Positions 1 through 64,000 are shown, counted from the first letter of the stretch. The stretch is 64,000 nucleotides of DNA from Candidatus Heimdallarchaeota archaeon (GCA_019058275.1 JAHLVW010000050.1:12834-76833), one strand, 5' to 3'. A program made the numbers and translations. Notes: generated from the sequence alone by a model not told the origin.

Positions 1-1
1 A

Positions 2-1192
2 ATTGCAGGAGTTTGTGCATTGGGGTTATTGTTTCTGATTTTCTTAATTAGTAGATACAGGAAATTTAAGACCAATGAGTATGTAATCAGATTTAGAAAT
101 GGTAAAATAAAATCAGCTGGAAAAGGTGGCAGATGTTTTCTTATGCCCATAATAGATGAAATAGTGGTTATACCTACAACAACCCAACAAACATTTCTTG
201 AGGCAAAAGAAAAAGTTCTTTCAAGAGAATTTCAAGACGTATCTGTAAATGCGTTTGTATTCTGGAAAGTCATTAAACCTGACGTAGCCTTTACTGCTGT
301 CTCATGGAATGTAAGAGAAACTGATTACATTGAGACGATCATTAAAAACGCAGCAGAAAGTATTATTCGTACAACATGTGCAAATATGCCTTTAGAAGCA
401 ATTATTAGAGAAAGAAATGAAATCATTACTGCTGTATCAAAAGAGCTGCACGATTTGTTAGCTGATATGGGCATCGTTGTCATTTCCGTTGAAATTAGAG
501 ATGTTGAAGTATTGAATCCAACACTCAAATCAAATATGGAAGCTACAAAACAGATAAACGAAGAAGAAACTGCAAAACTAAGAAGAGCTAAAATGGAAGA
601 AGTTACCAGACTAAGAGATCTAGAAGTTACAAGAAAAACAGGAGTTCAAGAACAATCAGTTCAATTAGTAATACAAAAGGAAGCTAAAAACAGAGAAATT
701 CAGATTCAAAAACTTGAAATGAATAGAACTGAAATTGAAGCTGATACATTGCGAAAGAAAGTTACAATTGAAGCAGATGCAGAATATGAAAGAATGAAAA
801 GAATAGCTGACGGTGAACGAGCACAGCTAATTGCTAAAGCTCAAGGTGAAGCTGCAGCTGTAAAAGAGAGACTTATAGCTGAAGCTGATGGTATTCTTGA
901 ACAAGTTCAATCATTATCTCAAGCAGATCCCAAATTCTTCCAACTTAAAATAGTTGAAATGCTTCCTGAGATCTACAGACAATTAAATGTAGACAAAATG
1001 TTTGTTATGGGCGATGGGCAGCAAGCATTTTCAAGTATAGCTGAATCAATCATACCATTCCTAACTGTTCTTCCAGAGATCACTGGCAGAAGTCTTGCTT
1101 TCTCAAAAGAAGTATCTGAAACAGTAACAACGAAAGCAAATACAAAAGATAAGAAACAACTACCTGCTGCAAAGAAAGTTGAGAAAAAATAG
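2..1192 (+). CDS. SPFH/band-7 (flotillin-like) protein, 5'-truncated by window edge
   Basis: N-terminal TM, SPFH-like core (EYVIRFRNG...GIVVISVEIRDV) and EA-rich coiled-coil tail (EADAEYE, KAQGEAAA, AEADG). The frame is open upstream of the track start at 20 (IAGVCAL) to the window edge. Adjacent NfeD-like gene is the usual partner. Confidence 0.88.
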   Translation: MAGVCALGLLFLIFLISRYRKFKTNEYVIRFRNGKIKSAGKGGRCFLMPIIDEIVVIPTTTQQTFLEAKEKVLSREFQDVSVNAFVFWKVIKPDVAFTAVSWNVRETDYIETIIKNAAESIIRTTCANMPLEAIIRERNEIITAVSKELHDLLADMGIVVISVEIRDVEVLNPTLKSNMEATKQINEEETAKLRRAKMEEVTRLRDLEVTRKTGVQEQSVQLVIQKEAKNREIQIQKLEMNRTEIEADTLRKKVTIEADAEYERMKRIADGERAQLIAKAQGEAAAVKERLIAEADGILEQVQSLSQADPKFFQLKIVEMLPEIYRQLNVDKMFVMGDGQQAFSSIAESIIPFLTVLPEITGRSLAFSKEVSETVTTKANTKDKKQLPAAKKVEKK

Positions 1193-1195
1193 CTG

Positions 1196-1261
1196 CATGA
1201 ATTTTCTAGTTAAAATTCATGACTCTCATTTGAGAGAATCATGGGAGAATAGCTCTCCCAT
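1196..1261 (+). promoter_or_regulatory. Three overlapping stem-loops in the flotillin-nfeD spacer
   Basis: CATGAATTTT/AAAATTCATG (1196-1221), CTCTCA/TGAGAG (1223-1236), ATGGGAGA/TCTCCCAT (1241-1261). Confidence 0.5.
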
Positions 1262-1348
1262 CTTCAATTATTTAATTTAGTAAAAAATTACAACAAATAA
1301 TGATAGAAAGAACAAAATGAAGATTAACTCAGGAGGTAAAAATAAAAG

Positions 1349-2200
1349 TTGACATTTTTTGGCTCAATACTTGAGATAATCACAGTAAATGCTGATTTAT
1401 TAGCATGGGAAATATGGCTGAAAGGTTTCTGTATTGGGTTCTTTATTTTTGGGTTAATCGTTTTTGCTGTTGTATTTGTAACCATGGGTTTGAGTGCTGG
1501 TCATAGTCTATCTCAAGATGTTGATCATGATGCTGATTTATCTATAGATAAGGATGTATCAATAGACAAAGACATTTCTATCGACAAAGATATCTCCATT
1601 GATAAGGACATCTCTGTGGATAAAGACATATCAATAGACAAGGATGTGAGTCTAGACAAGGATATACCAGCTGGTTATGAGCTAGGCATTCAAACACCTG
1701 ATCATATTGCTGGTCCTTTACACGTTGAAGAAGGGACAGCAGCACCATTGATGTTATCATTAGCAGTATTCTCGATAAGTTTTGGAGGATTAGGTTTACT
1801 ATTGTTTTGGCAACAACCAGATATGAATTCTTATAGTCGTTTATCAGTGGTATTACTGGTACCAATTGTCTTAGCAGTTTTAGTAGATCTTATATGGCGA
1901 AGGATTGCGGTTTCTGAGACCTATCGTTTACCAACAAACCAAGATTTTATCGGAACAGAAGCAGTTGTTTTTGTAAATGTAGATTCAGAAGGTGGAACAA
2001 TTAGAGTGGAACTTCCAGATCAATTAGAACCACTAAAAGTTCCTGCGAAAGCAGTTCATAAACATCAAGAATTTTTACGAGATCAACTTGTGTTTATAGT
2101 TGGAGTAGATAAAAACTTCTACTTAGTTGATGATACACGTGATTTACTAACAGGTAAACAGTCTAAGACTATTAATTCAGAAATAGATAAAGAGGAGTAA
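1349..2200 (+). CDS. NfeD-like membrane protein (flotillin partner) with DKDISI repeat linker
   Basis: Three TM segments, C-terminal OB-like NfeD region (FIGTEAVVFVNV..GGTIRV), GGAGG RBS upstream, follows SPFH gene. Confidence 0.75.
   Translation: MTFFGSILEIITVNADLLAWEIWLKGFCIGFFIFGLIVFAVVFVTMGLSAGHSLSQDVDHDADLSIDKDVSIDKDISIDKDISIDKDISVDKDISIDKDVSLDKDIPAGYELGIQTPDHIAGPLHVEEGTAAPLMLSLAVFSISFGGLGLLLFWQQPDMNSYSRLSVVLLVPIVLAVLVDLIWRRIAVSETYRLPTNQDFIGTEAVVFVNVDSEGGTIRVELPDQLEPLKVPAKAVHKHQEFLRDQLVFIVGVDKNFYLVDDTRDLLTGKQSKTINSEIDKEE
1529..1666 (+). repeat. In-frame 18-bp tandem repeat, about 8 units encoding D(K/A)D(I/V/L)S(I/V/L)
   Basis: Units start at 1529, 1547, 1565, 1583, 1601, 1619, 1637 and 1655 with extensive synonymous variation. 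Confidence 0.95.
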
Positions 2201-2203
2201 ATA

Positions 2204-3092
2204 CTAGAGCAGTATTTTTTTAAGATGGGCTTTTAGCTCTGGACCAATCTCCTCATCTTTCAAACAAAATTCTACAAATGCTTTTGCGTATAGAGGGAAG
2301 GTTCCTGTATCAAAACGAATTTCATTGTTCTGCAGTTCTAAAGCAACGATTTTGTTATTTTCTCGAGATAACCTTATTGCATCAGTAAGTTGTTTTTCAC
2401 CGCCTTTTCCAAAACCAATTTTTTCTATGTAATCAAAAATTCTGGTTTTGAAAACATATCTGCCACAAATGGCTAGATTACTTGGAGCTTCTTCGATAGA
2501 AGGTTTTTCAACTAAATCTTCTACAATGTACTTACCTGTGTGATTTTTGGAACTTATTAATCCATTATATTCTTTGATTGACATAATTCCGTAACGATTA
2601 CAATGTTCAATTGGTATTCGCTCTGCTGAGAGTGTACAGAGAGCTTGTGTTTCCTTATGAAAATTAATTAACCTCAACAAGTGATTGGGATTTTGCTGAG
2701 AATCAATAATGGTATCACCTAATGTTACAACAAAATCCTCTCCATTAACAAATTTCTTTGCCAAATAGACAGCATCAGCTAGACCAGTAGTTACTGCTTG
2801 TCTTACATAAAAAATCTGTACGCTCAGGTTTTCAAGAGCTTCCAGATCACAGATTTGGGCAACCTTATTCCTCTTCTTTAAGTCCTCCAAAAGAATAGGA
2901 TCTTTATCAAAATGATCATCTATAGCTCGTTTATTTTTACCAGTAATAATCAGAATTTCCTTAATACTTGCATCTACAAGATCTTCTACAATATATTGTA
3001 TTACTGGTTTTTTTGCTACGGGCAACATTTCGTTTGGTTGCAGGAAGCAACCTTGTTCCTAATCCCGCTGCTCGGATTATACCTTTCAACAT
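2204..3092 (-). pseudogene. galU: UTP-glucose-1-phosphate uridylyltransferase, frameshifted near 3032
   Basis: ATG at 3092 gives MLKGIIRAAGLGTRLLPATK, then one stray base, then EMLPVAKKP in another frame. About 11 nt of the conserved TKxxPKEMLP are missing. The rest carries GLADAV, LGD and VEKP motifs. Confidence 0.85.
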
Positions 3093-3240
3093 TATTCACA
3101 TCCAAATTTTATCGAGTTGCAATCTTTGTGTCTTCAAAGATTACTATCAAGTAAATTCTCGACAAAAATTCCTTATAAATAGCTAAAAAATGAAATACAA
3201 AATATGCATTGAAAAATAAGAAAAAAGGAACATCTAAAAA

Positions 3241-4701
3241 TTAGATGTCTCTTGAATCATAATTTTTATTTGAATCACGATTATTTGGATGGAAGAAATC
3301 AATAATCTTTTCGGAAATACGCTTTAATTCTCTTCTTGGATTTGGGAAGTTTTTCAAAAGATCCCAACCAATATCTAATGATTCAAAGATATTTCGATTC
3401 TCATCCCTACCTTGGTTGATGAATTTTCCTTCAAACTCATCAGCAAATTGAAGGAATCGATGGTCTTCCTCAGTCAAAGATTCTTCACCAACGACTGCAA
3501 CAAGGTTACGAAGGTCAATACCTCTAGCGTATGCATAGTATAATTGATCTGCAAGTTCTTTATGGTCTCTACGAGTTAATCCCTTGCCAATACCTTCTTT
3601 CATAAGACGACTTAGTGATGGACCTACATTTATTGGAGGATAAATTCCACGTCTATGTAATCCTCTATCTAACAAAACTTGACCCTCTGTAATGTATCCA
3701 GATAAATCTGGTACTGGATGAGTCATATCATCGTTTGGCATGGAAAGGATAGGCATCTGTGTAATTGTTCCTTTTCTACCCTTAATACGACCAGCTCTTT
3801 CATAAATGGATGCTAAATCAGAATAGAGATAACCAGGATAACCTCTTCTACCAGGTACTTCTTCTCTTGCAGCGCCAATTTCTCGGAGTGATTCTGCATA
3901 GTTTGTCATATCTGTTAGAATTACTAGCAAGTGCATATCGCATTCAAAAGCGAGATATTCTGCAGCAGTTAAAGCTAATCTTGGAGTAATAATTCGTTCA
4001 ATTGCTGGATCATCAGCTAGATTAAGGAAAAGAACTACTCGATCAAGAGCTCCGCTCTTTTCGAATTCATTTCTAAAGAATTGTGCTTCTTCTGCAGTAA
4101 TGCCCATTGCTGCAAATACTACTGCGAAATCCTCTTCTCGACCTAATACTGCAGCTTGTCGTGCGATTTGTGCAGCAACTTCGTTATGTGGAAGTCCGCT
4201 TGCAGAAAAGATAGGTAGTTTTTGACCACGAATAAGAGTAAATAATCCATCCAATGTTGATATTCCTGTTTGAATAAACTCTCGAGGATATTGTCTTGCA
4301 TATGGATTTATTGGCGAACCTGAAATAGGCAACTCATCGTCTGGTATAATAGGAGGTTGTCCATCAATAGGCTCACCTCTACCAGAGAAAATTCTACCGA
4401 GCAAGTCATTTGACACAGGAAGTTTCATTGTTTCTCCTATGAATTGAATTGTTGTTTGATCAACATCCATTCCAGAAGTTCCTTCAAAAAGCTGGACAAC
4501 AGCTAAATCCCTTGAAACTTCTAGTATCTGCCCAGAGCGTTCTTCACCTGATGGAAGTTTTATTCGAGCTATTTCACCGTAGGAAACTCCTGCTTTGCCT
4601 TTCAAGTCAACAAATAACAAAGGACCAGATACTTCAGTTGCTGTTTTAAAAATTCTTTTTGATAATGATTCTGGATTTATTTTTGATGGTGTTTGAGTCA
4701 T
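3241..4701 (-). CDS. atpB: A/V-type ATP synthase subunit B
   Basis: [45 protein letters not shown] motifs. Confidence 0.97.
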
Positions 4702-4712
4702 TTCTATTGCTC

Positions 4713-6524
4713 CTAATCTTTCTTCAAATCAGTCATCATTCGACCGCTGATACGATCAACAATGTCATCAGCATGGAGAGCATCAATTTCTGCTAGAATT
4801 CCTGCGAGCTCACCTTCTGCTTTTTCGTTGGGTATGTATTTCATACGTGTTATTTTATCAATGATTGGCAAATTCATCATTTCAGGAAGTTTTACTCCTT
4901 GATTATACAACTCTCGCATTTTATTATAAAAGTCAATAATAACTTTGAGCATTGACCATTGTTTCTGAATTGTTGAATAACTGTCAACTTCATTGAAAGC
5001 ATTTTGTTGTAGAAAGTCTTCTTTGATCATCCTAGCTGCTTCCAGAATAATCTTTTCGGATTCAGGAAGAGCTTCAGGACCTACAAGCTGCACAATATCC
5101 TCCAACTCCTTGTCCTTTTGGAGTAGAGCCATTGCTTCAGATCTATATCTTAAGAAGTTTGGATCAACCTCTTTTGAAAACCAAGGACTTAATTCATTAG
5201 TATAAAGTGTATAAGATACTAAGTAATCAATCGCTGGAAAGTGCCTTCTTGCTGCTAAATCCTTACTAAGAGCCCAGAAGACTTTAGTAATTCTTAAAGT
5301 GTTTTGAGTAACTGGTTCAGAAAAATCTCCACCAGGAGGACTTACTGCACCTGTAATTGTGATTGATCCTTGTCTATCCTCAGTGCTAAGAGTTCTTACT
5401 CTACCAGCTCTTTCGTAAAATTGTGCGATTTTACTGGCAAGATAAGCTGGGTAACCAGATTCACCAGGCATTTCTTCTAACCTACCTGATATTTCCCTCA
5501 TAGCTTCTGCCCAACGAGAAGTACTATCAGCCATTAATGCGACATCGTATCCCATATCTCTATAGTATTCTGCCAAGGTCATCCCTGTATAGACACTTGC
5601 TTCTCTAGCAGCTACAGGCATATTACTTGTGTTTGCTATCAGAATAGTTCTATTCATTAATGGTTCACCTGTATTTGGATCTATCAATTGAGGGAAATCT
5701 TCAAGAACGTTGGTCATTTCATTTCCTCTTTCTCCACAACCAATGTAGACTACAATCTGGGCATCAGACCATTTAGCTAATTGGTGCTGAGAAACAGTTT
5801 TTCCTGTTCCAAATCCTCCGGGAATTGCACTTGTACCTCCCTTAGCAATTGGGAAGAAAGTGTCAAAAACCCTCTGTCCGGTAAGTAGTGGAATAGTTGG
5901 TTCTAAACGTTCTTTAATTGGACGACCAAAACGAACTGGCCATTTTTGAAGCATTGGAACATCTATTTCACTTCCATTATTTTTTATTTTGAAAATTGGG
6001 TCATTAATTGTATAATCGCCAGCTTTAACGATACTTGAGATTGTTCCTTGAACACCAGGTGGAACCATAACTCTATGGGATACAACTGGTCCTTCTTGAA
6101 CAGTTCCTATAATATCTCCTGTGACTACTTTTGCTCCTTTCGCAACTGTTGGAACAAAAAGCCATTTCTTATCATATTCTAAAGGAAGAGTAACTACTCC
6201 TCTTCGTATGAAATCATCTTTAGTTTGTTCTAAAATTAATGGTAAGGGACGTTGAATTCCATCGTAGATTTGACCTATTAATCCAGGAGCTAATTCAGCA
6301 CTTAAACCTACTCCAGTTCCTACGACTTTTTCATTTGGTAAGAGACCAACCGTTTCCTCATATACCTGAATTGTGCAAACTTCCCCTTGTATTCTGATAA
6401 TCTCGCCAATAAGCCCTTCATCGCCAACTTTACAGACTTCATACATTGAACTTCCTAGCATCCCATCGGCTTCAACTACGGGACCAGAAATTCTTAGAAT
6501 CTTTCCAATTCTTTCTGTTGACAC
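4713..6524 (-). CDS. atpA: A/V-type ATP synthase subunit A
   Basis: P-loop [52 protein letters not shown]. Confidence 0.97.
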
Positions 6525-6749
6525 TATGCATAGCCTCTTGGTATTTTGATATTAGGTCTTTTTATTAGTTAGGAAAGTTTTTGGAATTATTATTTTGTTA
6601 ATCCAAACAATACTCTAACACAGATTCTTGAAAAATAAGTTACATAAAAAAGCTTTGTCAATTAAATGAAATAAAAAATGATGAAAATGATAAAATTTTA
6701 TCAAATTCAACTGTAAAATTGATTTCCCAACCAATTGTAAATAAGGAAA

Positions 6750-7301
6750 TTAAGAGATTTTGAAGAATTCAGAGAAAATGTCTTCTTCCTCTATTGGTTT
6801 ATCACCTGCAGGAGCTCGTTCTTCCATTGTTAGCTCGTCTTCATCGGGTTCACCAGCAGCGCTTTCAATTACCTTACAGAAATCAGAATGCAATTTAATT
6901 GGAATGGGTATTTGAGAGTCTAGTAATTCTACTGTGACTTCTTCTCGACCAACATCGATACGATTGATCTTTGCACGACTACCTTTGAAAGGACCACTGA
7001 TAATTTCAATAATATCGTTTACATGCAATCCTTCTATAGTTGGTTTTGGTACTAGAAATCCTTCTAACTCAGTTATTTCTACTTCGCCAACAACTCTACT
7101 TCTTACATGGGGTATTCCAATAATTGCTTGATCTACAAATTCAATATTATCTGATTCAATGAAAATATAGCCACGTAAAGCTTCAGGAACAAGTAAAGAA
7201 AATATACCAATCTTTTTATTTTCAATTTTCTTCCTAATGTGTTTTGCAATAGCTTTTTCTTGACCAATAGTTGCTCGTAAAGTCCAAATAGTCATGTTCA
7301 T
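6750..7301 (-). CDS. spt5: Transcription elongation factor Spt5 (NusG family)
   Basis: NGN domain (GQEKAIA, LRGYIFIE) plus KOW motif (IEIISGPFKG); acidic tail; next to secE. Confidence 0.93.
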   Translation of the reverse strand: MNMTIWTLRATIGQEKAIAKHIRKKIENKKIGIFSLLVPEALRGYIFIESDNIEFVDQAIIGIPHVRSRVVGEVEITELEGFLVPKPTIEGLHVNDIIEIISGPFKGSRAKINRIDVGREEVTVELLDSQIPIPIKLHSDFCKVIESAAGEPDEDELTMEERAPAGDKPIEEEDIFSEFFKIS

Positions 7302-7490
7302 ACCATTCCTATAATTTCAACCGCACTTGTTAGATATATTAATCTTTTTTTAGAATCTTATAAAATCTATCCATAAATAAAGTCGGAGAAGATAAAGTCT
7401 TTTTGTTGTAAATAAGTGAATATTTGAATAGAAAATGAATCCATCATATCTCAATGAATTCATAAAATAGATTAATCTATCTCTGAGGTT

Positions 7491-7658
7491 TTATGGTAGG
7501 ATAACTGTGAACAAGATGTGAATTATGTAACCTACTAAACCAACAAGTAAGATACCTATGGCAGTAATTCTGACAGTTAGCCAAATTTCCTTTCGGTCTG
7601 GTTTTTTACTGTGAATTAGCAGACGTCTGCTTCTTGTAAAGAATTCTCCGATGTTCAT
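7491..7658 (-). CDS. secE: Protein translocase subunit SecE/Sec61-gamma (55 aa, absent from ORF track)
   Basis: Translated by hand: MNIGEFFTRSRRLLIHSKKPDRKEIWLTVRITAIGILLVGLVGYIIHILFTVILP. KKPxxxE plus GxxGY TM signature; conserved ftsZ-secE-spt5 synteny. Confidence 0.93.
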   Translation of the reverse strand: MNIGEFFTRSRRLLIHSKKPDRKEIWLTVRITAIGILLVGLVGYIIHILFTVILP

Positions 7659-7881
7659 TCAATTTCACTCCATGTTCTGTTCACAGAAGTGTTTCTGTAA
7701 ATCTAACAATTAGTCTGAAAAAAGGACTATTACTTTAAAATCTTTTGTCATAATTCGAGTTTATGAAAATCTAACTAATGGTCAATAAAGACCAGTTGCT
7801 TAATAGTTTCTGACCAGTCTAATAACAATTAATGTGTATACACACATCTTTAACAATTATTAAATATTCAATTAATATTGA

Positions 7882-9401
7882 ATGCATGGAGCAAAAAGCA
7901 ATATGTCTGCTACAACAGAAAATGAAACATCGAGCATTACAAGTAATCAGAGTCTCATTGACAACAAACCTTCGATAAAAGAGGTTCTTAAGAACAAACC
8001 ATTTATGGTTCTGTTTGGTGCTCAATTTATAGAAAATGTTGGTAGAGCAATATCCGGATTAGCATTAGAGTTTTTCATATGGGAATTGACTAGAAGTCCT
8101 CTAAAAATGGGCATCCTTGCTATTCTATGGTTATTACCATTTGTAATTATTGCTCCATTTGCAGGTGTTTACACTGATAGATTAGATCAAAGAAAGATTA
8201 TGTTTTGGTCTAACGTTTTAAGTATGATCGCTTCCTTAGGATATGTGATTATTTATTTGCTTAGAAACGTGTTAACATTTACAAGAACATATTGGCTGGT
8301 TGTAAGTGAGGGACGAGCTATACATGTTACAGAAATAAATTATGGCTGGGTAATATGGCCACTCTTTATTTTTGCCTTCCTTAATTCTGCTTCACCTGCT
8401 TTCTTCTTCCCTGCAAGAAGTGCTTATACAAGATTAATAGTAAAGAAAAAGAATTTGCTAATTCAATTGGTTCAACAATTTTTCAAATTGCTACAATTGT
8501 AGGATTTGTTATTGCAGGTATTTTAGCAGCTATTAGCTATCTTACAAGTTTTATCTTTGATGCTTCAACATTTTTAGTCTCAGGATTACTGATTTTAGTG
8601 ATAATAAGAATTGGTAAGAAACCGCCAAAAGTGGAACGAGAGAAATCAACATCTCTAAAAGCAGAAATGAAAGGTATAGTTAAAGACATGAGAATTGGTT
8701 ATAGAACAATTAGAGATTATCCAAAGATATCATACATGCTTGTAATCTTCTCAGCAATTACCTTCACTTTCGGAGCAATCAATGTATTATTTATTGTGAT
8801 ACTACAAGGAGAAATGGGATTAAATCAAATGTGGTATGGAGCCCTTCAAGGTGTAATGGGAGCTTCAGGGATCATTACTGCAATAATATTAATGAGTATG
8901 GGGAAAATAAAACGCAAAATACTACTCTTGAATGGTGCTTTTCTCTTAGCAACTATTGCTATGTATTTATTTGCAGTAATTAGAAATCCATGGGGTATGG
9001 CAGCTATATTATTCTCGTTTGGAGTTATTACAGTATGTATTAACATTCCAGCTTCTACATTAATACAAGAGACAGTGCCATATGAAAAGCAAGGCAGAGT
9101 TTTTGGTACACAGCAATTAGTACAAGGTATTGCCCAATTAATTGGGATGGGTATTGTTGCGATAATTGCTGAATATGTCTTACCAATGATTACTTTATTA
9201 GTTAGTTCTGGAATATTGACAATCATAATAGTAATAGGGTTCATTTATTCAGGAAGAAGGGGATTACTAGAAAAAGACTATGATGAAAATGGTGACGTAA
9301 AAAAGGCGAGAATAAATAATATAAACAAACAACTAGAAGATTCAGAATTTTCCATTGAGAAACCAAGCTCTTTTACAGCTGGAGATTCATCAATAGAATA
9401 A
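7882..9401 (+). pseudogene. MFS transporter (macrolide-efflux/DHA3-like) split by a frameshift near 8455-8461
   Basis: Halves 7882-8502 and 8598-9401 join as KKKNLL/NSIGSTIFQIATIVG. Motifs AGVYTDRLDQRK and QETVPYEKQGRVFG. Start may be ATG 7903. Confidence 0.8.
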
Positions 9402-9453
9402 AAATAAAATGGAAGTAATATGAGAATTGAGAAAAAATCTCAAAGCTCATATT

Positions 9454-10593
9454 TTACTGGAATGTTTCTAAACCTAAATCAAGGTCTTCTTCAAAATCAA
9501 TATCTAATCCAAGAGCATTAGAATCTTGTATGTTTGATAGAATATATGGACTTCTCACACCACTTACAACGATGGTAGCACGAATTATTCCTTGTAGGTC
9601 AGGATCAATCAATACACCGAATTTGACAATAATGTCAGTGCTTAATTGATCTGTAACTGCACGAATAACTTCCTCAGTTTGTTTGAGATTCAAATCTTTG
9701 CCACCAGTAATGTTTAGTAGAACACTTTTTGCAGTTCTAATATCAATATCCAACAGTGGGTTACTCAAAGCATCCTCTACAGCTTCTTTCGCTCTATTAT
9801 CAGGACTATCAGATTCACCTAAGCCAATAATTGCTGCTCCACCTTCTCCGAGAACTCTTCGGACATCTGCAAAGTCAACATTAACATCACCAGGTCTATT
9901 AATGAGCTCAGTAAGACCAGTGACAGCTCTAATTAGTATTTCATCAGCAACTAGGAAGGCTTCTTTAAGTGACAAGTCTGGGACAATTTCAATTAGCTTC
10001 TCATTAGGAACAACAATGGTTGTGTCGCTACTTTCATATAGACGTCTCAAACCTTCTCGAGCGTTTTGAGCTTTTATTCGTCCTTCTACATCAAATGGCA
10101 AAGTACAAATTGAAACAGTTAGAACACCTAAGTTTTTGGCTAATCTGGAAATTACTGGAGCTGCGCCTGTTCCAGTACCACCACCAAGACCACAAACAAT
10201 GAAACACATATCTACTTGTGAAAGTATGCCCTTAATTGTCTCACTTGATTCTTCTGCTGCTTCAGCACCTATTTGTGGATCGTTACCTGCACCAAGACCT
10301 CTGCAAAGGGCTCGTCCAAGAAGCATCTTCTTGTGACTGCGAGAATAGAGCAATTGTTGAGCATCTGTGTTAGCAGAAAGTGTAATAGCACCTATAATAC
10401 CTGTTTGATTCAATCTAGTAATAGCGTTATTACCTGCACCACCCACACCGATAACCAAGATTTTAGCTTGAATATCCTCAATTATTTTACGTAAATCATT
10501 GTCTACATCCACGGAATCGTGTTTAGCTTCTCCTTTAGAAAATAAAGAAGGTACCTGCTCTTTTTCAGTTATATTTTTGATAAATGATTCCAA
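9454..10593 (-). CDS. ftsZ: Cell division protein FtsZ
   Basis: GVGGAGNN, GLGAG, GGGTGTG signature, T7 loop NVDFAD. Confidence 0.96.
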   Translation of the reverse strand: MESFIKNITEKEQVPSLFSKGEAKHDSVDVDNDLRKIIEDIQAKILVIGVGGAGNNAITRLNQTGIIGAITLSANTDAQQLLYSRSHKKMLLGRALCRGLGAGNDPQIGAEAAEESSETIKGILSQVDMCFIVCGLGGGTGTGAAPVISRLAKNLGVLTVSICTLPFDVEGRIKAQNAREGLRRLYESSDTTIVVPNEKLIEIVPDLSLKEAFLVADEILIRAVTGLTELINRPGDVNVDFADVRRVLGEGGAAIIGLGESDSPDNRAKEAVEDALSNPLLDIDIRTAKSVLLNITGGKDLNLKQTEEVIRAVTDQLSTDIIVKFGVLIDPDLQGIIRATIVVSGVRSPYILSNIQDSNALGLDIDFEEDLDLGLETFQ

Positions 10594-10756
10594 AGTTCCT
10601 CACCTATAATTTCCTTATATCAAGAGGTAATTAAAAACCCGTGTGAGACCAAGAACATGTTCTAATATTTATAGAGATATTATCTGTGGAATACCTTGAG
10701 GAAAAACCATTAATTTTTGATAAAAATGATGAAAAATGGTTTGAAATTTCCAACAT

Positions 10757-11872
10757 TTAGATTGAAACGACTATAAGAATCATTGTTACTAAAGCAAGAA
10801 ATGAAGATACTAATGAAACCAATCCCATTGAAAGAACAATTTCCTTTTCACTTAAAGGTTGTTTGCTAACTAACCAACGAGTCAAGGTTAAAGGTGCTTT
10901 TTCATTGGGGTTTGCAGCAACTTTAGTTTCTTTCTCCTTCTCACTTAGTTCAAGAACTTTAGTTGGTCTTTCCTTTATTTCCCTTCGCTCTCTAAAACCT
11001 CTGATGCTATGAATAATCTGGAAGGAATTCATAATTTGAGGCATCATTGCTACAATAATGATGATCTCAATTCGACCAAAGATTGCTACCAGAGCAATAA
11101 CTGCTCCTACTGTTAGACTACCAGTATCTCCACAAAAGATCTTGGCGGGGTATTTGTTGAACCAGAAGAAGGCAAAGAGACAACTGAAAAGCAAGATTGA
11201 CAAGACCATTCCTGGGAAGGTAACAATACCTTTGAAATAAAAGACCAGAGTAGCGATAATGCCAGTTCCTGAAACAGCTAACATAGTAACAGGAGTTGAG
11301 CCATTCATGACATCAATCATATTTGTTGCATTTGATAAAACGGTAATAGCAAAGGGAACTAGTATCCAATAAATAATCGTAATTCTAACTTGACCTATCA
11401 AAGGTAGATAGGGAGTAGGATCAAATAAAAGCAAACCATCATTAGCAAAAGAGGGATTTTCAACAAGCTGCCAAATGATAATGGGAATACTTGGAATTAG
11501 TAGCAAGAAAGGTTTGACTATCGCACCTAATGCTTTAAGATCATCCCAAACACCAATTGCACCAACAATCAGAATTACAAGAGTAGCGACAGTGAAGTGT
11601 TGCCAGTAGTCTTCCCTGAAGATAAAGATACAAGAAAAGGTAACTATCAGCATAACTATTACGAAACCAACACCACCCATCTCTGCAACTTTTGGTTTGT
11701 CAGCTTTATGGACATCATGACCATAAATACCCTTTTTCAAGAAATACTTGCTGAGAAACCAAGTTATAAAGAACGTAGTAGCAAAAGAGAAAACAAAGAT
11801 GATTATTAACCAAATCCATTCCATTAAATCCATTTCTACCACGTTCAGACTAATATCGGTGTTGAACAGCAT
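10757..11872 (-). CDS. Glycosyltransferase family 4 (UDP-GlcNAc:dolichol-P GlcNAc-1-P transferase, AglH/DPAGT1-like)
   Basis: GHDVHK, AEMGG, GVWDD, NATNMIDVMNG, NKYPAKIFCGDTG; multiple TMs. Confidence 0.88.
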   Translation of the reverse strand: MLFNTDISLNVVEMDLMEWIWLIIIFVFSFATTFFITWFLSKYFLKKGIYGHDVHKADKPKVAEMGGVGFVIVMLIVTFSCIFIFREDYWQHFTVATLVILIVGAIGVWDDLKALGAIVKPFLLLIPSIPIIIWQLVENPSFANDGLLLFDPTPYLPLIGQVRITIIYWILVPFAITVLSNATNMIDVMNGSTPVTMLAVSGTGIIATLVFYFKGIVTFPGMVLSILLFSCLFAFFWFNKYPAKIFCGDTGSLTVGAVIALVAIFGRIEIIIIVAMMPQIMNSFQIIHSIRGFRERREIKERPTKVLELSEKEKETKVAANPNEKAPLTLTRWLVSKQPLSEKEIVLSMGLVSLVSSFLALVTMILIVVSI

Positions 11873-12075
11873 TTAGTCAATTAAAAAATTTTTGATGATT
11901 GACGACTTTCAAACAACACTTACAAAGAAATTATAAATGAGAATTAGAGCTAGAAGCGTTAATTAAAGCTAAAACAGACTTGAAAAACTATTTATTTATA
12001 CGATTGCAAGTTAACCAATTACTCGAATTAATGAAATTGTAATTTTTGTAAAAAAACAAAGAAGGTAAATGAAAA

Positions 12076-13941
12076 TTGTCAAAACAAAAAACCAAAATGC
12101 TACTTAGTGGTAATGAAGCCATAGCAAGGGGCATTTTGGAAGCAGGAGTAGACATAGCAGCAGCGTATCCAGGAACACCTTCAACCGAAATCATGGGAAC
12201 AATAGCCATATTCGGGAAAGAAACTGGAATGCATGCTGAATGGTCAATAAATGAAAAAGTAGCATTTGAGGTAGCATTAGGTGCCTCATGGAGTGGGTTA
12301 AGGTCATTTACTGCTGCAAAACATGTAGGGTTAAATGTAGCAGCAGATTCGTTCTTTACAGCAGCGCTATTTGGTGGTATGAAAGGAGGATTCGTCATGA
12401 CTATTGCTGATGATCCAAGTTTTCATTCAAGCCAAAATGAGCAAGATACAAGAATGTACGCATTAGCAGCTCATGCAATTTGTATGGAACCATCAACACC
12501 ACAAGAAGCATTGGATATGATAAAATATGCTTATGAATTCTCTGAGAAATGGGAATCATTGGTAATTCTTCGTTCTACAACAAGATTAAGTCACTCGAGA
12601 GGACCAGTTGAACTAGGAGAGATACCACCCAATAAGGATAACCACAAAGGAGAATTTGTGAAAGATCCAGCGAAATTTGTTTGCTTGCCAGGAAATGCTA
12701 GAAGAACAAAACCACTACTATTAGCGAAAATGGAAGAGCTAAAGGACTATGCTTGCAATTCTAAATGGAATGTAGTAGAAGAAGGGAAAGATCCATTACT
12801 AATCATAACTTCAGGAGTATCTTATACATACGTAAAAGATGCAATACAAGAAATGGGCATTAATCCAACAATCTACAAAATTGGATTCAGTAATCCATTA
12901 CCTGAAGCAAAAATAATTGAATTTCTAAAGAAACATCCTAAATGCTTGATTGCTGAAGAAGTAGAACCTTATTTAGAATTAAATGTAAAAGCTCTAGCAG
13001 CTGAAAACAGGATACAAGTCAAAATATATGGCAGAAAGGAAAAGGTAATTCCAATATCCAACGAATTAAATCCACTTATTCTAATAGAAGCAATTTCAAA
13101 AGTAATGGATAAAAAAGTTGAAGGTATTGATGAAAAACTCCCTACTCTAGGTGAAATTAACGAACAATTACCAAATAGACCACCTGAACTATGCGCAGGA
13201 TGTCCCCACAGAGCAACATATTATGCGATAAAAAGAGCTTCAAGAAAAAGAAGTCTAAAACCAATAATGCCAGGGGATATAGGATGCTATACTCTAGGAT
13301 TTATGCCACCATTGAATTCTGTGGATACAACAGTAGCAATGGGAGCATCAATAGGAATTGCTAATGGAATCGCTCAAGCAACAAATCAGGTAGTGATACC
13401 AGTAATTGGTGACAGTACATTCTTTCATACAGGCATACCACCATTAATCAATGCAATTGTTAACAATGCAAAATTCACTTTAGTAATAATGGACAACAGA
13501 ACTACAGCAATGACCGGTTTTCAACCGACGCCTGAAACTGGTAAAGGCGCTTTTGGTGATCCTACAGGTATTGTTACTATAGAACAAGTTGTTAAAGGAC
13601 TTGGTATTAAAAATCTACATATTATAGATCCCTATGATCTTGATAACGCTATTGATGTCATTGGTAAAACCCTTGATTCTGGTGAACTGTCAGTTATCAT
13701 TTCTCGTCGTGACTGTGCTTTAGAATATATTCGTAAGATGCGCAAAGCTAAGAAAGAGCTTGACAAATACTACACTGACGAAGAAATTTGTATTGGCTGT
13801 CGCACTTGTGTCCGTAGTTTTGCTTGTCCGGCTATCACTTTTGACGATGAGAAGAAGAAATCTCATGTTGATGAATCCATGTGTATGGGTTGTGGCGTTT
13901 GTCGCATCCTCTGCCCTGTTGATGCTTTTACTAAGAGGTGA
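12076..13941 (+). CDS. iorA: Indolepyruvate:ferredoxin oxidoreductase alpha subunit
   Basis: GNEAIARG, YPGTPS, KHVGLNVAAD, SSQNEQD, CAGCPH, GDIGC, GDSTFFH, C-terminal 2x4Fe-4S. Confidence 0.95.
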   Translation: MSKQKTKMLLSGNEAIARGILEAGVDIAAAYPGTPSTEIMGTIAIFGKETGMHAEWSINEKVAFEVALGASWSGLRSFTAAKHVGLNVAADSFFTAALFGGMKGGFVMTIADDPSFHSSQNEQDTRMYALAAHAICMEPSTPQEALDMIKYAYEFSEKWESLVILRSTTRLSHSRGPVELGEIPPNKDNHKGEFVKDPAKFVCLPGNARRTKPLLLAKMEELKDYACNSKWNVVEEGKDPLLIITSGVSYTYVKDAIQEMGINPTIYKIGFSNPLPEAKIIEFLKKHPKCLIAEEVEPYLELNVKALAAENRIQVKIYGRKEKVIPISNELNPLILIEAISKVMDKKVEGIDEKLPTLGEINEQLPNRPPELCAGCPHRATYYAIKRASRKRSLKPIMPGDIGCYTLGFMPPLNSVDTTVAMGASIGIANGIAQATNQVVIPVIGDSTFFHTGIPPLINAIVNNAKFTLVIMDNRTTAMTGFQPTPETGKGAFGDPTGIVTIEQVVKGLGIKNLHIIDPYDLDNAIDVIGKTLDSGELSVIISRRDCALEYIRKMRKAKKELDKYYTDEEICIGCRTCVRSFACPAITFDDEKKKSHVDESMCMGCGVCRILCPVDAFTKR

Positions 13942-13947
13942 AAAAAG

Positions 13948-14571
13948 ATGACCAAATTAGATAAATCCTATCAGATTGAAATTGCTGGTGTTGGCGGTAC
14001 TGGAGTCTTAACAGCTGCTAATCTTATTGGTAATGCTGCTTTAATTTCAGATGTTTACATTGCTCAAAGCGAGATTCATGGTATGGCCCAACGAGGTGGT
14101 GTTGTCAACACTGAAATCCGTTTAGGACCTATCAGTGGACCTTTGATCCCCGATGGTGGAGCAGATGTTCTATTAAGCTTTGAACTTGGTGAAACTGCTC
14201 GAGCTATACGCAAACTCAATCCTAAAACTGGCTTTGTTATTATGAACAGTCATAAAATTATCCCACCAAGTCTAAGTGCTAAGAAAGGAACCAAATATCC
14301 TGAAGTAGAAGATATTCTTTCCATTATCACAAAATTCACTGACAAAGTTTACACTATTGACGCTTATGAGCTTGCCACTCAAGCTGGTGATACTCGAACA
14401 CAAAATGTTGTTCTTGTTGGTGCCCTTTTCGCAACCCCTGGTTTTCCATTAACTAAAGAATCTCTTGAGAAATCACTAAACATTAGATTCAAAGGAAATG
14501 AGAAAATCGTAGCAACTAACATGAAAGCTTTTGAGTTAGGTTATAACAAAATGAAAGAATTAATGAAGTAG
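13948..14571 (+). CDS. iorB: Indolepyruvate:ferredoxin oxidoreductase beta subunit
   Basis: GVGGTG, SEIHGMAQRGG, NVVLVG, NMKAFELG; follows iorA. Confidence 0.93.
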   Translation: MTKLDKSYQIEIAGVGGTGVLTAANLIGNAALISDVYIAQSEIHGMAQRGGVVNTEIRLGPISGPLIPDGGADVLLSFELGETARAIRKLNPKTGFVIMNSHKIIPPSLSAKKGTKYPEVEDILSIITKFTDKVYTIDAYELATQAGDTRTQNVVLVGALFATPGFPLTKESLEKSLNIRFKGNEKIVATNMKAFELGYNKMKELMK

Positions 14572-14600
14572 TTTTTTTACTTCAACCTTTTTTTCTTATT
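14572..14600 (+). terminator. T-tract archaeal terminator after iorB
   Basis: TTTTTTTACTTCAACCTTTTTTTCTT immediately after the stop. Confidence 0.45.
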
Positions 14601-14786
14601 GTTATTACTCAGTCGAAACTCAAAAATTCTTCCTATTTTTTAATTGAATATACATTCAAATAAAAATAATTTTGTAAATTTTCATTGATTTAAAAAAAAT
14701 CATTATTTTTGGCGTTAAGTATATAAATTACAAAAACAAACAAAGTAAAATTTAATGCTTAAATTAAAAACAGGAGATTAACATTA

Positions 14787-16616
14787 ATGGCAGTTAGTGT
14801 ATCACTCGAGACAACTAGCGAACCTATTAAAAGATCTAGAAGATTTGCTACTTTGGATTTCGCACGAGGATTAGCTATTTTCTTAATGGTTGGACTTCAT
14901 ACATTAAGTTTGGTTCTTAATATACCTGATTTACTCGCGGATATAAATAATATACCTCTCGTTAATCTTATAGCTTTGATCATTATACCTTTTTATGGCG
15001 GAATTGCAGGATTTTTCCTCATTGTTTCTTCGACTAGTAATATGGTTAGTATGTATAGGAATCTTGAGAAAGGTCATTCTGTTAAAAGTATTGTAATAAA
15101 GCAAATTATTGGAGGAATTCTTTTACTGATATTTGCTATGTTATGTGAGGGGCTAATTGGTTATCATGGTGCTTTTGGTAATTTCTTCTTACATCTTGAT
15201 AATCCTGCAGAATACTTTCAATATGATCAAATTCTAAATTATGAGCATTGGACTGAAGATCTTGTTTATAATTGGCAAACGTTGTTATTTCGATGGAATC
15301 ATTTTGAGACAATTCATACAATTGCCTGGTGTTTGATTCTTAATGGAATAACTCAAGGATTACTCTCTCTTAAGAAAAATTGGCAGAATAGAAAACGAAT
15401 GATAATTTCCTATGCTATATTAGCTGTTGTTGTTGTAATTTTAACACAACCAATTTGGGAATTAGTAAAAGTAATCTTACCAGGATATCCTTTTGGTTTC
15501 ATATCTGAAACTGGTAATGTCCAATTTACTCCTGTGATCGGCGAAGATAGTTGGTGGCGGATTATTACTGCACCATTTTTCAGTGCACTTGCTGCTCCTA
15601 TGGAACCAATTTTCCCATATCTGGCTATATCATATATTGGTAGCATTATTGGAGTAGTGATAACTAAACCTCGAGAAGAAACGAATAAAAATTTCCCGAG
15701 AATAATGTTTTCTGTTGGTTCAATAATGTTTATTGCTGGAACAATTGGTGTAATTGTCATTATTGTTGGTATTATTGGAACAACAGATTTTGATACCGCA
15801 ATTACAGTGTATCAGTTAATACCTTATCATCGGCATTGGTCGCCAGATTACGCGAGCTATATACCATTATTTTCTTGGTTTGCACAATTCCTTGCAGTTA
15901 ATGGTTTTAGTCTAATGCTTGTAATGCTGCTCTTCAGATTAATTGAATATCGAGGTAAAAGTAAAAAATTTTCAGATAAAACAAGGTTTATACGAAGATT
16001 TGGCACTGTAGCATTTTCAAATTACAATAACCAATATATCTACTATATTATGTTTTATTTAATGTCGTTAGCATTATACGGGAATCCGTATAACAAACTA
16101 TTTTGGCCTGGAACATTTCTTACGATCTTTCTGACGTTAATTGTTTACTTACTGTTATTATTTGGTTGGGAAAAAATCAAGTACATCGGTTCTTTGGAAT
16201 GGTTTATCCGAACTTTTACCAATAATGTAGTTCCAGCACGTAAACAGAAATTCGATTCTTCCGTCAAATGGTGGCAAAAAGGACTAGTTGATGTTGAAGG
16301 TACCTTCTACAACCCCGAATGGATTGATTTAGTTAATCCTGAAGAAGATAAGGTAAAAAATGAGGAGCTATTTCTTTCAGAGAAAAGAGATTCAAAGCTT
16401 GCACTGATATTATCTATTGTTGGATTAGTTACAATTGTCCTCAATGCTGCAAGCATCTTTGGTTTGTTTGTTTCCTTAAATGCTAGAAAGATCGAAGGCA
16501 GAAGTAAACTTAACAATGCAGCTTTGATAATTTCCATTATTGGATGTGTTTTCTTTGTTACATTTTATACCATAAGTTTCATTATTAAAATAGGAGCATT
16601 GGGTTTACCACTTTAA
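14787..16616 (+). CDS. Polytopic membrane protein, acyltransferase-like (DUF1624/DUF418-like)
   Basis: N-terminal RFATLDFARGLAIFLMVGLH, later GSLEWFIR; many TMs. Confidence 0.6.
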   Translation: MAVSVSLETTSEPIKRSRRFATLDFARGLAIFLMVGLHTLSLVLNIPDLLADINNIPLVNLIALIIIPFYGGIAGFFLIVSSTSNMVSMYRNLEKGHSVKSIVIKQIIGGILLLIFAMLCEGLIGYHGAFGNFFLHLDNPAEYFQYDQILNYEHWTEDLVYNWQTLLFRWNHFETIHTIAWCLILNGITQGLLSLKKNWQNRKRMIISYAILAVVVVILTQPIWELVKVILPGYPFGFISETGNVQFTPVIGEDSWWRIITAPFFSALAAPMEPIFPYLAISYIGSIIGVVITKPREETNKNFPRIMFSVGSIMFIAGTIGVIVIIVGIIGTTDFDTAITVYQLIPYHRHWSPDYASYIPLFSWFAQFLAVNGFSLMLVMLLFRLIEYRGKSKKFSDKTRFIRRFGTVAFSNYNNQYIYYIMFYLMSLALYGNPYNKLFWPGTFLTIFLTLIVYLLLLFGWEKIKYIGSLEWFIRTFTNNVVPARKQKFDSSVKWWQKGLVDVEGTFYNPEWIDLVNPEEDKVKNEELFLSEKRDSKLALILSIVGLVTIVLNAASIFGLFVSLNARKIEGRSKLNNAALIISIIGCVFFVTFYTISFIIKIGALGLPL

Positions 16617-16702
16617 TCCTATTTTTGTTTTTTTATAGCATTTCTCATTTCCGATTGTTTAAATAATCTAGGGAGCAGTACTAATATAAGAGAAATTATA
16701 AA

Positions 16703-17008
16703 TTGGCTTTTTGGGAAATAGATGTCAGAAAGACCCACAGACAGGGAAGAAAATGTTCTAAATGTGGAACTGAATTAGGACAAAACAGTAATATTTGTCC
16801 TAAATGCTCACACGATGTTACTAAACGTGTTGATGTCAAAATTGACAAAAATGAGACACAAGTAGAATGTCCAGGTTGTAAAGCTTTGAACAAACCTGGT
16901 AGCGTTACTTGTACTTCATGTGGATCTAATATAACAGAGCTCAAAATGTCTAAATCTATTGATTTAGATATTTTACACATTACAGACAAAAGAAAGAAGA
17001 AAAAATAA
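16703..17008 (+). CDS. Double zinc-ribbon protein
   Basis: Four CxxC pairs (CSKC, CPKC, CPGC, CTSC); basic C-terminus. Confidence 0.75.
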   Translation: MAFWEIDVRKTHRQGRKCSKCGTELGQNSNICPKCSHDVTKRVDVKIDKNETQVECPGCKALNKPGSVTCTSCGSNITELKMSKSIDLDILHITDKRKKKK

Positions 17009-17080
17009 TCTCTTTTACCTGGTTAATATTCTTATTTTTAAAAGGTTTATTAGTCATAGTTGTTCTAAAACTAGCTGGAG

Positions 17081-17767
17081 TTGACTACCTTTCTCATCCT
17101 TGACAAATACTTAGATGATTCAAAAGTGGAAGTGACTTTCAGGAATAGTATAACAAATATTCACATTGATGAGTTATTATTCTTCAAGGATATGCAAATA
17201 CCTGACTACTTGAAACTTTTTTATCAACAAACCAACGGTCTTCTTATTAAAAGTGAGTATTTTCTAGATGATTTAGAGGACCCTTCACATCTATTAATTA
17301 ACGCTTGCGATGAGCTTTTCTTTACTGCAAAAAGGGTTAACCTTCTCCCAGACAAGCGTTTTATTAGGTTTGCTGAAAACGAAGAAGATGCTTTCTATCT
17401 ACTTGATATTGATAATTTAGATCCTAATGATAACCCCCTCATTGTACTTAGTATGCCCGTGTATAAATTCACAATTCCATTAACAAATTCATTTGATGTT
17501 TTGCTTGAATCGGGTTGCTCAGGTCTTTTAGGTCTAATTGAAGGATTTGGTGCAAGTGAAGGAAAAGCTATTCCAGACATTCCACAGAAGATGCTAAAGA
17601 AGAAAAGCATAATACTTCCTATTTTGAAGGATTTCTTTGTTACTGCAAAAAGAGAGTATGAGCTTCTGGATATTTGGCATATTTCATCTAAAGCTAAAAG
17701 TCTGATTAATCACAGCACTGCATTGTGGTTTAAGGGATTAAAAAGTCTACTTAATGCTTTCAAGTGA
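17081..17767 (+). CDS. SMI1/KNR4 (SUKH)-like protein
   Basis: IPDYLKLFYQQTNG resembles the SUKH LPxxYxxFxxxxNG motif; FIRFAE...FYLLD...SFDVLL fits the fold. Confidence 0.55.
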   Translation: MTTFLILDKYLDDSKVEVTFRNSITNIHIDELLFFKDMQIPDYLKLFYQQTNGLLIKSEYFLDDLEDPSHLLINACDELFFTAKRVNLLPDKRFIRFAENEEDAFYLLDIDNLDPNDNPLIVLSMPVYKFTIPLTNSFDVLLESGCSGLLGLIEGFGASEGKAIPDIPQKMLKKKSIILPILKDFFVTAKREYELLDIWHISSKAKSLINHSTALWFKGLKSLLNAFK

Positions 17768-17799
17768 TTAGAAAATAAAAAGAAAGAAAAGGGATTAGC

Positions 17800-20088
17800 T
17801 CAGAGTTCTTTAGAACGAGCCATGAATGAAGCATTAATAATTTGTTGAATAGCTCTAACGAGAGCATCTTGTTCTGTTACAAAGCTTGTTAGCTCGCTGT
17901 CTCTAGTCGTTGGAGCTAATAGTACTTCTGCACCATCTCTTGTAACTGCGAAGAAGTCTCTCATTGTGTACTGCCAAATAGTAATATTTCCTTGTTCTTT
18001 GAGAGCAGCAAGGAGTGCTTCATCTCTAAATGGATCAACATCAGCGAGAACACGAATTCTCACTCTTTTTGAGATTTGTTTTGTTAACAGGTCAACCAAG
18101 TTCTGATCAATTGTTGGAATAACAATTGTGCATGTTGATTTCGTTCGTAATAGCATGTCAGATATTGCTGTCATAGAATTTTGATTTCCATAAATAATGA
18201 TCGAATGGGGTTTTGGCACAGGGATTATTTGATCGACTGAATTAGTTATTTCTTGCAGGTAGGTTTTTGTCTCATTTACCTTGTAGATGATTCCTGCCAA
18301 CCTGCTAGATATTTCATTACTGGAATTTGTGAATGAATCCTTTAGTGTTTCCAGGAATTTCTCTCCTGCATCTCCGATAATATTCAATGAAGCAGTTTGA
18401 TCTCTATTCAATGTTGTTAGATATCCATCTAAGGTTCTTGTATATTCAGAAATCATTTCAGAAGCAATTGATTTTGGTTTGCTTAGCTCTTCTAGCACTT
18501 GAGTCTTAAATGCGAACTTCATATCATCTGTTAGATAGCGTATAGTTTCCAATGCTTTGTTATTACTCTCATTGTGCATTCTCAATCTCTTTGATGAATT
18601 TAGGAATAGATTCTCCAATGCATCTTCTAGATCTGTAAATATAACATCTCTTAGTGGAGCTAAGATCATTGATATGCTGTCCTTTAAACCTTCTACATGT
18701 TTTAAAGTGTTATTAAATGCCTCTTTTGAGGTGCTGGTGATCTTCGGATTTGTTTCCTTTAGCACATCTTTTACTGCATTGTTAAGATCAGCTTCATATT
18801 TCTTAGCTACTACATCCCAATCTTTGCTTAATTTCTCTTTTAATGACTTTAATTGTGTAGATCCATCTTTCAGTTGTTTTGCGAGAACTGCATCATTGTT
18901 CTTCATTAACTGACCGATTCCATCAATGATGTTCTTTTGATAAATCTTAAGAGCTTCATCATATGCACCCTTAATTTGTTGGGATAATTTATCGATTTTC
19001 TCAGATCGTTCTTTGGCTTCTTGCACTAATCTTGGATTAGGCTTCTTTAACAAACCAGTTTTTGCTATTTCATCAATGTTCTCTTTTAGGTTTGAAGCTT
19101 CCACAGAGAGTTGGTCAATGTTCTTACCTATGTGTTCTATTACTTTTACAATTGCAGTATCAAGTTTACTCTTCTCTTGGTTTATTATACCATGTGTAGT
19201 AGTCTTGTAATTAGATACTACGTCAGAGTAATTTTTAGCAGCTTTATTAGTTACTTCTACAATACCTTTATCAAATTCCTTTAAAGTAGTGCTTAACTCA
19301 TTAATGCTGTACTTTGTAATTGATTTAACATTTTTCTGTAAAGTACTTATCTCATTTTTGTTCTCATCTAGAATTGTCTTCAATCTTTCCGGAACAGTTG
19401 CTTTGTATTCAATAAGTGCATTATCTAATGGTTCAAGCATATCTTGTATTGTTTTATTCATCAACTGCTCAAATTTTTGCATTCTTTCAGTTGCTTTGTC
19501 TGATTCATCTCGAAGAAGTACACTTACCTCATTACTAAGATTTGATAATTCATTGCTGATGGATAAAAAGGTCTTTGAGAATCCTTCTGTAAGCATTAAA
19601 TCAAAATCCTCAGCTAAATTGGAGACTTTATCAGAATGACGATAAATGGAATTTGTTAAATCCATTTTAAGCTGTTCATTAGAAGTTCGTAATTCTTCTG
19701 CAACTTTATCAAAGATAGGAGTGATAGAAGATTTGAATTCAGACATATGCTGAGTTAAAGTATCATAGCTTTGATCAAATACATTGATTAGTGAGTTTTC
19801 AATCCCAATAATGTCATTTTGGAATTCCTTTTCGACAAATAGAAATCCTTTGAGGAAAGGTTCTACAGCAATGTATCTGTTGATTTTCCCCTCAATCTTT
19901 TTTAAATAACCTCTATTAGACAGATCTTGAACAATCTCTTGTAATTCATCTAGTTGTATTCCTGTTTGCAGATACATTTCACCAAGGGAAGCATTACCAA
20001 TTCCCAAAATTGTCAAATATACTTGTTGTTCTAGCTCTGAAAAACCTATTTGACTTAATAGTGAACTTTGGACATTCTTTAATGACAT
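17800..20088 (-). CDS. TrmB-like wHTH + long helical/coiled-coil + TrmB/PLD-like C-terminal domain
   Basis: GFSELEQQVYLTIL...LSNRGYL...RYIAVEP at the N-terminus; about 550 aa amphipathic helical middle; C-terminal RVRIRVL...RDGAEVLLAP. Confidence 0.65.
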   Translation of the reverse strand: MSLKNVQSSLLSQIGFSELEQQVYLTILGIGNASLGEMYLQTGIQLDELQEIVQDLSNRGYLKKIEGKINRYIAVEPFLKGFLFVEKEFQNDIIGIENSLINVFDQSYDTLTQHMSEFKSSITPIFDKVAEELRTSNEQLKMDLTNSIYRHSDKVSNLAEDFDLMLTEGFSKTFLSISNELSNLSNEVSVLLRDESDKATERMQKFEQLMNKTIQDMLEPLDNALIEYKATVPERLKTILDENKNEISTLQKNVKSITKYSINELSTTLKEFDKGIVEVTNKAAKNYSDVVSNYKTTTHGIINQEKSKLDTAIVKVIEHIGKNIDQLSVEASNLKENIDEIAKTGLLKKPNPRLVQEAKERSEKIDKLSQQIKGAYDEALKIYQKNIIDGIGQLMKNNDAVLAKQLKDGSTQLKSLKEKLSKDWDVVAKKYEADLNNAVKDVLKETNPKITSTSKEAFNNTLKHVEGLKDSISMILAPLRDVIFTDLEDALENLFLNSSKRLRMHNESNNKALETIRYLTDDMKFAFKTQVLEELSKPKSIASEMISEYTRTLDGYLTTLNRDQTASLNIIGDAGEKFLETLKDSFTNSSNEISSRLAGIIYKVNETKTYLQEITNSVDQIIPVPKPHSIIIYGNQNSMTAISDMLLRTKSTCTIVIPTIDQNLVDLLTKQISKRVRIRVLADVDPFRDEALLAALKEQGNITIWQYTMRDFFAVTRDGAEVLLAPTTRDSELTSFVTEQDALVRAIQQIINASFMARSKEL

Positions 20089-20198
20089 TCTTATACACCC
20101 AGTATTAGCTTAATTTAGAATAATTCCAATAAATAAAATATTCTTTCCCTAGTAAATTAAAAAGTTATTTGTTTTTATAACTATTTAATTATTGTTCT

Positions 20199-20723
20199 TC
20201 AAGCATTTTTGATTATCTGACCTTCTGTTACAGTTATAAAATTGAGTGTAACCATTAAATCCAGAATATCTTTTGTTGTTATTCTAATAACATAGAGAGT
20301 AAGATTTGTTTTTTTTAGCAATGTTGATGTTAATCTCTCCATAGTAATAAATTGATTATCCATTAACATTGATAGAATCAGATCAATTATACCAATACTC
20401 ATTAGATAGTTTTGTAGTATTTCATCTACTTTAGAATCTGTAATTTCTTCTGAGGATAATTCTTCAAGTAATCGCAATCCATCTTTTGTAAACTTAAATT
20501 TACTTTTCTTCTTCTCAAATATTGGTATCCATTCACAATCATTATATCTTTGACAATGGTCACCACAAATAGGAATTTTTGTCCGAATAACTTTGACTAA
20601 TCCTAGCACTTCTAAAGAGTTCAAGCCTACGTTAAATCGTTCTTTAAAGTCATAAGTACACCCGATTTCATTTAATGATAATAATTCAAGCATTATGTCT
20701 TTTAGATTGTTAGCAATTAGCAT
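20199..20723 (-). CDS. Hypothetical protein, winged-helix-like with Cys cluster
   Basis: LEVLGLV...FKFTKDG wHTH-like pattern flanking CGDHCQRYNDC; GGAG RBS; co-oriented 13 bp behind the helicase. Confidence 0.55.
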   Translation of the reverse strand: MLIANNLKDIMLELLSLNEIGCTYDFKERFNVGLNSLEVLGLVKVIRTKIPICGDHCQRYNDCEWIPIFEKKKSKFKFTKDGLRLLEELSSEEITDSKVDEILQNYLMSIGIIDLILSMLMDNQFITMERLTSTLLKKTNLTLYVIRITTKDILDLMVTLNFITVTEGQIIKNA

Positions 20724-20736
20724 GTTCTCTTTCTCC

Positions 20737-23700
20737 TTAAACTTTGATTTTTTCCGATTGTATTTCTTCAGCTAGATTTTCTTTTTTCAACTCATCAAAT
20801 GTTCTAAATGCTTCGCTGAAAATTGCTTTCGCTTCATCTTCCTTACTATCAGCACTTTTTTCAGTGAATGTTCGTCGATTTCCAACAATAATCAATTTCG
20901 CTTTTGCCCTACTTATTGAAACATTCATCTGTCTCCAATCTCTGTGCAGTTGACCTATAATGTTCAGATCATTACTGTTAGTTAAACTTAGAATTATGAT
21001 TTCCCGTTCATCACCCTGGAATCTATCAACAGTATCTACACGGATCTGTTCAATTACTTCTTCAGGCAAATTCCTTGCCCTAAGTTCCCCATAGATAAGA
21101 TTGTTCTGGTGACGATATGGTGAAATTACTCCAATTTCCTTTGCTATTTCTATTTGACTTTTCTTGTTATAAGCTCCTAGAAACTCAGCCAGAACTTTGG
21201 CAATTATTTTTGATTCACGTATGTTAAATCGAGATTCAGTTTGTATATCTACTTCTTGTATACCCTCAATAGCTTCTTTATCCTTTTCAGTATTGACTAA
21301 GATTACTGGTTTATTTGGTTCAAATAATGTATTTATGAGCTCGGATCGAGACTTATCATCTTGAATTGATGTATCATATGGTTTCAAAAATTTTTCAATT
21401 GTATGTGTTCCAATCTTATCATTTGCTGGAACATAATTAATAGTTGGATAGAAACCATTCTTTACTATTCTCGAGATTGCTTCATTCATACGATATTGTT
21501 CTGATAGTATGATAACATTTTCAGTTTTCTTGGACCAGATTCGGAATAGTCGTTCAAAAAGTGAAGTTTTCAATGTATCATTTTCTCTTAGACCTGCCTT
21601 TAGTAGTACTTTAGGAACTTTAGGTGTATGTTCAATCGTTTCTTCAGTAACAACAGGTGGAAGCTGTTTGTGGTCTCCTACTAAAACCACCCTTGGATAT
21701 CTTTCTTGTGATTCAGTAGCTGGACACATGTGTCTAAGCGCTCCTAAACTTGCAGGTTCAGTTGCTTACCCAGCTTCATCTACAATTACCCAATGAAACT
21801 TTACTCCTTTCAAAAGATTATTTCCTACGCTTCCAAGTGTTCCAACCATAATTCCTGATTTTTTGTAAAGCTCAATACCTTTCTTTAAGACAGTCACTAG
21901 AACATCAGCGTCAGCTTTTTCTTCCATTTTCTCTTCAAATTTAACTTGATTTGATAAGATGAATTCCTTAACTTCGTCAGAGTGATCCTTTGAATATGAC
22001 TCGAGACGAACAATGTAAGGTTTAAATTCTTCAAAAGAAGATAATTTAGCTATCACTTCATCTGCAGCTCGATGAGTATTTGCTAATATTAGCACTGGTT
22101 TTGATAAATCAAATTCAGCATCATCAACTTGACTTGAATTTAGTAAATAGTACTCAGAAAAAATTTCCTTGGCTAATTGAGATATCATTCTTGTTTTTCC
22201 AGAACCAGGAGGTCCTTGTATAAGTAATATATCTCCAGGATTCAAACCAAGTGCTTTTTCAATAGCTTCTACCTTGAACTTGTCTAAAGTCTTAAGGAGT
22301 TTTTTTCTCTTTATTGGTTTGATTTTATTAGGTTTGGTTATCCCTAGAATTAGTTTAGTCATATGAGGTAATTCTTCATCATCAATTCTCCTACCAAGAA
22401 TTCCTGAGCGATTCATTGATTCAAAAAGAAAATCGGTTAATGAACGGGATTGTCATTTTGAAAAGATAACATTTTCAACTTGATCGATTCTGAAGTTTTC
22501 AGCGATTTTTCCTCTTCTTTTCAAAGTTGAGCGAGTTTTAATGGTTATTTCATTCGAACTTGAAGATGAAATCTTTCCTTCAACGCTAAATATCTCTCCT
22601 GGTAATAAATGGGATGGAGTAACAAAAACATCATCACCTTCTCTTATTCTAGTAAAGATTTTCTTATCTGATGTTAAAGTTAAGATATATCGATAAGGAT
22701 CGAATTTCTTCAGTTTTAAGCTTGGTATCGTAATTCCTTGATCCTCTAACTTTTCGATTTCAGTTGTTGCTAATCGATGGAGATATTTCTTTACATTATT
22801 CAATTCAAATCTTAGTTGTCTGAAATACCAAGACCAATACTCATACAACTCTTGTGGGAAATGTAACCAGATATCAGAATCAAGTAAACGTCGTCCATCA
22901 GAGCATATGCCTTGTTGATTAGATGGACAGTAATTACAAATTCTGTGCCAATTACTGCTTAGGAAATTAAAATCAGTTCCAAGTGCAGGCATAAATCTCT
23001 TCGAAAGGAATTTGTTTATTTTATATCGATCATAACCTGATAGTAACCCAGATTCTATTGCAAATGCAATGTTCCTTGTTTGTAGTAAAAGGTCAAGATA
23101 CTCATTACTTTGGTCATCTAATAATTCGATTTTTCTTCTCTTAATAACTGCATGATCTTGTAATGGGATAATTTCAGGATTATCTTCAGCTAGTTCTGCA
23201 TCTGCATCAAAAAATTCAATGTATGCTCTTGGAGCTTTTCCGGTCACCTTTTTGATTATTTCATGATAAGCAAATGCTTGAATTCCACCAGGATGTGTAA
23301 CTCCAGTAAGAGGATCATAATCAGATTCTATAAAGTAGCGACTGCCAGTTTTAATCTCCCAAAGTTCATCATAATCTTTCTTAAGAATAATCTGATCGGC
23401 TCTGCCTGAAATTCCTCTTTCCAATGAAAAAAGTAAAGTTTCATTTAACAATTGATTTTCATCTATCTTTTCAAATTGCTCAGCTATTTTATCAACGATT
23501 ATAGAATCGACTTGTAATGATAATTTTAAATCCTTACTTGGATCTCTATAGTAATTTTTCCTTAGCAATACTTCAAAATTGTCTCTCCATTCATCAAGCA
23601 CAGCCCTATTGTAATCTTGCATTGCTTTGACTGGATCTGCGCTTCTAACCCACTCATTAGAAGCATATTGAATCCCTTTATGGATTGCATTTCCTCTAAC

Positions 23701-24231
23701 AAAACCTATTGAAGTTGGCGAATTTCTAATGCTTCTTTGAAGTCCTAAAAATGATTCATAAAAGTATTTTGCTGGACAATTAAAAGCAAGCTCTAGTTCT
23801 CCTCCGGTAATATTGTAATCTGGTGAAATGATAAACTTCAAAATAACTAATTGTCCACTTTCTTCTGTATCCTTTCCATTTTCTGTTCTCTTACTAGGTT
23901 TCCAAATGGCTTTCATTATTTGTAATAGTAGTTCTGGTTGACGTCTTTCAGAAGCTAAACCAGCATAGCAGTACCTGAGAACATTATGATAATGCGAAAA
24001 TGTAGAATCTTTTGGTTTTCCAGGATACCATTCCATTGGGTAGATAATAGCATTACAAATATGTGCTCTTGTCTTTGGATCAAGAATTTTCAAAGAAAGC
24101 TGATAAGCATTTCCTTCTAATTCCCTAGTTCTAATAGCTAGAATTTGGAAATCAACAAATTTCGGGATACCAAGTGATGATTTCAGAACTTCTAAATGTG
24201 TGGATATTTCATCCATTAAGCATCCACCCAC
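20737..24231 (-). pseudogene. Dna2-like PD-(D/E)xK Fe-S nuclease + SF1 (Upf1-like) helicase, about 1164 codons, interrupted by two in-frame stops
   Basis: The three track ORFs share one frame. TGA at 22453-22455 (FSK*QSRS) and TAA at 21766-21768 (DEAG*ATEP). Motifs: CPAKY, GRAD, WEIKTG, QAFAY, CNYC..C, QGPPGSGKT, GDHKQLPP, QYRM, TVDRFQGDE, NVSISRAK. Confidence 0.88.
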
Positions 24232-25076
24232 TATTTATTCTCCCTAAATATTGAGAAGCTAAAATTCTTCTTAGTTTCTTCAAGAAATTCTACATCATAA
24301 ATTGCACTTAAATGATCTATGAAAATGGTTTTTAAGGCAAAAGCACTAGCCATGGTTGGAATTTTCTCCATTTGCTCCTTCAAACCTGTTCCATGTTCCA
24401 AGTATAATCTTAGTAGTTTTAATGCCTTATCCAACACTTCATCAGTTTCTGCTATATTATCAAATATTTCTTTATTGAGCAAATAAATTTTGAATAACCA
24501 AATATACGCTGCTAAGTATTCTCTATTGAGTAGAGAGATTGAACATCTTGCTAATTGTTGTTGAGTTCTGATCTCAGCATTTTCATCTTGGAGTTGCTCA
24601 GCAATTTTGTAAAGATTATCAATTGATTTTCGATAATAATTTTGTTCAGAAAGCGATAATTTATCATATTTTGGAATGGAATTAACTATATCTTCGAAAA
24701 ACTTTCCTTTACTTTTTACTATTCTTTCAGGTGATGTTTGAACTACTGATACCATTAATTTTCGAAGTTGTTTATAGAGATTAATTCTTTGTTGAAGGAT
24801 TTGATCATGGACTGTATCAGCTGCTTGAGTTAAATGATTCTCACTCTTTTTGAATTGCCAAGAATTAATTGTACTAACTCCTTTTCTAAAATTACTTAGT
24901 GCTAAATCTGCAGCTGGATCCAGAAACTCCTTCTTGTACTTCAGGGGAGCACCTGTTCTTTCTGAAGCCAGAAGCTTAATTATTATCTCTTCATGAGAAT
25001 CATTTTCCTCTAAGGTAATTATCGGATCTTTCGAATTGTATCTTTCAGATTCGATAATTTCTATATTATTTTTCAC
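24231..25076 (-). CDS. Hypothetical alpha-helical protein, translationally coupled to the nuclease-helicase
   Basis: 281-aa ORF whose stop overlaps the next GTG at 24231. Confidence 0.6.
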   Translation of the reverse strand: MKNNIEIIESERYNSKDPIITLEENDSHEEIIIKLLASERTGAPLKYKKEFLDPAADLALSNFRKGVSTINSWQFKKSENHLTQAADTVHDQILQQRINLYKQLRKLMVSVVQTSPERIVKSKGKFFEDIVNSIPKYDKLSLSEQNYYRKSIDNLYKIAEQLQDENAEIRTQQQLARCSISLLNREYLAAYIWLFKIYLLNKEIFDNIAETDEVLDKALKLLRLYLEHGTGLKEQMEKIPTMASAFALKTIFIDHLSAIYDVEFLEETKKNFSFSIFRENK

Positions 25077-25254
25077 TGTATCTTGAATGGTTTTCTGTAT
25101 TATTCTTTAATTTCCAACCCTTAGCAATTGAATTCTAACACTATAAAATTGAGAAACAATCATCTAATAAAAATTCATTGTCTCGAGTTTAAATGATTCA
25201 TTTTAGTTTTAAAAATCTAAGATAAAGAGGTCAACGAAAGTAAAATCAGATTGA

Positions 25255-25380
25255 AATAACATCCTTAATTGCAAATACAACGAATTTGTCTATATATTTA
25301 CAATTAGTGGTGTTATACTTCTAGTAACAATAGGCACTACAGCTATTGGTGTTATAAAATTCAAAAGACGAAAAGAGTAG
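25255..25380 (+). pseudogene. Start-less remnant encoding a C-terminal TM anchor with basic tail
   Basis: FTISGVILLVTIGTTAIGVIKFKRRKE* with no start codon after the upstream TGA. Confidence 0.35.
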
Positions 25381-25412
25381 AAAAAACTATTTTCTATTCA
25401 TGATTTCTTTTT

Positions 25413-26255
25413 CTAAACATTTTTACTTTCAGCCAAAGATGAAAGAATTGTACCTCTAGTTAGTAATAGCTGTATTTTTTCATTTTTTGGAAAGCGACCA
25501 GCAACACATCTTAATTCATCAAGTACTTGATTTAACTCATCAATTCTATTTTCTCGAGCAAATGTACCTATAATACTTGTTAGTGCTTGAGCAAATTCAG
25601 ACAGTATATTAGGATCATCTCTATTCTTATTCGCTAACATTCTAATTTCAAATAGTAATTTATCACAAGTAAAATTATGACGATCTGAACAGAAACGACT
25701 GATAGCATTTGAATAGCTCTTAGCGAAATGTGTTAAAACCACTTTGTTATCTTTGTATTCCTTAACTAATTTCCTCAATTGATTCAAGATCTTTGAAGTT
25801 CCTTCGACATCCCAGGAACCACGCAGATAGGAAATAACATTTGAGAATGTTTCAGCTAAGTATTCAGTTAAAATTTCATTCTGAGGATTGCTTTTTTGAA
25901 GCTTTTGTAATTCATCTAAAATATAAAACATATCAGCAAATGATTTTCTTGCACCAAACATTCTAATGGAACTTTTAAGTGACTTAGCAAAATTTTTTTG
26001 AATCGCTTTGTTAAAAGGGTAATTTTCGTTAAATGTTAGGAGTTCTTTAAACCAATTATAGAACTCTGAAATTGGTTGTTGTGAAGCAAAGTGAGTTATA
26101 AGATCAACTAATTCCTTTGATCGATTCACAGCCATTGCTTCTGCATCCGAATGGGATTTTCCTTTTAATCCAGATGGTGTTTTCATTTTAGCTTTACCCT
26201 TTAAAACTGAATCAAAAATGTAAGTAATGAAAATTAACCTTTGGTTATATACCAT
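25413..26255 (-). CDS. Helical (TPR-like) repeat protein
   Basis: About 44-aa repeats LxxLxxxxPxNxxIxxxxAxxxxxxI. Same repeat type as 49628-50881. True start probably internal (MKTPSG). Confidence 0.65.
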   Translation of the reverse strand: MVYNQRLIFITYIFDSVLKGKAKMKTPSGLKGKSHSDAEAMAVNRSKELVDLITHFASQQPISEFYNWFKELLTFNENYPFNKAIQKNFAKSLKSSIRMFGARKSFADMFYILDELQKLQKSNPQNEILTEYLAETFSNVISYLRGSWDVEGTSKILNQLRKLVKEYKDNKVVLTHFAKSYSNAISRFCSDRHNFTCDKLLFEIRMLANKNRDDPNILSEFAQALTSIIGTFARENRIDELNQVLDELRCVAGRFPKNEKIQLLLTRGTILSSLAESKNV

Positions 26256-26323
26256 ATTTTTGAAAAAATGAGAAAAATTGGATGGAAATCATCCAAAGTT
26301 AAATTCCAGTAAGGTATAATTAG

Positions 26324-27883
26324 TTAAGACTCTTTCAATCCATAAATCTTGGAAAATGTTCTATGAAGATAATCCAAGTAATATTTTGTTGAAAGCTCTT
26401 CACCAGTAATCTCTTTTATCAGATCTAATGGATCGTAAAGATTACCTTTTTGATGAACGTTTTTAATTAACCAATCAACAACATCAGAAAGATTACCTTT
26501 TCTGACTTGGTCTCGCCATTTAGGAATATCTTGTTCAATTTTCCACAATAATTGTCCATCAATTATATTGCCAATAGCATAACCTGGGAAAGTACCAAAT
26601 CCTCCTCCAGACCAATGAACGTCTTGGAGCAATCCTTCTGCATCATTCTCGATAGTTACACCAAGATATTCTTTCATCTTTTCATTCCAAATTTTAGGTA
26701 AATCATCAAAAGAGATATTTCCAGCAAACAAATCCTTCTCTATTTCGTGACGAACAATTATGTGCATTGAGTAAGTGACAGGATCTGCTTCCACTCTTAT
26801 TTTTGATGGGATAACTCTGTTGATAGCAAGAACAAATGGTTCCAAGTCAACATCAGCAAAGATATCACCAGTTATCTCTTTCAATTTTGGCAGATAATAT
26901 TCCCAGAATTCTTTACTACGACCAATTACATTTTCAATGAATCGTGATTGAGACTCATGAAAACCATCTGAGCAATAAAATCCAACTGGTTGGTATTTGT
27001 ATTCTTTTAGCATGTTTTGTTCATAGAGTGCATGTCCTGCTTCATGGAGCACTGCAAAAAATGAGCTTGAGAAATCATCTAATGTATAATTAGTAGTTAT
27101 TCTAACATCATCATAGAACCCAGTAGTAAAAGGGTGAACTGTTTCATCAATACGACCAGAAGTTAAATCATATTTTGCAGCTAATGCAGCGTCTTGTGAG
27201 ATTTTTTCTTGGATATCTTTTGGACAATCTCTTTGAATCAATGAATAATCAGGTTTATTTGGTGAATCTCTTATTGCTTTAATTAAAGGAATAAGTCCAT
27301 CACGAAGTTCAGAAAACAGCTCATCAAGTTTCTCTCGAGTAATTCCAGGTTCACCCAAATCTAGTAATACATCATAAGGATCTAAATCAGGATTTATGTA
27401 CTGAGCCCTTTTCTTGATAAGATCAAAAATCTTGATTAATTCAGGTTTAAACAACTCATAATTAGATTCCTTTTTCGCTTTTTTCCAAATTTCATTACCA
27501 ATAGCTGATTGTTTGGCAATTGCTTTTACTAATTCCTTTGGTACCTTTGTTTCTCGGTCATATTCTTTCTTTATTAAATGGATATTTCTTTTTTCAGCAG
27601 CAGGTAGTTTCTGATACTTTTCATGTTCTTTGATTTGATCCAGTAAAGAACCCACTTCAGAATCTGTAATCCTTTCATGAAGCAATCCACTCATCATTGC
27701 AAATTCTTCAGACCGTTGTTCCGTTCCTTTTTCAGGCATATAAGTATCCAAATCCCAGTAAATATGGCTATAGATATTATTTAAGATAACAATATCTTTG
27801 TATTTATCCAACAGCTTTTGATATAAATCAAATTCATGAGTGTTTTTTGTCATCATTATACTCCAGATACGGAAAAGTCTCAC
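26324..27883 (-). CDS. Carboxypeptidase M32 (Taq-like)
   Basis: HPF, DVRITT, HEAGH, HESQ, IRVEAD, QDVHW; start likely MMTKN. Confidence 0.93.
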   Translation of the reverse strand: MRLFRIWSIMMTKNTHEFDLYQKLLDKYKDIVILNNIYSHIYWDLDTYMPEKGTEQRSEEFAMMSGLLHERITDSEVGSLLDQIKEHEKYQKLPAAEKRNIHLIKKEYDRETKVPKELVKAIAKQSAIGNEIWKKAKKESNYELFKPELIKIFDLIKKRAQYINPDLDPYDVLLDLGEPGITREKLDELFSELRDGLIPLIKAIRDSPNKPDYSLIQRDCPKDIQEKISQDAALAAKYDLTSGRIDETVHPFTTGFYDDVRITTNYTLDDFSSSFFAVLHEAGHALYEQNMLKEYKYQPVGFYCSDGFHESQSRFIENVIGRSKEFWEYYLPKLKEITGDIFADVDLEPFVLAINRVIPSKIRVEADPVTYSMHIIVRHEIEKDLFAGNISFDDLPKIWNEKMKEYLGVTIENDAEGLLQDVHWSGGGFGTFPGYAIGNIIDGQLLWKIEQDIPKWRDQVRKGNLSDVVDWLIKNVHQKGNLYDPLDLIKEITGEELSTKYYLDYLHRTFSKIYGLKES

Positions 27884-27942
27884 ACAAATTTAAAGTATTA
27901 TGCTGAACTGAATAAGAAAAAAAAAGGATGAGTATGGATCTT

Positions 27943-29463
27943 TTAGAATCCATAAATTTTAGAATATTTTTCACTGGCTCTTTCAATGAAGTATCTAGCT
28001 GAGAATTCTTTTCCGGTTACATTCTTAACTAAATCTAATGGATCAAATAAATTGCCTTTGTTTCTTATGTTAGTATTAAGCCAGTTAAGAATATTAGAAA
28101 GGTCAAATTCTCTCATTTGATTTCGCCATTCAGGAATTTCTTTACCTAGCTGTGTCAAGAATTGAGCATTGTAATAACTTCCTAGTGCATAGGTTGGGAA
28201 GTAACCAAACAAACCCCATGCATAATGGGTATCTTGTAATATACCTTCTGCATCATTTTCAATGTCCATTGACAAATATTCTTTCATCTTTTCATTCCAG
28301 TAAATTGGTAATTCGTCAACTGTTAGTTTGTCTGTGAAGAGTTCCTTCTCTAATTCATATCTTAGGATAATATGAAGAGAATAGGTTACTGGGTCTGCAT
28401 GTATTCTAATCTTTGACTGAGTTACTTTATTTATTGCATGAACAAAAGGTTCCAATTCAACATCTTCAAAAATACTACCAGTTTGTTTCTTGAACTGTGG
28501 AAGGTAATATTCCCAAAATTCTGGACTTCTTCCAATGATATTTTCGATAAATCGTGCTTGACCTTCGTGCATTGCTGAAGAACAAGCTGAACCAATTGGT
28601 TGATACTTGTAGTTTCGGGGATAATTCTTACTGTAAAGAGCATGACCTGCTTCATGCAAACCTGCAAAGAATGCATTTGTGAAATCTTCTGGATAATATT
28701 TGACTGTTATTCTTGCATCATCATAACTGCCAGAGGAGAATGGATGAACTGCTTCATCAAGTCTACCTCCCTCGAGATCATACTGAACAGTTTTTGCTAA
28801 GTCAAGAATAACGTTTCTTTGAATTTCAACTGGGCATTCACGATAAATGAGAGAATCATCTGGTTGATTAGGAGAACCAATACAAGCTTGAATGATTGGA
28901 ATTAGACCTGTTTTTACTTCTTGAAAGATCCTATCATAGACTTCCTTAGTAAAACCTTTCTCATAATCATCTAACAAAACATTAAAAGGATCCATATTGG
29001 GATTCAAATAGTAGGCTTGCTTTTTCTTTAATTCAATCATCTGTTCTAATTCTTTTTTAAAGATGGAATAATCAGCTTTTGATTTTGCTTCTTTCCATTT
29101 TTGTGTAGCAATTGCTCCAAGTTTTGAAAGCTTTATAGCAAATTCTTGTGGAATCTTGGTTGCCTTGTCATAATCTCTTTGCATTAACTCTATGTTTCTT
29201 TTTTCAGCATCCACTAATTTATCATAATCTTTATGAGATTTGATTTCTTTCAAAAACGATCCGATTTTTGGACTAGTATTACGTTCGTGAATAATCCCGC
29301 TAAGAAAAGCTAATTCTTCAGTTCGTTGTTGAATGCCTTTTTTAGGCATAAAAACTTCATAATCATAATGAACAATACCACTAACACTCCCAAGAAGAGT
29401 GTTTTCCTTATGTATAGTCATTAATTTTTCATAAAGGTCAACTTTTCGAATAATCTTTGTCAT
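27943..29463 (-). CDS. Carboxypeptidase M32, tandem paralog
   Basis: HPF, DARIT, HEAGH, HEGQ, IRIHAD, QDTHY, GYFPTY. Confidence 0.92.
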   Translation of the reverse strand: MTKIIRKVDLYEKLMTIHKENTLLGSVSGIVHYDYEVFMPKKGIQQRTEELAFLSGIIHERNTSPKIGSFLKEIKSHKDYDKLVDAEKRNIELMQRDYDKATKIPQEFAIKLSKLGAIATQKWKEAKSKADYSIFKKELEQMIELKKKQAYYLNPNMDPFNVLLDDYEKGFTKEVYDRIFQEVKTGLIPIIQACIGSPNQPDDSLIYRECPVEIQRNVILDLAKTVQYDLEGGRLDEAVHPFSSGSYDDARITVKYYPEDFTNAFFAGLHEAGHALYSKNYPRNYKYQPIGSACSSAMHEGQARFIENIIGRSPEFWEYYLPQFKKQTGSIFEDVELEPFVHAINKVTQSKIRIHADPVTYSLHIILRYELEKELFTDKLTVDELPIYWNEKMKEYLSMDIENDAEGILQDTHYAWGLFGYFPTYALGSYYNAQFLTQLGKEIPEWRNQMREFDLSNILNWLNTNIRNKGNLFDPLDLVKNVTGKEFSARYFIERASEKYSKIYGF

Positions 29464-29589
29464 AATAAAAACTCACTAAACGATTAAAACGAATTACTGT
29501 TTTAAGTATTTTATTGAAACTGAAAGAAACCAAAAGGAATTTAATTAATAGAAAGAAAGTCAATCTACTAATGAGTGTGAGAAATAACC

Positions 29590-29958
29590 TTGAGTCCAGA
29601 AGCAGAAGAAGCACCAACAGATCACATGAAAGTAAGTAGAGCTGTGAAAAAGGGTATTCTTGAAGTCTTTGTCGAGAGAAATGCATACGATGAAGAAACA
29701 GCTATTAGTGAAGATGATCTTGATTTATTTGGACAAAAGAGATTTGCATTAGATGATCTTATCAAAGACGCAAAAATTATCGAAATACTGAGTGGAAGCA
29801 AGAAGTTTTACCACATAAATGAAGCATTCAAACCTGTGAAGGATTATAGAAAAGCGGTAGTTAGGGGATTGAGTATTCCTATGCTTATTTTCTTTTTAGC
29901 ACTCCTTTTAGCTGGATTTATTATGATTGTTTGGCAAATAGTCATTCGTTTAACGTGA
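29590..29958 (+). CDS. Hypothetical protein with C-terminal TM anchor
   Basis: Soluble N-terminal domain followed by one hydrophobic helix. Confidence 0.6.
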   Translation: MSPEAEEAPTDHMKVSRAVKKGILEVFVERNAYDEETAISEDDLDLFGQKRFALDDLIKDAKIIEILSGSKKFYHINEAFKPVKDYRKAVVRGLSIPMLIFFLALLLAGFIMIVWQIVIRLT

Positions 29959-30044
29959 AGCTGATTTTAAAATATTGAGTAAGATAAACTACTAATCAAA
30001 CGAAAGATTCAAAAAGAAAAATGAAACGAAGAAATAACAGAGCT

Positions 30045-30121
30045 GGGCGGGTGATCTAGCTCGGTATGATGCCTGCCTTACTAGCAGGATGTCGCCGGTT
30101 CAAATCCGGCCTCGCCCACCA
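30045..30121 (+). tRNA. tRNA-Val(TAC), CCA encoded
   Basis: Acceptor GGGCGGG/CTCGCCC, anticodon arm CCTGC-CTTACTA-GCAGG, T arm GCCGG-TTCAAAT-CCGGC, 3' ACCA. Confidence 0.96.
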
Positions 30122-30127
30122 TCTTTT

Positions 30128-30601
30128 CTACCAAGCTATAAAAAATCGGTATTTTATTCTGATGTCTCCTCCAAACTTATTATACCTCAAGTTGTCTGAC
30201 CAAATAAATGATGATCCATTGCTTTTTACTTGTATTATTTCAATTTCTGATTTTACTCCTTTTGCCATTTTAAGATAAATGTTAAAACCATCTTGTAATA
30301 TTTCAAATGAATCTTGTATTTCTTTAGTTATAGTAATATTTCTTGTATAATTATAATACAATCTTTCCTCTATTTTTATAGGATAATTTGTAAAAGATCT
30401 CCTATTCATTATCGATATTTTTAATGTATAACTACCTTCCTGTAATTGATCAATACATTCTATATCGTCAATCTGCAATATTATTATTTCATTTAAGATG
30501 CTTTTTCTTCTAAATTTCAATGGAAAGAAAATAATTGAAAAAACAACTAAAAGTATGAACATACTTGAGAATATTATATTCACTTTCTGTGTTTGTTTCA
30601 T
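30128..30601 (-). CDS. Hypothetical membrane-anchored protein, very AT-rich
   Basis: 157 aa, N-terminal TM, GGGG upstream; converges on the tRNA. Confidence 0.5.
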   Translation of the reverse strand: MKQTQKVNIIFSSMFILLVVFSIIFFPLKFRRKSILNEIIILQIDDIECIDQLQEGSYTLKISIMNRRSFTNYPIKIEERLYYNYTRNITITKEIQDSFEILQDGFNIYLKMAKGVKSEIEIIQVKSNGSSFIWSDNLRYNKFGGDIRIKYRFFIAW

Positions 30602-30768
30602 TTCCCTGATACCCCCATTTGTATTAAATGATATTCTCTTAATTAAATATTCTCAATAACTATTCAATCAATTTTTAATCATTAATTTTCATTGAATTCT
30701 TTGCTATATCCAAATCCTTTTTTATAACATGGTTTCCAATAACGAGTATAATTCTTGGAGATAGTCTT

Positions 30769-32124
30769 ACGAACAAAGAAGATTTACAACCAGTTAGTGA
30801 TGAGTCTTCCACTCAAAATGAGACTTCAGAATCTGGCTTAAATGGAAACAAAAAAGGACTTCTTTGGTTCATCTCAATTTTCAGTCTATCAGCTCAGAGC
30901 TTCTTTATGCAGTTCTTCTCAGTTTTTGCTCGAGAAGTTGGTGTCACTGCTAAGGTTTTAGGATTTATTATGTCTATCAGAAATTTACTTTCTGGTCTTT
31001 TTCAAGGAACCATTGGTCGTTTATCTGACAGAATAGGTAGAAAATATATCCTTATTGTTGGATTTATCCTAAGTTTCGTAATTCCTATACCCCTAATGTT
31101 CTACCATAATCCATACTTCTTGATTTTTGTTGCTGTTATTCAAGCTTTCTCTGTAAGTATAATTATACCTACTTGGAATGCTGTTTTGGGAGATGTTACT
31201 GAACCAAGTTCTAGGGCTACCTTTATAGGAAAAATAACATCAGTAGGTAGAATTTTCTCGGTTGCTATCTCTCTTACTGTCGCAGGTGTTTTTGCCTTAA
31301 TTGAAAATAGGTTTAATGATTCTATTACAATAGGTGGTAATATTATAGAAATTACTTGGGAGATTGAATATGGTTTTGCTTTCGGAGTAGCAGCTTTTAA
31401 CGCACTTCTTTGTTTGATTAGTATGTTTTTCTTAAAAGAAACTCGAGTTGTTTCAGAAGAAAAAAGAAATCACATTCCAAAAATGTGGGTTGCTCTAAAA
31501 GACAAGAGCTTTGTTAAATTCTTAATTGTTAACTCCTTTTTCGGAATTACCATGTCATTAATTTGGCCTGTTAATCCAATTATTCTCTCAGATTTCTTTG
31601 GCCTTGATTTTCCTCAAGTAGCTGTTATGACTTCAGCATTTGCTATTTTTATTGGCATAACAACCATCTTTGGAGGAAAGATTTGTGATAGGATCGGAAG
31701 AAAACCATTAATTGTAATAGCTAATTTCATACTTGTTTTCTTCCCTGTAAGCATGATTCCAGCAATTATAACTGGGAATTGGTTGGTACTTCTTCTTTCC
31801 CGATTTGTGGGTGGCGTTGGAACTGGTCTAAGTTTAGTAGCCATTAATGCTTATACTTTAGATATAGCTCCTAGTGACCTGATGGGTGCTTATTCCGGTA
31901 TTAGAGAGATGTTTTATGGAGTTACTACATTTATTGGTTCTTTTGCTTCTGGTTTCATAATTGATGCATTGGATCTTGTATATGACATCAGAATTGTTGT
32001 CATAGCTATGTCTATTGGAGTAACCTCTTTACGAATAATTGCTGCTACTGGTTTCATTTTCATTGATAAAATAATTCCTAATAGCAATGGTTTGACCAAA
32101 GACATGCATGCGAAATCACGATAA
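30769..32124 (+). CDS. MFS transporter (paralog 1); true start lies upstream of the track ATG 30907
   Basis: GRLSDRIGRK and GKICDRIGRK. The open upstream frame encodes KGLLWFISIFSLSAQSFF, homologous to TM1 of the neighbours. GGAG at 30757 precedes an in-frame ACG at 30769. Confidence 0.8.
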   Translation, partial: TNKEDLQPVSDESSTQNETSESGLNGNKKGLLWFISIFSLSAQSFFMQFFSVFAREVGVTAKVLGFIMSIRNLLSGLFQGTIGRLSDRIGRKYILIVGFILSFVIPIPLMFYHNPYFLIFVAVIQAFSVSIIIPTWNAVLGDVTEPSSRATFIGKITSVGRIFSVAISLTVAGVFALIENRFNDSITIGGNIIEITWEIEYGFAFGVAAFNALLCLISMFFLKETRVVSEEKRNHIPKMWVALKDKSFVKFLIVNSFFGITMSLIWPVNPIILSDFFGLDFPQVAVMTSAFAIFIGITTIFGGKICDRIGRKPLIVIANFILVFFPVSMIPAIITGNWLVLLLSRFVGGVGTGLSLVAINAYTLDIAPSDLMGAYSGIREMFYGVTTFIGSFASGFIIDALDLVYDIRIVVIAMSIGVTSLRIIAATGFIFIDKIIPNSNGLTKDMHAKSR

Positions 32125-32193
32125 GCATAATTCTTTTTTAGGGCAGTAGTAATAGAAAGTTAGGTTAAATACTGGGAGCGTTCCTCTACTAAA

Positions 32194-33501
32194 TTGACTA
32201 TAGAAAACAACGAACATGAAAAGAAGATGACATTTACTGATGATGATGCATCACTTTCATCTGAGGATGAAGAAAAAATCAAACAATCTCAGATGAAACT
32301 TTTCTGGTTAATTTCAATCGGTAACAATAGTTCTCAATTGATCATACTTAATTTCTTTCAATATTTTGCTGCTAGTATTGTTACACAAGGAATACTTGGG
32401 TATGTTACTGCAATTCGTAATTTACTTATTGCTCTATTTCAAGAAACATTTGGTCGGTTAAGTGATAAAAAAGGCAGGAAGTTATTACTTATCATTGGTT
32501 TCTTTCTTAATTTTGTTGCAACAACTCTATTAGCTTTTTCTTATAGTCAAACTATGCTCATCATTGTTGCCACTATTCACGCATTCTCTTTTAGTATCAG
32601 TATCCCTGTTTGGAATGGAGCTTTAGGAGATGTTACTGATATTAAAGGTCGGACAACATTCATTGGCAAACTAGCTGCTGTTGGTCAAGGAGTTGGTGTT
32701 GGCTTAATGATAATTTTAGCTGGAACCTTCTATATTCTCGAGCGCTTTTACGATAAAACATTCGATTGGAAAGTGGAATATGGAATCATTTTCGCTGTAA
32801 GTGCAGCTTTACTATTAATAAGTGCTATTAGTGTACTTTTCTTTAATGAAACTAGAAAGGTAGACGAAGACAGTGAGTATCCAAAATTACTTAATGCATT
32901 CAAAAATAAACCTTTTAGAAATTTCATACTAGTAAACAGTGTCTTTGGTATAAGTATGGCAGTACTTTGGCCAATATACCCAGTAATTCAAGTAATTACA
33001 CTTGATATGACTATTAATGAATTGATAATAGTGTCAGTAATATATGCTGGTTTCTTCAGCATTTCAAGCTACTTTGGAGGAAAAATTGGGGATAGGTTCG
33101 GACGTAAACCAATATTATTTACAACTAGATTCATTTTGTTAACAGTATCTCTTTTTTATATTCCAGCAGTAATTTTTGATTCTTGGTATTTTGTAATACT
33201 AACAAATATTATTAGTGGCATCTGTAATGGTGCATTTTTCGTTACTATGAATGCTTATGCATTAGATCTTGCTTCAGATGATACAAAAGGTAGCTATTCA
33301 GGATTGGTTCAGGTTTCATGGGGTATCTCTACGTTTATTGGTTCACTTGCTGCAGGATTTATTGCAGAAGCAATTACTAAAACATATAATGAGTACACAA
33401 TGATTTTAGCAACTACAATAGCTATTGCAATAATGAGAGCTATTGCAGCTTTGGGTTATTTGTTTGTAAAAGAAAGCTTGCCAAAAGAAAATCGCTCTTA
33501 A
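32194..33501 (+). CDS. MFS transporter (paralog 2)
   Basis: GRLSDKKGRK, WNGALGDVT, GKIGDRFGRK. Confidence 0.9.
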   Translation: MTIENNEHEKKMTFTDDDASLSSEDEEKIKQSQMKLFWLISIGNNSSQLIILNFFQYFAASIVTQGILGYVTAIRNLLIALFQETFGRLSDKKGRKLLLIIGFFLNFVATTLLAFSYSQTMLIIVATIHAFSFSISIPVWNGALGDVTDIKGRTTFIGKLAAVGQGVGVGLMIILAGTFYILERFYDKTFDWKVEYGIIFAVSAALLLISAISVLFFNETRKVDEDSEYPKLLNAFKNKPFRNFILVNSVFGISMAVLWPIYPVIQVITLDMTINELIIVSVIYAGFFSISSYFGGKIGDRFGRKPILFTTRFILLTVSLFYIPAVIFDSWYFVILTNIISGICNGAFFVTMNAYALDLASDDTKGSYSGLVQVSWGISTFIGSLAAGFIAEAITKTYNEYTMILATTIAIAIMRAIAALGYLFVKESLPKENRS

Positions 33502-33541
33502 AATGGTCCGTACCAATATCGGTACAATTGTTTAAATTCTA

Positions 33542-34975
33542 TTGAATTTGCTAACAAACATCACATTTCAAATATATCTACTTGGATTTGAAAATAGTTT
33601 GGATAATGATAAAACAATTGATGCAACTGATCTTTACGATAAAGTTATAGTTGAAACTAAAGAAGAGCAAATATATGATGATATAGAGGAAATCGATACA
33701 AAAGGAAACAAGAAATCTACTTTCTGGTTAATTTCGGTTTTTAGTGCAACAGGGCAATTTTTCTTTGGTAATTTCTTCTCAGCTTTTGCAGCAGAAGCAG
33801 GAGTTTCTGGTGGATTAATGGGTTTTATGACCTCAATTCGCAATCTTCTAAGCTCAATTTTACAAGGAAATATCGGATTTCTCAGTGATAAAATTGGTCG
33901 TAAACTCATAATGTTAATTGGTATGATACTTAATTTTGCTATTACTATTCCTTTGCTTTTTTTTGAAAACATAGGTCTCCTTATAGCTGTAGCTATAATT
34001 CAAGCTTTTTCGTTAAGCATATTTATCCCTGCTTGGAATGCTGTATTAGGAGATGTAACAAAACCTGCGTTTCGAGCAACGTTTATTGGTAGAATTGCTT
34101 CTATTGGCAGGTTAGTTTCTGTTTCATTTTCAATAATAATTGCAATTATTTTCTATTTAGCTGATGTGGTATATTATGGTCAAGAGATTCTTGGATGGAC
34201 AGTAAACATTCCTTGGAGAATACAATATAGTATTGCATTTGGTATTGCAGCTTTTAACTCGATAATTTGTACTATTCTGATTTTTACAATGAAGGAAACA
34301 AGGATAGAAGACAAAGAAGTGAAAAAACCAGAAATGCGAGTGGCTTTTAAAGATAGAAGCTTCATGAAATTTGTTATTTTTTACTCATTATTCGGTTTGA
34401 GTATGTCTTTCATGTGGCCATTAAATCCAATTATCCAAGTTAACGTTTTAAATATGGAATTCTATCAAATTGCGGTAATTACATCTGTGTTCACTATGGT
34501 TATGAGTATTACACAGTTATTTGCTGGTCGTTTAGGAGATAGAATTGGTAGAAGACCAGTATTTATTGTTGGAGGATTTATTCTAGTTCTCTATCCCATT
34601 AGTCAACTACCTGCTATCATTACTGGTAATTGGTTGTGGCAAATACTTGGCAACACAATAGCAGGTTTAGGAACAGGAACATTTTTTGTTGCATTAGGAG
34701 CCCTAACTCTCGATTTAGCGCCTGAAGATCTTATGGGTGCTTATTCAGGCATTAGAGAAATGTTCTTTGGGATTGCTACTTTCATTGGTTCATTATCCGC
34801 AGGATTTCTCGTAGATTTCTTGGCTAAGCATTTTGGACTTGATAATACTACAATTTACATGTGTATTGGAATCTCAATTTTGAGAGTTCTTGCAGCTATA
34901 GGCTTCTTCTTTGTTGCAGAAAGTTTGCCAAAGGAAAAACGAGTTAACAATCATAGAACGAAAATAGGCAAATAA
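33542..34975 (+). CDS. MFS transporter (paralog 3)
   Basis: LSDKIGRK, WNAVLGDVT, GRLGDRIGRR; start may be slightly downstream. Confidence 0.9.
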   Translation: MNLLTNITFQIYLLGFENSLDNDKTIDATDLYDKVIVETKEEQIYDDIEEIDTKGNKKSTFWLISVFSATGQFFFGNFFSAFAAEAGVSGGLMGFMTSIRNLLSSILQGNIGFLSDKIGRKLIMLIGMILNFAITIPLLFFENIGLLIAVAIIQAFSLSIFIPAWNAVLGDVTKPAFRATFIGRIASIGRLVSVSFSIIIAIIFYLADVVYYGQEILGWTVNIPWRIQYSIAFGIAAFNSIICTILIFTMKETRIEDKEVKKPEMRVAFKDRSFMKFVIFYSLFGLSMSFMWPLNPIIQVNVLNMEFYQIAVITSVFTMVMSITQLFAGRLGDRIGRRPVFIVGGFILVLYPISQLPAIITGNWLWQILGNTIAGLGTGTFFVALGALTLDLAPEDLMGAYSGIREMFFGIATFIGSLSAGFLVDFLAKHFGLDNTTIYMCIGISILRVLAAIGFFFVAESLPKEKRVNNHRTKIGK

Positions 34976-34981
34976 TTTCAG

Positions 34982-36409
34982 TTACTTTGTTTGTGATTGG
35001 TCATCTGTGCAAGAATAAACTACAGTAGATTCGTCTTTCGTTTCTTGAAGAATTTCTAACCTACGTTCCTTAGTTAAACTTTCATCCATAAAGAAAAATC
35101 CCATTGATGCAAGGAATCTAATCACAGCAATAATACTAAATAAAATTATTACCATTTTTATGGTGCCTACATTTGTTTCCACTTTAGCAGCTATGAATCC
35201 AAAACTTAGTGATCCAATGAAAGTCATTACTCCCCAACCTAGCTGATTTAATCCTGAATATGCGCCCATTTGATCACTAGGGGCAATATCCAAAAGGTAT
35301 GCATTATGTGCAACAGTTACTGCTCCCATTGCTGTTCCCCCAATAATATTTGAAAGTAGGAGCATTCTCCAGTCTCCCATAAATACTGAACTAATCATTA
35401 CAATTGGAATAGTGAACATTGATACTCTGCCAAAGATGATTAGTGGTTTTCTACCTATCCTATCACCAAGTCTACCACCTAAGAATTGAGCTAAACTTGA
35501 ACAAATAGTAAAAGTAGCATTTATTATTGCGATTTCAAAGAAGTCCATTTCAAGAATTTTAATTTGAGCAATTGGAAATATTGGCCACATTGTAGACATA
35601 ATGAGTCCAAAAATTGAATTTATAATGAAATATTTTGTAAAGGTTTTATCTTTAAGAGCTACCCACATTTTTGGTTGAACTTTTTTTCCTTGATTTGCTC
35701 TTGTTTCTTTTAGAAAGAAAACACCTACAATGCACAATAGAAAATTAAAGCCTGCTACCAAGAAAGCAACTCCATACTGCATTTCCCATTCAGTAAAAAC
35801 CAAATTGCCTATGCTAAAACCCCAATCAACTTTATCTTTAGTAACTTCGAAGATTGTTGCTAATATTAACATAGAACTAACTGAAACAGCTGTTCCTAAA
35901 GCAGATAATTTACCCATATAGCCAGCTCTTTCTCGTATTTTTGTAACATCACCTAAAGTAGCATTCCAAACTGGTATTATTAAACTTAAAGAGAACGCTT
36001 GAATGACAGATACAATGATAAGCATGTATGGTTGATGAAGAAATACAAGAACAATCATAGTCGAAAATCCTAGGAAAAATCCCACTAACAGGATATATCT
36101 TCGACCGATTTTGTCTGATAATCGACCTATAGTCCCTTGAAATATAGAGCTCATTAAATTCCTGATAGAAGTCATAAAACCTAATGCTTCAGTTTGAATT
36201 CCAGCTTGAACTGCGAAAGCTGAAAAGAAATTAAATAGAAAAGATTGTCCCGTAGCATTGCCAATAGAAATTAATCGAAATAGATTTGTTCTTACTTTAG
36301 CATCCTGAGCTTCCTTTTCTGTTTCATCACAAAGAATTTCTTCTTTACAACTTAAAGAACCTTGTGAATCTTCATCAAAATCCTCTTCAAAGGGTAACTC
36401 TTCTTTCAT
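34982..36409 (-). CDS. MFS transporter (paralog 4)
   Basis: GRLSDKIGRR, WNATLGDVT, GRLGDRIGRK. Confidence 0.9.
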   Translation of the reverse strand: MKEELPFEEDFDEDSQGSLSCKEEILCDETEKEAQDAKVRTNLFRLISIGNATGQSFLFNFFSAFAVQAGIQTEALGFMTSIRNLMSSIFQGTIGRLSDKIGRRYILLVGFFLGFSTMIVLVFLHQPYMLIIVSVIQAFSLSLIIPVWNATLGDVTKIRERAGYMGKLSALGTAVSVSSMLILATIFEVTKDKVDWGFSIGNLVFTEWEMQYGVAFLVAGFNFLLCIVGVFFLKETRANQGKKVQPKMWVALKDKTFTKYFIINSIFGLIMSTMWPIFPIAQIKILEMDFFEIAIINATFTICSSLAQFLGGRLGDRIGRKPLIIFGRVSMFTIPIVMISSVFMGDWRMLLLSNIIGGTAMGAVTVAHNAYLLDIAPSDQMGAYSGLNQLGWGVMTFIGSLSFGFIAAKVETNVGTIKMVIILFSIIAVIRFLASMGFFFMDESLTKERRLEILQETKDESTVVYSCTDDQSQTK

Positions 36410-36623
36410 TTAAAACAGCTCTAAAGTTAAAACAATTTTTTAAACGTTCAATTGAATTTAAACATTTGTAAAGTTGTTAGAATTTCGAGAAAATAGAAAA
36501 GCAAAGGTTCAATTCTATAGACGAATTTTCCCCGACAAATATGTTTATAGTTATAAATGATTTGAGTTCTTGCAAAAACATCTGTGATGATTGGAATGAT
36601 AGGTATATTAGCCTGATGGTTGG

Positions 36624-36935
36624 GTGCTTAAACCCGATGATACTTTAACCTTTTCAATGGAAGCAGTAATTTTTCTTGGTTTTATAATCAAAAGCATTTT
36701 TCTCTTTTTACTTCACAATAAATTTCCACAACTTACAAGAAATGGTTGGATTGAATTGGTAATTGGGGCACCATGTATTGCTCTTAAAGGTCTCTTTGAT
36801 GGACTAGATACTATTGCACCTGATGGATTATCACATGATATATTTGATAGTAGGGAAGCAACATTCATGTTTATTGGTTTAATACTACTTGGTGTAGGTT
36901 TACTCCGCATAGCGTTATATAGCGCAAAAGTTTGA
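36624..36935 (+). CDS. Small 3-TM membrane protein A (5' end possibly damaged)
   Basis: Aligns by eye with the next ORF. An out-of-frame ATG at 36596 suggests an N-terminal frameshift. Confidence 0.5.
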   Translation: MLKPDDTLTFSMEAVIFLGFIIKSIFLFLLHNKFPQLTRNGWIELVIGAPCIALKGLFDGLDTIAPDGLSHDIFDSREATFMFIGLILLGVGLLRIALYSAKV

Positions 36936-36949
36936 GAGGTACACTAGAA

Positions 36950-37345
36950 ATGCCAACAATAGCAGCATTTATTGATCATTGGATTACAGAATTTAATCTT
37001 TCAGATGTTAGAGATATAATACTCGAATCTTTAGCAATTGTTGCGTTTCTATTCTTGCTAGTTGTTATTATTATTGCTATGACAAAAGCTCCAATGCTTA
37101 TAGGCCATGGTTCAATAGAGATGTTTATCTTTGTGATTCTTGATTTAGCACATGCAGGAATGAATCTATTTGATGAATTTGCTTGGATTACAAATTATGA
37201 TCTCTGGAAGTCATTGAAAGATATTTTCTTATTAGCTGGTGCAGTAGTCTTAGTTATAGGATTCTTCAGATTCTTTTTGTTTTCCGCAAGATTATTTGGA
37301 GAAGATATTAAGAAACCAATCTCTGAAGAAGTCGTTGAATATTAA
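36950..37345 (+). CDS. Small 3-TM membrane protein B
   Basis: GAGGT RBS at 36936 and ATG 36950 (MPTIAAF); three hydrophobic segments. Confidence 0.7.
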   Translation: MPTIAAFIDHWITEFNLSDVRDIILESLAIVAFLFLLVVIIIAMTKAPMLIGHGSIEMFIFVILDLAHAGMNLFDEFAWITNYDLWKSLKDIFLLAGAVVLVIGFFRFFLFSARLFGEDIKKPISEEVVEY

Positions 37346-37359
37346 GTGTTAAAAGGCAG

Positions 37360-38289
37360 ATGGAAAATCCTTTTAACAACTTCTTATATTTTAAACTTAA
37401 AGTTGATATGATAAGAATGATTGATGAATTCTTTATCCTGAGAAGAGATGGATTACCTTTATTCCATATTACACTGGAAGAGAATTCATATATTATTCAA
37501 ATGCCAACAGATCTTTTTGCAGGTTTTTCCAGTGCAATAGTTGCTTTTGCTTCTGAGCTAGGATCTGGTCATTTATCCAAAATTGAAATAGAAGATCAGA
37601 TTTACGTTTATAAGGTTATGAAAGATTTCATTACAGTAGCAAGAATATCGTCTGATGATGACGAAACAACAGCTGAACATGTAGTGGCAATTCTTTACAG
37701 AGAATTTGTAAGTGAATATAGAGATGAGCTTAAAGACTATGAGGGGACTGTTAGAAGAGATGTGTTCTTCCCCTTTTCTGAAAAGGTAAAAGAGATAATT
37801 GCTAAGTGTGAGAGAATAGCTAAGAAAAACCCTCATCTGCTAGCAAACATACCCCCCAGTATTGAATTAGATGCTATAGAGAAATTAAGTGACTTTTCTG
37901 AAGAACTCGTTGATTTTTTCCCAGAAGCAACTATCAAGCTAACCAAAGAATTTCAAAGGAAGTTACCTGATGATTTAATGAATTATACCATGTTCAAATT
38001 AGGGAAAGAAGTTGGTAAGGATGTTGCTCAAAAGAAAATCAAAAAGAAAGTGAATGATAAATCACTCATGAAGTTACTTAAGAAAATCAGTGTTTGTTCT
38101 TTAGATGAAAATATTGTTACTCTTCGAATCTGTCCTTTCTGTAGAGGAAGAGAAACAGAAGAACATGATTGTGATTTCGTTGCAGGATTTATTGAAGGAG
38201 CATATAACGATTCAAGTATTTCAGCAAGAGAGATCAATTGCCATGCTGTTGGTGATAAGCATTGTAAATTTAGAATTTACAAAAATTAA
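37360..38289 (+). CDS. Longin-like + V4R domain fusion protein
   Basis: IDEFFILRRDGLPLFH...LFAGFSSAIVAFASEL (Asgard longin-like); C-terminal CPFC...CDFVAGFIEG...EINCHAVGDKHCKF (V4R). Start probably internal (MIRMID). Confidence 0.75.
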   Translation: MENPFNNFLYFKLKVDMIRMIDEFFILRRDGLPLFHITLEENSYIIQMPTDLFAGFSSAIVAFASELGSGHLSKIEIEDQIYVYKVMKDFITVARISSDDDETTAEHVVAILYREFVSEYRDELKDYEGTVRRDVFFPFSEKVKEIIAKCERIAKKNPHLLANIPPSIELDAIEKLSDFSEELVDFFPEATIKLTKEFQRKLPDDLMNYTMFKLGKEVGKDVAQKKIKKKVNDKSLMKLLKKISVCSLDENIVTLRICPFCRGRETEEHDCDFVAGFIEGAYNDSSISAREINCHAVGDKHCKFRIYKN

Positions 38290-38307
38290 TGATTTTATGA
38301 TTCAATT

Positions 38308-39777
38308 CTAGATTTTTACTTCTTTATAGAAATCAGGATGATACCTTACAGTTCTACTTTTTCCTTGTCCATAGATTTCTAATTTTAGCTTATTTACTAA
38401 TTTAATCTCATCTAATATAAACAAATCATTATCAAGACCTCGTTGGAAGAGATCAAAACTATAAAGTGAATCATAAAGATCTTTCTTGAAATCTTCTTCA
38501 TTCTTAACAAATTCAGGTTCAACAGATAAAATGATTTTTGGTCTGAAATTTTCTCTAGTAACAAGTACTTCCCAAAGATTTACTTTTCCTGAATTGAATT
38601 CTTTACGTAGTAATTGATCGAAAATAATCGCTGAAAGCCTGATAATTCCTAGATTTATTATGCTATCAGTTCTTCCAATGATCTTTACTTTTGGACCATC
38701 TTCTCCACAACTACATTCATCTGATGAAACAATCTTTATTGAATCTCTAACACGATAACGAATCATTGGTAAAGCTTCTTTGAAATCGGTTATTACCATT
38801 TCTCCGGTCATTCCCTTCTCAGCTTCTGAAAAAAGAACCGCTTCTGGGACATATTCGGGATCATTAGCTTCTTTTTCCAATTCTTTTTCTGGAATTATTT
38901 CCATTATCGCATTCTCACTTGGAAAGTGCATACCATTATGTTCTTGACATTCATATCCTCCACTAAATCCTTCTGTGAATGCAAAAAGATCAAATGCTTC
39001 AAGACCCCATTTATCTTCAATTGCTTTTCTGAAAGGATCCAATGATTCTCCTCCAAAGAATCCATGAGTCATGTCTTTGAAAATATTTTTAGGATAAATC
39101 TTCTTTATTTTTGTAGCAATTGAAGCTATTCTAAGCTTGATACTTTTTTGTATTTCAGCTTGTCTTTTCAATATTTTAGGAGTATTTTCAGCTACTTCTT
39201 CTGCCATTCTTAGTGCAAGAGATGGTGTTCCTAATATAACAGTAGGTTTTCGTTTCATCAACAAACCAAAACCATCTTGTACATATTCAGGCGTAAATGC
39301 TAAAACTTCAATAGGATATCCTAAATCACCAGTATTTTGTAGCAATTTAAATGGAGCAATTCCTGAGATAAAAGGAGGAGGTAGAACTATAGATAGAACT
39401 CTTGCTTTAGCTGAAACGAATTTTAGGAGTGTTTTAGCTAGTCCAATTCCAGCTATCTTATAATCATTAAATGTCCAAGGTATCCACTTCTTATTACCCA
39501 TTGACCCAGATGTCGTATACCAAAAACCAACTGTTTCTGTTAAGATTATGTCTTCAACAGTATTGTTTTCCCAAGTAATTCTTAAATCATCAGCACTTAT
39601 GAAAGGTAGTGATTTTAATCCTTTGTAGCCTTTTAATTTAGAAATATCAACTTTTGTTTCCTTCCACTTGTTATGATAGAGTGCTGATTTGTAGGCTTTT
39701 TGTAATAACTCAGTATCATCTATCCGTTTCTCATGAGCATTATAGAGTTCTTGGTATTGGGACAAACATTTCAACAT
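38308..39777 (-). CDS. Phenylacetate-CoA ligase/GH3-like adenylating enzyme
   Basis: TTSGSMGNKKWIP, FGGESL, FAFTEG, PMIRYRVRD, IGRTD. Confidence 0.75.
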   Translation of the reverse strand: MLKCLSQYQELYNAHEKRIDDTELLQKAYKSALYHNKWKETKVDISKLKGYKGLKSLPFISADDLRITWENNTVEDIILTETVGFWYTTSGSMGNKKWIPWTFNDYKIAGIGLAKTLLKFVSAKARVLSIVLPPPFISGIAPFKLLQNTGDLGYPIEVLAFTPEYVQDGFGLLMKRKPTVILGTPSLALRMAEEVAENTPKILKRQAEIQKSIKLRIASIATKIKKIYPKNIFKDMTHGFFGGESLDPFRKAIEDKWGLEAFDLFAFTEGFSGGYECQEHNGMHFPSENAIMEIIPEKELEKEANDPEYVPEAVLFSEAEKGMTGEMVITDFKEALPMIRYRVRDSIKIVSSDECSCGEDGPKVKIIGRTDSIINLGIIRLSAIIFDQLLRKEFNSGKVNLWEVLVTRENFRPKIILSVEPEFVKNEEDFKKDLYDSLYSFDLFQRGLDNDLFILDEIKLVNKLKLEIYGQGKSRTVRYHPDFYKEVKI

Positions 39778-39862
39778 CCTTAAATTACATTACCGTTATA
39801 TGAGCTATAGTTGGATATATAAAAATAGCTTAAACCGTAAAAATGTGTAAACTTCGTTATAT

Positions 39863-41254
39863 ATGTTGGTGTTAAAGAAAGTGGTACTTGACAGCATTAA
39901 ATCCTTTGTAATAAAACAAAGAATGAGACAAATAAGAAAAGAGCTTTCAGATATCAATCTAGAGAAAGTAGAAAAACAAATAGCTAATGTTAATTGGCGT
40001 ACAATTAATGCTTTTAAGAAATTTAATATTATAAAAGAACTCAAACATAGTGCTGAAAATTCTCCCTATTATCGAGATAAAATCCCAGAACTCATTAAAG
40101 GGATTAACTACAAGAATGCATTATCAATTATTCCTAAATTACCTTTTACAACTTCAGCAGAAGTCTCAGTTAATTCAAAACAATTCCTTGCGGTGCCTAA
40201 ATCTGAAGTTGCAGGATTGCATTTCACCTATGGCACAACTGGTGGTAAAAAAACTATCTATAATACAAAAAGAGATCTTAATTTAATCAATTATAGTTAC
40301 ACTTTGGGTTTCATCAATTGTGGTATAGAGAAGAAGGACATTGCTCAAATTGTTTATTCATTTGGTGTATGGCAATTAGCTGAATACATACTAAGTGCTC
40401 TTAGATCAGTAGGGATAATTACTATTCCAACAGGTAACTATGTTAGTTTTCAAGATCAAGAAGAGTATATTGAAAAATTTGGTACTAATGTTATTTTTGG
40501 CACTCCTTCTTATGTTTATAATCTATCAAGAGAGATAGATCTTTCAACTAAGGTAAAGGCAAATATGAAAGCTATACTTGTAGGTGGTGAAGGACTGCCT
40601 GAGCACCGAAGAAAGGTCATTGAAGAAAAGCTTGGGGGTGAAGTTTTCATAAACTATGGGTTAAATGAATTTGGTGGGGGTATTGGTTCTGAATGTAAAT
40701 GCCATAATGGTTATCACATCTTCCCAAATGTTATTTATGAAATAATAGATCCAAAAACTACTGAACCTGTTGAAAGGGAGGAATATGGTGAGCTAGTTTT
40801 GACTTCTCTACGAAGAGAAGCTATGCCTTTGATTAGATATCGTACTGGTGATATTACAAGAATAATTGATGGTGAATGTGATTGTGGTTTAAAGCTTCCT
40901 CGCATTGATCAGCTTAAAGGAAGAACAGATGACAGAGTAGTAATCGGAGCAGCAGAGAAATACTACCCTATAGTTTTTGATAAGCTATTTGATTCAGTTG
41001 ATGAAATTAAAGACTATTGGATTGAAGTTGTTAGTGAAAATGATAGAGATTCATTAAAAACATATATTTCTGCGAGAAAACCATCAGAGAAGCTTAAAGC
41101 TAAAATTCTTGAAAAATTCTACTCACTTGATTCACTTAAAATAGATATTGAAACTACGAAGACTGTTAATAAGCCAGAAATCATTTTCATTGACAAATTG
41201 CCCAATAGTGCTAAAAGAAGAAGATTAGTTGATAAACGAAAGTTCAAAACGTGA
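39863..41254 (+). CDS. Phenylacetate-CoA ligase (PaaK)-like adenylating enzyme
   Basis: SPYYR, LPFTT, TYGTTG, GTPSY, YGLNE, MPLIRYRTGD, GRTDD. Confidence 0.82.
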   Translation: MLVLKKVVLDSIKSFVIKQRMRQIRKELSDINLEKVEKQIANVNWRTINAFKKFNIIKELKHSAENSPYYRDKIPELIKGINYKNALSIIPKLPFTTSAEVSVNSKQFLAVPKSEVAGLHFTYGTTGGKKTIYNTKRDLNLINYSYTLGFINCGIEKKDIAQIVYSFGVWQLAEYILSALRSVGIITIPTGNYVSFQDQEEYIEKFGTNVIFGTPSYVYNLSREIDLSTKVKANMKAILVGGEGLPEHRRKVIEEKLGGEVFINYGLNEFGGGIGSECKCHNGYHIFPNVIYEIIDPKTTEPVEREEYGELVLTSLRREAMPLIRYRTGDITRIIDGECDCGLKLPRIDQLKGRTDDRVVIGAAEKYYPIVFDKLFDSVDEIKDYWIEVVSENDRDSLKTYISARKPSEKLKAKILEKFYSLDSLKIDIETTKTVNKPEIIFIDKLPNSAKRRRLVDKRKFKT

Positions 41255-41261
41255 GAACTGA

Positions 41262-41894
41262 ATGAATAGGTCAGTCAAGATGAAAAAAGGTGTTAAAATT
41301 ACCCTAATAGTACTTAGTTCAATTTTAATAGTAACAGGAATTATAATTCCAACACTACCTTTTATGATGAAATGGGATCCAGCTTATGGCACTCCTGTTC
41401 TTGAGTTTCCTTTTGAAAATCCTGATGATATTATTTGGCTAAGAGGTTATAATCTCATAGAGGAAGAATCTGATGGAGGGCATCATATAGGCATCGATCT
41501 TGAGATTGAAAATGCTTCAACAGTGATTTCCCCTTGTACTGGAACAGTCGGATTGATTAGCTCATCAATAAACACAAACAAAGGACATATCATGATTAGT
41601 ATAAATATTAGAATAAATCTTGTATGGTCAATTATGCTTGTTTTCGAACCATATTCAAATTCCACTGAATTTCACGAAACTCAATTATCCAATATCTATG
41701 TCAAATCTGGACAAAGAGTTGAAGTGGGGGATGAAATTGGCATTCTTCTCAACGGTGGCGAATTTCCACACATACATTTCACTGTAAGAAAATATTTCAA
41801 AGATGTTTGTCCATTTGACTATTCTTCAGATGAATCGAAGGCAGCGTTTCTTGAGATAGCAGAACGGACCAATAGTACAATTTGCTATCCTTAA
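41262..41894 (+). CDS. Membrane-anchored M23-family metallopeptidase-like protein
   Basis: N-terminal TM; HIGID (HxxxD), VKSGQRVEVGDEIG, PHIHF (HxH). Confidence 0.75.
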   Translation: MNRSVKMKKGVKITLIVLSSILIVTGIIIPTLPFMMKWDPAYGTPVLEFPFENPDDIIWLRGYNLIEEESDGGHHIGIDLEIENASTVISPCTGTVGLISSSINTNKGHIMISINIRINLVWSIMLVFEPYSNSTEFHETQLSNIYVKSGQRVEVGDEIGILLNGGEFPHIHFTVRKYFKDVCPFDYSSDESKAAFLEIAERTNSTICYP

Positions 41895-41899
41895 ATTCG

Positions 41900-41928
41900 T
41901 AACTTTATAAATTACAATGATAAAGTTA
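41900..41928. promoter_or_regulatory. 9-bp inverted repeat between M23 stop and SRAP start (terminator or operator)
   Basis: TAACTTTAT-N11-ATAAAGTTA. Confidence 0.4.
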
Positions 41929-41980
41929 TGAATTAGAATAGCTATAATTTTACTATAAGTATTTCATGAGTTGATGTCCT

Positions 41981-42709
41981 TTGTGTGGAAGATTTGCTAG
42001 GTTTTCACCAGCCCATGTTTTTAGAATGCTCTTTCAATTAGATGAATTTGCTGATCTACCTCCACAGTATAACATTGCTCCCGGTCAAGATATTTACGCT
42101 GTGAGAGGAATTATCATGAGAGATGAACAAGCAAGAAGCGCTTCTACAGGAAGTTTCCAAAAGGAGGTTGCCCCTTTAAGATGGGGATTGATTCCCTTCT
42201 GGTCAAAAGAACCTAAGAGTGGTCCAATTAACGCTAGATCTGAAACGGTTACTGAAAAACCGACCTTTAAGGCATCATTTAAACAACGTCGTTGCTTAAT
42301 TCCAGCTGATGGTTTCTATGAATGGCAGAAAAAGAGCGAAGGACCCAAGCAACCCTTTTTCATTCATATGAAAGACAAAAAACCCTTTGCTTTAGCAGGC
42401 ATCTGGGATATTTGGAAAAATCTCGATGGAGACAAAATTGAATCTTGTTCTATTTTAACAACTGAGCCAAATGAAGTTGTTAAACCAATTCATAAACGCA
42501 TGCCCGTTATTATCGAACCCAAGAAATTTGATACTTGGTTAGATACCTCTAAACAGAACTTAGACGAAGCATTAGCTATGCTTAAACCATATGATGCAAA
42601 GGCAATGGAAGCACATACAGTCAATCTTTATGTTAATAGCCCAAGTAACAAAGGAGAGAAATGCATCGAAGAGTTCCATGAGAAATACAAACAGCAGAAA
42701 TTATTCTGA
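41981..42709 (+). CDS. SOS response-associated peptidase (SRAP/YedK/HMCES family, abasic-site protector)
   Basis: MCGRF with catalytic Cys2, YNIAP, WGLIP, NARSET, RRCLIPADGFYEW, IHKRMP; C-terminal QQKLF. Confidence 0.95.
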   Translation: MCGRFARFSPAHVFRMLFQLDEFADLPPQYNIAPGQDIYAVRGIIMRDEQARSASTGSFQKEVAPLRWGLIPFWSKEPKSGPINARSETVTEKPTFKASFKQRRCLIPADGFYEWQKKSEGPKQPFFIHMKDKKPFALAGIWDIWKNLDGDKIESCSILTTEPNEVVKPIHKRMPVIIEPKKFDTWLDTSKQNLDEALAMLKPYDAKAMEAHTVNLYVNSPSNKGEKCIEEFHEKYKQQKLF

Positions 42710-42915
42710 ACAGCTGATTTTTCGAAAAATTTTTCCACGGAATTAAAGCATTCCATGCATTTCTGTCGACAAAAATACTTGCAGTTACCCCTCTCACTTT
42801 GAGTCTTTTATTTATTAGAAAATGGACTGTATATTCTTCGAAATTGAACTGAGGATTGTGTTAACACCACTTGAATCTGGAGAAAGGAGCAATTTAACCG
42901 GAGACCACGGAGACT

Positions 42916-45840
42916 GTGAACCAAAAACAAGAGGTTAGGTTCTTACTGACTGACCTTGATTACAAGATACCAGAAGAAGAGGGTCAGCTGCCTGTGATTA
43001 TACTATATGGGAAAACAAAAGATGCTCAAGTTCTTGTAAAGGTTCGAGGTTTTATACCCTATCTCTATATGAAGAAGAATAAAGATATTGAGTTTGTCAT
43101 ACAAAATGACCCACTAATCAGCCGTTGGCAGAAAGGAATGGAAGAAGTCACTCTAAGACGATACTTCTGGGCTGGTGAAAGATTGAAACTCATCAAGTTG
43201 TATGGAGTAAACCCTCGAGAGATTAATTCCATTGGAAGAGAATTAGAGAAGCTGGGTCTCGAAACGTTTGAAACTGATATTCCTTATCTTAAACGATTTT
43301 TAATTGATAATAATATCAAATGCTTGAATGTGATAGCAGTAAAGGCCTCTAAAGTTGAACGAAGGGAGAAAGAACTTTATCTCGAAGCAAATTTCGAAGA
43401 TATCTACACGGTATCAGACTCAGAAATTACTACTCCTGTATTGTTCTACCCACTAAAGGTTATGGCTATCAATGTAAAGATTGCTCGAGATAATGAAACT
43501 GTTCAAGAATTATTACGGAAGAAGAATAGGCCAATCATTGCTATTAGTGCTATTTGGGGCACAAGCGCTAAACCAGAAAACGGTAAATTGTTTTTACTAC
43601 AAGAAAATTCAGAAGAGGGCGAAAAAAGGGTCATAATGGAGTTCATTAGCTTTCTTCAAGAGGTTCAACCAGATATCTTATGTACCTTTCAGGGAGACAG
43701 CTTTGATTTACCATATCTTTACCATCAGATGAATGTCTTGGGAATTCCTTCTTTCTTGTTATCATTATTTAGGGACGAACCAAGCTACTTCTCCAGACAG
43801 TTATTATCTTATCGAATGAAAGGAAGAATGTCTTTCGACCTTGCTTTGAGAACATGGGGTATTCATCCAGCTTCTGGCAAAAAAGGGTTGTACGATGTTT
43901 CAGAAGAGGTTCTCGGTAGAGGGAAATTTGGGATCAAGCAAGACAACAAATATGATTTCATCTCACATTCAACTGGACTTGGAGAAGCAAATGCAGACAT
44001 AGCAGTTTGGAGCCTCTGGAAGAGAGGGATATTTCACGGGGAAAAAGAAAGCTTAAGTTTACTAGCAAAACAATGTTTTTACGACTGCAAACTCATTTTT
44101 GATCTTTATTGGAAACTTGGGATGACTGGTTGGATTGAAACATTGCGAGTAACAGGTTTTCCAACTGCAGAAAGCAATAGCTGCACAGAACGTTTGAACG
44201 GAGAATTTGAACTGATGCGCTACATGCGCAGAAAGGGGATTTTGATACCAAATCGTCCAGATCCTAAACAAGTCGAAAAGAATAGAATAATTCGTGAAAT
44301 GCATCCCCATGAAGGAGGAACAGTTCTATATCCAAAAGGATCTCTTCACACAGGAGTTCTGATTGCTGATTTCAGATCAATGTATCCGAGTGTTATGATT
44401 GCTGAAAATATCGGAGGGGAAACCCTTAAGCAGTGGATAGAAGCGAGTGACTATGGCGATCCAAAGAAGCTGTTTGATAAGCAATCACGATCGTGTCTAT
44501 CAATTATGGAAGAAACATTGATTAGTAAAAGAATCCACAAGAAGGATGAAATAAAACGACTAACGAAGCTGCTAGAAGAAACAAGCAATCATGATGAAAA
44601 AAGAAAAATCCAAGATACAATTGGAATTCTCGAGAGAGAGCAAAACTCAATGAAAATAGTAGCGAATTCCATGTACGGAGCTCATTTTTACATTCGCAGT
44701 CGCTTCTATACTCAGACATTGGCGTCGGCTATTAGTGATAGCGCTAGAACATACCTTTTGGGCATCGAAGAGAGCCTTGAAGGTGTTTCCAAGAGAATCA
44801 CCCCTTGTGAGTTGATTTATGGAGATACTGACTCTACTTTTATCAAAATCCTAGATGAATCTATTTTCAATGAGATTTACGCTGAAACCAGTCTTGAGAA
44901 AAAAGAACGGCTCATAGGCAAGCTAATGCGCACTGTTAATTCGATTATTAAAGAGCTCAATAGCAAACTTCCAAATCCTCTCGAGTTAAAGTTTGAAGAC
45001 ATCGTTTATCGAGTTATCTTTAAACCAGATAGAAAGAAAGCCTACAGCTATGTCAGCCTTCTTACTGATGATTTCAAAGTCAAGGGGTTTGAAGCTGTTC
45101 GTTCTGATTGGTCCCCTCTTGCAAGAATCGCTCAAAGAAAAGTGTTGGACATTTTACTTCGGCATCCAAAAAACTCTCGAGATGGTGAGAGTGAGTTTCA
45201 AACTGCACGACAATTTTTGAGGGCACTTGGTGTAAAAGTGCTTCAAATGTCCACAGAAGAATTGCTTCCTAAAGTGGTAATTCTCTCACCTATTCGTCGC
45301 CCACCTAAAGATTACAAAGCAAAAGCACCTGCAGTCCAAGCTTTTGTCGATTTCGCCCGACGGGAGCAGCTACAAGCAGAGAAGGAATGGATGGACTACG
45401 ACAAGTTCCCATGGGTAATCATTGCTGGAGAAGGACTTGTTTATGATCGAACTAGGCATCCAAAATACGTAGAGGACATCGACCGAGAACACTATGTTAC
45501 CGAAATGCTTCGCTGTTGTGAAGATCTGAGGGTAAAAGTTTCTTTGAAAGAGGTCAAAGGAGCGCTTCCGGTTGGCAGATTAGATCACTTCTTTGAAAAT
45601 GCTCAAGATTTAAGAGCTGAAGAAGATGACAAACTGACAATTATTGTAGATGAGGATCAGCTCATGTTAGAAAAAGAAGAGTCAGTTATCATTGAGATCA
45701 TTAAACCAGTTCAAAAAGGTGAATTGGAATGGAAAAACAAAAGTAAAGGTATACGAAGGAACGTCAAAAGACAGCGAGCTGCTGGTCAAGCAGCTTTAAC
45801 GTTATATGCTAACTCTCCTGATGATCAGGTTGAAGAATAA
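42916..45840 (+). CDS. polB: Family B DNA polymerase with degenerate 3'-5' exonuclease
   Basis: Polymerase motifs ADFRSMYPS, KIVANSMYG, YGDTDS, KKAY, KGFEAVRSDW intact; ExoI reads AINVK instead of AFDIE. Confidence 0.92.
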   Translation: MNQKQEVRFLLTDLDYKIPEEEGQLPVIILYGKTKDAQVLVKVRGFIPYLYMKKNKDIEFVIQNDPLISRWQKGMEEVTLRRYFWAGERLKLIKLYGVNPREINSIGRELEKLGLETFETDIPYLKRFLIDNNIKCLNVIAVKASKVERREKELYLEANFEDIYTVSDSEITTPVLFYPLKVMAINVKIARDNETVQELLRKKNRPIIAISAIWGTSAKPENGKLFLLQENSEEGEKRVIMEFISFLQEVQPDILCTFQGDSFDLPYLYHQMNVLGIPSFLLSLFRDEPSYFSRQLLSYRMKGRMSFDLALRTWGIHPASGKKGLYDVSEEVLGRGKFGIKQDNKYDFISHSTGLGEANADIAVWSLWKRGIFHGEKESLSLLAKQCFYDCKLIFDLYWKLGMTGWIETLRVTGFPTAESNSCTERLNGEFELMRYMRRKGILIPNRPDPKQVEKNRIIREMHPHEGGTVLYPKGSLHTGVLIADFRSMYPSVMIAENIGGETLKQWIEASDYGDPKKLFDKQSRSCLSIMEETLISKRIHKKDEIKRLTKLLEETSNHDEKRKIQDTIGILEREQNSMKIVANSMYGAHFYIRSRFYTQTLASAISDSARTYLLGIEESLEGVSKRITPCELIYGDTDSTFIKILDESIFNEIYAETSLEKKERLIGKLMRTVNSIIKELNSKLPNPLELKFEDIVYRVIFKPDRKKAYSYVSLLTDDFKVKGFEAVRSDWSPLARIAQRKVLDILLRHPKNSRDGESEFQTARQFLRALGVKVLQMSTEELLPKVVILSPIRRPPKDYKAKAPAVQAFVDFARREQLQAEKEWMDYDKFPWVIIAGEGLVYDRTRHPKYVEDIDREHYVTEMLRCCEDLRVKVSLKEVKGALPVGRLDHFFENAQDLRAEEDDKLTIIVDEDQLMLEKEESVIIEIIKPVQKGELEWKNKSKGIRRNVKRQRAAGQAALTLYANSPDDQVEE

Positions 45841-46720
45841 CTTCTTTTATCTTTGGTCCTTCGCCTGTTAACTCTTTTATGAATTCCCTAGTTAATTCTA
45901 CTACGGGAGTATCATGTGCTGCTTTACTGCTTCCTAAATCAACAAATGTACAATTTAGCAAAGTATTTGCTACTCTTAAAGCAAAATCAGCTTCATGGAC
46001 TTTATCTAAGGATGCTCCAACTAGAATGAGACGTTGATTAATCTTTGGTAAAAGATCCCAACTATTATATTTGGCCATATCAAATATGACTTCTCGCAAT
46101 TTTCTTGGGTTGGCTTCTCCAATGGATCGCATATATGCTTCTGATTGTTCTGGCTCTCTCTTTCTATCTACCCAAATATATCCAAGTAAAAATAGCAATA
46201 AAGGTTTCACCATTCGGATAAAGAATATTGGTGTTATCTTAAACATAAAAATTAGCCATCTTGGATAATGAAATTCTACTCCTGGGCCAACAAGTACAGA
46301 TCCCAATGGAGTAATTGTTTGTGTAGCTAAATTTTCTAAAATTTGGGTTCCGCCTAAAGAGCTTGCAACACAAACATATTTTGTTTTGTCTAACCCAAGA
46401 GCTTTTTCTACATCGGAGAGATCTTCACTAATACGTTTTATTGTTACCTCAGCTTTTTTTACTAATTTACTTGATGTTTTTTCTCGGCTTTCAATATAGT
46501 ATACTTTGTAATTTTCGTTTAGTTCTTCTACAACCTTCTCCCATCGTGGAAACACTGTAACCATTCCAGGTATGAAGTAAATAGCAATATCTTCTTTGGG
46601 TTGTTTAACTTTATCAAAAATAAGCACATATAGTTCACTACCATCAGAAACTTTCACAAATTGCTCCTTTGCACTTCGTTCATATTCAGATTTTGTTTCC
46701 TTTGCTTTCTTTCGACCCAT
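45809..46720 (-). CDS. Alpha/beta hydrolase
   Basis: FIPGM oxyanion region, ASSLGG nucleophile elbow, GASLD, C-terminal AAHD. Confidence 0.78.
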   Translation of the reverse strand: MGRKKAKETKSEYERSAKEQFVKVSDGSELYVLIFDKVKQPKEDIAIYFIPGMVTVFPRWEKVVEELNENYKVYYIESREKTSSKLVKKAEVTIKRISEDLSDVEKALGLDKTKYVCVASSLGGTQILENLATQTITPLGSVLVGPGVEFHYPRWLIFMFKITPIFFIRMVKPLLLFLLGYIWVDRKREPEQSEAYMRSIGEANPRKLREVIFDMAKYNSWDLLPKINQRLILVGASLDKVHEADFALRVANTLLNCTFVDLGSSKAAHDTPVVELTREFIKELTGEGPKIKEVILQPDHQES

Positions 46721-46829
46721 CTTGATTACACCATCGTTATATTTTATTGGCTTTATCTGCTTTTACCTTTAAGAAATAAATATGTTATTCTAATTTGCAT
46801 AAGTTTTAGTTAGTTGGATGAATCGTTTC

Positions 46830-47861
46830 TTACCTAGACCTTTTCTTCTTTGTTTTTTCTTTCGCTGCTTCTAGAGCTTTTTGTCGTTTTTCTTTTTGAT
46901 GTTCCTCTGCTTCCTTTTCGTGTTTTGCTAGCCACATTAATGTAATATCTTCTATTGAGATTCCAGAAGTTTTAATGTCGATAAAGTTACCACTTTCAAT
47001 AACTCTATCATGAATATCACCTGCTTCTTTTTTACTGCCAGCAAAGAAACGACACATACTACCTATCATTTCATATCGAGGCCAAATATCTTCAGCTTCT
47101 TTCTTAGACATTTCACCTTTAGGGATAACCATGATATCAAACATATAATTGAATTCAGATTGGAGTTCAGACACGTCGATCATTCCTCGCACAGTGCCAC
47201 CTAATGCTATTAGAAGAATTTTATCACAGAGAACATCTACAACTTCGGGATCATGGTCAACAAGAACAAGTGTTCGCTCCCTCCCTTGTTTCTCTAGAAA
47301 GTCTAATACAACTTGTTTCCTACGAAAATCAATACCATTTGTAGGTTCATCTGCAAATAGTATTTCGGGATTCTTTTGCAAACCAACACATAATCTAGTT
47401 ATTGCTTTCTGTCCTTCGCTAAAAGTCTCAAGTTTTGTATTCCATAAATGATCTAATTGTAATTCCTCGATGAAATCTTTTGCTAAAGCCATATCTCCAT
47501 TTGTTACTTTTACGAAGAAATTGAGAGTTTGTTTTAATGTTAGTTTCTTTTGGAAATCCATAGCAGGTGATACAAAACTAATTCTCTTCCTAACTTCTTT
47601 TATTTCTTTAACTATGTCATATCCACAAACTTGTGCATCTCCACCATCTGGTGAATAGATAGTAGAAAGGGTTTTCAGCAAAGTAGTTTTTCCAGAACCA
47701 TTGGGACCAAGTAATGCGAGAGATAATCCCTTTGGTAAATCAAACGTTATGCCGTCAAGGATTCTCTTTTTACCAATAGTTACTCCATCCTTTTTTCGTG
47801 TGAACAGACTAGTAGGAAATTCTTTGATTAATCCGTCAGATTGAATAATTTGGTTTACCAT
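46830..47861 (-). CDS. ABC transporter ATP-binding protein
   Basis: GPNGSGKT, FSEGQ signature, ILFADEPT, H-loop. Confidence 0.92.
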   Translation of the reverse strand: MVNQIIQSDGLIKEFPTSLFTRKKDGVTIGKKRILDGITFDLPKGLSLALLGPNGSGKTTLLKTLSTIYSPDGGDAQVCGYDIVKEIKEVRKRISFVSPAMDFQKKLTLKQTLNFFVKVTNGDMALAKDFIEELQLDHLWNTKLETFSEGQKAITRLCVGLQKNPEILFADEPTNGIDFRRKQVVLDFLEKQGRERTLVLVDHDPEVVDVLCDKILLIALGGTVRGMIDVSELQSEFNYMFDIMVIPKGEMSKKEAEDIWPRYEMIGSMCRFFAGSKKEAGDIHDRVIESGNFIDIKTSGISIEDITLMWLAKHEKEAEEHQKEKRQKALEAAKEKTKKKRSR

Positions 47862-47873
47862 TTTTTGTCCTCC

Positions 47874-48806
47874 TTAATAAAACTCAATGGTTCCTCTCCT
47901 TCGAGCAATTTGAGTCATCCATTTCACAAAGAAGTAAGTGCCAACAGCAAATACAGCACAAACTGCTATGTTAATTAAAATCATATGACCATATGTCAGA
48001 CCTGCAAAGTCTGTTTTATCACTGAAAAATGAGACATCCGGGAATAGAGCTGATGTATCATGTTCGATAAGATATTTTCTGAATGCATATTGACCTGTTA
48101 CAATAGGTATACATACAGCAATTACAGGCCACCACCAACCAAATTGTGAGAAAAATTCAATCATGAAGAAATACCCTCCAATAATTCGAATAATGTATAG
48201 CATAATTCGAACAATTGTTGTAGTTTGTTTTACTAGTAAAGTTATAGACCCCATTAACAGACTAATGCACATCATGAATAAATAAGAAAAGAAGATTAAT
48301 GGTATTAGCATAAAGAACTCTTGAGCAGAATGTGGAAGAAGATTCATACCTAATTCTTCATTTTTTAATAATGCAAATGTTGGTAGAGTTGTTATAAGGA
48401 ATATTACAAAAAACTTCAAGCTTGATGATATGTATCTCCCAACCATTACTCCCAATGTATCAACATTATTTGTTATAAGATAACCCATTGTTCCACGAGC
48501 TGATTCCTCTCTTAAACAAAATGCTGTTTCCTCATAATTACCAGTAAACATTGTCCAATAGGCTGATGAAGTCAACAGAAACAATGAAAACGAATAATCA
48601 GGTGCAAAAGCACTATCACCTGAACCAACTGATAGACCAAGAAATCCATAAGCAACGAGATTAGTGATTGTCCATAAGAGTTGGATAACAATATCTGATT
48701 TGTATTGCCAATCAGTAATTAGATTTCTTTTAACAGTTGCTAATGTTACAACAAAAGTAGATGATAGAGCCCGTTCATGATTCGTATCTGATTTGAAAAC
48801 ACTCAC
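47874..48806 (-). CDS. ABC-2 type permease
   Basis: Six TMs, EESARGT, terminal ARRRGTIEFY; adjacent ATPase. Confidence 0.85.
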   Translation of the reverse strand: MSVFKSDTNHERALSSTFVVTLATVKRNLITDWQYKSDIVIQLLWTITNLVAYGFLGLSVGSGDSAFAPDYSFSLFLLTSSAYWTMFTGNYEETAFCLREESARGTMGYLITNNVDTLGVMVGRYISSSLKFFVIFLITTLPTFALLKNEELGMNLLPHSAQEFFMLIPLIFFSYLFMMCISLLMGSITLLVKQTTTIVRIMLYIIRIIGGYFFMIEFFSQFGWWWPVIAVCIPIVTGQYAFRKYLIEHDTSALFPDVSFFSDKTDFAGLTYGHMILINIAVCAVFAVGTYFFVKWMTQIARRRGTIEFY

Positions 48807-48999
48807 TATTTATCACTTCATTCACAATAATATTTCTCACTTCTCTCAGGTGAGGAGTTCTAACATGAACTACAGTATTATTGGGGGAAAAAAAGTTTGT
48901 GTATTTTTGCTAGGAGAATTGAGATATTAGACTAGCAATTGCACTCAATTTGATTTGTGTAATAAAAATAGAGTATAAATGAGTTGGTAAACTAGTTCC

Positions 49000-49440
49000 T
49001 TACCACTCATCATCATAATCTTCAGAGTCCCATTCGCCAGCATCAGATGGTAGTTCCCATTTTTCCTCATCCTCTAACCATAGCTCTGCATCAGATACCA
49101 TTTCAATTGGTTTAGTTTTCTTTGGTTTTGCTTTTGATTTCTTACTTTTAGTCTTTGATGCTCCTTTCTCAAGTCTTTCTTTAGTTTTAGCTGCCGCTTC
49201 TTTTGCTTTCTGTTTCTTAGCTGCAGGGGTTATCCAGCTAACTTTTACAGCAAATTCACCGCCTTTTTTAGTAGATACATACTCAATTACACAATTTAAT
49301 TTATTTTGTTTGAGATCTACTTCAAATTCGGATCCTTGCCAAATTATGTCTGGAATACTTTCATCTAAGGAATCTGAGAGCATCATGAATAGCTCAACAA
49401 GTGCTTCTTTGTTTACTTGCTTAGTCAGCGAATATTTCAC
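49000..49440 (-). CDS. amphi-Trp-like domain protein with basic then acidic Trp-rich tail
   Basis: Amphipathic N-helix (KEALVELFMMLSDSL), beta region ending EFAVKVSW. Confidence 0.5.
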   Translation of the reverse strand: MKYSLTKQVNKEALVELFMMLSDSLDESIPDIIWQGSEFEVDLKQNKLNCVIEYVSTKKGGEFAVKVSWITPAAKKQKAKEAAAKTKERLEKGASKTKSKKSKAKPKKTKPIEMVSDAELWLEDEEKWELPSDAGEWDSEDYDDEW

Positions 49441-49627
49441 TTTTTACCCACGTCCTTTTGAATAGCAGATTATTACAGAGCTTGTTTTTGTTTTCTGTAA
49501 TTTATACTTTACCATTGACTTCTTAAAATGTAAAAATTCTAGAGTATTTGCTTAAATATAACAGTTAAAATATAGAAAGTCTATATTTAAACATGTTAGT
49601 AGTAAATAAGTAATTGAACTCGAGGTT

Positions 49628-50881
49628 TTGAAGTTGAAAGAAGCAGAGAAAATCTATAGCTCATTAGAAGAAGCATGTTCAGAAGGGAATTTCACTAGTG
49701 TAGAAGAATTTATCCAAGAACTTGAAAATCTTACGAAAGAACATGATAGTGCCAATGAGATTTATTCTAAAGCGATAATTAGGGCTCTTGAGACATTTAA
49801 GGGAAGATTTTCTTCGACGAAAGTCAAGAAATTCATAACCAATGTTGAGGACTTAATACGAAAGAATCCGAATGATGAAAATCTTAGAAGTAATTATGCT
49901 AAAGCCCTACGTTCTTCGTTAATAGTTATGAGTACTAAAGGTCAACCAAACGCCATGAAAGAAATCATGACTTATCTCGAGGATTTAGCTACTAGTAATC
50001 CTGAGAATATAATTATTCATGAAGAGCTTTCCATAGCATCGCATGAAATAGCTAATTATTGGAAGAGTAGAGGAGATTTTAAAGCTCTAAGAGATCGAAC
50101 CCAGAAATTTAGGGAGTTAGCTGGTAAATTCCCAGACAATGAGAAAATCAAGTTAAACCTTTCAAAATCGCTTGTTTTGGAAATTGATAGTTCAAATAAA
50201 AGAGATATCGCTAAAATTGATACTATTTTATTAGAAATTCAAGAAATATCAGAATCTATGCCAAGAAATGTTGGACTACAATTAGAGTGGGTACATGCTT
50301 ATAGGACTGCTATGGATAGAAGTTATGAAAAACCAGAAGATGCTAAACGATGGTTAGATTCCATGAAGAAAATTACATCAGATAAAAAAAATGAATCTTT
50401 CACAGTGGAGTTAGCTAGAGGATACTTGAATACTATAGCAAACCTTGGACAGCAAAATCGTGAGGAATTATCTAAACACCTGGATGAACTTGAAATGCTT
50501 ACAGATATAACAAAGGATAACCTTGAATTACAAACAATTTATGCACAAAGCTTGATCACTTCCTTGCAAATCATTGGTATTAGTAATATGAAAGAAACAA
50601 ATGAAATAATGGATGAGATTAAAGAATTAGCTACTAATTTCTCAACTAATAATGTGATTTTAAAAATTTATGTTGAATCTTTAATTGGTGTTATTGGTTT
50701 ACTAGTACAAGAGCAAAAAGCTGAAGAGATTATACCATTACTAAAGCAGTTTGAAGCTCTAGATGAAAGATATCCAAAAGATCAATTTATACAACAAACC
50801 TATGATCAATTAATGGATACTTTGAAAATGATTGGTTTTAAGAAAGCTAAAAAGAAGCCAAGAAAAATGGAGTACATGTAG
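49628..50881 (+). CDS. Helical (TPR-like) repeat protein
   Basis: About 8 repeats of 42-44 aa (LEDLATSNPENIIIHEELS, FRELAGKFPDNEKIKLNLS, IKELATNFSTNNVILKIYV); GAGG RBS. Confidence 0.75.
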   Translation: MKLKEAEKIYSSLEEACSEGNFTSVEEFIQELENLTKEHDSANEIYSKAIIRALETFKGRFSSTKVKKFITNVEDLIRKNPNDENLRSNYAKALRSSLIVMSTKGQPNAMKEIMTYLEDLATSNPENIIIHEELSIASHEIANYWKSRGDFKALRDRTQKFRELAGKFPDNEKIKLNLSKSLVLEIDSSNKRDIAKIDTILLEIQEISESMPRNVGLQLEWVHAYRTAMDRSYEKPEDAKRWLDSMKKITSDKKNESFTVELARGYLNTIANLGQQNREELSKHLDELEMLTDITKDNLELQTIYAQSLITSLQIIGISNMKETNEIMDEIKELATNFSTNNVILKIYVESLIGVIGLLVQEQKAEEIIPLLKQFEALDERYPKDQFIQQTYDQLMDTLKMIGFKKAKKKPRKMEYM

Positions 50882-50991
50882 TATATGAGATAGACATTAC
50901 TTGCTATATTCTCGATAAGAATCATTTTTCAAGTTTTGAAATCAAAAATTCTAATTATCTACATAAGTATGTTTACTGGGATTAACTTCTA

Positions 50992-51135
50992 ATGAAAAGG
51001 TTAAAACTAAAACCGTTTTTCTTAGTTTTTATACAAGTATTGTTCTTTGTTTTACTGGGGTTTGCTATCTTTTGTAGTGCCCCACCTGAAGGATTTCCTG
51101 ATGAACCAATAGATGGAATCGGAAAAGGTCCATAA
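50992..51135 (+). CDS. 47-aa small protein with signal-peptide-like N-terminus (absent from ORF track)
   Basis: MKRLKLKPFFLVFIQVLFFVLLGFAIFCSAPPEGFPDEPIDGIGKGP*: basic n-region, hydrophobic h-region, short polar tail; pyrimidine tract after the stop. Confidence 0.55.
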   Translation: MKRLKLKPFFLVFIQVLFFVLLGFAIFCSAPPEGFPDEPIDGIGKGP

Positions 51136-51170
51136 ACAAGAACTCCCCTTTCTCTCTTTTTCTTTAAGGT

Positions 51171-51671
51171 TCATTTCTTCATACAACTGACAATTTCACC
51201 AATGTACAAACGATGATAGTTTCCATTCTTGTAAACAACATCTTTTATCGAATGTAGAAAGTTTTCAGGGATGATATCATGGAAATAGAGTTTCTTACAG
51301 AGTAAAACAAGCTGAGATTCTTTAAAGTAGACAGTACCATTTTCTTCTTTTGGAGTAAGTTTAACTTCCTTCATTTTATCTACATCACGACCAGATTTTG
51401 AACCACAGAAATTTAATTCCGGACGATATTTCTTATCAAAGAAATTCAAACTGAACATAACATTTTCTTCTAAAAATTCATAGGTATACCTACTAGGTCG
51501 AACAAAAATGAAACAAACTGGTTTATGCCAAAGAACACCAAGACTACCCCAAGAAGCAGTCATCATATTATATTTGCCTAAATCACCAGCAGTAATTAAC
51601 ATCCAATCTAAACCGATAAGCTTGATGGCATTCTCTGTCAAATCTTTTGGATTAATTTCTGTAAATGTCAT
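51171..51671 (-). CDS. Flavin reductase-like protein
   Basis: WMLITAG, NMMTASWG, VRPSRYT, CGSKSGRDVDK, YHRLYIGEI. Confidence 0.88.
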   Translation of the reverse strand: MTFTEINPKDLTENAIKLIGLDWMLITAGDLGKYNMMTASWGSLGVLWHKPVCFIFVRPSRYTYEFLEENVMFSLNFFDKKYRPELNFCGSKSGRDVDKMKEVKLTPKEENGTVYFKESQLVLLCKKLYFHDIIPENFLHSIKDVVYKNGNYHRLYIGEIVSCMKK

Positions 51672-51741
51672 AAAAGATACTTATGCCATTTGAGGTTTTA
51701 ATTATTAGGATAAATATGTAAAATAGCAAAAAAGAATTAAT

Positions 51742-52353
51742 ATGTTCTATCAAATAAGGTTAGTGGAAACGTTAGGACGTAAAAATATGAAATATCAAGA
51801 TGTAGCAACATATATTTTATATCAACAGTTATTTTCAGAACCAAATAAAATTAGAGATAGAAGGAGTACAGTAAAAATAGTGGTGGAAGGGAGCGATATA
51901 ATAATGAGGAAAATGCTAGAGCTAATTCTAGCGTATGTAGAGATTTGGGATCAGGGGTATGAAGACAAATATATAATGAAATTAGCTGAACAGACAAAAC
52001 TAAATCCAACAACAGTTCTAGAAAATTTCTATGAGAGAATAAAGCCAATGCCTGAAGAACAACTAACAGATAAGGAATTCAGATTCTTGTTAGCTCTCAG
52101 CGAAGTTATTAAAACAATACATGAAAAAGCTTCCGAGAAATTAGTTGCTATGTTTGAAGAAAAATTAGGTTCAGAGAAGAAAACACAAATCGAATCAAAA
52201 TTTCAAATATTATCAGAACAGAATAATTTAGATTTTTCCTTGTTATTAAACTTAGGAATTTTAAAAGAATATGCTGAAATAGTTGGTCAACCATTCAAGT
52301 CTAAAAAATTTACAGGCTATTTTAAAAATGTTTTACTTTTGATTAATGCTTAA
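51742..52353 (+). CDS. Hypothetical helical protein
   Basis: 203-aa ORF; start likely MKYQD. Confidence 0.65.
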   Translation: MFYQIRLVETLGRKNMKYQDVATYILYQQLFSEPNKIRDRRSTVKIVVEGSDIIMRKMLELILAYVEIWDQGYEDKYIMKLAEQTKLNPTTVLENFYERIKPMPEEQLTDKEFRFLLALSEVIKTIHEKASEKLVAMFEEKLGSEKKTQIESKFQILSEQNNLDFSLLLNLGILKEYAEIVGQPFKSKKFTGYFKNVLLLINA

Positions 52354-52428
52354 AGAAATATAAGAAAAAAGAAGTTGATACTTCTTCGACCCATCCGCTT
52401 TTTTAAAAATAAAGAAAGGGAAGGATGC

Positions 52429-53568
52429 TTAGAAGCATCGCAAAACAGAGCTTGGACCGAGGTCTTTGTATTCTTTCTTAGTGACCCACATCTTTTGGAA
52501 GGTCTTTAAAGATGAAAGGATTGAACCGCCAATCCAGACAGAATATCTACGCTCAGGTGGAGCAATTATTTTAACTTCAATTCCTTCAGGAACTTGCTCA
52601 GTTAATTCTTTGTGAAGTCTTTCTTTGAGACCACTGAACATGGTGGAACCACCAGAGAGAACGATGTTCTGGTAGAGTTCTCTTCTCAAATCAACGTCAC
52701 ACTTATTAATTGATTGGAAGATAACGTCATCAAGTGACATAGCTTCCTTACCAATCTGTTGTGGTTGGAAATATACTTCTGGAGCAAGGAATCGTTCGGT
52801 TCCAATGGTCAAGACATTGCCGTCAGGCATTTGGTAGGTCTTTTCCATTCCAGAAACTTTCTCAGCTAACTGAAGTTCCTTTTCAGGATCTAAAGCAACG
52901 TAACATAATTTCTCCTTAACATCACGCACTATTTCGAGTTCAGCACTGCTAGTTAGTGAATAGCCTTTTTGTCTTAGAAGTCTTCTAAAGTAGTTGGTAA
53001 TGTCTCTGCCTGCTAAGTCAATTCTGTCAATTGCATGGGTTAAAGCGAAACCTTCGTAGATAGGAACAATGTGGGTAACACCATCACCAGAATCTACAAC
53101 TAAACCAGTTGTTCTACCGCTGGCGTAAAGTGAAAGTACTGCTTGCATAGAAACATACATGGCTGGGACATCAAAAGTCTCAAACATGATTTCAGCCATC
53201 TTCTCTCGGTTGTGCTCAGGATTTAATGGAGCTTCAGTTAAGAGAATAGGATGTTCATTGGGATTCTCTCGTAAGTCATTGTAGAAAGTAAAGTGCCAAA
53301 TTCTCTCCATTGCGTCCCAGTCTTCAACTGTTCCGTGCTCAATGGGATAGAGTAATCTTAAGACACCGCGGAGGTTTAAAGCTTCTTCCCCGATGTAATA
53401 CTCTCGTACGTAGTGCTCAACGTCTGTCATTATTGATTGGTATTTTGGATACCCTATTAATGTTGGAAAGACGCTTCGTGGTTGATCTTCTCCGGCATAA
53501 CCGTTCTTAGAAAGTCCAGTGCCGTTGTCGATTACTAACGCTTTCTCCTGTAATATTTCTTCGGACAT
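52429..53568 (-). CDS. Asgard actin (lokiactin-type)
   Basis: [73 protein letters not shown]-terminal RCF; strong codon bias. Confidence 0.97.
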
Positions 53569-53802
53569 TTTGTTTCTTCCCCTCTAGGGACTTTATCTTT
53601 AGTTATAAAAAGTATAACTTTTGTAATCTATTGTTATTGAATTGGGAATATAAATAAAACGGTTGAGGTATTAATTCGAAAAGTATCGTTTCGTATGTCT
53701 CACGAAATACGACGTTTTTCTTACGATATACGATATGCTGACTTTTTTACTAGATTTCTTGAATCTTTGTCTATAACATGTTAGAAGCAAAAAATCTATT
53801 TT

Positions 53803-55110
53803 CTATTGTAAAAAACTAATTGTTTTTTTAGCAATCTCATTTCTTTCGTCAGTTAGATTGTCTAATACGGATATTAATCCATCATCATTCTTTTGTAAAC
53901 CAATAGCTGACAAGTCTTCTGCGATAGCTTCTAAATAATCTTCTGTTTCTTCTTGTTCTGAAACGAAAACATCAATTACTTTCTTGAAAACTTCTAGAGG
54001 TTGTTCTTTAGCTAATTTTAAATAATACTCGTTTTTTATTATATCATCTATTCCATAAATAATAGCATCAACATAAAAGTCTATACTAGTTCTTCGGGAA
54101 CCTTTTATTTTTCTGAGAATTTTTTCATAGAAATCATCTTCTCTACTATAGAAGTAAATGTATTCCTTAATTTCTGAAATTACTTGTTTGTTTTTCATTT
54201 TAACTAGTTGTTCCATAGCATACTGATGGTTTGAATATGATGGATCTTTTTTAAATGCTGATAATAAAGTTGGGATCGCTTCTTCTTGCCCCATTTCCGT
54301 TATTATAATTAATAAGTAAGCTCTATAAAAAAAGTAGAAACAATCCTCTTCAGAACCCATTGCATAATTCTTAAAATCATTAAAAGGATAATAAGGTCTT
54401 TTAATATTAATTTCCTCATTGTATAATTTAATGTATTTCGGTAATATTTCTTTTAGTCTTATATTTCTTAATCCAAGTATTTGCGCAATATATCCTTTTA
54501 ACATTATAACTATCAACTCTAATTCAGGTCGATAATTTTCGAATCTCATTATCCTTATAAAAAGAGGAATTAGCTCCTCAATCACATGCATGTTAACCTT
54601 TTCATCAAGCTCAATATCTAATCTTTCAGTTATATATGGAGGATCTCGATTTACCATATCTATAAGACTCCACATTTCATAGATTAAAATAAGAAGATCG
54701 AATATTTTATACAGTTTGCCATCATCTAAGCAGTCATCCATAAATCGATCATAGAAGTCTTCTTCATCTAGCATGTAGTTAAGGTAAAAAAGAAGAGACA
54801 TGATTCTTATTTTGTCATTTGAGTGATTAAGAACAATGTCTTTAAGAATAGTGTCTATTTCTGTAACAGGAGTTTCATTAATTTTACCTATATTGGAAGT
54901 ATCATTTATCTTATGTAATTCATCAATTAAAGGATGAAGAAGCTCTTCTGATCTAATTTTATGTTTCTCAAGTATCTTAAAATATTCAAAGAAATTTAGA
55001 TATTCATTACTAAACATATTGTTATTCAATTCTTCAATTTTCTTTTCCCTGCTTAATCTCCTCATTTTTCTATATTTCTTACTTTTCCATATATTGCGGA
55101 ATCTATACAC
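53803..55110 (-). CDS. Hypothetical helical protein with HEAT-like segment
   Basis: EMGQEEAIPTLLSAF...AMEQLVKM; AT-rich; last gene of the giant-protein operon (GAGG RBS). Confidence 0.6.
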   Translation of the reverse strand: MYRFRNIWKSKKYRKMRRLSREKKIEELNNNMFSNEYLNFFEYFKILEKHKIRSEELLHPLIDELHKINDTSNIGKINETPVTEIDTILKDIVLNHSNDKIRIMSLLFYLNYMLDEEDFYDRFMDDCLDDGKLYKIFDLLILIYEMWSLIDMVNRDPPYITERLDIELDEKVNMHVIEELIPLFIRIMRFENYRPELELIVIMLKGYIAQILGLRNIRLKEILPKYIKLYNEEINIKRPYYPFNDFKNYAMGSEEDCFYFFYRAYLLIIITEMGQEEAIPTLLSAFKKDPSYSNHQYAMEQLVKMKNKQVISEIKEYIYFYSREDDFYEKILRKIKGSRRTSIDFYVDAIIYGIDDIIKNEYYLKLAKEQPLEVFKKVIDVFVSEQEETEDYLEAIAEDLSAIGLQKNDDGLISVLDNLTDERNEIAKKTISFLQ

Positions 55111-55124
55111 TGCATTAAACCTCT

Positions 55125-55799
55125 TTAAATGATGATTTCTTTTTCTTTATTAGTTTCCTCCATAGTGATTACTTGTTGTTCTTGTTTTTGCTTTTTTATC
55201 AAGTTTACTGTTACATCTACTAGTGAAATCATACACAAAACTATGAACAAGCAATATATAATTGTTGAGACGATAAATCCGTACCCAAATTGTATTTCTG
55301 GTGTATTGTTTGGGTTGAACCATCCTAAAGCATCGAATGGTTGAATTATTGTACTTTTAAAAACTGCGAACAAAATCATTTTAATTAACCCAAAAATCCC
55401 TCCAAGTAATAGAATTACTGATCCAACTAATTTTCCTACTTTTACTTTGTTTTGATTTTCTTCTGTACCAAATGAGCTTATTCGTCTTAGTATCACAGCT
55501 GAAAACGCTGACCCGACAAGACAAAATATTTGACTTAATATTAGAAAAGCAATAATGGATTTATTAAATGAGCCAATATCATCAGCTGTACCAGTAAAAT
55601 AGAATTCAGTATAGTCGTCATAGTATATACGATGTTCTGACCATCTTCCAAAAACCTTTACATTGAATTGTATATTGCACGGTATTCCTCCATTATTGTT
55701 CCCCTCAAATTTACTCACTGCATACGTTCCAACAAGTACAATTATGAAATTTATTATGAATAAAATCATCAATAATTGATTTCCTTTTCGCCCCTTCAT
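55125..55799 (-). CDS. 4-TM membrane protein with claudin/PMP22-like topology
   Basis: TM1, about 55-aa loop with FGRW, TM2 AFLILSQIFCLVG, TM3 GSVILLLGGIFGL, FGYGF before TM4. Confidence 0.55.
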   Translation of the reverse strand: MKGRKGNQLLMILFIINFIIVLVGTYAVSKFEGNNNGGIPCNIQFNVKVFGRWSEHRIYYDDYTEFYFTGTADDIGSFNKSIIAFLILSQIFCLVGSAFSAVILRRISSFGTEENQNKVKVGKLVGSVILLLGGIFGLIKMILFAVFKSTIIQPFDALGWFNPNNTPEIQFGYGFIVSTIIYCLFIVLCMISLVDVTVNLIKKQKQEQQVITMEETNKEKEIII

Positions 55800-55820
55800 T
55801 CTTAAGCCACCTATTATTTC

Positions 55821-56477
55821 CTAATCAAATTTTTTTAAGGCCCATTTTTTTCGTAATTTTTCATATTCCTCAGAATTAATAATATAACTAAATGGGTATG
55901 GATCTTTATTGAATATCTCTGTTAATTTTTTCCTTAGTCTTTTATTCGCCATCTTATATGCTTTCTTAAAATGCTTTATTGCTAATTCTAAGTTTTCTTT
56001 AGAGATATAAGATGCAGCATAAAAGTGAAGGACTGGATTGGAAGAATCTCTAGAGATTAATCCATTAAATAACCTTTCAGAAAAATTGGGTCCATGACTT
56101 ATATGACTTGATGCAGCTGTTATATTATTGACAATTCTAAAGTCAATAAGCTCATCGTCTATCCCTTTCTCTAAAGCTTTAGCAAAGAAAATGACTGCAG
56201 ACTTGTAGTTATTTAGCTTTTCTTTGATAGTTCCCATTAGATAAAATACTTCTGGATTCTCCTGGTTAAATTCTATTATTTTTCTAACTAGTCTATCAGC
56301 TTCAACTAACTCTCCTTTTTTCATTTTTACAAATCCAGCATAGTAGAGCGTTTCTTCAGTCTCACCGTACAAGATAATTGCTTTTTCCATTATTTCTTCT
56401 GCTAATTCGATCTTTCCATCATTACATGCATCTATTGCTTTATCTACCAATGGACTGATCTCCACATTTTGAGTCAT
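55821..56477 (-). CDS. TPR-repeat protein
   Basis: TPR patterns (LYYAGF, NPEVFYLMG...AVIFFAKAL, LAIKHFKKA); GAGG RBS. Confidence 0.8.
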   Translation of the reverse strand: MTQNVEISPLVDKAIDACNDGKIELAEEIMEKAIILYGETEETLYYAGFVKMKKGELVEADRLVRKIIEFNQENPEVFYLMGTIKEKLNNYKSAVIFFAKALEKGIDDELIDFRIVNNITAASSHISHGPNFSERLFNGLISRDSSNPVLHFYAASYISKENLELAIKHFKKAYKMANKRLRKKLTEIFNKDPYPFSYIINSEEYEKLRKKWALKKFD

Positions 56478-56492
56478 TGGTTTCTTTTCCTC

Positions 56493-59400
56493 CTAATCAT
56501 CTCCTGTAGTAGATGTGTTTTTCTTTTTAAATAAACCAAGCGCTTTAAGGATACGTAAGACAATGAAGGTCACAGCTATAATTGCCACAACAATCAATGC
56601 TCCTATTCCTGCTGTTAGCGCCCCACTTGCTACAGCTACTGGCATTAACACAGAAGCTAAGTAAGTCATTATCATTCCTACACCAAAGGTAGTTAGGACA
56701 ACAAATGGTAGCATGCTATCGAATGGTCCTGCCCATTCACCAATTTTTGGGAAATAATTGCTGAGATAGAATAATTCAAAGAATGCTCCTTCAGGTCGAA
56801 GTGCACTTCCCGCGCAGTACATCCAGTTTAGTACTTTGTAAGCATTTATCTTCCAGTACATTGCTTCATCTCCTTTTTGATAGTACGACCAATGATCTGT
56901 AAATCCACTGGTAGCTAACGATTGTATTGTTGCTTGATTTATTCCTGACCAAGTTTTTTGTGTGACACTACTTGCTGCCAAGCTTATTGCTGTGCTTGTT
57001 AATCCTCCAGCAAAAGTTGACATTGTGCAAGCTTTTACTAGCTCTGTAAAAACTGAAATTACTGAACCCAAAACGAAGAGTGTAACGTACCAGTAGGTTT
57101 TAAATGCAGGATGTTGAGTTACTTGTGTTACATTACTTAACCAATTTGGGAGATCTCTATTTAATACCTCAGTTGTGAAATTTTGCAAGCATATAACTAT
57201 TGTTGTAGCAAAATCTAAACAGACTGGTTGCATACCATAATCCACTTTTGCTAGTTGAATACCATTCAGCATCCCGTTTATATATTCGAAACAATCAGCT
57301 GGACCAACTTCTATGTAATCTGTAACCCAAACTGCACCAGCATATACAAGTCCTTCTCCGAACTTCCAAAATGCTGCATTTTCATTATCCTCTCCGACTG
57401 AATATCTTTTCTCTAAGTAGCCTACTTCTGCATCTTCAGCTACATAAGTTCCATCAGCTCCAGGTTTCCTTGAGAATTCATTCATCATGTATGTATCTTC
57501 TTGCATTGCATATGATGCAAATTCTATAATCTTTGATTGCCATAACTGTGTCCTTACATTTCTAACAAATCCAACTATGTTGCTTAAACCAAATGTTCCA
57601 ATTGATAATCCAAAGAAGTATTCAGATAAGGAATTTGGAAAATATTTCTTTATATCTGATTTACTAACTTTTGATTTTTCATGTGGAGATTTTCCAGGCA
57701 TTCTAGAATCTTTTTCCATTCTCGCTTTCCTTCCAGCCTTAGTATCTGATTGCATTCTTGCCCTTTGAATCTCTTGTACTTCTTTGTAATCTATTTGTCC
57801 ATTTTGTTTTTTAGTTCTAATTAGAAGATTTTTTATTTCAGAGATAAGTTTTAGTGTTTTTTCTTTATAAAACATAAATCTATTCATAACCTCTTCCATT
57901 GTTGGAATATGTCCTAGATTTAATCCACTGCCCCAATATTGACATTGACTTAATGCATGGTAAGGCATTGTTACTGCTAGTTTGAGAATAAATCCTTCTT
58001 TATTTTTACTATTTCTGTTAATATGATTGTTGTTTTCATGCAAATAACTTTGGAAGTCTTTTACTAAAGCTTTATGCAAATCCAATTTGTGTTCAATATC
58101 ATTAGAAACTGGAATAATCTCAATATCATCTAAACTGATTTCTTCTTTAGATGCCCAAGCAGCTATACCAGTTTGTTCAAAAAATATTTGCTTTTGTTCA
58201 TCACTGATTACACATGATTCAAGAGTTGTACTGAAGTCTTTTTTATTAGGTTGATTTAAAGTATGTGTAATATGCTCTCGAGTAAAGAAATTCCCATATA
58301 CTTGGTATTTTGTTGTTGATCCTTCAACAACTTTAATGATTGGTATTTTAGCTGCTCCTAGTTGATATACTTGTGTATTCTCATCTTTAACAAAGTATGA
58401 TCCAACTCCATCACTCTTTTTGAAGTTACTATCAACGACCAGTACATGTTCATCATCATGTTTACCTAGTTCGATTTTTTCTGTGACCCAAGCCCCGCCT
58501 GGATAATCTGGATCGACAACTGTTAATGGATTTCCATTTTCATCTTTTGGAGTTGCTGATGGATCCCAATATGTCACATGTTTGTAAAATTTCAAGTCCA
58601 TCTTTACTTCATCTACACACTCTATTTCATATGTTGTGTCAATAAGCAAATCTCCAAAAGTGTAATCACTAGTATCAGTAGCTCCTCTAAATAATGGTTG
58701 TGCATACAGATTAATCCCAACATTTTTTATCACTGTGCGACCATCTTTCTTGGTAAACCTCTTTAGATCAGCTGCTGAATTTATGCAAAATGGATTATTG
58801 AGAGAAGGATGAAGTTTAGCTATATTTAAATCAGGTCTGTTAAGCTGCTTGCTTGGATCATAAGGATCGGGTACTCGAGCTTGTTCACTCTTTATTTGAT
58901 AAATATCAATATTATCTTTTGGATTTATTAATTTCTGAACTATATCGTCCAAGCCAACTAATTTAGCCAATTTATCTATGTTATTCCCTAATCCTATATC
59001 AACTCCTCCTGTCATCAAGTAATTGTGCATCATTAATTGAAGATTAGATCGCAATCCAGCTATTGTTGCTCCATTAAGTAATCTTACTGCTGGAAGATTT
59101 CCTGTAGGTGAGCTCCATTGAGTAAAAACATAAAATCCTCTATAACCTTGTGCTTTTTTCATATCTTCAGATTTCTGATATATATTATTCCTAAAGAAGC
59201 TTAGAGAATGTCTACTCTTAATATTTTTTGTAGTCAAAGGTAAGTATCCAGGAGAATCTTCTTTGCTTGTATCAAACATCTGATCAATGCTTTTGAACGT
59301 AGCTAAAACTCCTTCCATCCATAGGAAAATCTTAGCTCGTTCGAGCAATGGATTGTATTCACCATTTATACCATCTCTCTGATTCTCTCTTCCAGAACCT

Positions 59401-62400
59401 AAGTAAATTGTTTGAGCCCTTTCTATCATTTCATACCATCTATCAAAATCATTAATGAATGCTACTGGAATTTCTTGATCATCTATTTCAATTATGTAAC
59501 CACCATCTTTTCTTTGTAAATATGAGTACAACCAAGATCGAACTGTAGCGAATTTCTTGTCACCGAAATTTGTTCCAATATATTCATTTAGTCTTTCTGT
59601 TCCTGAAGCTGATTCATGATGGCAGAACTCAGTTATCTTCTTTAGGAATTCAGATGACTTACTAGTAATTAGCTCCCCTAAACAGCTATCACCCCAACCA
59701 TTGTTTTCTAGAATACTATCGATATTATCTAGTATCTTTTGTAAAATTTTCTTGTTTCCCATATGACTACTTGTAATTTTTTGCCCATTTACCCATTTCT
59801 TCAAAGTATCATCATTGATGAATGGAATAGTTTTATCTTTGTATTTTCCTGTTCTTGGTTTGGTAGTAAGTTGATAATCACTGCATAGTTCTCTAATTAC
59901 ATCAGCAAACACTTCTCTAGGGTTACTCTTGCTTCTCTTTATAGCAACAAAGTTTGAACCTTCTTGATATTGACTTATACTATCATCCATTCCAGCCATT
60001 CTATTCATTGCTTTAGGTAGAACTAGTAAAGGAATGAGAACATACAAAATTGCGTTATGTATCTCAGTTTTCTTTTCTGTTGAAGATGGTGATTCTATAT
60101 TTTTCTTTAATAGTGCTATTATCTCATTTTTTATACTGTCTATTGTTTCAGTCCTTGTAATTACAGTGAATTTATTGTGTACATTATCTACTTGAGAAAT
60201 ACTACTATAAGGTGTGTATTCTCCATTTCCAGTTGTTTCACTATTTTGATGTTTATAATCAAGTAATTCATCATTAGTCCATGTTGTTTTTACAGTTTCT
60301 ATGTTTTCAGGTATTTGTATTGCTCCTTTACTTCCAAGAGCATACATTGTTGTTCCTGAGCTTTTTCGATAAGTAAGCCATACATCTTGCCCATTTTTTT
60401 GGAATTCAAATTTTTTAATGACAACATCGTTTAATGAAGCAACTCCCAATTCGTTTTTTATTTCTTGTTCTGTTGGTCTTGTTCCAAATCTATAGAAGCA
60501 TTCCTTTGATTGCACTACTCCATCTATTTTCTCATAATGTGGATTTTTCCCTTCTCTCAAATAGGCTACTTCGTATTTTCCAGTAGTTGTTTTTCTTACT
60601 ATAATATCTGTTTTTATTTCCTCTCCATGTGCTTTTGGATGATAACCAATTAGCTGATAATAATCACCACTGTCATCATTTCCTATATGTTCCAATTTTA
60701 TCATGTTCTTTAGGTCTTTACCATCGGTACCTTCCATTTTCAGTTCTCTGTAAAATGGAGAATTTTCATCATGTAACAATTCAGTCAATGTATTATGGAA
60801 AACTTCTTGGTCGATCTTTAACTGTGTTTCTCTTATTAATGCTGGTTTATTGTTCTTTGACATTATTAATTTAAGATTAATCTCTCTGTGAATGCCTGAA
60901 CTTAGAAATGATTGAGCTTGTGATGAAAGACCTTCAATGTCACCTTTTAGCCATTCTATCCCAGCTTCATCACTTGGATATATATTGGAGTCTTCATGAA
61001 GAATTTTAGCATCTGTTGGTTTAAATACTAAAGTTGATGATGAACCTTTTATATTATCAATTATGATAAGATCATTTGGTAGTTTATCATCGTGTAGGTA
61101 ATGTGCATAAACCTTTGCTAAAATATCATTTAATACATCTGTTGGTAGTCCATTACTTCCAAAGATATTCAAATTCTCATATGGTCCTGCGAAATAACTT
61201 GCTCTTGCAATACTATTACCAAAGTGACTTGAATGAATCATTGTATTGAAATTAAATTTTCTACCATATTTTGTTAAATAATAGTCATTTAATGTTGGAT
61301 TATTATTCTTCCTTTTAATATAACTATTACCTGAAGCAAAATAATTTTGACTCTTTTGATTGGGTTCTATATTCCTGTAATACTTTACTAGTTCTTCAAT
61401 GTCATGATCTGTATATACATTTTCAGGATATTCTACTCTTCTTTGCGCAGTTAAACCAGCTATGAAAGCCAAAGTTCCAGAAACTGAACTCAGGTATAGA
61501 TTCATCTGCCAATTTTCAAAGAAGCTCTTAAGATTCCTGCCAACAGACAACTCACTTAACATAGTGTCTGTGTGACTAATTGGTATTTTATCTGAAATTG
61601 TACCTAAGAATGGATCATTATTAGTCTGAGACTTATATGTTACAAAATCACGAATTGCATAAAATGATGCATTGAAAGCATCTAATAGTGAAATTGGATT
61701 TTGATAACTCGAATCTGATTCTGAAAGAAGTATCTTGTTCTCATCGTTTTCTATATCATCAGTAACATCTACGATTTTGTGTCCATAGATATTAAATTCT
61801 CCAAAGTATTTTGCTTGTCCTACTCCAGAGTTGGGATAATGGTAAAACCAATCATACCAGTATTTATGTTGTTTAATTTGAATTGTAGATGAAAGTCCAT
61901 TTGGTGTAGTTGACTCCATTCCTCGTATATATATGAAATATCTATTTTCCTTTAGACCACCTAATGCATCAAAACTAATAGCAACTGATTTTGTTAAATC
62001 CATATCTGGAAAGATAGGATAATTATAATCACCATAATTGTATGGATCAGTAAATTCGAATAATAAATTATCATGTGGATACCAATAATATCCACCATTT
62101 GTGTCATAATTGGTTCCAGTCATTTGGGCTGTATAGAACATCTCAGCAATTAAAACATTGAACTCCTCTATTTCTAATTCAGTCAATTTTTGACCATTTT
62201 TTGTTCGAGCTTTAGTCATTACTTGATGAAATAAAAGATTAACATCTCTTTGCAGAGATTGTATATGTGAGATTATTTCATAATATTCATCATCCTCAAA
62301 TGCTGTTAGAGGATCATCCTCGTTATGCCAATCATTATTCCTATCTTGATGCTTATTGCTAATACTTTCTTGTATAATAGAGAGAAGTCTTTGTTTAATT

Positions 62401-64000
62401 GATTGATAATATAGATTCCTATGTTCTAGTTCTGATATTAGAATGTTAGTTAGCAATTTGTAAATTGGTTCATCCGAATATGGTTCACCGATATAACTTG
62501 AATCAAAATTAAAACCAATAAGATTTACTAAACCATTTCCAAACGTTCCTGATACCAATGGTGAATTTGCTATAGCATCCTCAGATGTCAGTATCTTAAC
62601 ACCAGTTAGAAGACCAGTTCCTTCTTGATTAAAGAATCTTAATGAGAATTCAGATCCATCTTTCTTATTGAGTATATTAAGAGTTATTTTATTCAAACCA
62701 GCTTTTAATTCAATTACTTCTTCGAGAGGATATGTAAAACTATAAGTTGAGTTGAAATTCATCATTAATTGATCATTTACAAATAAACTGGCTTCACTAT
62801 CGCATCCTAAGGAAGCATAGACTTTTTGAGTAATACCAGACCAGATGTATGATGTAGCTAAAAATGTTGTTTCAGTTCTACCTTGGATATTACCAAATAA
62901 TGCTTCTGAACTTATTCTGTGATTGTCAGCTATAACCTCCTTCCATGGATTAACTCCCTCAATACTAATACTACTAATTTGTAAGTGATTAGCATAATTA
63001 TCAACATTAACTTCCATGTAAAGAGTGTGTATCAAATGCTCCCTATCAACGCGTATTTTTGCTCTTTGTATTAGTTTACTTATATCTTCCATGATTGATA
63101 ATTGAACTAATTGTGGACTATAATGAATTAACTCTTCTCGTTGTATGTAGAAATGAACTTCATTACTATTAATCAGATAATCTTCATTAGTAAATTCATT
63201 TTCTGTAATATAGTTATCATCGCTCCAGAAATAGTGAAGATAGATTTCTCTGTTGTAAGTAGGATCGATTACTTTTGTAATAATTTCATAATCCTTATCA
63301 AATGATTCCAATGGATCTGTTGTAAAAACACCATCTAAATAGATGTAAGGATAATTGACAATTTTAGCATCTGTTATTGGATCAAATCCATCTATTTCTT
63401 CTAGTTGAACTTCTAATTTTAAACCATACTTTTGTCCTAATCCTCCTACATTGTAAAGACCATCAGGAGTTATTCTGATATTATCAAAGTAAGCGGTTTG
63501 GTTCTCAAAATTATCCAAATTAACCGTCAAAACTACATATAGATATTCTTCCGAACCATGATTCGTTGCATAATCATTGAAGACATGATCTAAGTTTATA
63601 TTATGAGTATTGAAATCAGTATTGTCATTGTAAAGATGACCTACAAAATCGCCACTCAAGCTTTCATAAATTTCTTCAAAATCAGTGCTTTCAAACAAAT
63701 CTGTAACACTCGTAGGATTTTCGAACTCATTAGTCGTGGGTCTGAAGAATTTAATATCCATTATTTCCTGTTCTGTACTTGAGGTGTTACCTATCCAATA
63801 ATCGAAACTGAATAGCCAATCCCTAACATTATAATCATGATATAGTTTTTCAATTTCGTTTATTGAAACAGTCGTTCCTAAAAACATGACATTATTGTCA
63901 TCCATGTAGTTATAGAAGTAAGCTGTTGGAGCTGGATCTCCAACATAGTAATCGATATCTGAGTGATATTCAGCCATTTCATCTGTGGGTTCAATATAAC
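56493..64000 (-). CDS. Giant (>2,500 aa) protein, N-terminus outside the window; PA14-like module and C-terminal hydrophobic helices
   Basis: Frame is open to the edge (YIEPTDE-MAEY). PA14-like segment at about 62620-62900 (LGCDSEASLFVND...IELKAGLNKI...FSLRF). Hydrophobic G/A-rich helices at about 56530-57250, ending KKKN. Confidence 0.8.
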   Translation of the reverse strand, partial: YIEPTDEMAEYHSDIDYYVGDPAPTAYFYNYMDDNNVMFLGTTVSINEIEKLYHDYNVRDWLFSFDYWIGNTSSTEQEIMDIKFFRPTTNEFENPTSVTDLFESTDFEEIYESLSGDFVGHLYNDNTDFNTHNINLDHVFNDYATNHGSEEYLYVVLTVNLDNFENQTAYFDNIRITPDGLYNVGGLGQKYGLKLEVQLEEIDGFDPITDAKIVNYPYIYLDGVFTTDPLESFDKDYEIITKVIDPTYNREIYLHYFWSDDNYITENEFTNEDYLINSNEVHFYIQREELIHYSPQLVQLSIMEDISKLIQRAKIRVDREHLIHTLYMEVNVDNYANHLQISSISIEGVNPWKEVIADNHRISSEALFGNIQGRTETTFLATSYIWSGITQKVYASLGCDSEASLFVNDQLMMNFNSTYSFTYPLEEVIELKAGLNKITLNILNKKDGSEFSLRFFNQEGTGLLTGVKILTSEDAIANSPLVSGTFGNGLVNLIGFNFDSSYIGEPYSDEPIYKLLTNILISELEHRNLYYQSIKQRLLSIIQESISNKHQDRNNDWHNEDDPLTAFEDDEYYEIISHIQSLQRDVNLLFHQVMTKARTKNGQKLTELEIEEFNVLIAEMFYTAQMTGTNYDTNGGYYWYPHDNLLFEFTDPYNYGDYNYPIFPDMDLTKSVAISFDALGGLKENRYFIYIRGMESTTPNGLSSTIQIKQHKYWYDWFYHYPNSGVGQAKYFGEFNIYGHKIVDVTDDIENDENKILLSESDSSYQNPISLLDAFNASFYAIRDFVTYKSQTNNDPFLGTISDKIPISHTDTMLSELSVGRNLKSFFENWQMNLYLSSVSGTLAFIAGLTAQRRVEYPENVYTDHDIEELVKYYRNIEPNQKSQNYFASGNSYIKRKNNNPTLNDYYLTKYGRKFNFNTMIHSSHFGNSIARASYFAGPYENLNIFGSNGLPTDVLNDILAKVYAHYLHDDKLPNDLIIIDNIKGSSSTLVFKPTDAKILHEDSNIYPSDEAGIEWLKGDIEGLSSQAQSFLSSGIHREINLKLIMSKNNKPALIRETQLKIDQEVFHNTLTELLHDENSPFYRELKMEGTDGKDLKNMIKLEHIGNDDSGDYYQLIGYHPKAHGEEIKTDIIVRKTTTGKYEVAYLREGKNPHYEKIDGVVQSKECFYRFGTRPTEQEIKNELGVASLNDVVIKKFEFQKNGQDVWLTYRKSSGTTMYALGSKGAIQIPENIETVKTTWTNDELLDYKHQNSETTGNGEYTPYSSISQVDNVHNKFTVITRTETIDSIKNEIIALLKKNIESPSSTEKKTEIHNAILYVLIPLLVLPKAMNRMAGMDDSISQYQEGSNFVAIKRSKSNPREVFADVIRELCSDYQLTTKPRTGKYKDKTIPFINDDTLKKWVNGQKITSSHMGNKKILQKILDNIDSILENNGWGDSCLGELITSKSSEFLKKITEFCHHESASGTERLNEYIGTNFGDKKFATVRSWLYSYLQRKDGGYIIEIDDQEIPVAFINDFDRWYEMIERAQTIYLGSGRENQRDGINGEYNPLLERAKIFLWMEGVLATFKSIDQMFDTSKEDSPGYLPLTTKNIKSRHSLSFFRNNIYQKSEDMKKAQGYRGFYVFTQWSSPTGNLPAVRLLNGATIAGLRSNLQLMMHNYLMTGGVDIGLGNNIDKLAKLVGLDDIVQKLINPKDNIDIYQIKSEQARVPDPYDPSKQLNRPDLNIAKLHPSLNNPFCINSAADLKRFTKKDGRTVIKNVGINLYAQPLFRGATDTSDYTFGDLLIDTTYEIECVDEVKMDLKFYKHVTYWDPSATPKDENGNPLTVVDPDYPGGAWVTEKIELGKHDDEHVLVVDSNFKKSDGVGSYFVKDENTQVYQLGAAKIPIIKVVEGSTTKYQVYGNFFTREHITHTLNQPNKKDFSTTLESCVISDEQKQIFFEQTGIAAWASKEEISLDDIEIIPVSNDIEHKLDLHKALVKDFQSYLHENNNHINRNSKNKEGFILKLAVTMPYHALSQCQYWGSGLNLGHIPTMEEVMNRFMFYKEKTLKLISEIKNLLIRTKKQNGQIDYKEVQEIQRARMQSDTKAGRKARMEKDSRMPGKSPHEKSKVSKSDIKKYFPNSLSEYFFGLSIGTFGLSNIVGFVRNVRTQLWQSKIIEFASYAMQEDTYMMNEFSRKPGADGTYVAEDAEVGYLEKRYSVGEDNENAAFWKFGEGLVYAGAVWVTDYIEVGPADCFEYINGMLNGIQLAKVDYGMQPVCLDFATTIVICLQNFTTEVLNRDLPNWLSNVTQVTQHPAFKTYWYVTLFVLGSVISVFTELVKACTMSTFAGGLTSTAISLAASSVTQKTWSGINQATIQSLATSGFTDHWSYYQKGDEAMYWKINAYKVLNWMYCAGSALRPEGAFFELFYLSNYFPKIGEWAGPFDSMLPFVVLTTFGVGMIMTYLASVLMPVAVASGALTAGIGALIVVAIIAVTFIVLRILKALGLFKKKNTSTTGDD

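What the first reader, a model, noticed from the sequence alone, without database searches (positions are those of the whole stretch)
41981..45840. SRAP + proofreading-dead PolB: candidate Asgard error-prone lesion-bypass cassette
Seen: a complete SRAP gene is followed 206 bp later, on the same strand, by a 974-aa PolB. Its catalytic motifs are intact (DFRSMYPS, KxxxNSMYG, YGDTDS). ExoI has lost both acidic residues (AINVK for AFDIE), the ExoII Asn is Gln (FQGDSFD) and the ExoIII Tyr is missing (KQCFYD). Both proteins carry clamp-binding-like motifs near the C-terminus (SRAP QQKLF; PolB GRLDHFF and QAALTLY). The polB gene looks more GC-rich than its flanks. Known: SRAP/HMCES crosslinks abasic sites in ssDNA and in bacteria often sits with UmuCD-type error-prone polymerases; eukaryotic Pol zeta and archaeal PolB2 are exonuclease-dead B-family enzymes linked to damage tolerance. 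Inference: a damage-tolerance or mutagenesis module in which a B-family enzyme takes the role usually played by a Y-family one, possibly relevant to the origin of Pol zeta-like function.
Basis: partly seen in the sequence, partly recalled or inferred. Interest (0 to 1): 0.8.

Follow-up and report, generated by a model that had tools for sequence, protein, structure and literature searches.

The report
SRAP beside proofreading-dead PolB paralogue
In one family of Heimdall-group Asgard archaea, a gene for an abasic-site-shielding SRAP protein always sits just upstream of an extra family-B DNA polymerase that lost proofreading but kept its polymerase site. This is probably a separately evolved DNA-damage-tolerance pair, not an ancestor of eukaryotic Pol zeta.

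Summary
An intact SRAP gene (41981-42709) lies 206 bp upstream, on the same strand, of a 974-aa PolB (42916-45840). The PolB has intact polymerase motifs A, B and C. Its ExoI Asp and Glu, ExoII Asn and ExoIII Tyr are replaced. PolB GC3 is in the 99th percentile of the genome, SRAP GC3 in the 97th.

The PolB is a lineage-specific paralogue ("PolB-A"). Its exonuclease-proficient sister ("PolB-B") is encoded elsewhere in the same genome. Both nest inside a Heimdall-specific PolB clade whose closest solved relatives are Thermococcales PolB3 enzymes. All PolB-A orthologues checked are exonuclease-dead and polymerase-intact. They evolve about as slowly as PolB-B.

SRAP lies directly upstream in all 13 distinct loci where upstream DNA exists, down to 50% PolB identity. 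One divergent subclade has lost the linkage.

The genome also encodes a Y-family polymerase, PolD and a PolB1-type enzyme. PolB-A is therefore an addition, not a Y-family replacement. It is neither a PolB2 nor related to Pol zeta.

SRAP enrichment near exonuclease-less PolB2 genes is already published (PMC11791011). This is a convergent variant of that theme. The scan found the same cassette before in another genome.

The function (abasic-site shielding plus proofreading-free bypass or extension) is inferred. No expression or biochemical data exist.

The parts
41981..42709 (+). SRAP (HMCES/YedK-type) gene, 242 aa. The TTG start gives the N-terminus M-C-G-R-F. The catalytic residues Cys2, Asn84, Glu114 and His171 are present.
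   Evidence: The Pfam SRAP match is 2.1e-71 over the full model. The protein aligns to HMCES and YedK structures. C2, N84, E114 and H171 are invariant in 9 orthologues.
42689..42706 (+). Conserved extreme C-terminus of SRAP, K-Q-Q-K-L-F. It is a short PIP-like candidate clamp-binding peptide.
   Evidence: The motif is conserved in 10 orthologues down to 55% identity, and Q238 and L241 are invariant. The PCNA complex prediction gave weak support only: 0.60 against a best control of 0.35.
42718..42734 (+). Two T5 runs directly after the SRAP stop codon. They are candidate archaeal oligo-T termination signals.
   Evidence: The runs are read directly from the sequence. The T-rich stretch recurs at this place in orthologues. 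Termination itself is inferred, not shown.
42767..42799 (+). Conserved intergenic element CGACAAAAATACTT, then 10 nt, then CTCTCACTT. It is a BRE/TATA-like candidate promoter and initiator for polB, about 135 nt upstream of the start codon.
   Evidence: The element is nearly invariant across 10 orthologous spacers whose other bases have diverged. The genome holds only 3 exact copies. The other two copies head a shared unannotated sequence of about 90 nt.
42916..45840 (+). PolB-A, a 974-aa family-B DNA polymerase with a GTG start. It is an exonuclease-dead paralogue of the Heimdall-type PolB.
   Evidence: Evidence comes from Pfam, best PDB sequence hits to Thermococcales PolB, an AF2 model with pLDDT 79, Foldseek TM 0.76 to KOD/9N and trees. 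Orthologues start with ATG at the same codon.
43462..43482 (+). ExoI motif region M-A-I-N-V-K-I. The canonical Asp is Asn and the canonical Glu is Lys.
   Evidence: See the motif alignment. The Glu-to-Lys change (E188K) is fixed in at least 85% of PolB-A against PolB-B.
43684..43719 (+). ExoII motif region T-F-Q-G-D-S-F-D-L-P-Y-L. The Asn is Gln and the catalytic Asp is retained.
44065..44106 (+). ExoIII motif region A-K-Q-C-F-Y-D-C-K-L. The canonical Tyr position is Gln and the Asp is retained.
44368..44391 (+). Polymerase motif A, D-F-R-S-M-Y-P-S, intact and including the steric-gate Tyr.
44653..44679 (+). Polymerase motif B, K-I-V-A-N-S-M-Y-G, intact.
44818..44835 (+). Polymerase motif C, Y-G-D-T-D-S, intact with both Asp residues.
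45787..45807 (+). PIP-like motif Q-A-A-L-T-L-Y in the disordered C-terminal tail. The second aromatic residue of the canonical PIP box is missing.
   Evidence: Q958 is invariant across 30 PolB-A and PolB-B sequences. PolB-B carries the canonical Q-T-K-I-S-K-F-F at the same place. The tail 886-974 has pLDDT below 50.

Best explanation
**What it is.** The locus is a conserved two-gene DNA-damage-tolerance pair, restricted to one family of Heimdallarchaeia.

**Origin (inferred from trees).**
- An ancestor of this family duplicated its Heimdall-type PolB.
- One copy (PolB-B) kept 3'-5' proofreading.
- The other (PolB-A, this gene) lost the metal-binding ExoI Asp and Glu, plus the ExoII Asn and ExoIII Tyr. 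It kept a fully intact polymerase site and acquired fixed substitutions around the palm and fingers.
- From the base of the PolB-A clade it sits directly downstream of an SRAP gene. That SRAP groups with a database cluster in which the few named sequences are bacterial, not with the SRAPs of other Heimdall families.

**Proposed mechanism (inferred, not shown).**
[quoted passage not shown] This protects them from cleavage.
- PolB-A is tethered to PCNA through its C-terminal PIP-like tail. Because it cannot excise what it has just inserted, it performs the proofreading-free step.
- That step could be insertion opposite the abasic site or its peptide remnant, extension from a distorted terminus left by the Y-family polymerase, or filling of the post-replicative gap.
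- The two genes probably have separate promoters.
For: **Shown**
- SRAP is intact, with all catalytic residues.
- PolB-A lacks the ExoI Asp and Glu in all 23 orthologues inspected (20 PolB-A rows and P0054/P0055; P0244). Motifs A and C are intact in all, and motif B in all but the derived P0054/P0055 pair.
- PolB-A and PolB-B are sister clades inside a Heimdall-specific clade. SH-aLRT support is 99-100 under both LG+G4 and the C20 mixture model.
- PolB-A occurs only in family f1 among 83 class genomes. The one exception is a probable mis-binned contig.
- PolB-A diverges at the same rate as PolB-B between the same genome pairs, 53-71% against 62-70% identity. It is therefore under purifying selection.
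- SRAP is directly upstream on the same strand in 13 distinct loci. These include the basal GF308 lineage, where SRAP is 50% identical. The flanking genes differ between these loci.
- SRAP genes in other Heimdall families have unrelated neighbours.
- Fixed differences between PolB-A and PolB-B concentrate in residues 401-600 of the palm and fingers: 16 of 34, against 5 in the 270-residue exonuclease domain.
- The C-terminal tail is disordered and ends in a conserved Q-x-x-L-x-x-[FY].

**Weak**
- PCNA against the SRAP tail (residues 200-242) scored ipSAE 0.60, with a best control of 0.35.
- That mark was reached by 58 of 80 solved complexes and 2 of 110 mismatched pairs. At 0.60 or under, only 7 of those 80 solved complexes and both mismatches passed.
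- The runs agree in at least 76% of contacts, and partner pLDDT is at least 39.
- PIP-PCNA complexes are solved, so the pass may come from memory.

**Established knowledge**
- SRAP, HMCES and YedK crosslink abasic sites in ssDNA (PMC9436759, PMC7313144).
- SRAP genes accompany Pol IV, Pol V and ImuABC in bacteria (PMC3765255). They are enriched near polB2 in archaea and bacteria (PMC11791011).
- Exonuclease-less PolB2 is the damage-inducible translesion polymerase of Sulfolobus (PMC7390963, PMC7544198).
Against: - No expression, induction or biochemical data exist.
- The genes look like separate transcription units. T-runs follow the SRAP stop, and a conserved promoter-like element lies in the spacer.
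- The wider block (V4R, two AMP-binding genes, M23, SRAP, PolB, ABC transporter) is also syntenic among close kin. Part of the linkage may therefore be plain inheritance.
- All PolB-A loci trace to one evolutionary event, so there is no statistical replication.
- One derived subclade (P0055) has no SRAP neighbour.
- Exonuclease-dead versions of the same Heimdall PolB arose independently in Ca. Heimdallarchaeum and in P0091. The Heimdallarchaeum genomes have no SRAP gene at all. Exonuclease loss therefore does not require SRAP.
- The polymerase motifs are identical to those of the proofreading paralogue. Nothing shows an opened, lesion-accommodating active site.
- In human cells HMCES restrains, rather than promotes, mutagenic translesion synthesis. 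The sign of the SRAP-polymerase relationship is therefore unknown.
Confidence: 0.55

Rival explanations
1. The adjacency is inherited gene order without functional coupling. PolB-A is a proofreading-free repair or gap-filling polymerase, in line with the known repair roles of PolB3-type enzymes. SRAP works on its own, as in other Heimdall families.
For: - The genes appear to have separate promoter and terminator signals.
- The surrounding block is also syntenic in near relatives.
- SRAP occurs without PolB-A in families f2, f5 and f6.
- PolB-A occurs without neighbouring SRAP in P0055.
- Exonuclease-dead Heimdallarchaeum PolB exists in genomes that lack SRAP.
- Thermococcus PolB is needed for repair rather than replication (PMC6759347).
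Against: - The pair stays together at 50% PolB identity while genes on both sides are replaced.
- In every f1 genome SRAP gave a single Pfam match. Wherever the contig reaches far enough, that match lies next to PolB-A.
- The PolB-linked SRAPs form their own clade, distinct from other Heimdall SRAPs. This suggests recruitment at about the time of the duplication.
- The independent SRAP-PolB2 association shows the same pairing recurring (PMC11791011).
Confidence: 0.25
2. PolB-A is a Pol alpha-like replication enzyme. It would be an exonuclease-dead B-family polymerase that extends primers or synthesises short stretches on the lagging strand, with proofreading supplied by PolD, PolB1 or PolB-B. 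SRAP adjacency would be incidental.
For: - Pol alpha is also an exonuclease-dead B-family enzyme (PMC7544198).
- The genome has several other polymerases able to proofread: PolD, a PolB1-type enzyme and PolB-B.
- PolB-A evolves as slowly as PolB-B.
- PolB-A has unusually high GC3, as do actin and SecY.
- The Heimdall clan has a eukaryote-like primase (PMC12680538).
Against: - PolB-A is confined to one family. A core replication role would be expected to be wider.
- One 90%-complete genome of the genus shows no PolB-A, although its whole block is missing and may simply be unassembled.
- PolB-A has no Cys-rich C-terminal domain for a B-subunit or primase.
- This reading does not explain the persistent SRAP neighbour.
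Confidence: 0.12
3. The pair was acquired horizontally or belongs to a mobile element. The GC-rich composition would mark foreign DNA.
For: - SRAP and PolB-A lie at the 97th-99th percentile of GC3.
- The highest-GC3 genes include TnpB/IS605 transposon genes.
- The linked SRAP groups with bacterial-type sequences.
Against: - PolB-A is the sister of the resident PolB-B and mirrors its branching. GF308 is basal in both clades.
- The GC3 excess of PolB-A persists in orthologues with different backgrounds. SRAP's excess does not.
- None of the nine genes scanned with Pfam (37360-48806) is an integrase or transposase; tRNA genes and repeats were not searched. The same chromosomal neighbours recur in relatives.
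- At most, the SRAP gene alone may be of bacterial origin.
Confidence: 0.05

Closest known systems
Archaeal and bacterial PolB2 (Dpo2) mutasome loci, often with an SRAP neighbour (PMC11791011, PMC7544198, PMC7390963)
   Same: Both have a B-family polymerase without working proofreading, encoded next to an SRAP abasic-site protein. Both occur in genomes that also hold replicative polymerases and a Y-family enzyme. Both have a presumed damage-tolerance role.
   Different: - PolB-A keeps both motif C aspartates (YGDTDS) and a full-length exonuclease fold with an ExoIII region.
- It scores only 38 and 29 bits on NCBIfam's two 'type B DNA-directed DNA polymerase' models, against cut-offs of 516 and 692. 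Whether those models represent PolB2 was not checked.
- It has no iRadA or PPB2 neighbours.
- It descends from a different PolB clade by a recent duplication.
Thermococcales PolB3 enzymes (KOD, 9N, Pfu, Tgo) and their engineered exo-minus variants
   Same: These are the best sequence matches (E 1e-40) and the best structural matches (Foldseek TM about 0.76). The domain order is the same, and so are motifs A, B and C. The N-terminal residues aligned to the uracil-pocket positions look retained.
   Different: - PolB-A is only 21-23% identical to them.
- The natural enzymes proofread. Here the exonuclease site was lost in nature and the loss has been kept by selection.
- PolB-A has a long disordered C-terminal tail.
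- It reaches no NCBIfam equivalog cut-off.
Eukaryotic Pol zeta (Rev3) acting with HMCES at abasic sites
   Same: Both are exonuclease-dead B-family polymerases that coexist with Y-family polymerases. Both occur with an SRAP/HMCES protein that bears a C-terminal clamp-binding-type motif.
   Different: - There is no phylogenetic link. PolB-A is a young Heimdall-family paralogue.
- PolB-A has no Cys-rich C-terminal domain and no Rev7-type partner is evident.
- The published archaeal relative of Pol alpha, delta and zeta is the Baldrarchaeia PolB-DP2CTD fusion (PMC12680538).
- In human cells HMCES restrains Pol zeta-dependent synthesis.
Bacterial SRAP (YedK/YoqW) loci with Pol IV, Pol V or ImuA-ImuB-DnaE2 (PMC3765255)
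   Same: SRAP is encoded beside an error-prone or translesion polymerase. The SRAP of this locus groups with a database cluster whose few named members are bacterial.
   Different: The partner here is a B-family polymerase, not a Y- or C-family one. No LexA-type regulator is present, and the host is an archaeon.

Membership tests
SRAP (PF02586; HMCES/YedK) | Full-length match to the family profile above the curated cut-off | tested here: met
   The score is 240.3 bits against a cut-off of 27.1, covering profile positions 1-214 of 214.
SRAP (PF02586; HMCES/YedK) | N-terminal Cys2 nucleophile together with the conserved Asn, Glu and His of the active site | tested here: met
   The N-terminus reads M-C-G-R-F. 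C2, N84, E114 and H171 are invariant in 9 orthologues and align to HMCES and YedK.
SRAP (PF02586; HMCES/YedK) | Covalent crosslinking to abasic sites in ssDNA | not testable with these tools
   This needs a biochemical assay.
Family-B DNA polymerase (RNA/DNA-primed) | Polymerase motifs A (DxxSLYPS), B (Kx3NSxYG) and C (YGDTDS), plus KxY | tested here: met
   DFRSMYPS, KIVANSMYG, YGDTDS and KKAYSY are all present. Pfam DNA_pol_B scores 149 bits.
Family-B DNA polymerase (RNA/DNA-primed) | Active 3'-5' exonuclease site: ExoI DxE, ExoII Nx2-3(F/Y)D, ExoIII Yx3D | tested here: not met
   The ExoI Asp is Asn and the Glu is Lys. The ExoII Asn is Gln. The ExoIII Tyr is Gln. Only the ExoII and ExoIII Asp residues remain. 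The fold is retained.
Archaeal PolB3 group | Groups with PolB3 reference enzymes rather than with B1, B2 or other groups | tested here: inconclusive
   - The best PDB sequence and fold matches are Thermococcales PolB3.
- No NCBIfam equivalog cut-off is reached; the best score is 124 bits against a cut-off of 570.
- In my trees the Heimdall clade's nearest outgroup is a set of PolBs with a CxxC C-terminal domain, joined by long branches.
- No curated B1-B10 reference set was available.
PolB2 (Dpo2) mutasome | PolB2-type polymerase: ExoIII absent, one Asp in motif C with a conserved His, and the D(K/R) motif | tested here: not met
   Motif C is YGDTDS with two Asp residues. An ExoIII region is present.
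PolB2 (Dpo2) mutasome | Neighbouring iRadA and PPB2 (arCOG07300) genes | tested here: not met
   The neighbours are an M23 peptidase and two AMP-binding enzymes upstream of SRAP. Downstream lie an alpha/beta hydrolase-like gene and ABC transporter genes.
Pol zeta / Delta-like clade | Cys-rich metal-binding C-terminal domain and placement in the Delta-like clade | tested here: not met
   - The last 150 residues hold only 2 Cys, and the tail is disordered.
- PolB-A nests in a Heimdall-specific clade next to PolB-B.
- Pol delta and Pol alpha are weaker PDB hits, at 1e-15 to 1e-17, than PolB3 at 1e-40.
- No eukaryotic sequences were in my trees.
PIP-box clamp-binding proteins | Q-x-x-[LIM]-x-x-[FY]-[FY] at or near the C-terminus, binding PCNA | tested here: inconclusive
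   - PolB-A has Q-A-A-L-T-L-Y-A, so the second aromatic residue is missing. Orthologues have Q-x-x-L-x-x-[FY].
- SRAP ends in Q-Q-K-L-F, a truncated form.
- The complex prediction of PCNA with the SRAP tail gave weak support only, 0.60 against 0.35.

The most novel reading that the evidence does not exclude
SRAP and PolB-A form a dedicated, physically coupled abasic-site tolerance machine on PCNA. In this reading the SRAP-DNA crosslink, or its peptide remnant, is the specific substrate or landing pad for a proofreading-free B-family polymerase whose palm and fingers have been retuned. It would be an independently evolved counterpart of the HMCES / Pol zeta interplay in the archaeal class most often placed closest to eukaryotes. 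The system could be reconstituted in vitro.
Probability: 0.2. Interest if true: 0.7.

Novelty: new variant of a known kind. Interest (0 to 1): 0.45.

Why it matters
**What it would show if the reading holds**
- Pairing an abasic-site shield (SRAP) with a B-family polymerase stripped of proofreading would have evolved at least twice in archaea. One origin is PolB2. The other is this young duplicate of a proofreading PolB.
- That recurrence would argue that the pairing is a functional solution and not an accident of gene order.

**Why it is experimentally attractive**
- PolB-A and PolB-B are a natural matched pair, 45% identical and encoded in the same genome.
- Comparing them would separate the effect of exonuclease loss from the effect of the 34 fixed substitutions on lesion bypass.

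**What it corrects**
- It rules out a tempting over-reading. This enzyme says nothing direct about the origin of Pol zeta.

Tried and rejected
- **RNA evidence.** No RNA holder was listed among public runs; the listed holders are metagenome runs (sediment, marine sediment, cold seep, subsurface) kept as contigs, kind shown as 'DNA?'. I did not lay reads.
- **Regulon search.** The conserved spacer element CGACRAAAATACTT has only 3 exact copies in the genome. With one mismatch allowed there are 4 hits, fewer than the 13 hits of the reversed control pattern. The other two copies precede an unannotated sequence, not repair genes. I dropped the idea of a damage regulon operator. The element is more likely a promoter.
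- **Rfam.** Scanning the three element-bearing loci gave no match at E of 0.1 or below.
- **Co-absence in G077.** G077 has neither SRAP nor PolB-A. Its AMP-binding neighbour is missing too, so the whole block may be unassembled. I rejected this as evidence for joint loss.
- **G022 contig C220 (another family).** It carries the same AMP-binding, SRAP and PolB block. I read it as a mis-binned contig, not as horizontal transfer.
- **Second PCNA.** The extra PCNA on contig C95 looked like a possible dedicated clamp. It is unique to this genome and does not track PolB-A.
- **GC3 excess as recent horizontal transfer.** I rejected this for PolB-A because the excess persists in orthologues. The cause remains open. 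The top-GC3 genes are a mix of transposon genes, SecY, actin and others.
- **Kazlauskas 2020 supplement.** It gave no group assignment for these Heimdall PolBs.

Full report
**What is at the coordinates.**
- The window is G000:C41:12834-76833 of a 4.12-Mb, 118-contig Asgard MAG.
- ORF 41981-42709 (+) encodes a 242-aa protein that starts M-C-G-R-F from a TTG codon.
- ORF 42916-45840 (+) encodes a 974-aa protein from a GTG codon, 206 bp further on.
- Pfam assigns the first to SRAP (2.1e-71, full model). It assigns the second to DNA_pol_B (2.5e-43) plus DNA_pol_B_exo1 (1.3e-22).
- The SRAP aligns to the HMCES and YedK structures. It keeps Cys2, Asn84, Glu114 and His171, which are invariant in nine orthologues.
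- Orthologues of the PolB begin with ATG at the same codon, and their N-termini are conserved. This supports the GTG start.

**The exonuclease is dead and the polymerase is not.**
- The genome holds three PolB genes:
  - a PolB1-type enzyme on C11 (P0123; NCBIfam NF004417 at 1083 bits against a cut-off of 780);
  - a 926-aa enzyme on C94 (P0030), 45% identical to the gene under study;
  - the gene under study (P0002).
- P0030 has canonical ExoI (MALDIEV), ExoII (FNGDNFD) and ExoIII (KYSLMD) motifs.
- P0002 has MAINVKI, FQGDSFD and KQCFYD at the aligned positions. ExoI has lost both acidic residues, the ExoII Asn is Gln and the ExoIII Tyr is Gln. The ExoII and ExoIII Asp residues remain.
- Motifs A (DFRSMYPS), B (KIVANSMYG), C (YGDTDS) and KxY are intact.
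- An AlphaFold2 model built on 30 sequences has pLDDT 79 and pTM 0.76, with a complete exonuclease fold. Residues 886-974 form a disordered tail.
- The best Foldseek matches are Thermococcales PolB3 enzymes (TM about 0.76 by target), followed by Pol delta. The PDB sequence search gives the same order.

**It is a young paralogue.**
- Database homologues fall into two sets. "PolB-A" is 50-80% identical to P0002. "PolB-B" is 44-48% identical and includes P0030.
- All 22 PolB-A-type sequences in the alignment (20 PolB-A rows plus P0054/P0055) lack the ExoI Asp and Glu, usually with Lys at the Glu position. All eight PolB-B sequences keep all exonuclease motifs.
- Trees under LG+G4 (62 rows) and under the C20 mixture model (38 rows) recover PolB-A and PolB-B as sister clades. 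Support is 99-100 SH-aLRT. Both lie within a strongly supported Heimdall-specific PolB clade.
- The GF308 MAG is basal in both clades, as expected for one duplication followed by vertical descent.
- Among 83 species-representative genomes of the class, PolB-A occurs only in family f1 (two genera). One contig in a genome of another family also carries it, with the same neighbouring genes, so it is probably mis-binned. The other families hold one homologue at 33-36% identity.
- Between the same pairs of MAGs, PolB-A is 53-71% identical and PolB-B is 62-70% identical. PolB-A is therefore not decaying.
- There are 34 positions fixed differently in A and B. Of these, 16 lie in residues 401-600 (palm and fingers, next to motifs A and B). 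Only 5 lie in the 270-residue exonuclease domain, one of them the ExoI Glu-to-Lys change. This hints at retuning of the polymerase itself, but it is only a pattern.

**The SRAP linkage.**
- In every f1 genome SRAP gave a single Pfam match.
- It lies directly upstream of PolB-A on the same strand, with a gap of 191-245 bp, in:
  - G000, G072, G074, G075, G076, G078, G081, G082 and G073 (at a contig edge), plus the mis-binned G022 contig;
  - metagenomic contigs carrying PolB-A orthologues of 50-53% identity;
  - the GF308 MAG, where SRAP is only 50% identical and the 945-aa PolB is exonuclease-dead (ALSLS, FKGDSFT).
- That makes 13 distinct loci.
- Eight further SRAP/PolB-A pairs share the same longest-contig length, so they probably share a contig. 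I did not verify adjacency for these.
- The pair persists while flanking genes change. Actin, LVIVD or epimerase genes lie downstream. The AMP-binding and M23 genes upstream are present in some loci and absent in others.
- The exception is P0055, a long-branch subclade nested in PolB-A with an altered motif B. Its contig has an acetyltransferase upstream.
- SRAP also occurs in families f2, f5 and f6, with unrelated neighbours and no polymerase nearby. The neighbours include a tRNA synthetase, a redoxin, a metallo-beta-lactamase and a GNAT.
- In an SRAP tree, the PolB-linked SRAPs form one clade. It sits within a cluster of database sequences whose few named members are bacterial. A well-supported branch separates it from the other Heimdall SRAPs. 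This is consistent with separate acquisition. However, the tree is unrooted, most of the comparison sequences are unnamed, and the other Heimdall SRAPs sit on long branches.

**Transcription signals.**
- Two T5 runs follow the SRAP stop codon.
- The spacer holds an element, CGACAAAAATACTT then 10 nt then CTCTCACTT (42767-42799). It is almost invariant in ten orthologous spacers that have otherwise diverged.
- The genome has three exact copies of the 14-mer. The other two head a shared, unannotated sequence of about 90 nt with no Rfam match.
- I read the element as a BRE/TATA-like promoter for polB. If so, the two genes are neighbours with their own signals, not a proven operon.

**Clamp-binding motifs.**
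- PolB-B ends in the canonical Q-T-K-I-S-K-F-F.
- PolB-A has Q-x-x-L-x-x-[FY] at the same place, and the Gln is invariant in all 30 sequences.
- The SRAP ends in a conserved K-Q-Q-K-L-F.
- A complex prediction of the main PCNA (contig C69) with SRAP residues 200-242 gave weak support:
  - The score was 0.60, with a best control of 0.35.
  - That mark was reached by 58 of 80 solved complexes and 2 of 110 mismatched pairs. At 0.60 or under, only 7 of those 80 solved complexes and both mismatches passed.
  - The runs agree in at least 76% of contacts, and partner pLDDT is at least 39.
  - PIP-PCNA complexes are solved, so the pass may reflect memory.

**Composition.**
- GC3 is 0.309 for SRAP and 0.343 for PolB-A, against a genome ORF mean of 0.224 (97th and 99th percentiles). 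PolB-B (0.225) and the PolB1-type gene (0.207) are ordinary.
- The PolB-A excess recurs in four orthologous loci. The SRAP excess does not. This is therefore not a recent transfer.
- The ten highest-GC3 ORFs scanned (nine of the top ten plus one more) include TnpB-type transposon genes, SecY and a helicase with an MrfA zinc-binding domain. An ORF I take to be actin also ranks high, though it was not itself scanned.
- The cause is unresolved.

**Context in the cell.**
- The genome also encodes PolD and a Y-family polymerase. The Y-family enzyme is present in 76 of 83 class genomes, including all of f1.
- PolB-A is therefore an addition to, not a substitute for, a Y-family enzyme.
- The same Heimdall PolB lost its exonuclease motifs independently in Ca. 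Heimdallarchaeum (AFKIFI, FKGNSID) and in P0091. The Heimdallarchaeum genomes lack SRAP.

**Comparison with what is known.**
- SRAP beside mutagenic polymerases is established for bacteria (PMC3765255).
- A 2025 study reports SRAP enriched near polB2 in archaea and bacteria (PMC11791011).
- PolB2 is an exonuclease-less translesion polymerase (PMC7544198, PMC7390963).
- PolB-A fails the PolB2 definition. It has two motif C aspartates, an ExoIII region and no iRadA or PPB2 neighbours.
- It also fails the Pol zeta definition. It has no Cys-rich C-terminal domain and sits in a Heimdall-specific clade.
- The published archaeal relative of Pol alpha, delta and zeta is a different enzyme (PMC12680538).
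- I found no paper describing this Heimdall paralogue or its SRAP linkage.
- The scan itself found the same cassette earlier in another genome, and noted the Heimdallarchaeum exonuclease loss. My independent tests agree with both.

**Verdict.**
- The damage-tolerance reading is plausible and partly supported, by conservation and by analogy.
- The claims of Y-family replacement and of a Pol zeta origin are not supported.
- The finding is a new variant of a known theme and of moderate interest.
- PolB-A and PolB-B offer a clean natural pair for experiments.

Noticed in passing
G000:C26:4741-4830 (-) and G000:C42:16215-16304 (+); loci L055 and L057: Two copies, 90% identical over 90 nt, of an unannotated sequence. 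Both begin with the same promoter-like CGACAAAAATACTT element found upstream of polB. Neither has a Rfam match, and no ORF follows the C26 copy. They may be a two-copy small RNA gene.
   Followed up: partly
P0085/P0087 (Ca. Heimdallarchaeum; G006/G007) and P0091: The single Heimdall-type PolB of these lineages has independently lost the ExoI, ExoII and ExoIII residues (AFKIFI, FKGNSID; SIRINP) while keeping motifs A, B and C. The G006 and G007 genomes have no SRAP gene.
   Followed up: partly
G000:C95:4407-5207 (locus L060:1417-2223): A second PCNA gene, 54% identical to the main PCNA on C69, is found only in this genome among the family. G076 has a different extra copy. It may have come from a mobile element.
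   Followed up: partly
window 42916-45840 and orthologues in L034, L035, L037 and L084: The GC3 of PolB-A is 0.08-0.12 above its flanking genes in three of the four other lineages (less clearly in L084), as well as here. PolB-B and the PolB1-type gene have ordinary GC3. I have no explanation.
   Followed up: partly
P0054/P0055 (metagenome contigs): A long-branch subclade nested in PolB-A has altered motif A (DFFSMYPS) and motif B (KGVAAFIYG). In P0055 there is no SRAP neighbour. A 1113-aa acetyltransferase lies upstream and a 56-aa Zn-ribbon-like ORF downstream.
   Followed up: no
G022:C220 (locus L016/L040): A 5.4-kb contig in a genome of another family carries the same AMP-binding, SRAP and PolB-A block at 56-67% identity. 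It is probably mis-binned.
   Followed up: partly
G000:C101:48111-50216 (locus L091): A 702-aa helicase with an MrfA-type Zn-binding domain, a domain named after the MrfA protein, is among the highest-GC3 genes of the genome.
   Followed up: no
window 335-362 of PolB-A (nt about 43918-44001): A variable insert of about 25 residues lies between ExoII and ExoIII. It is present only in the closest PolB-A orthologues and has pLDDT below 50.
   Followed up: no
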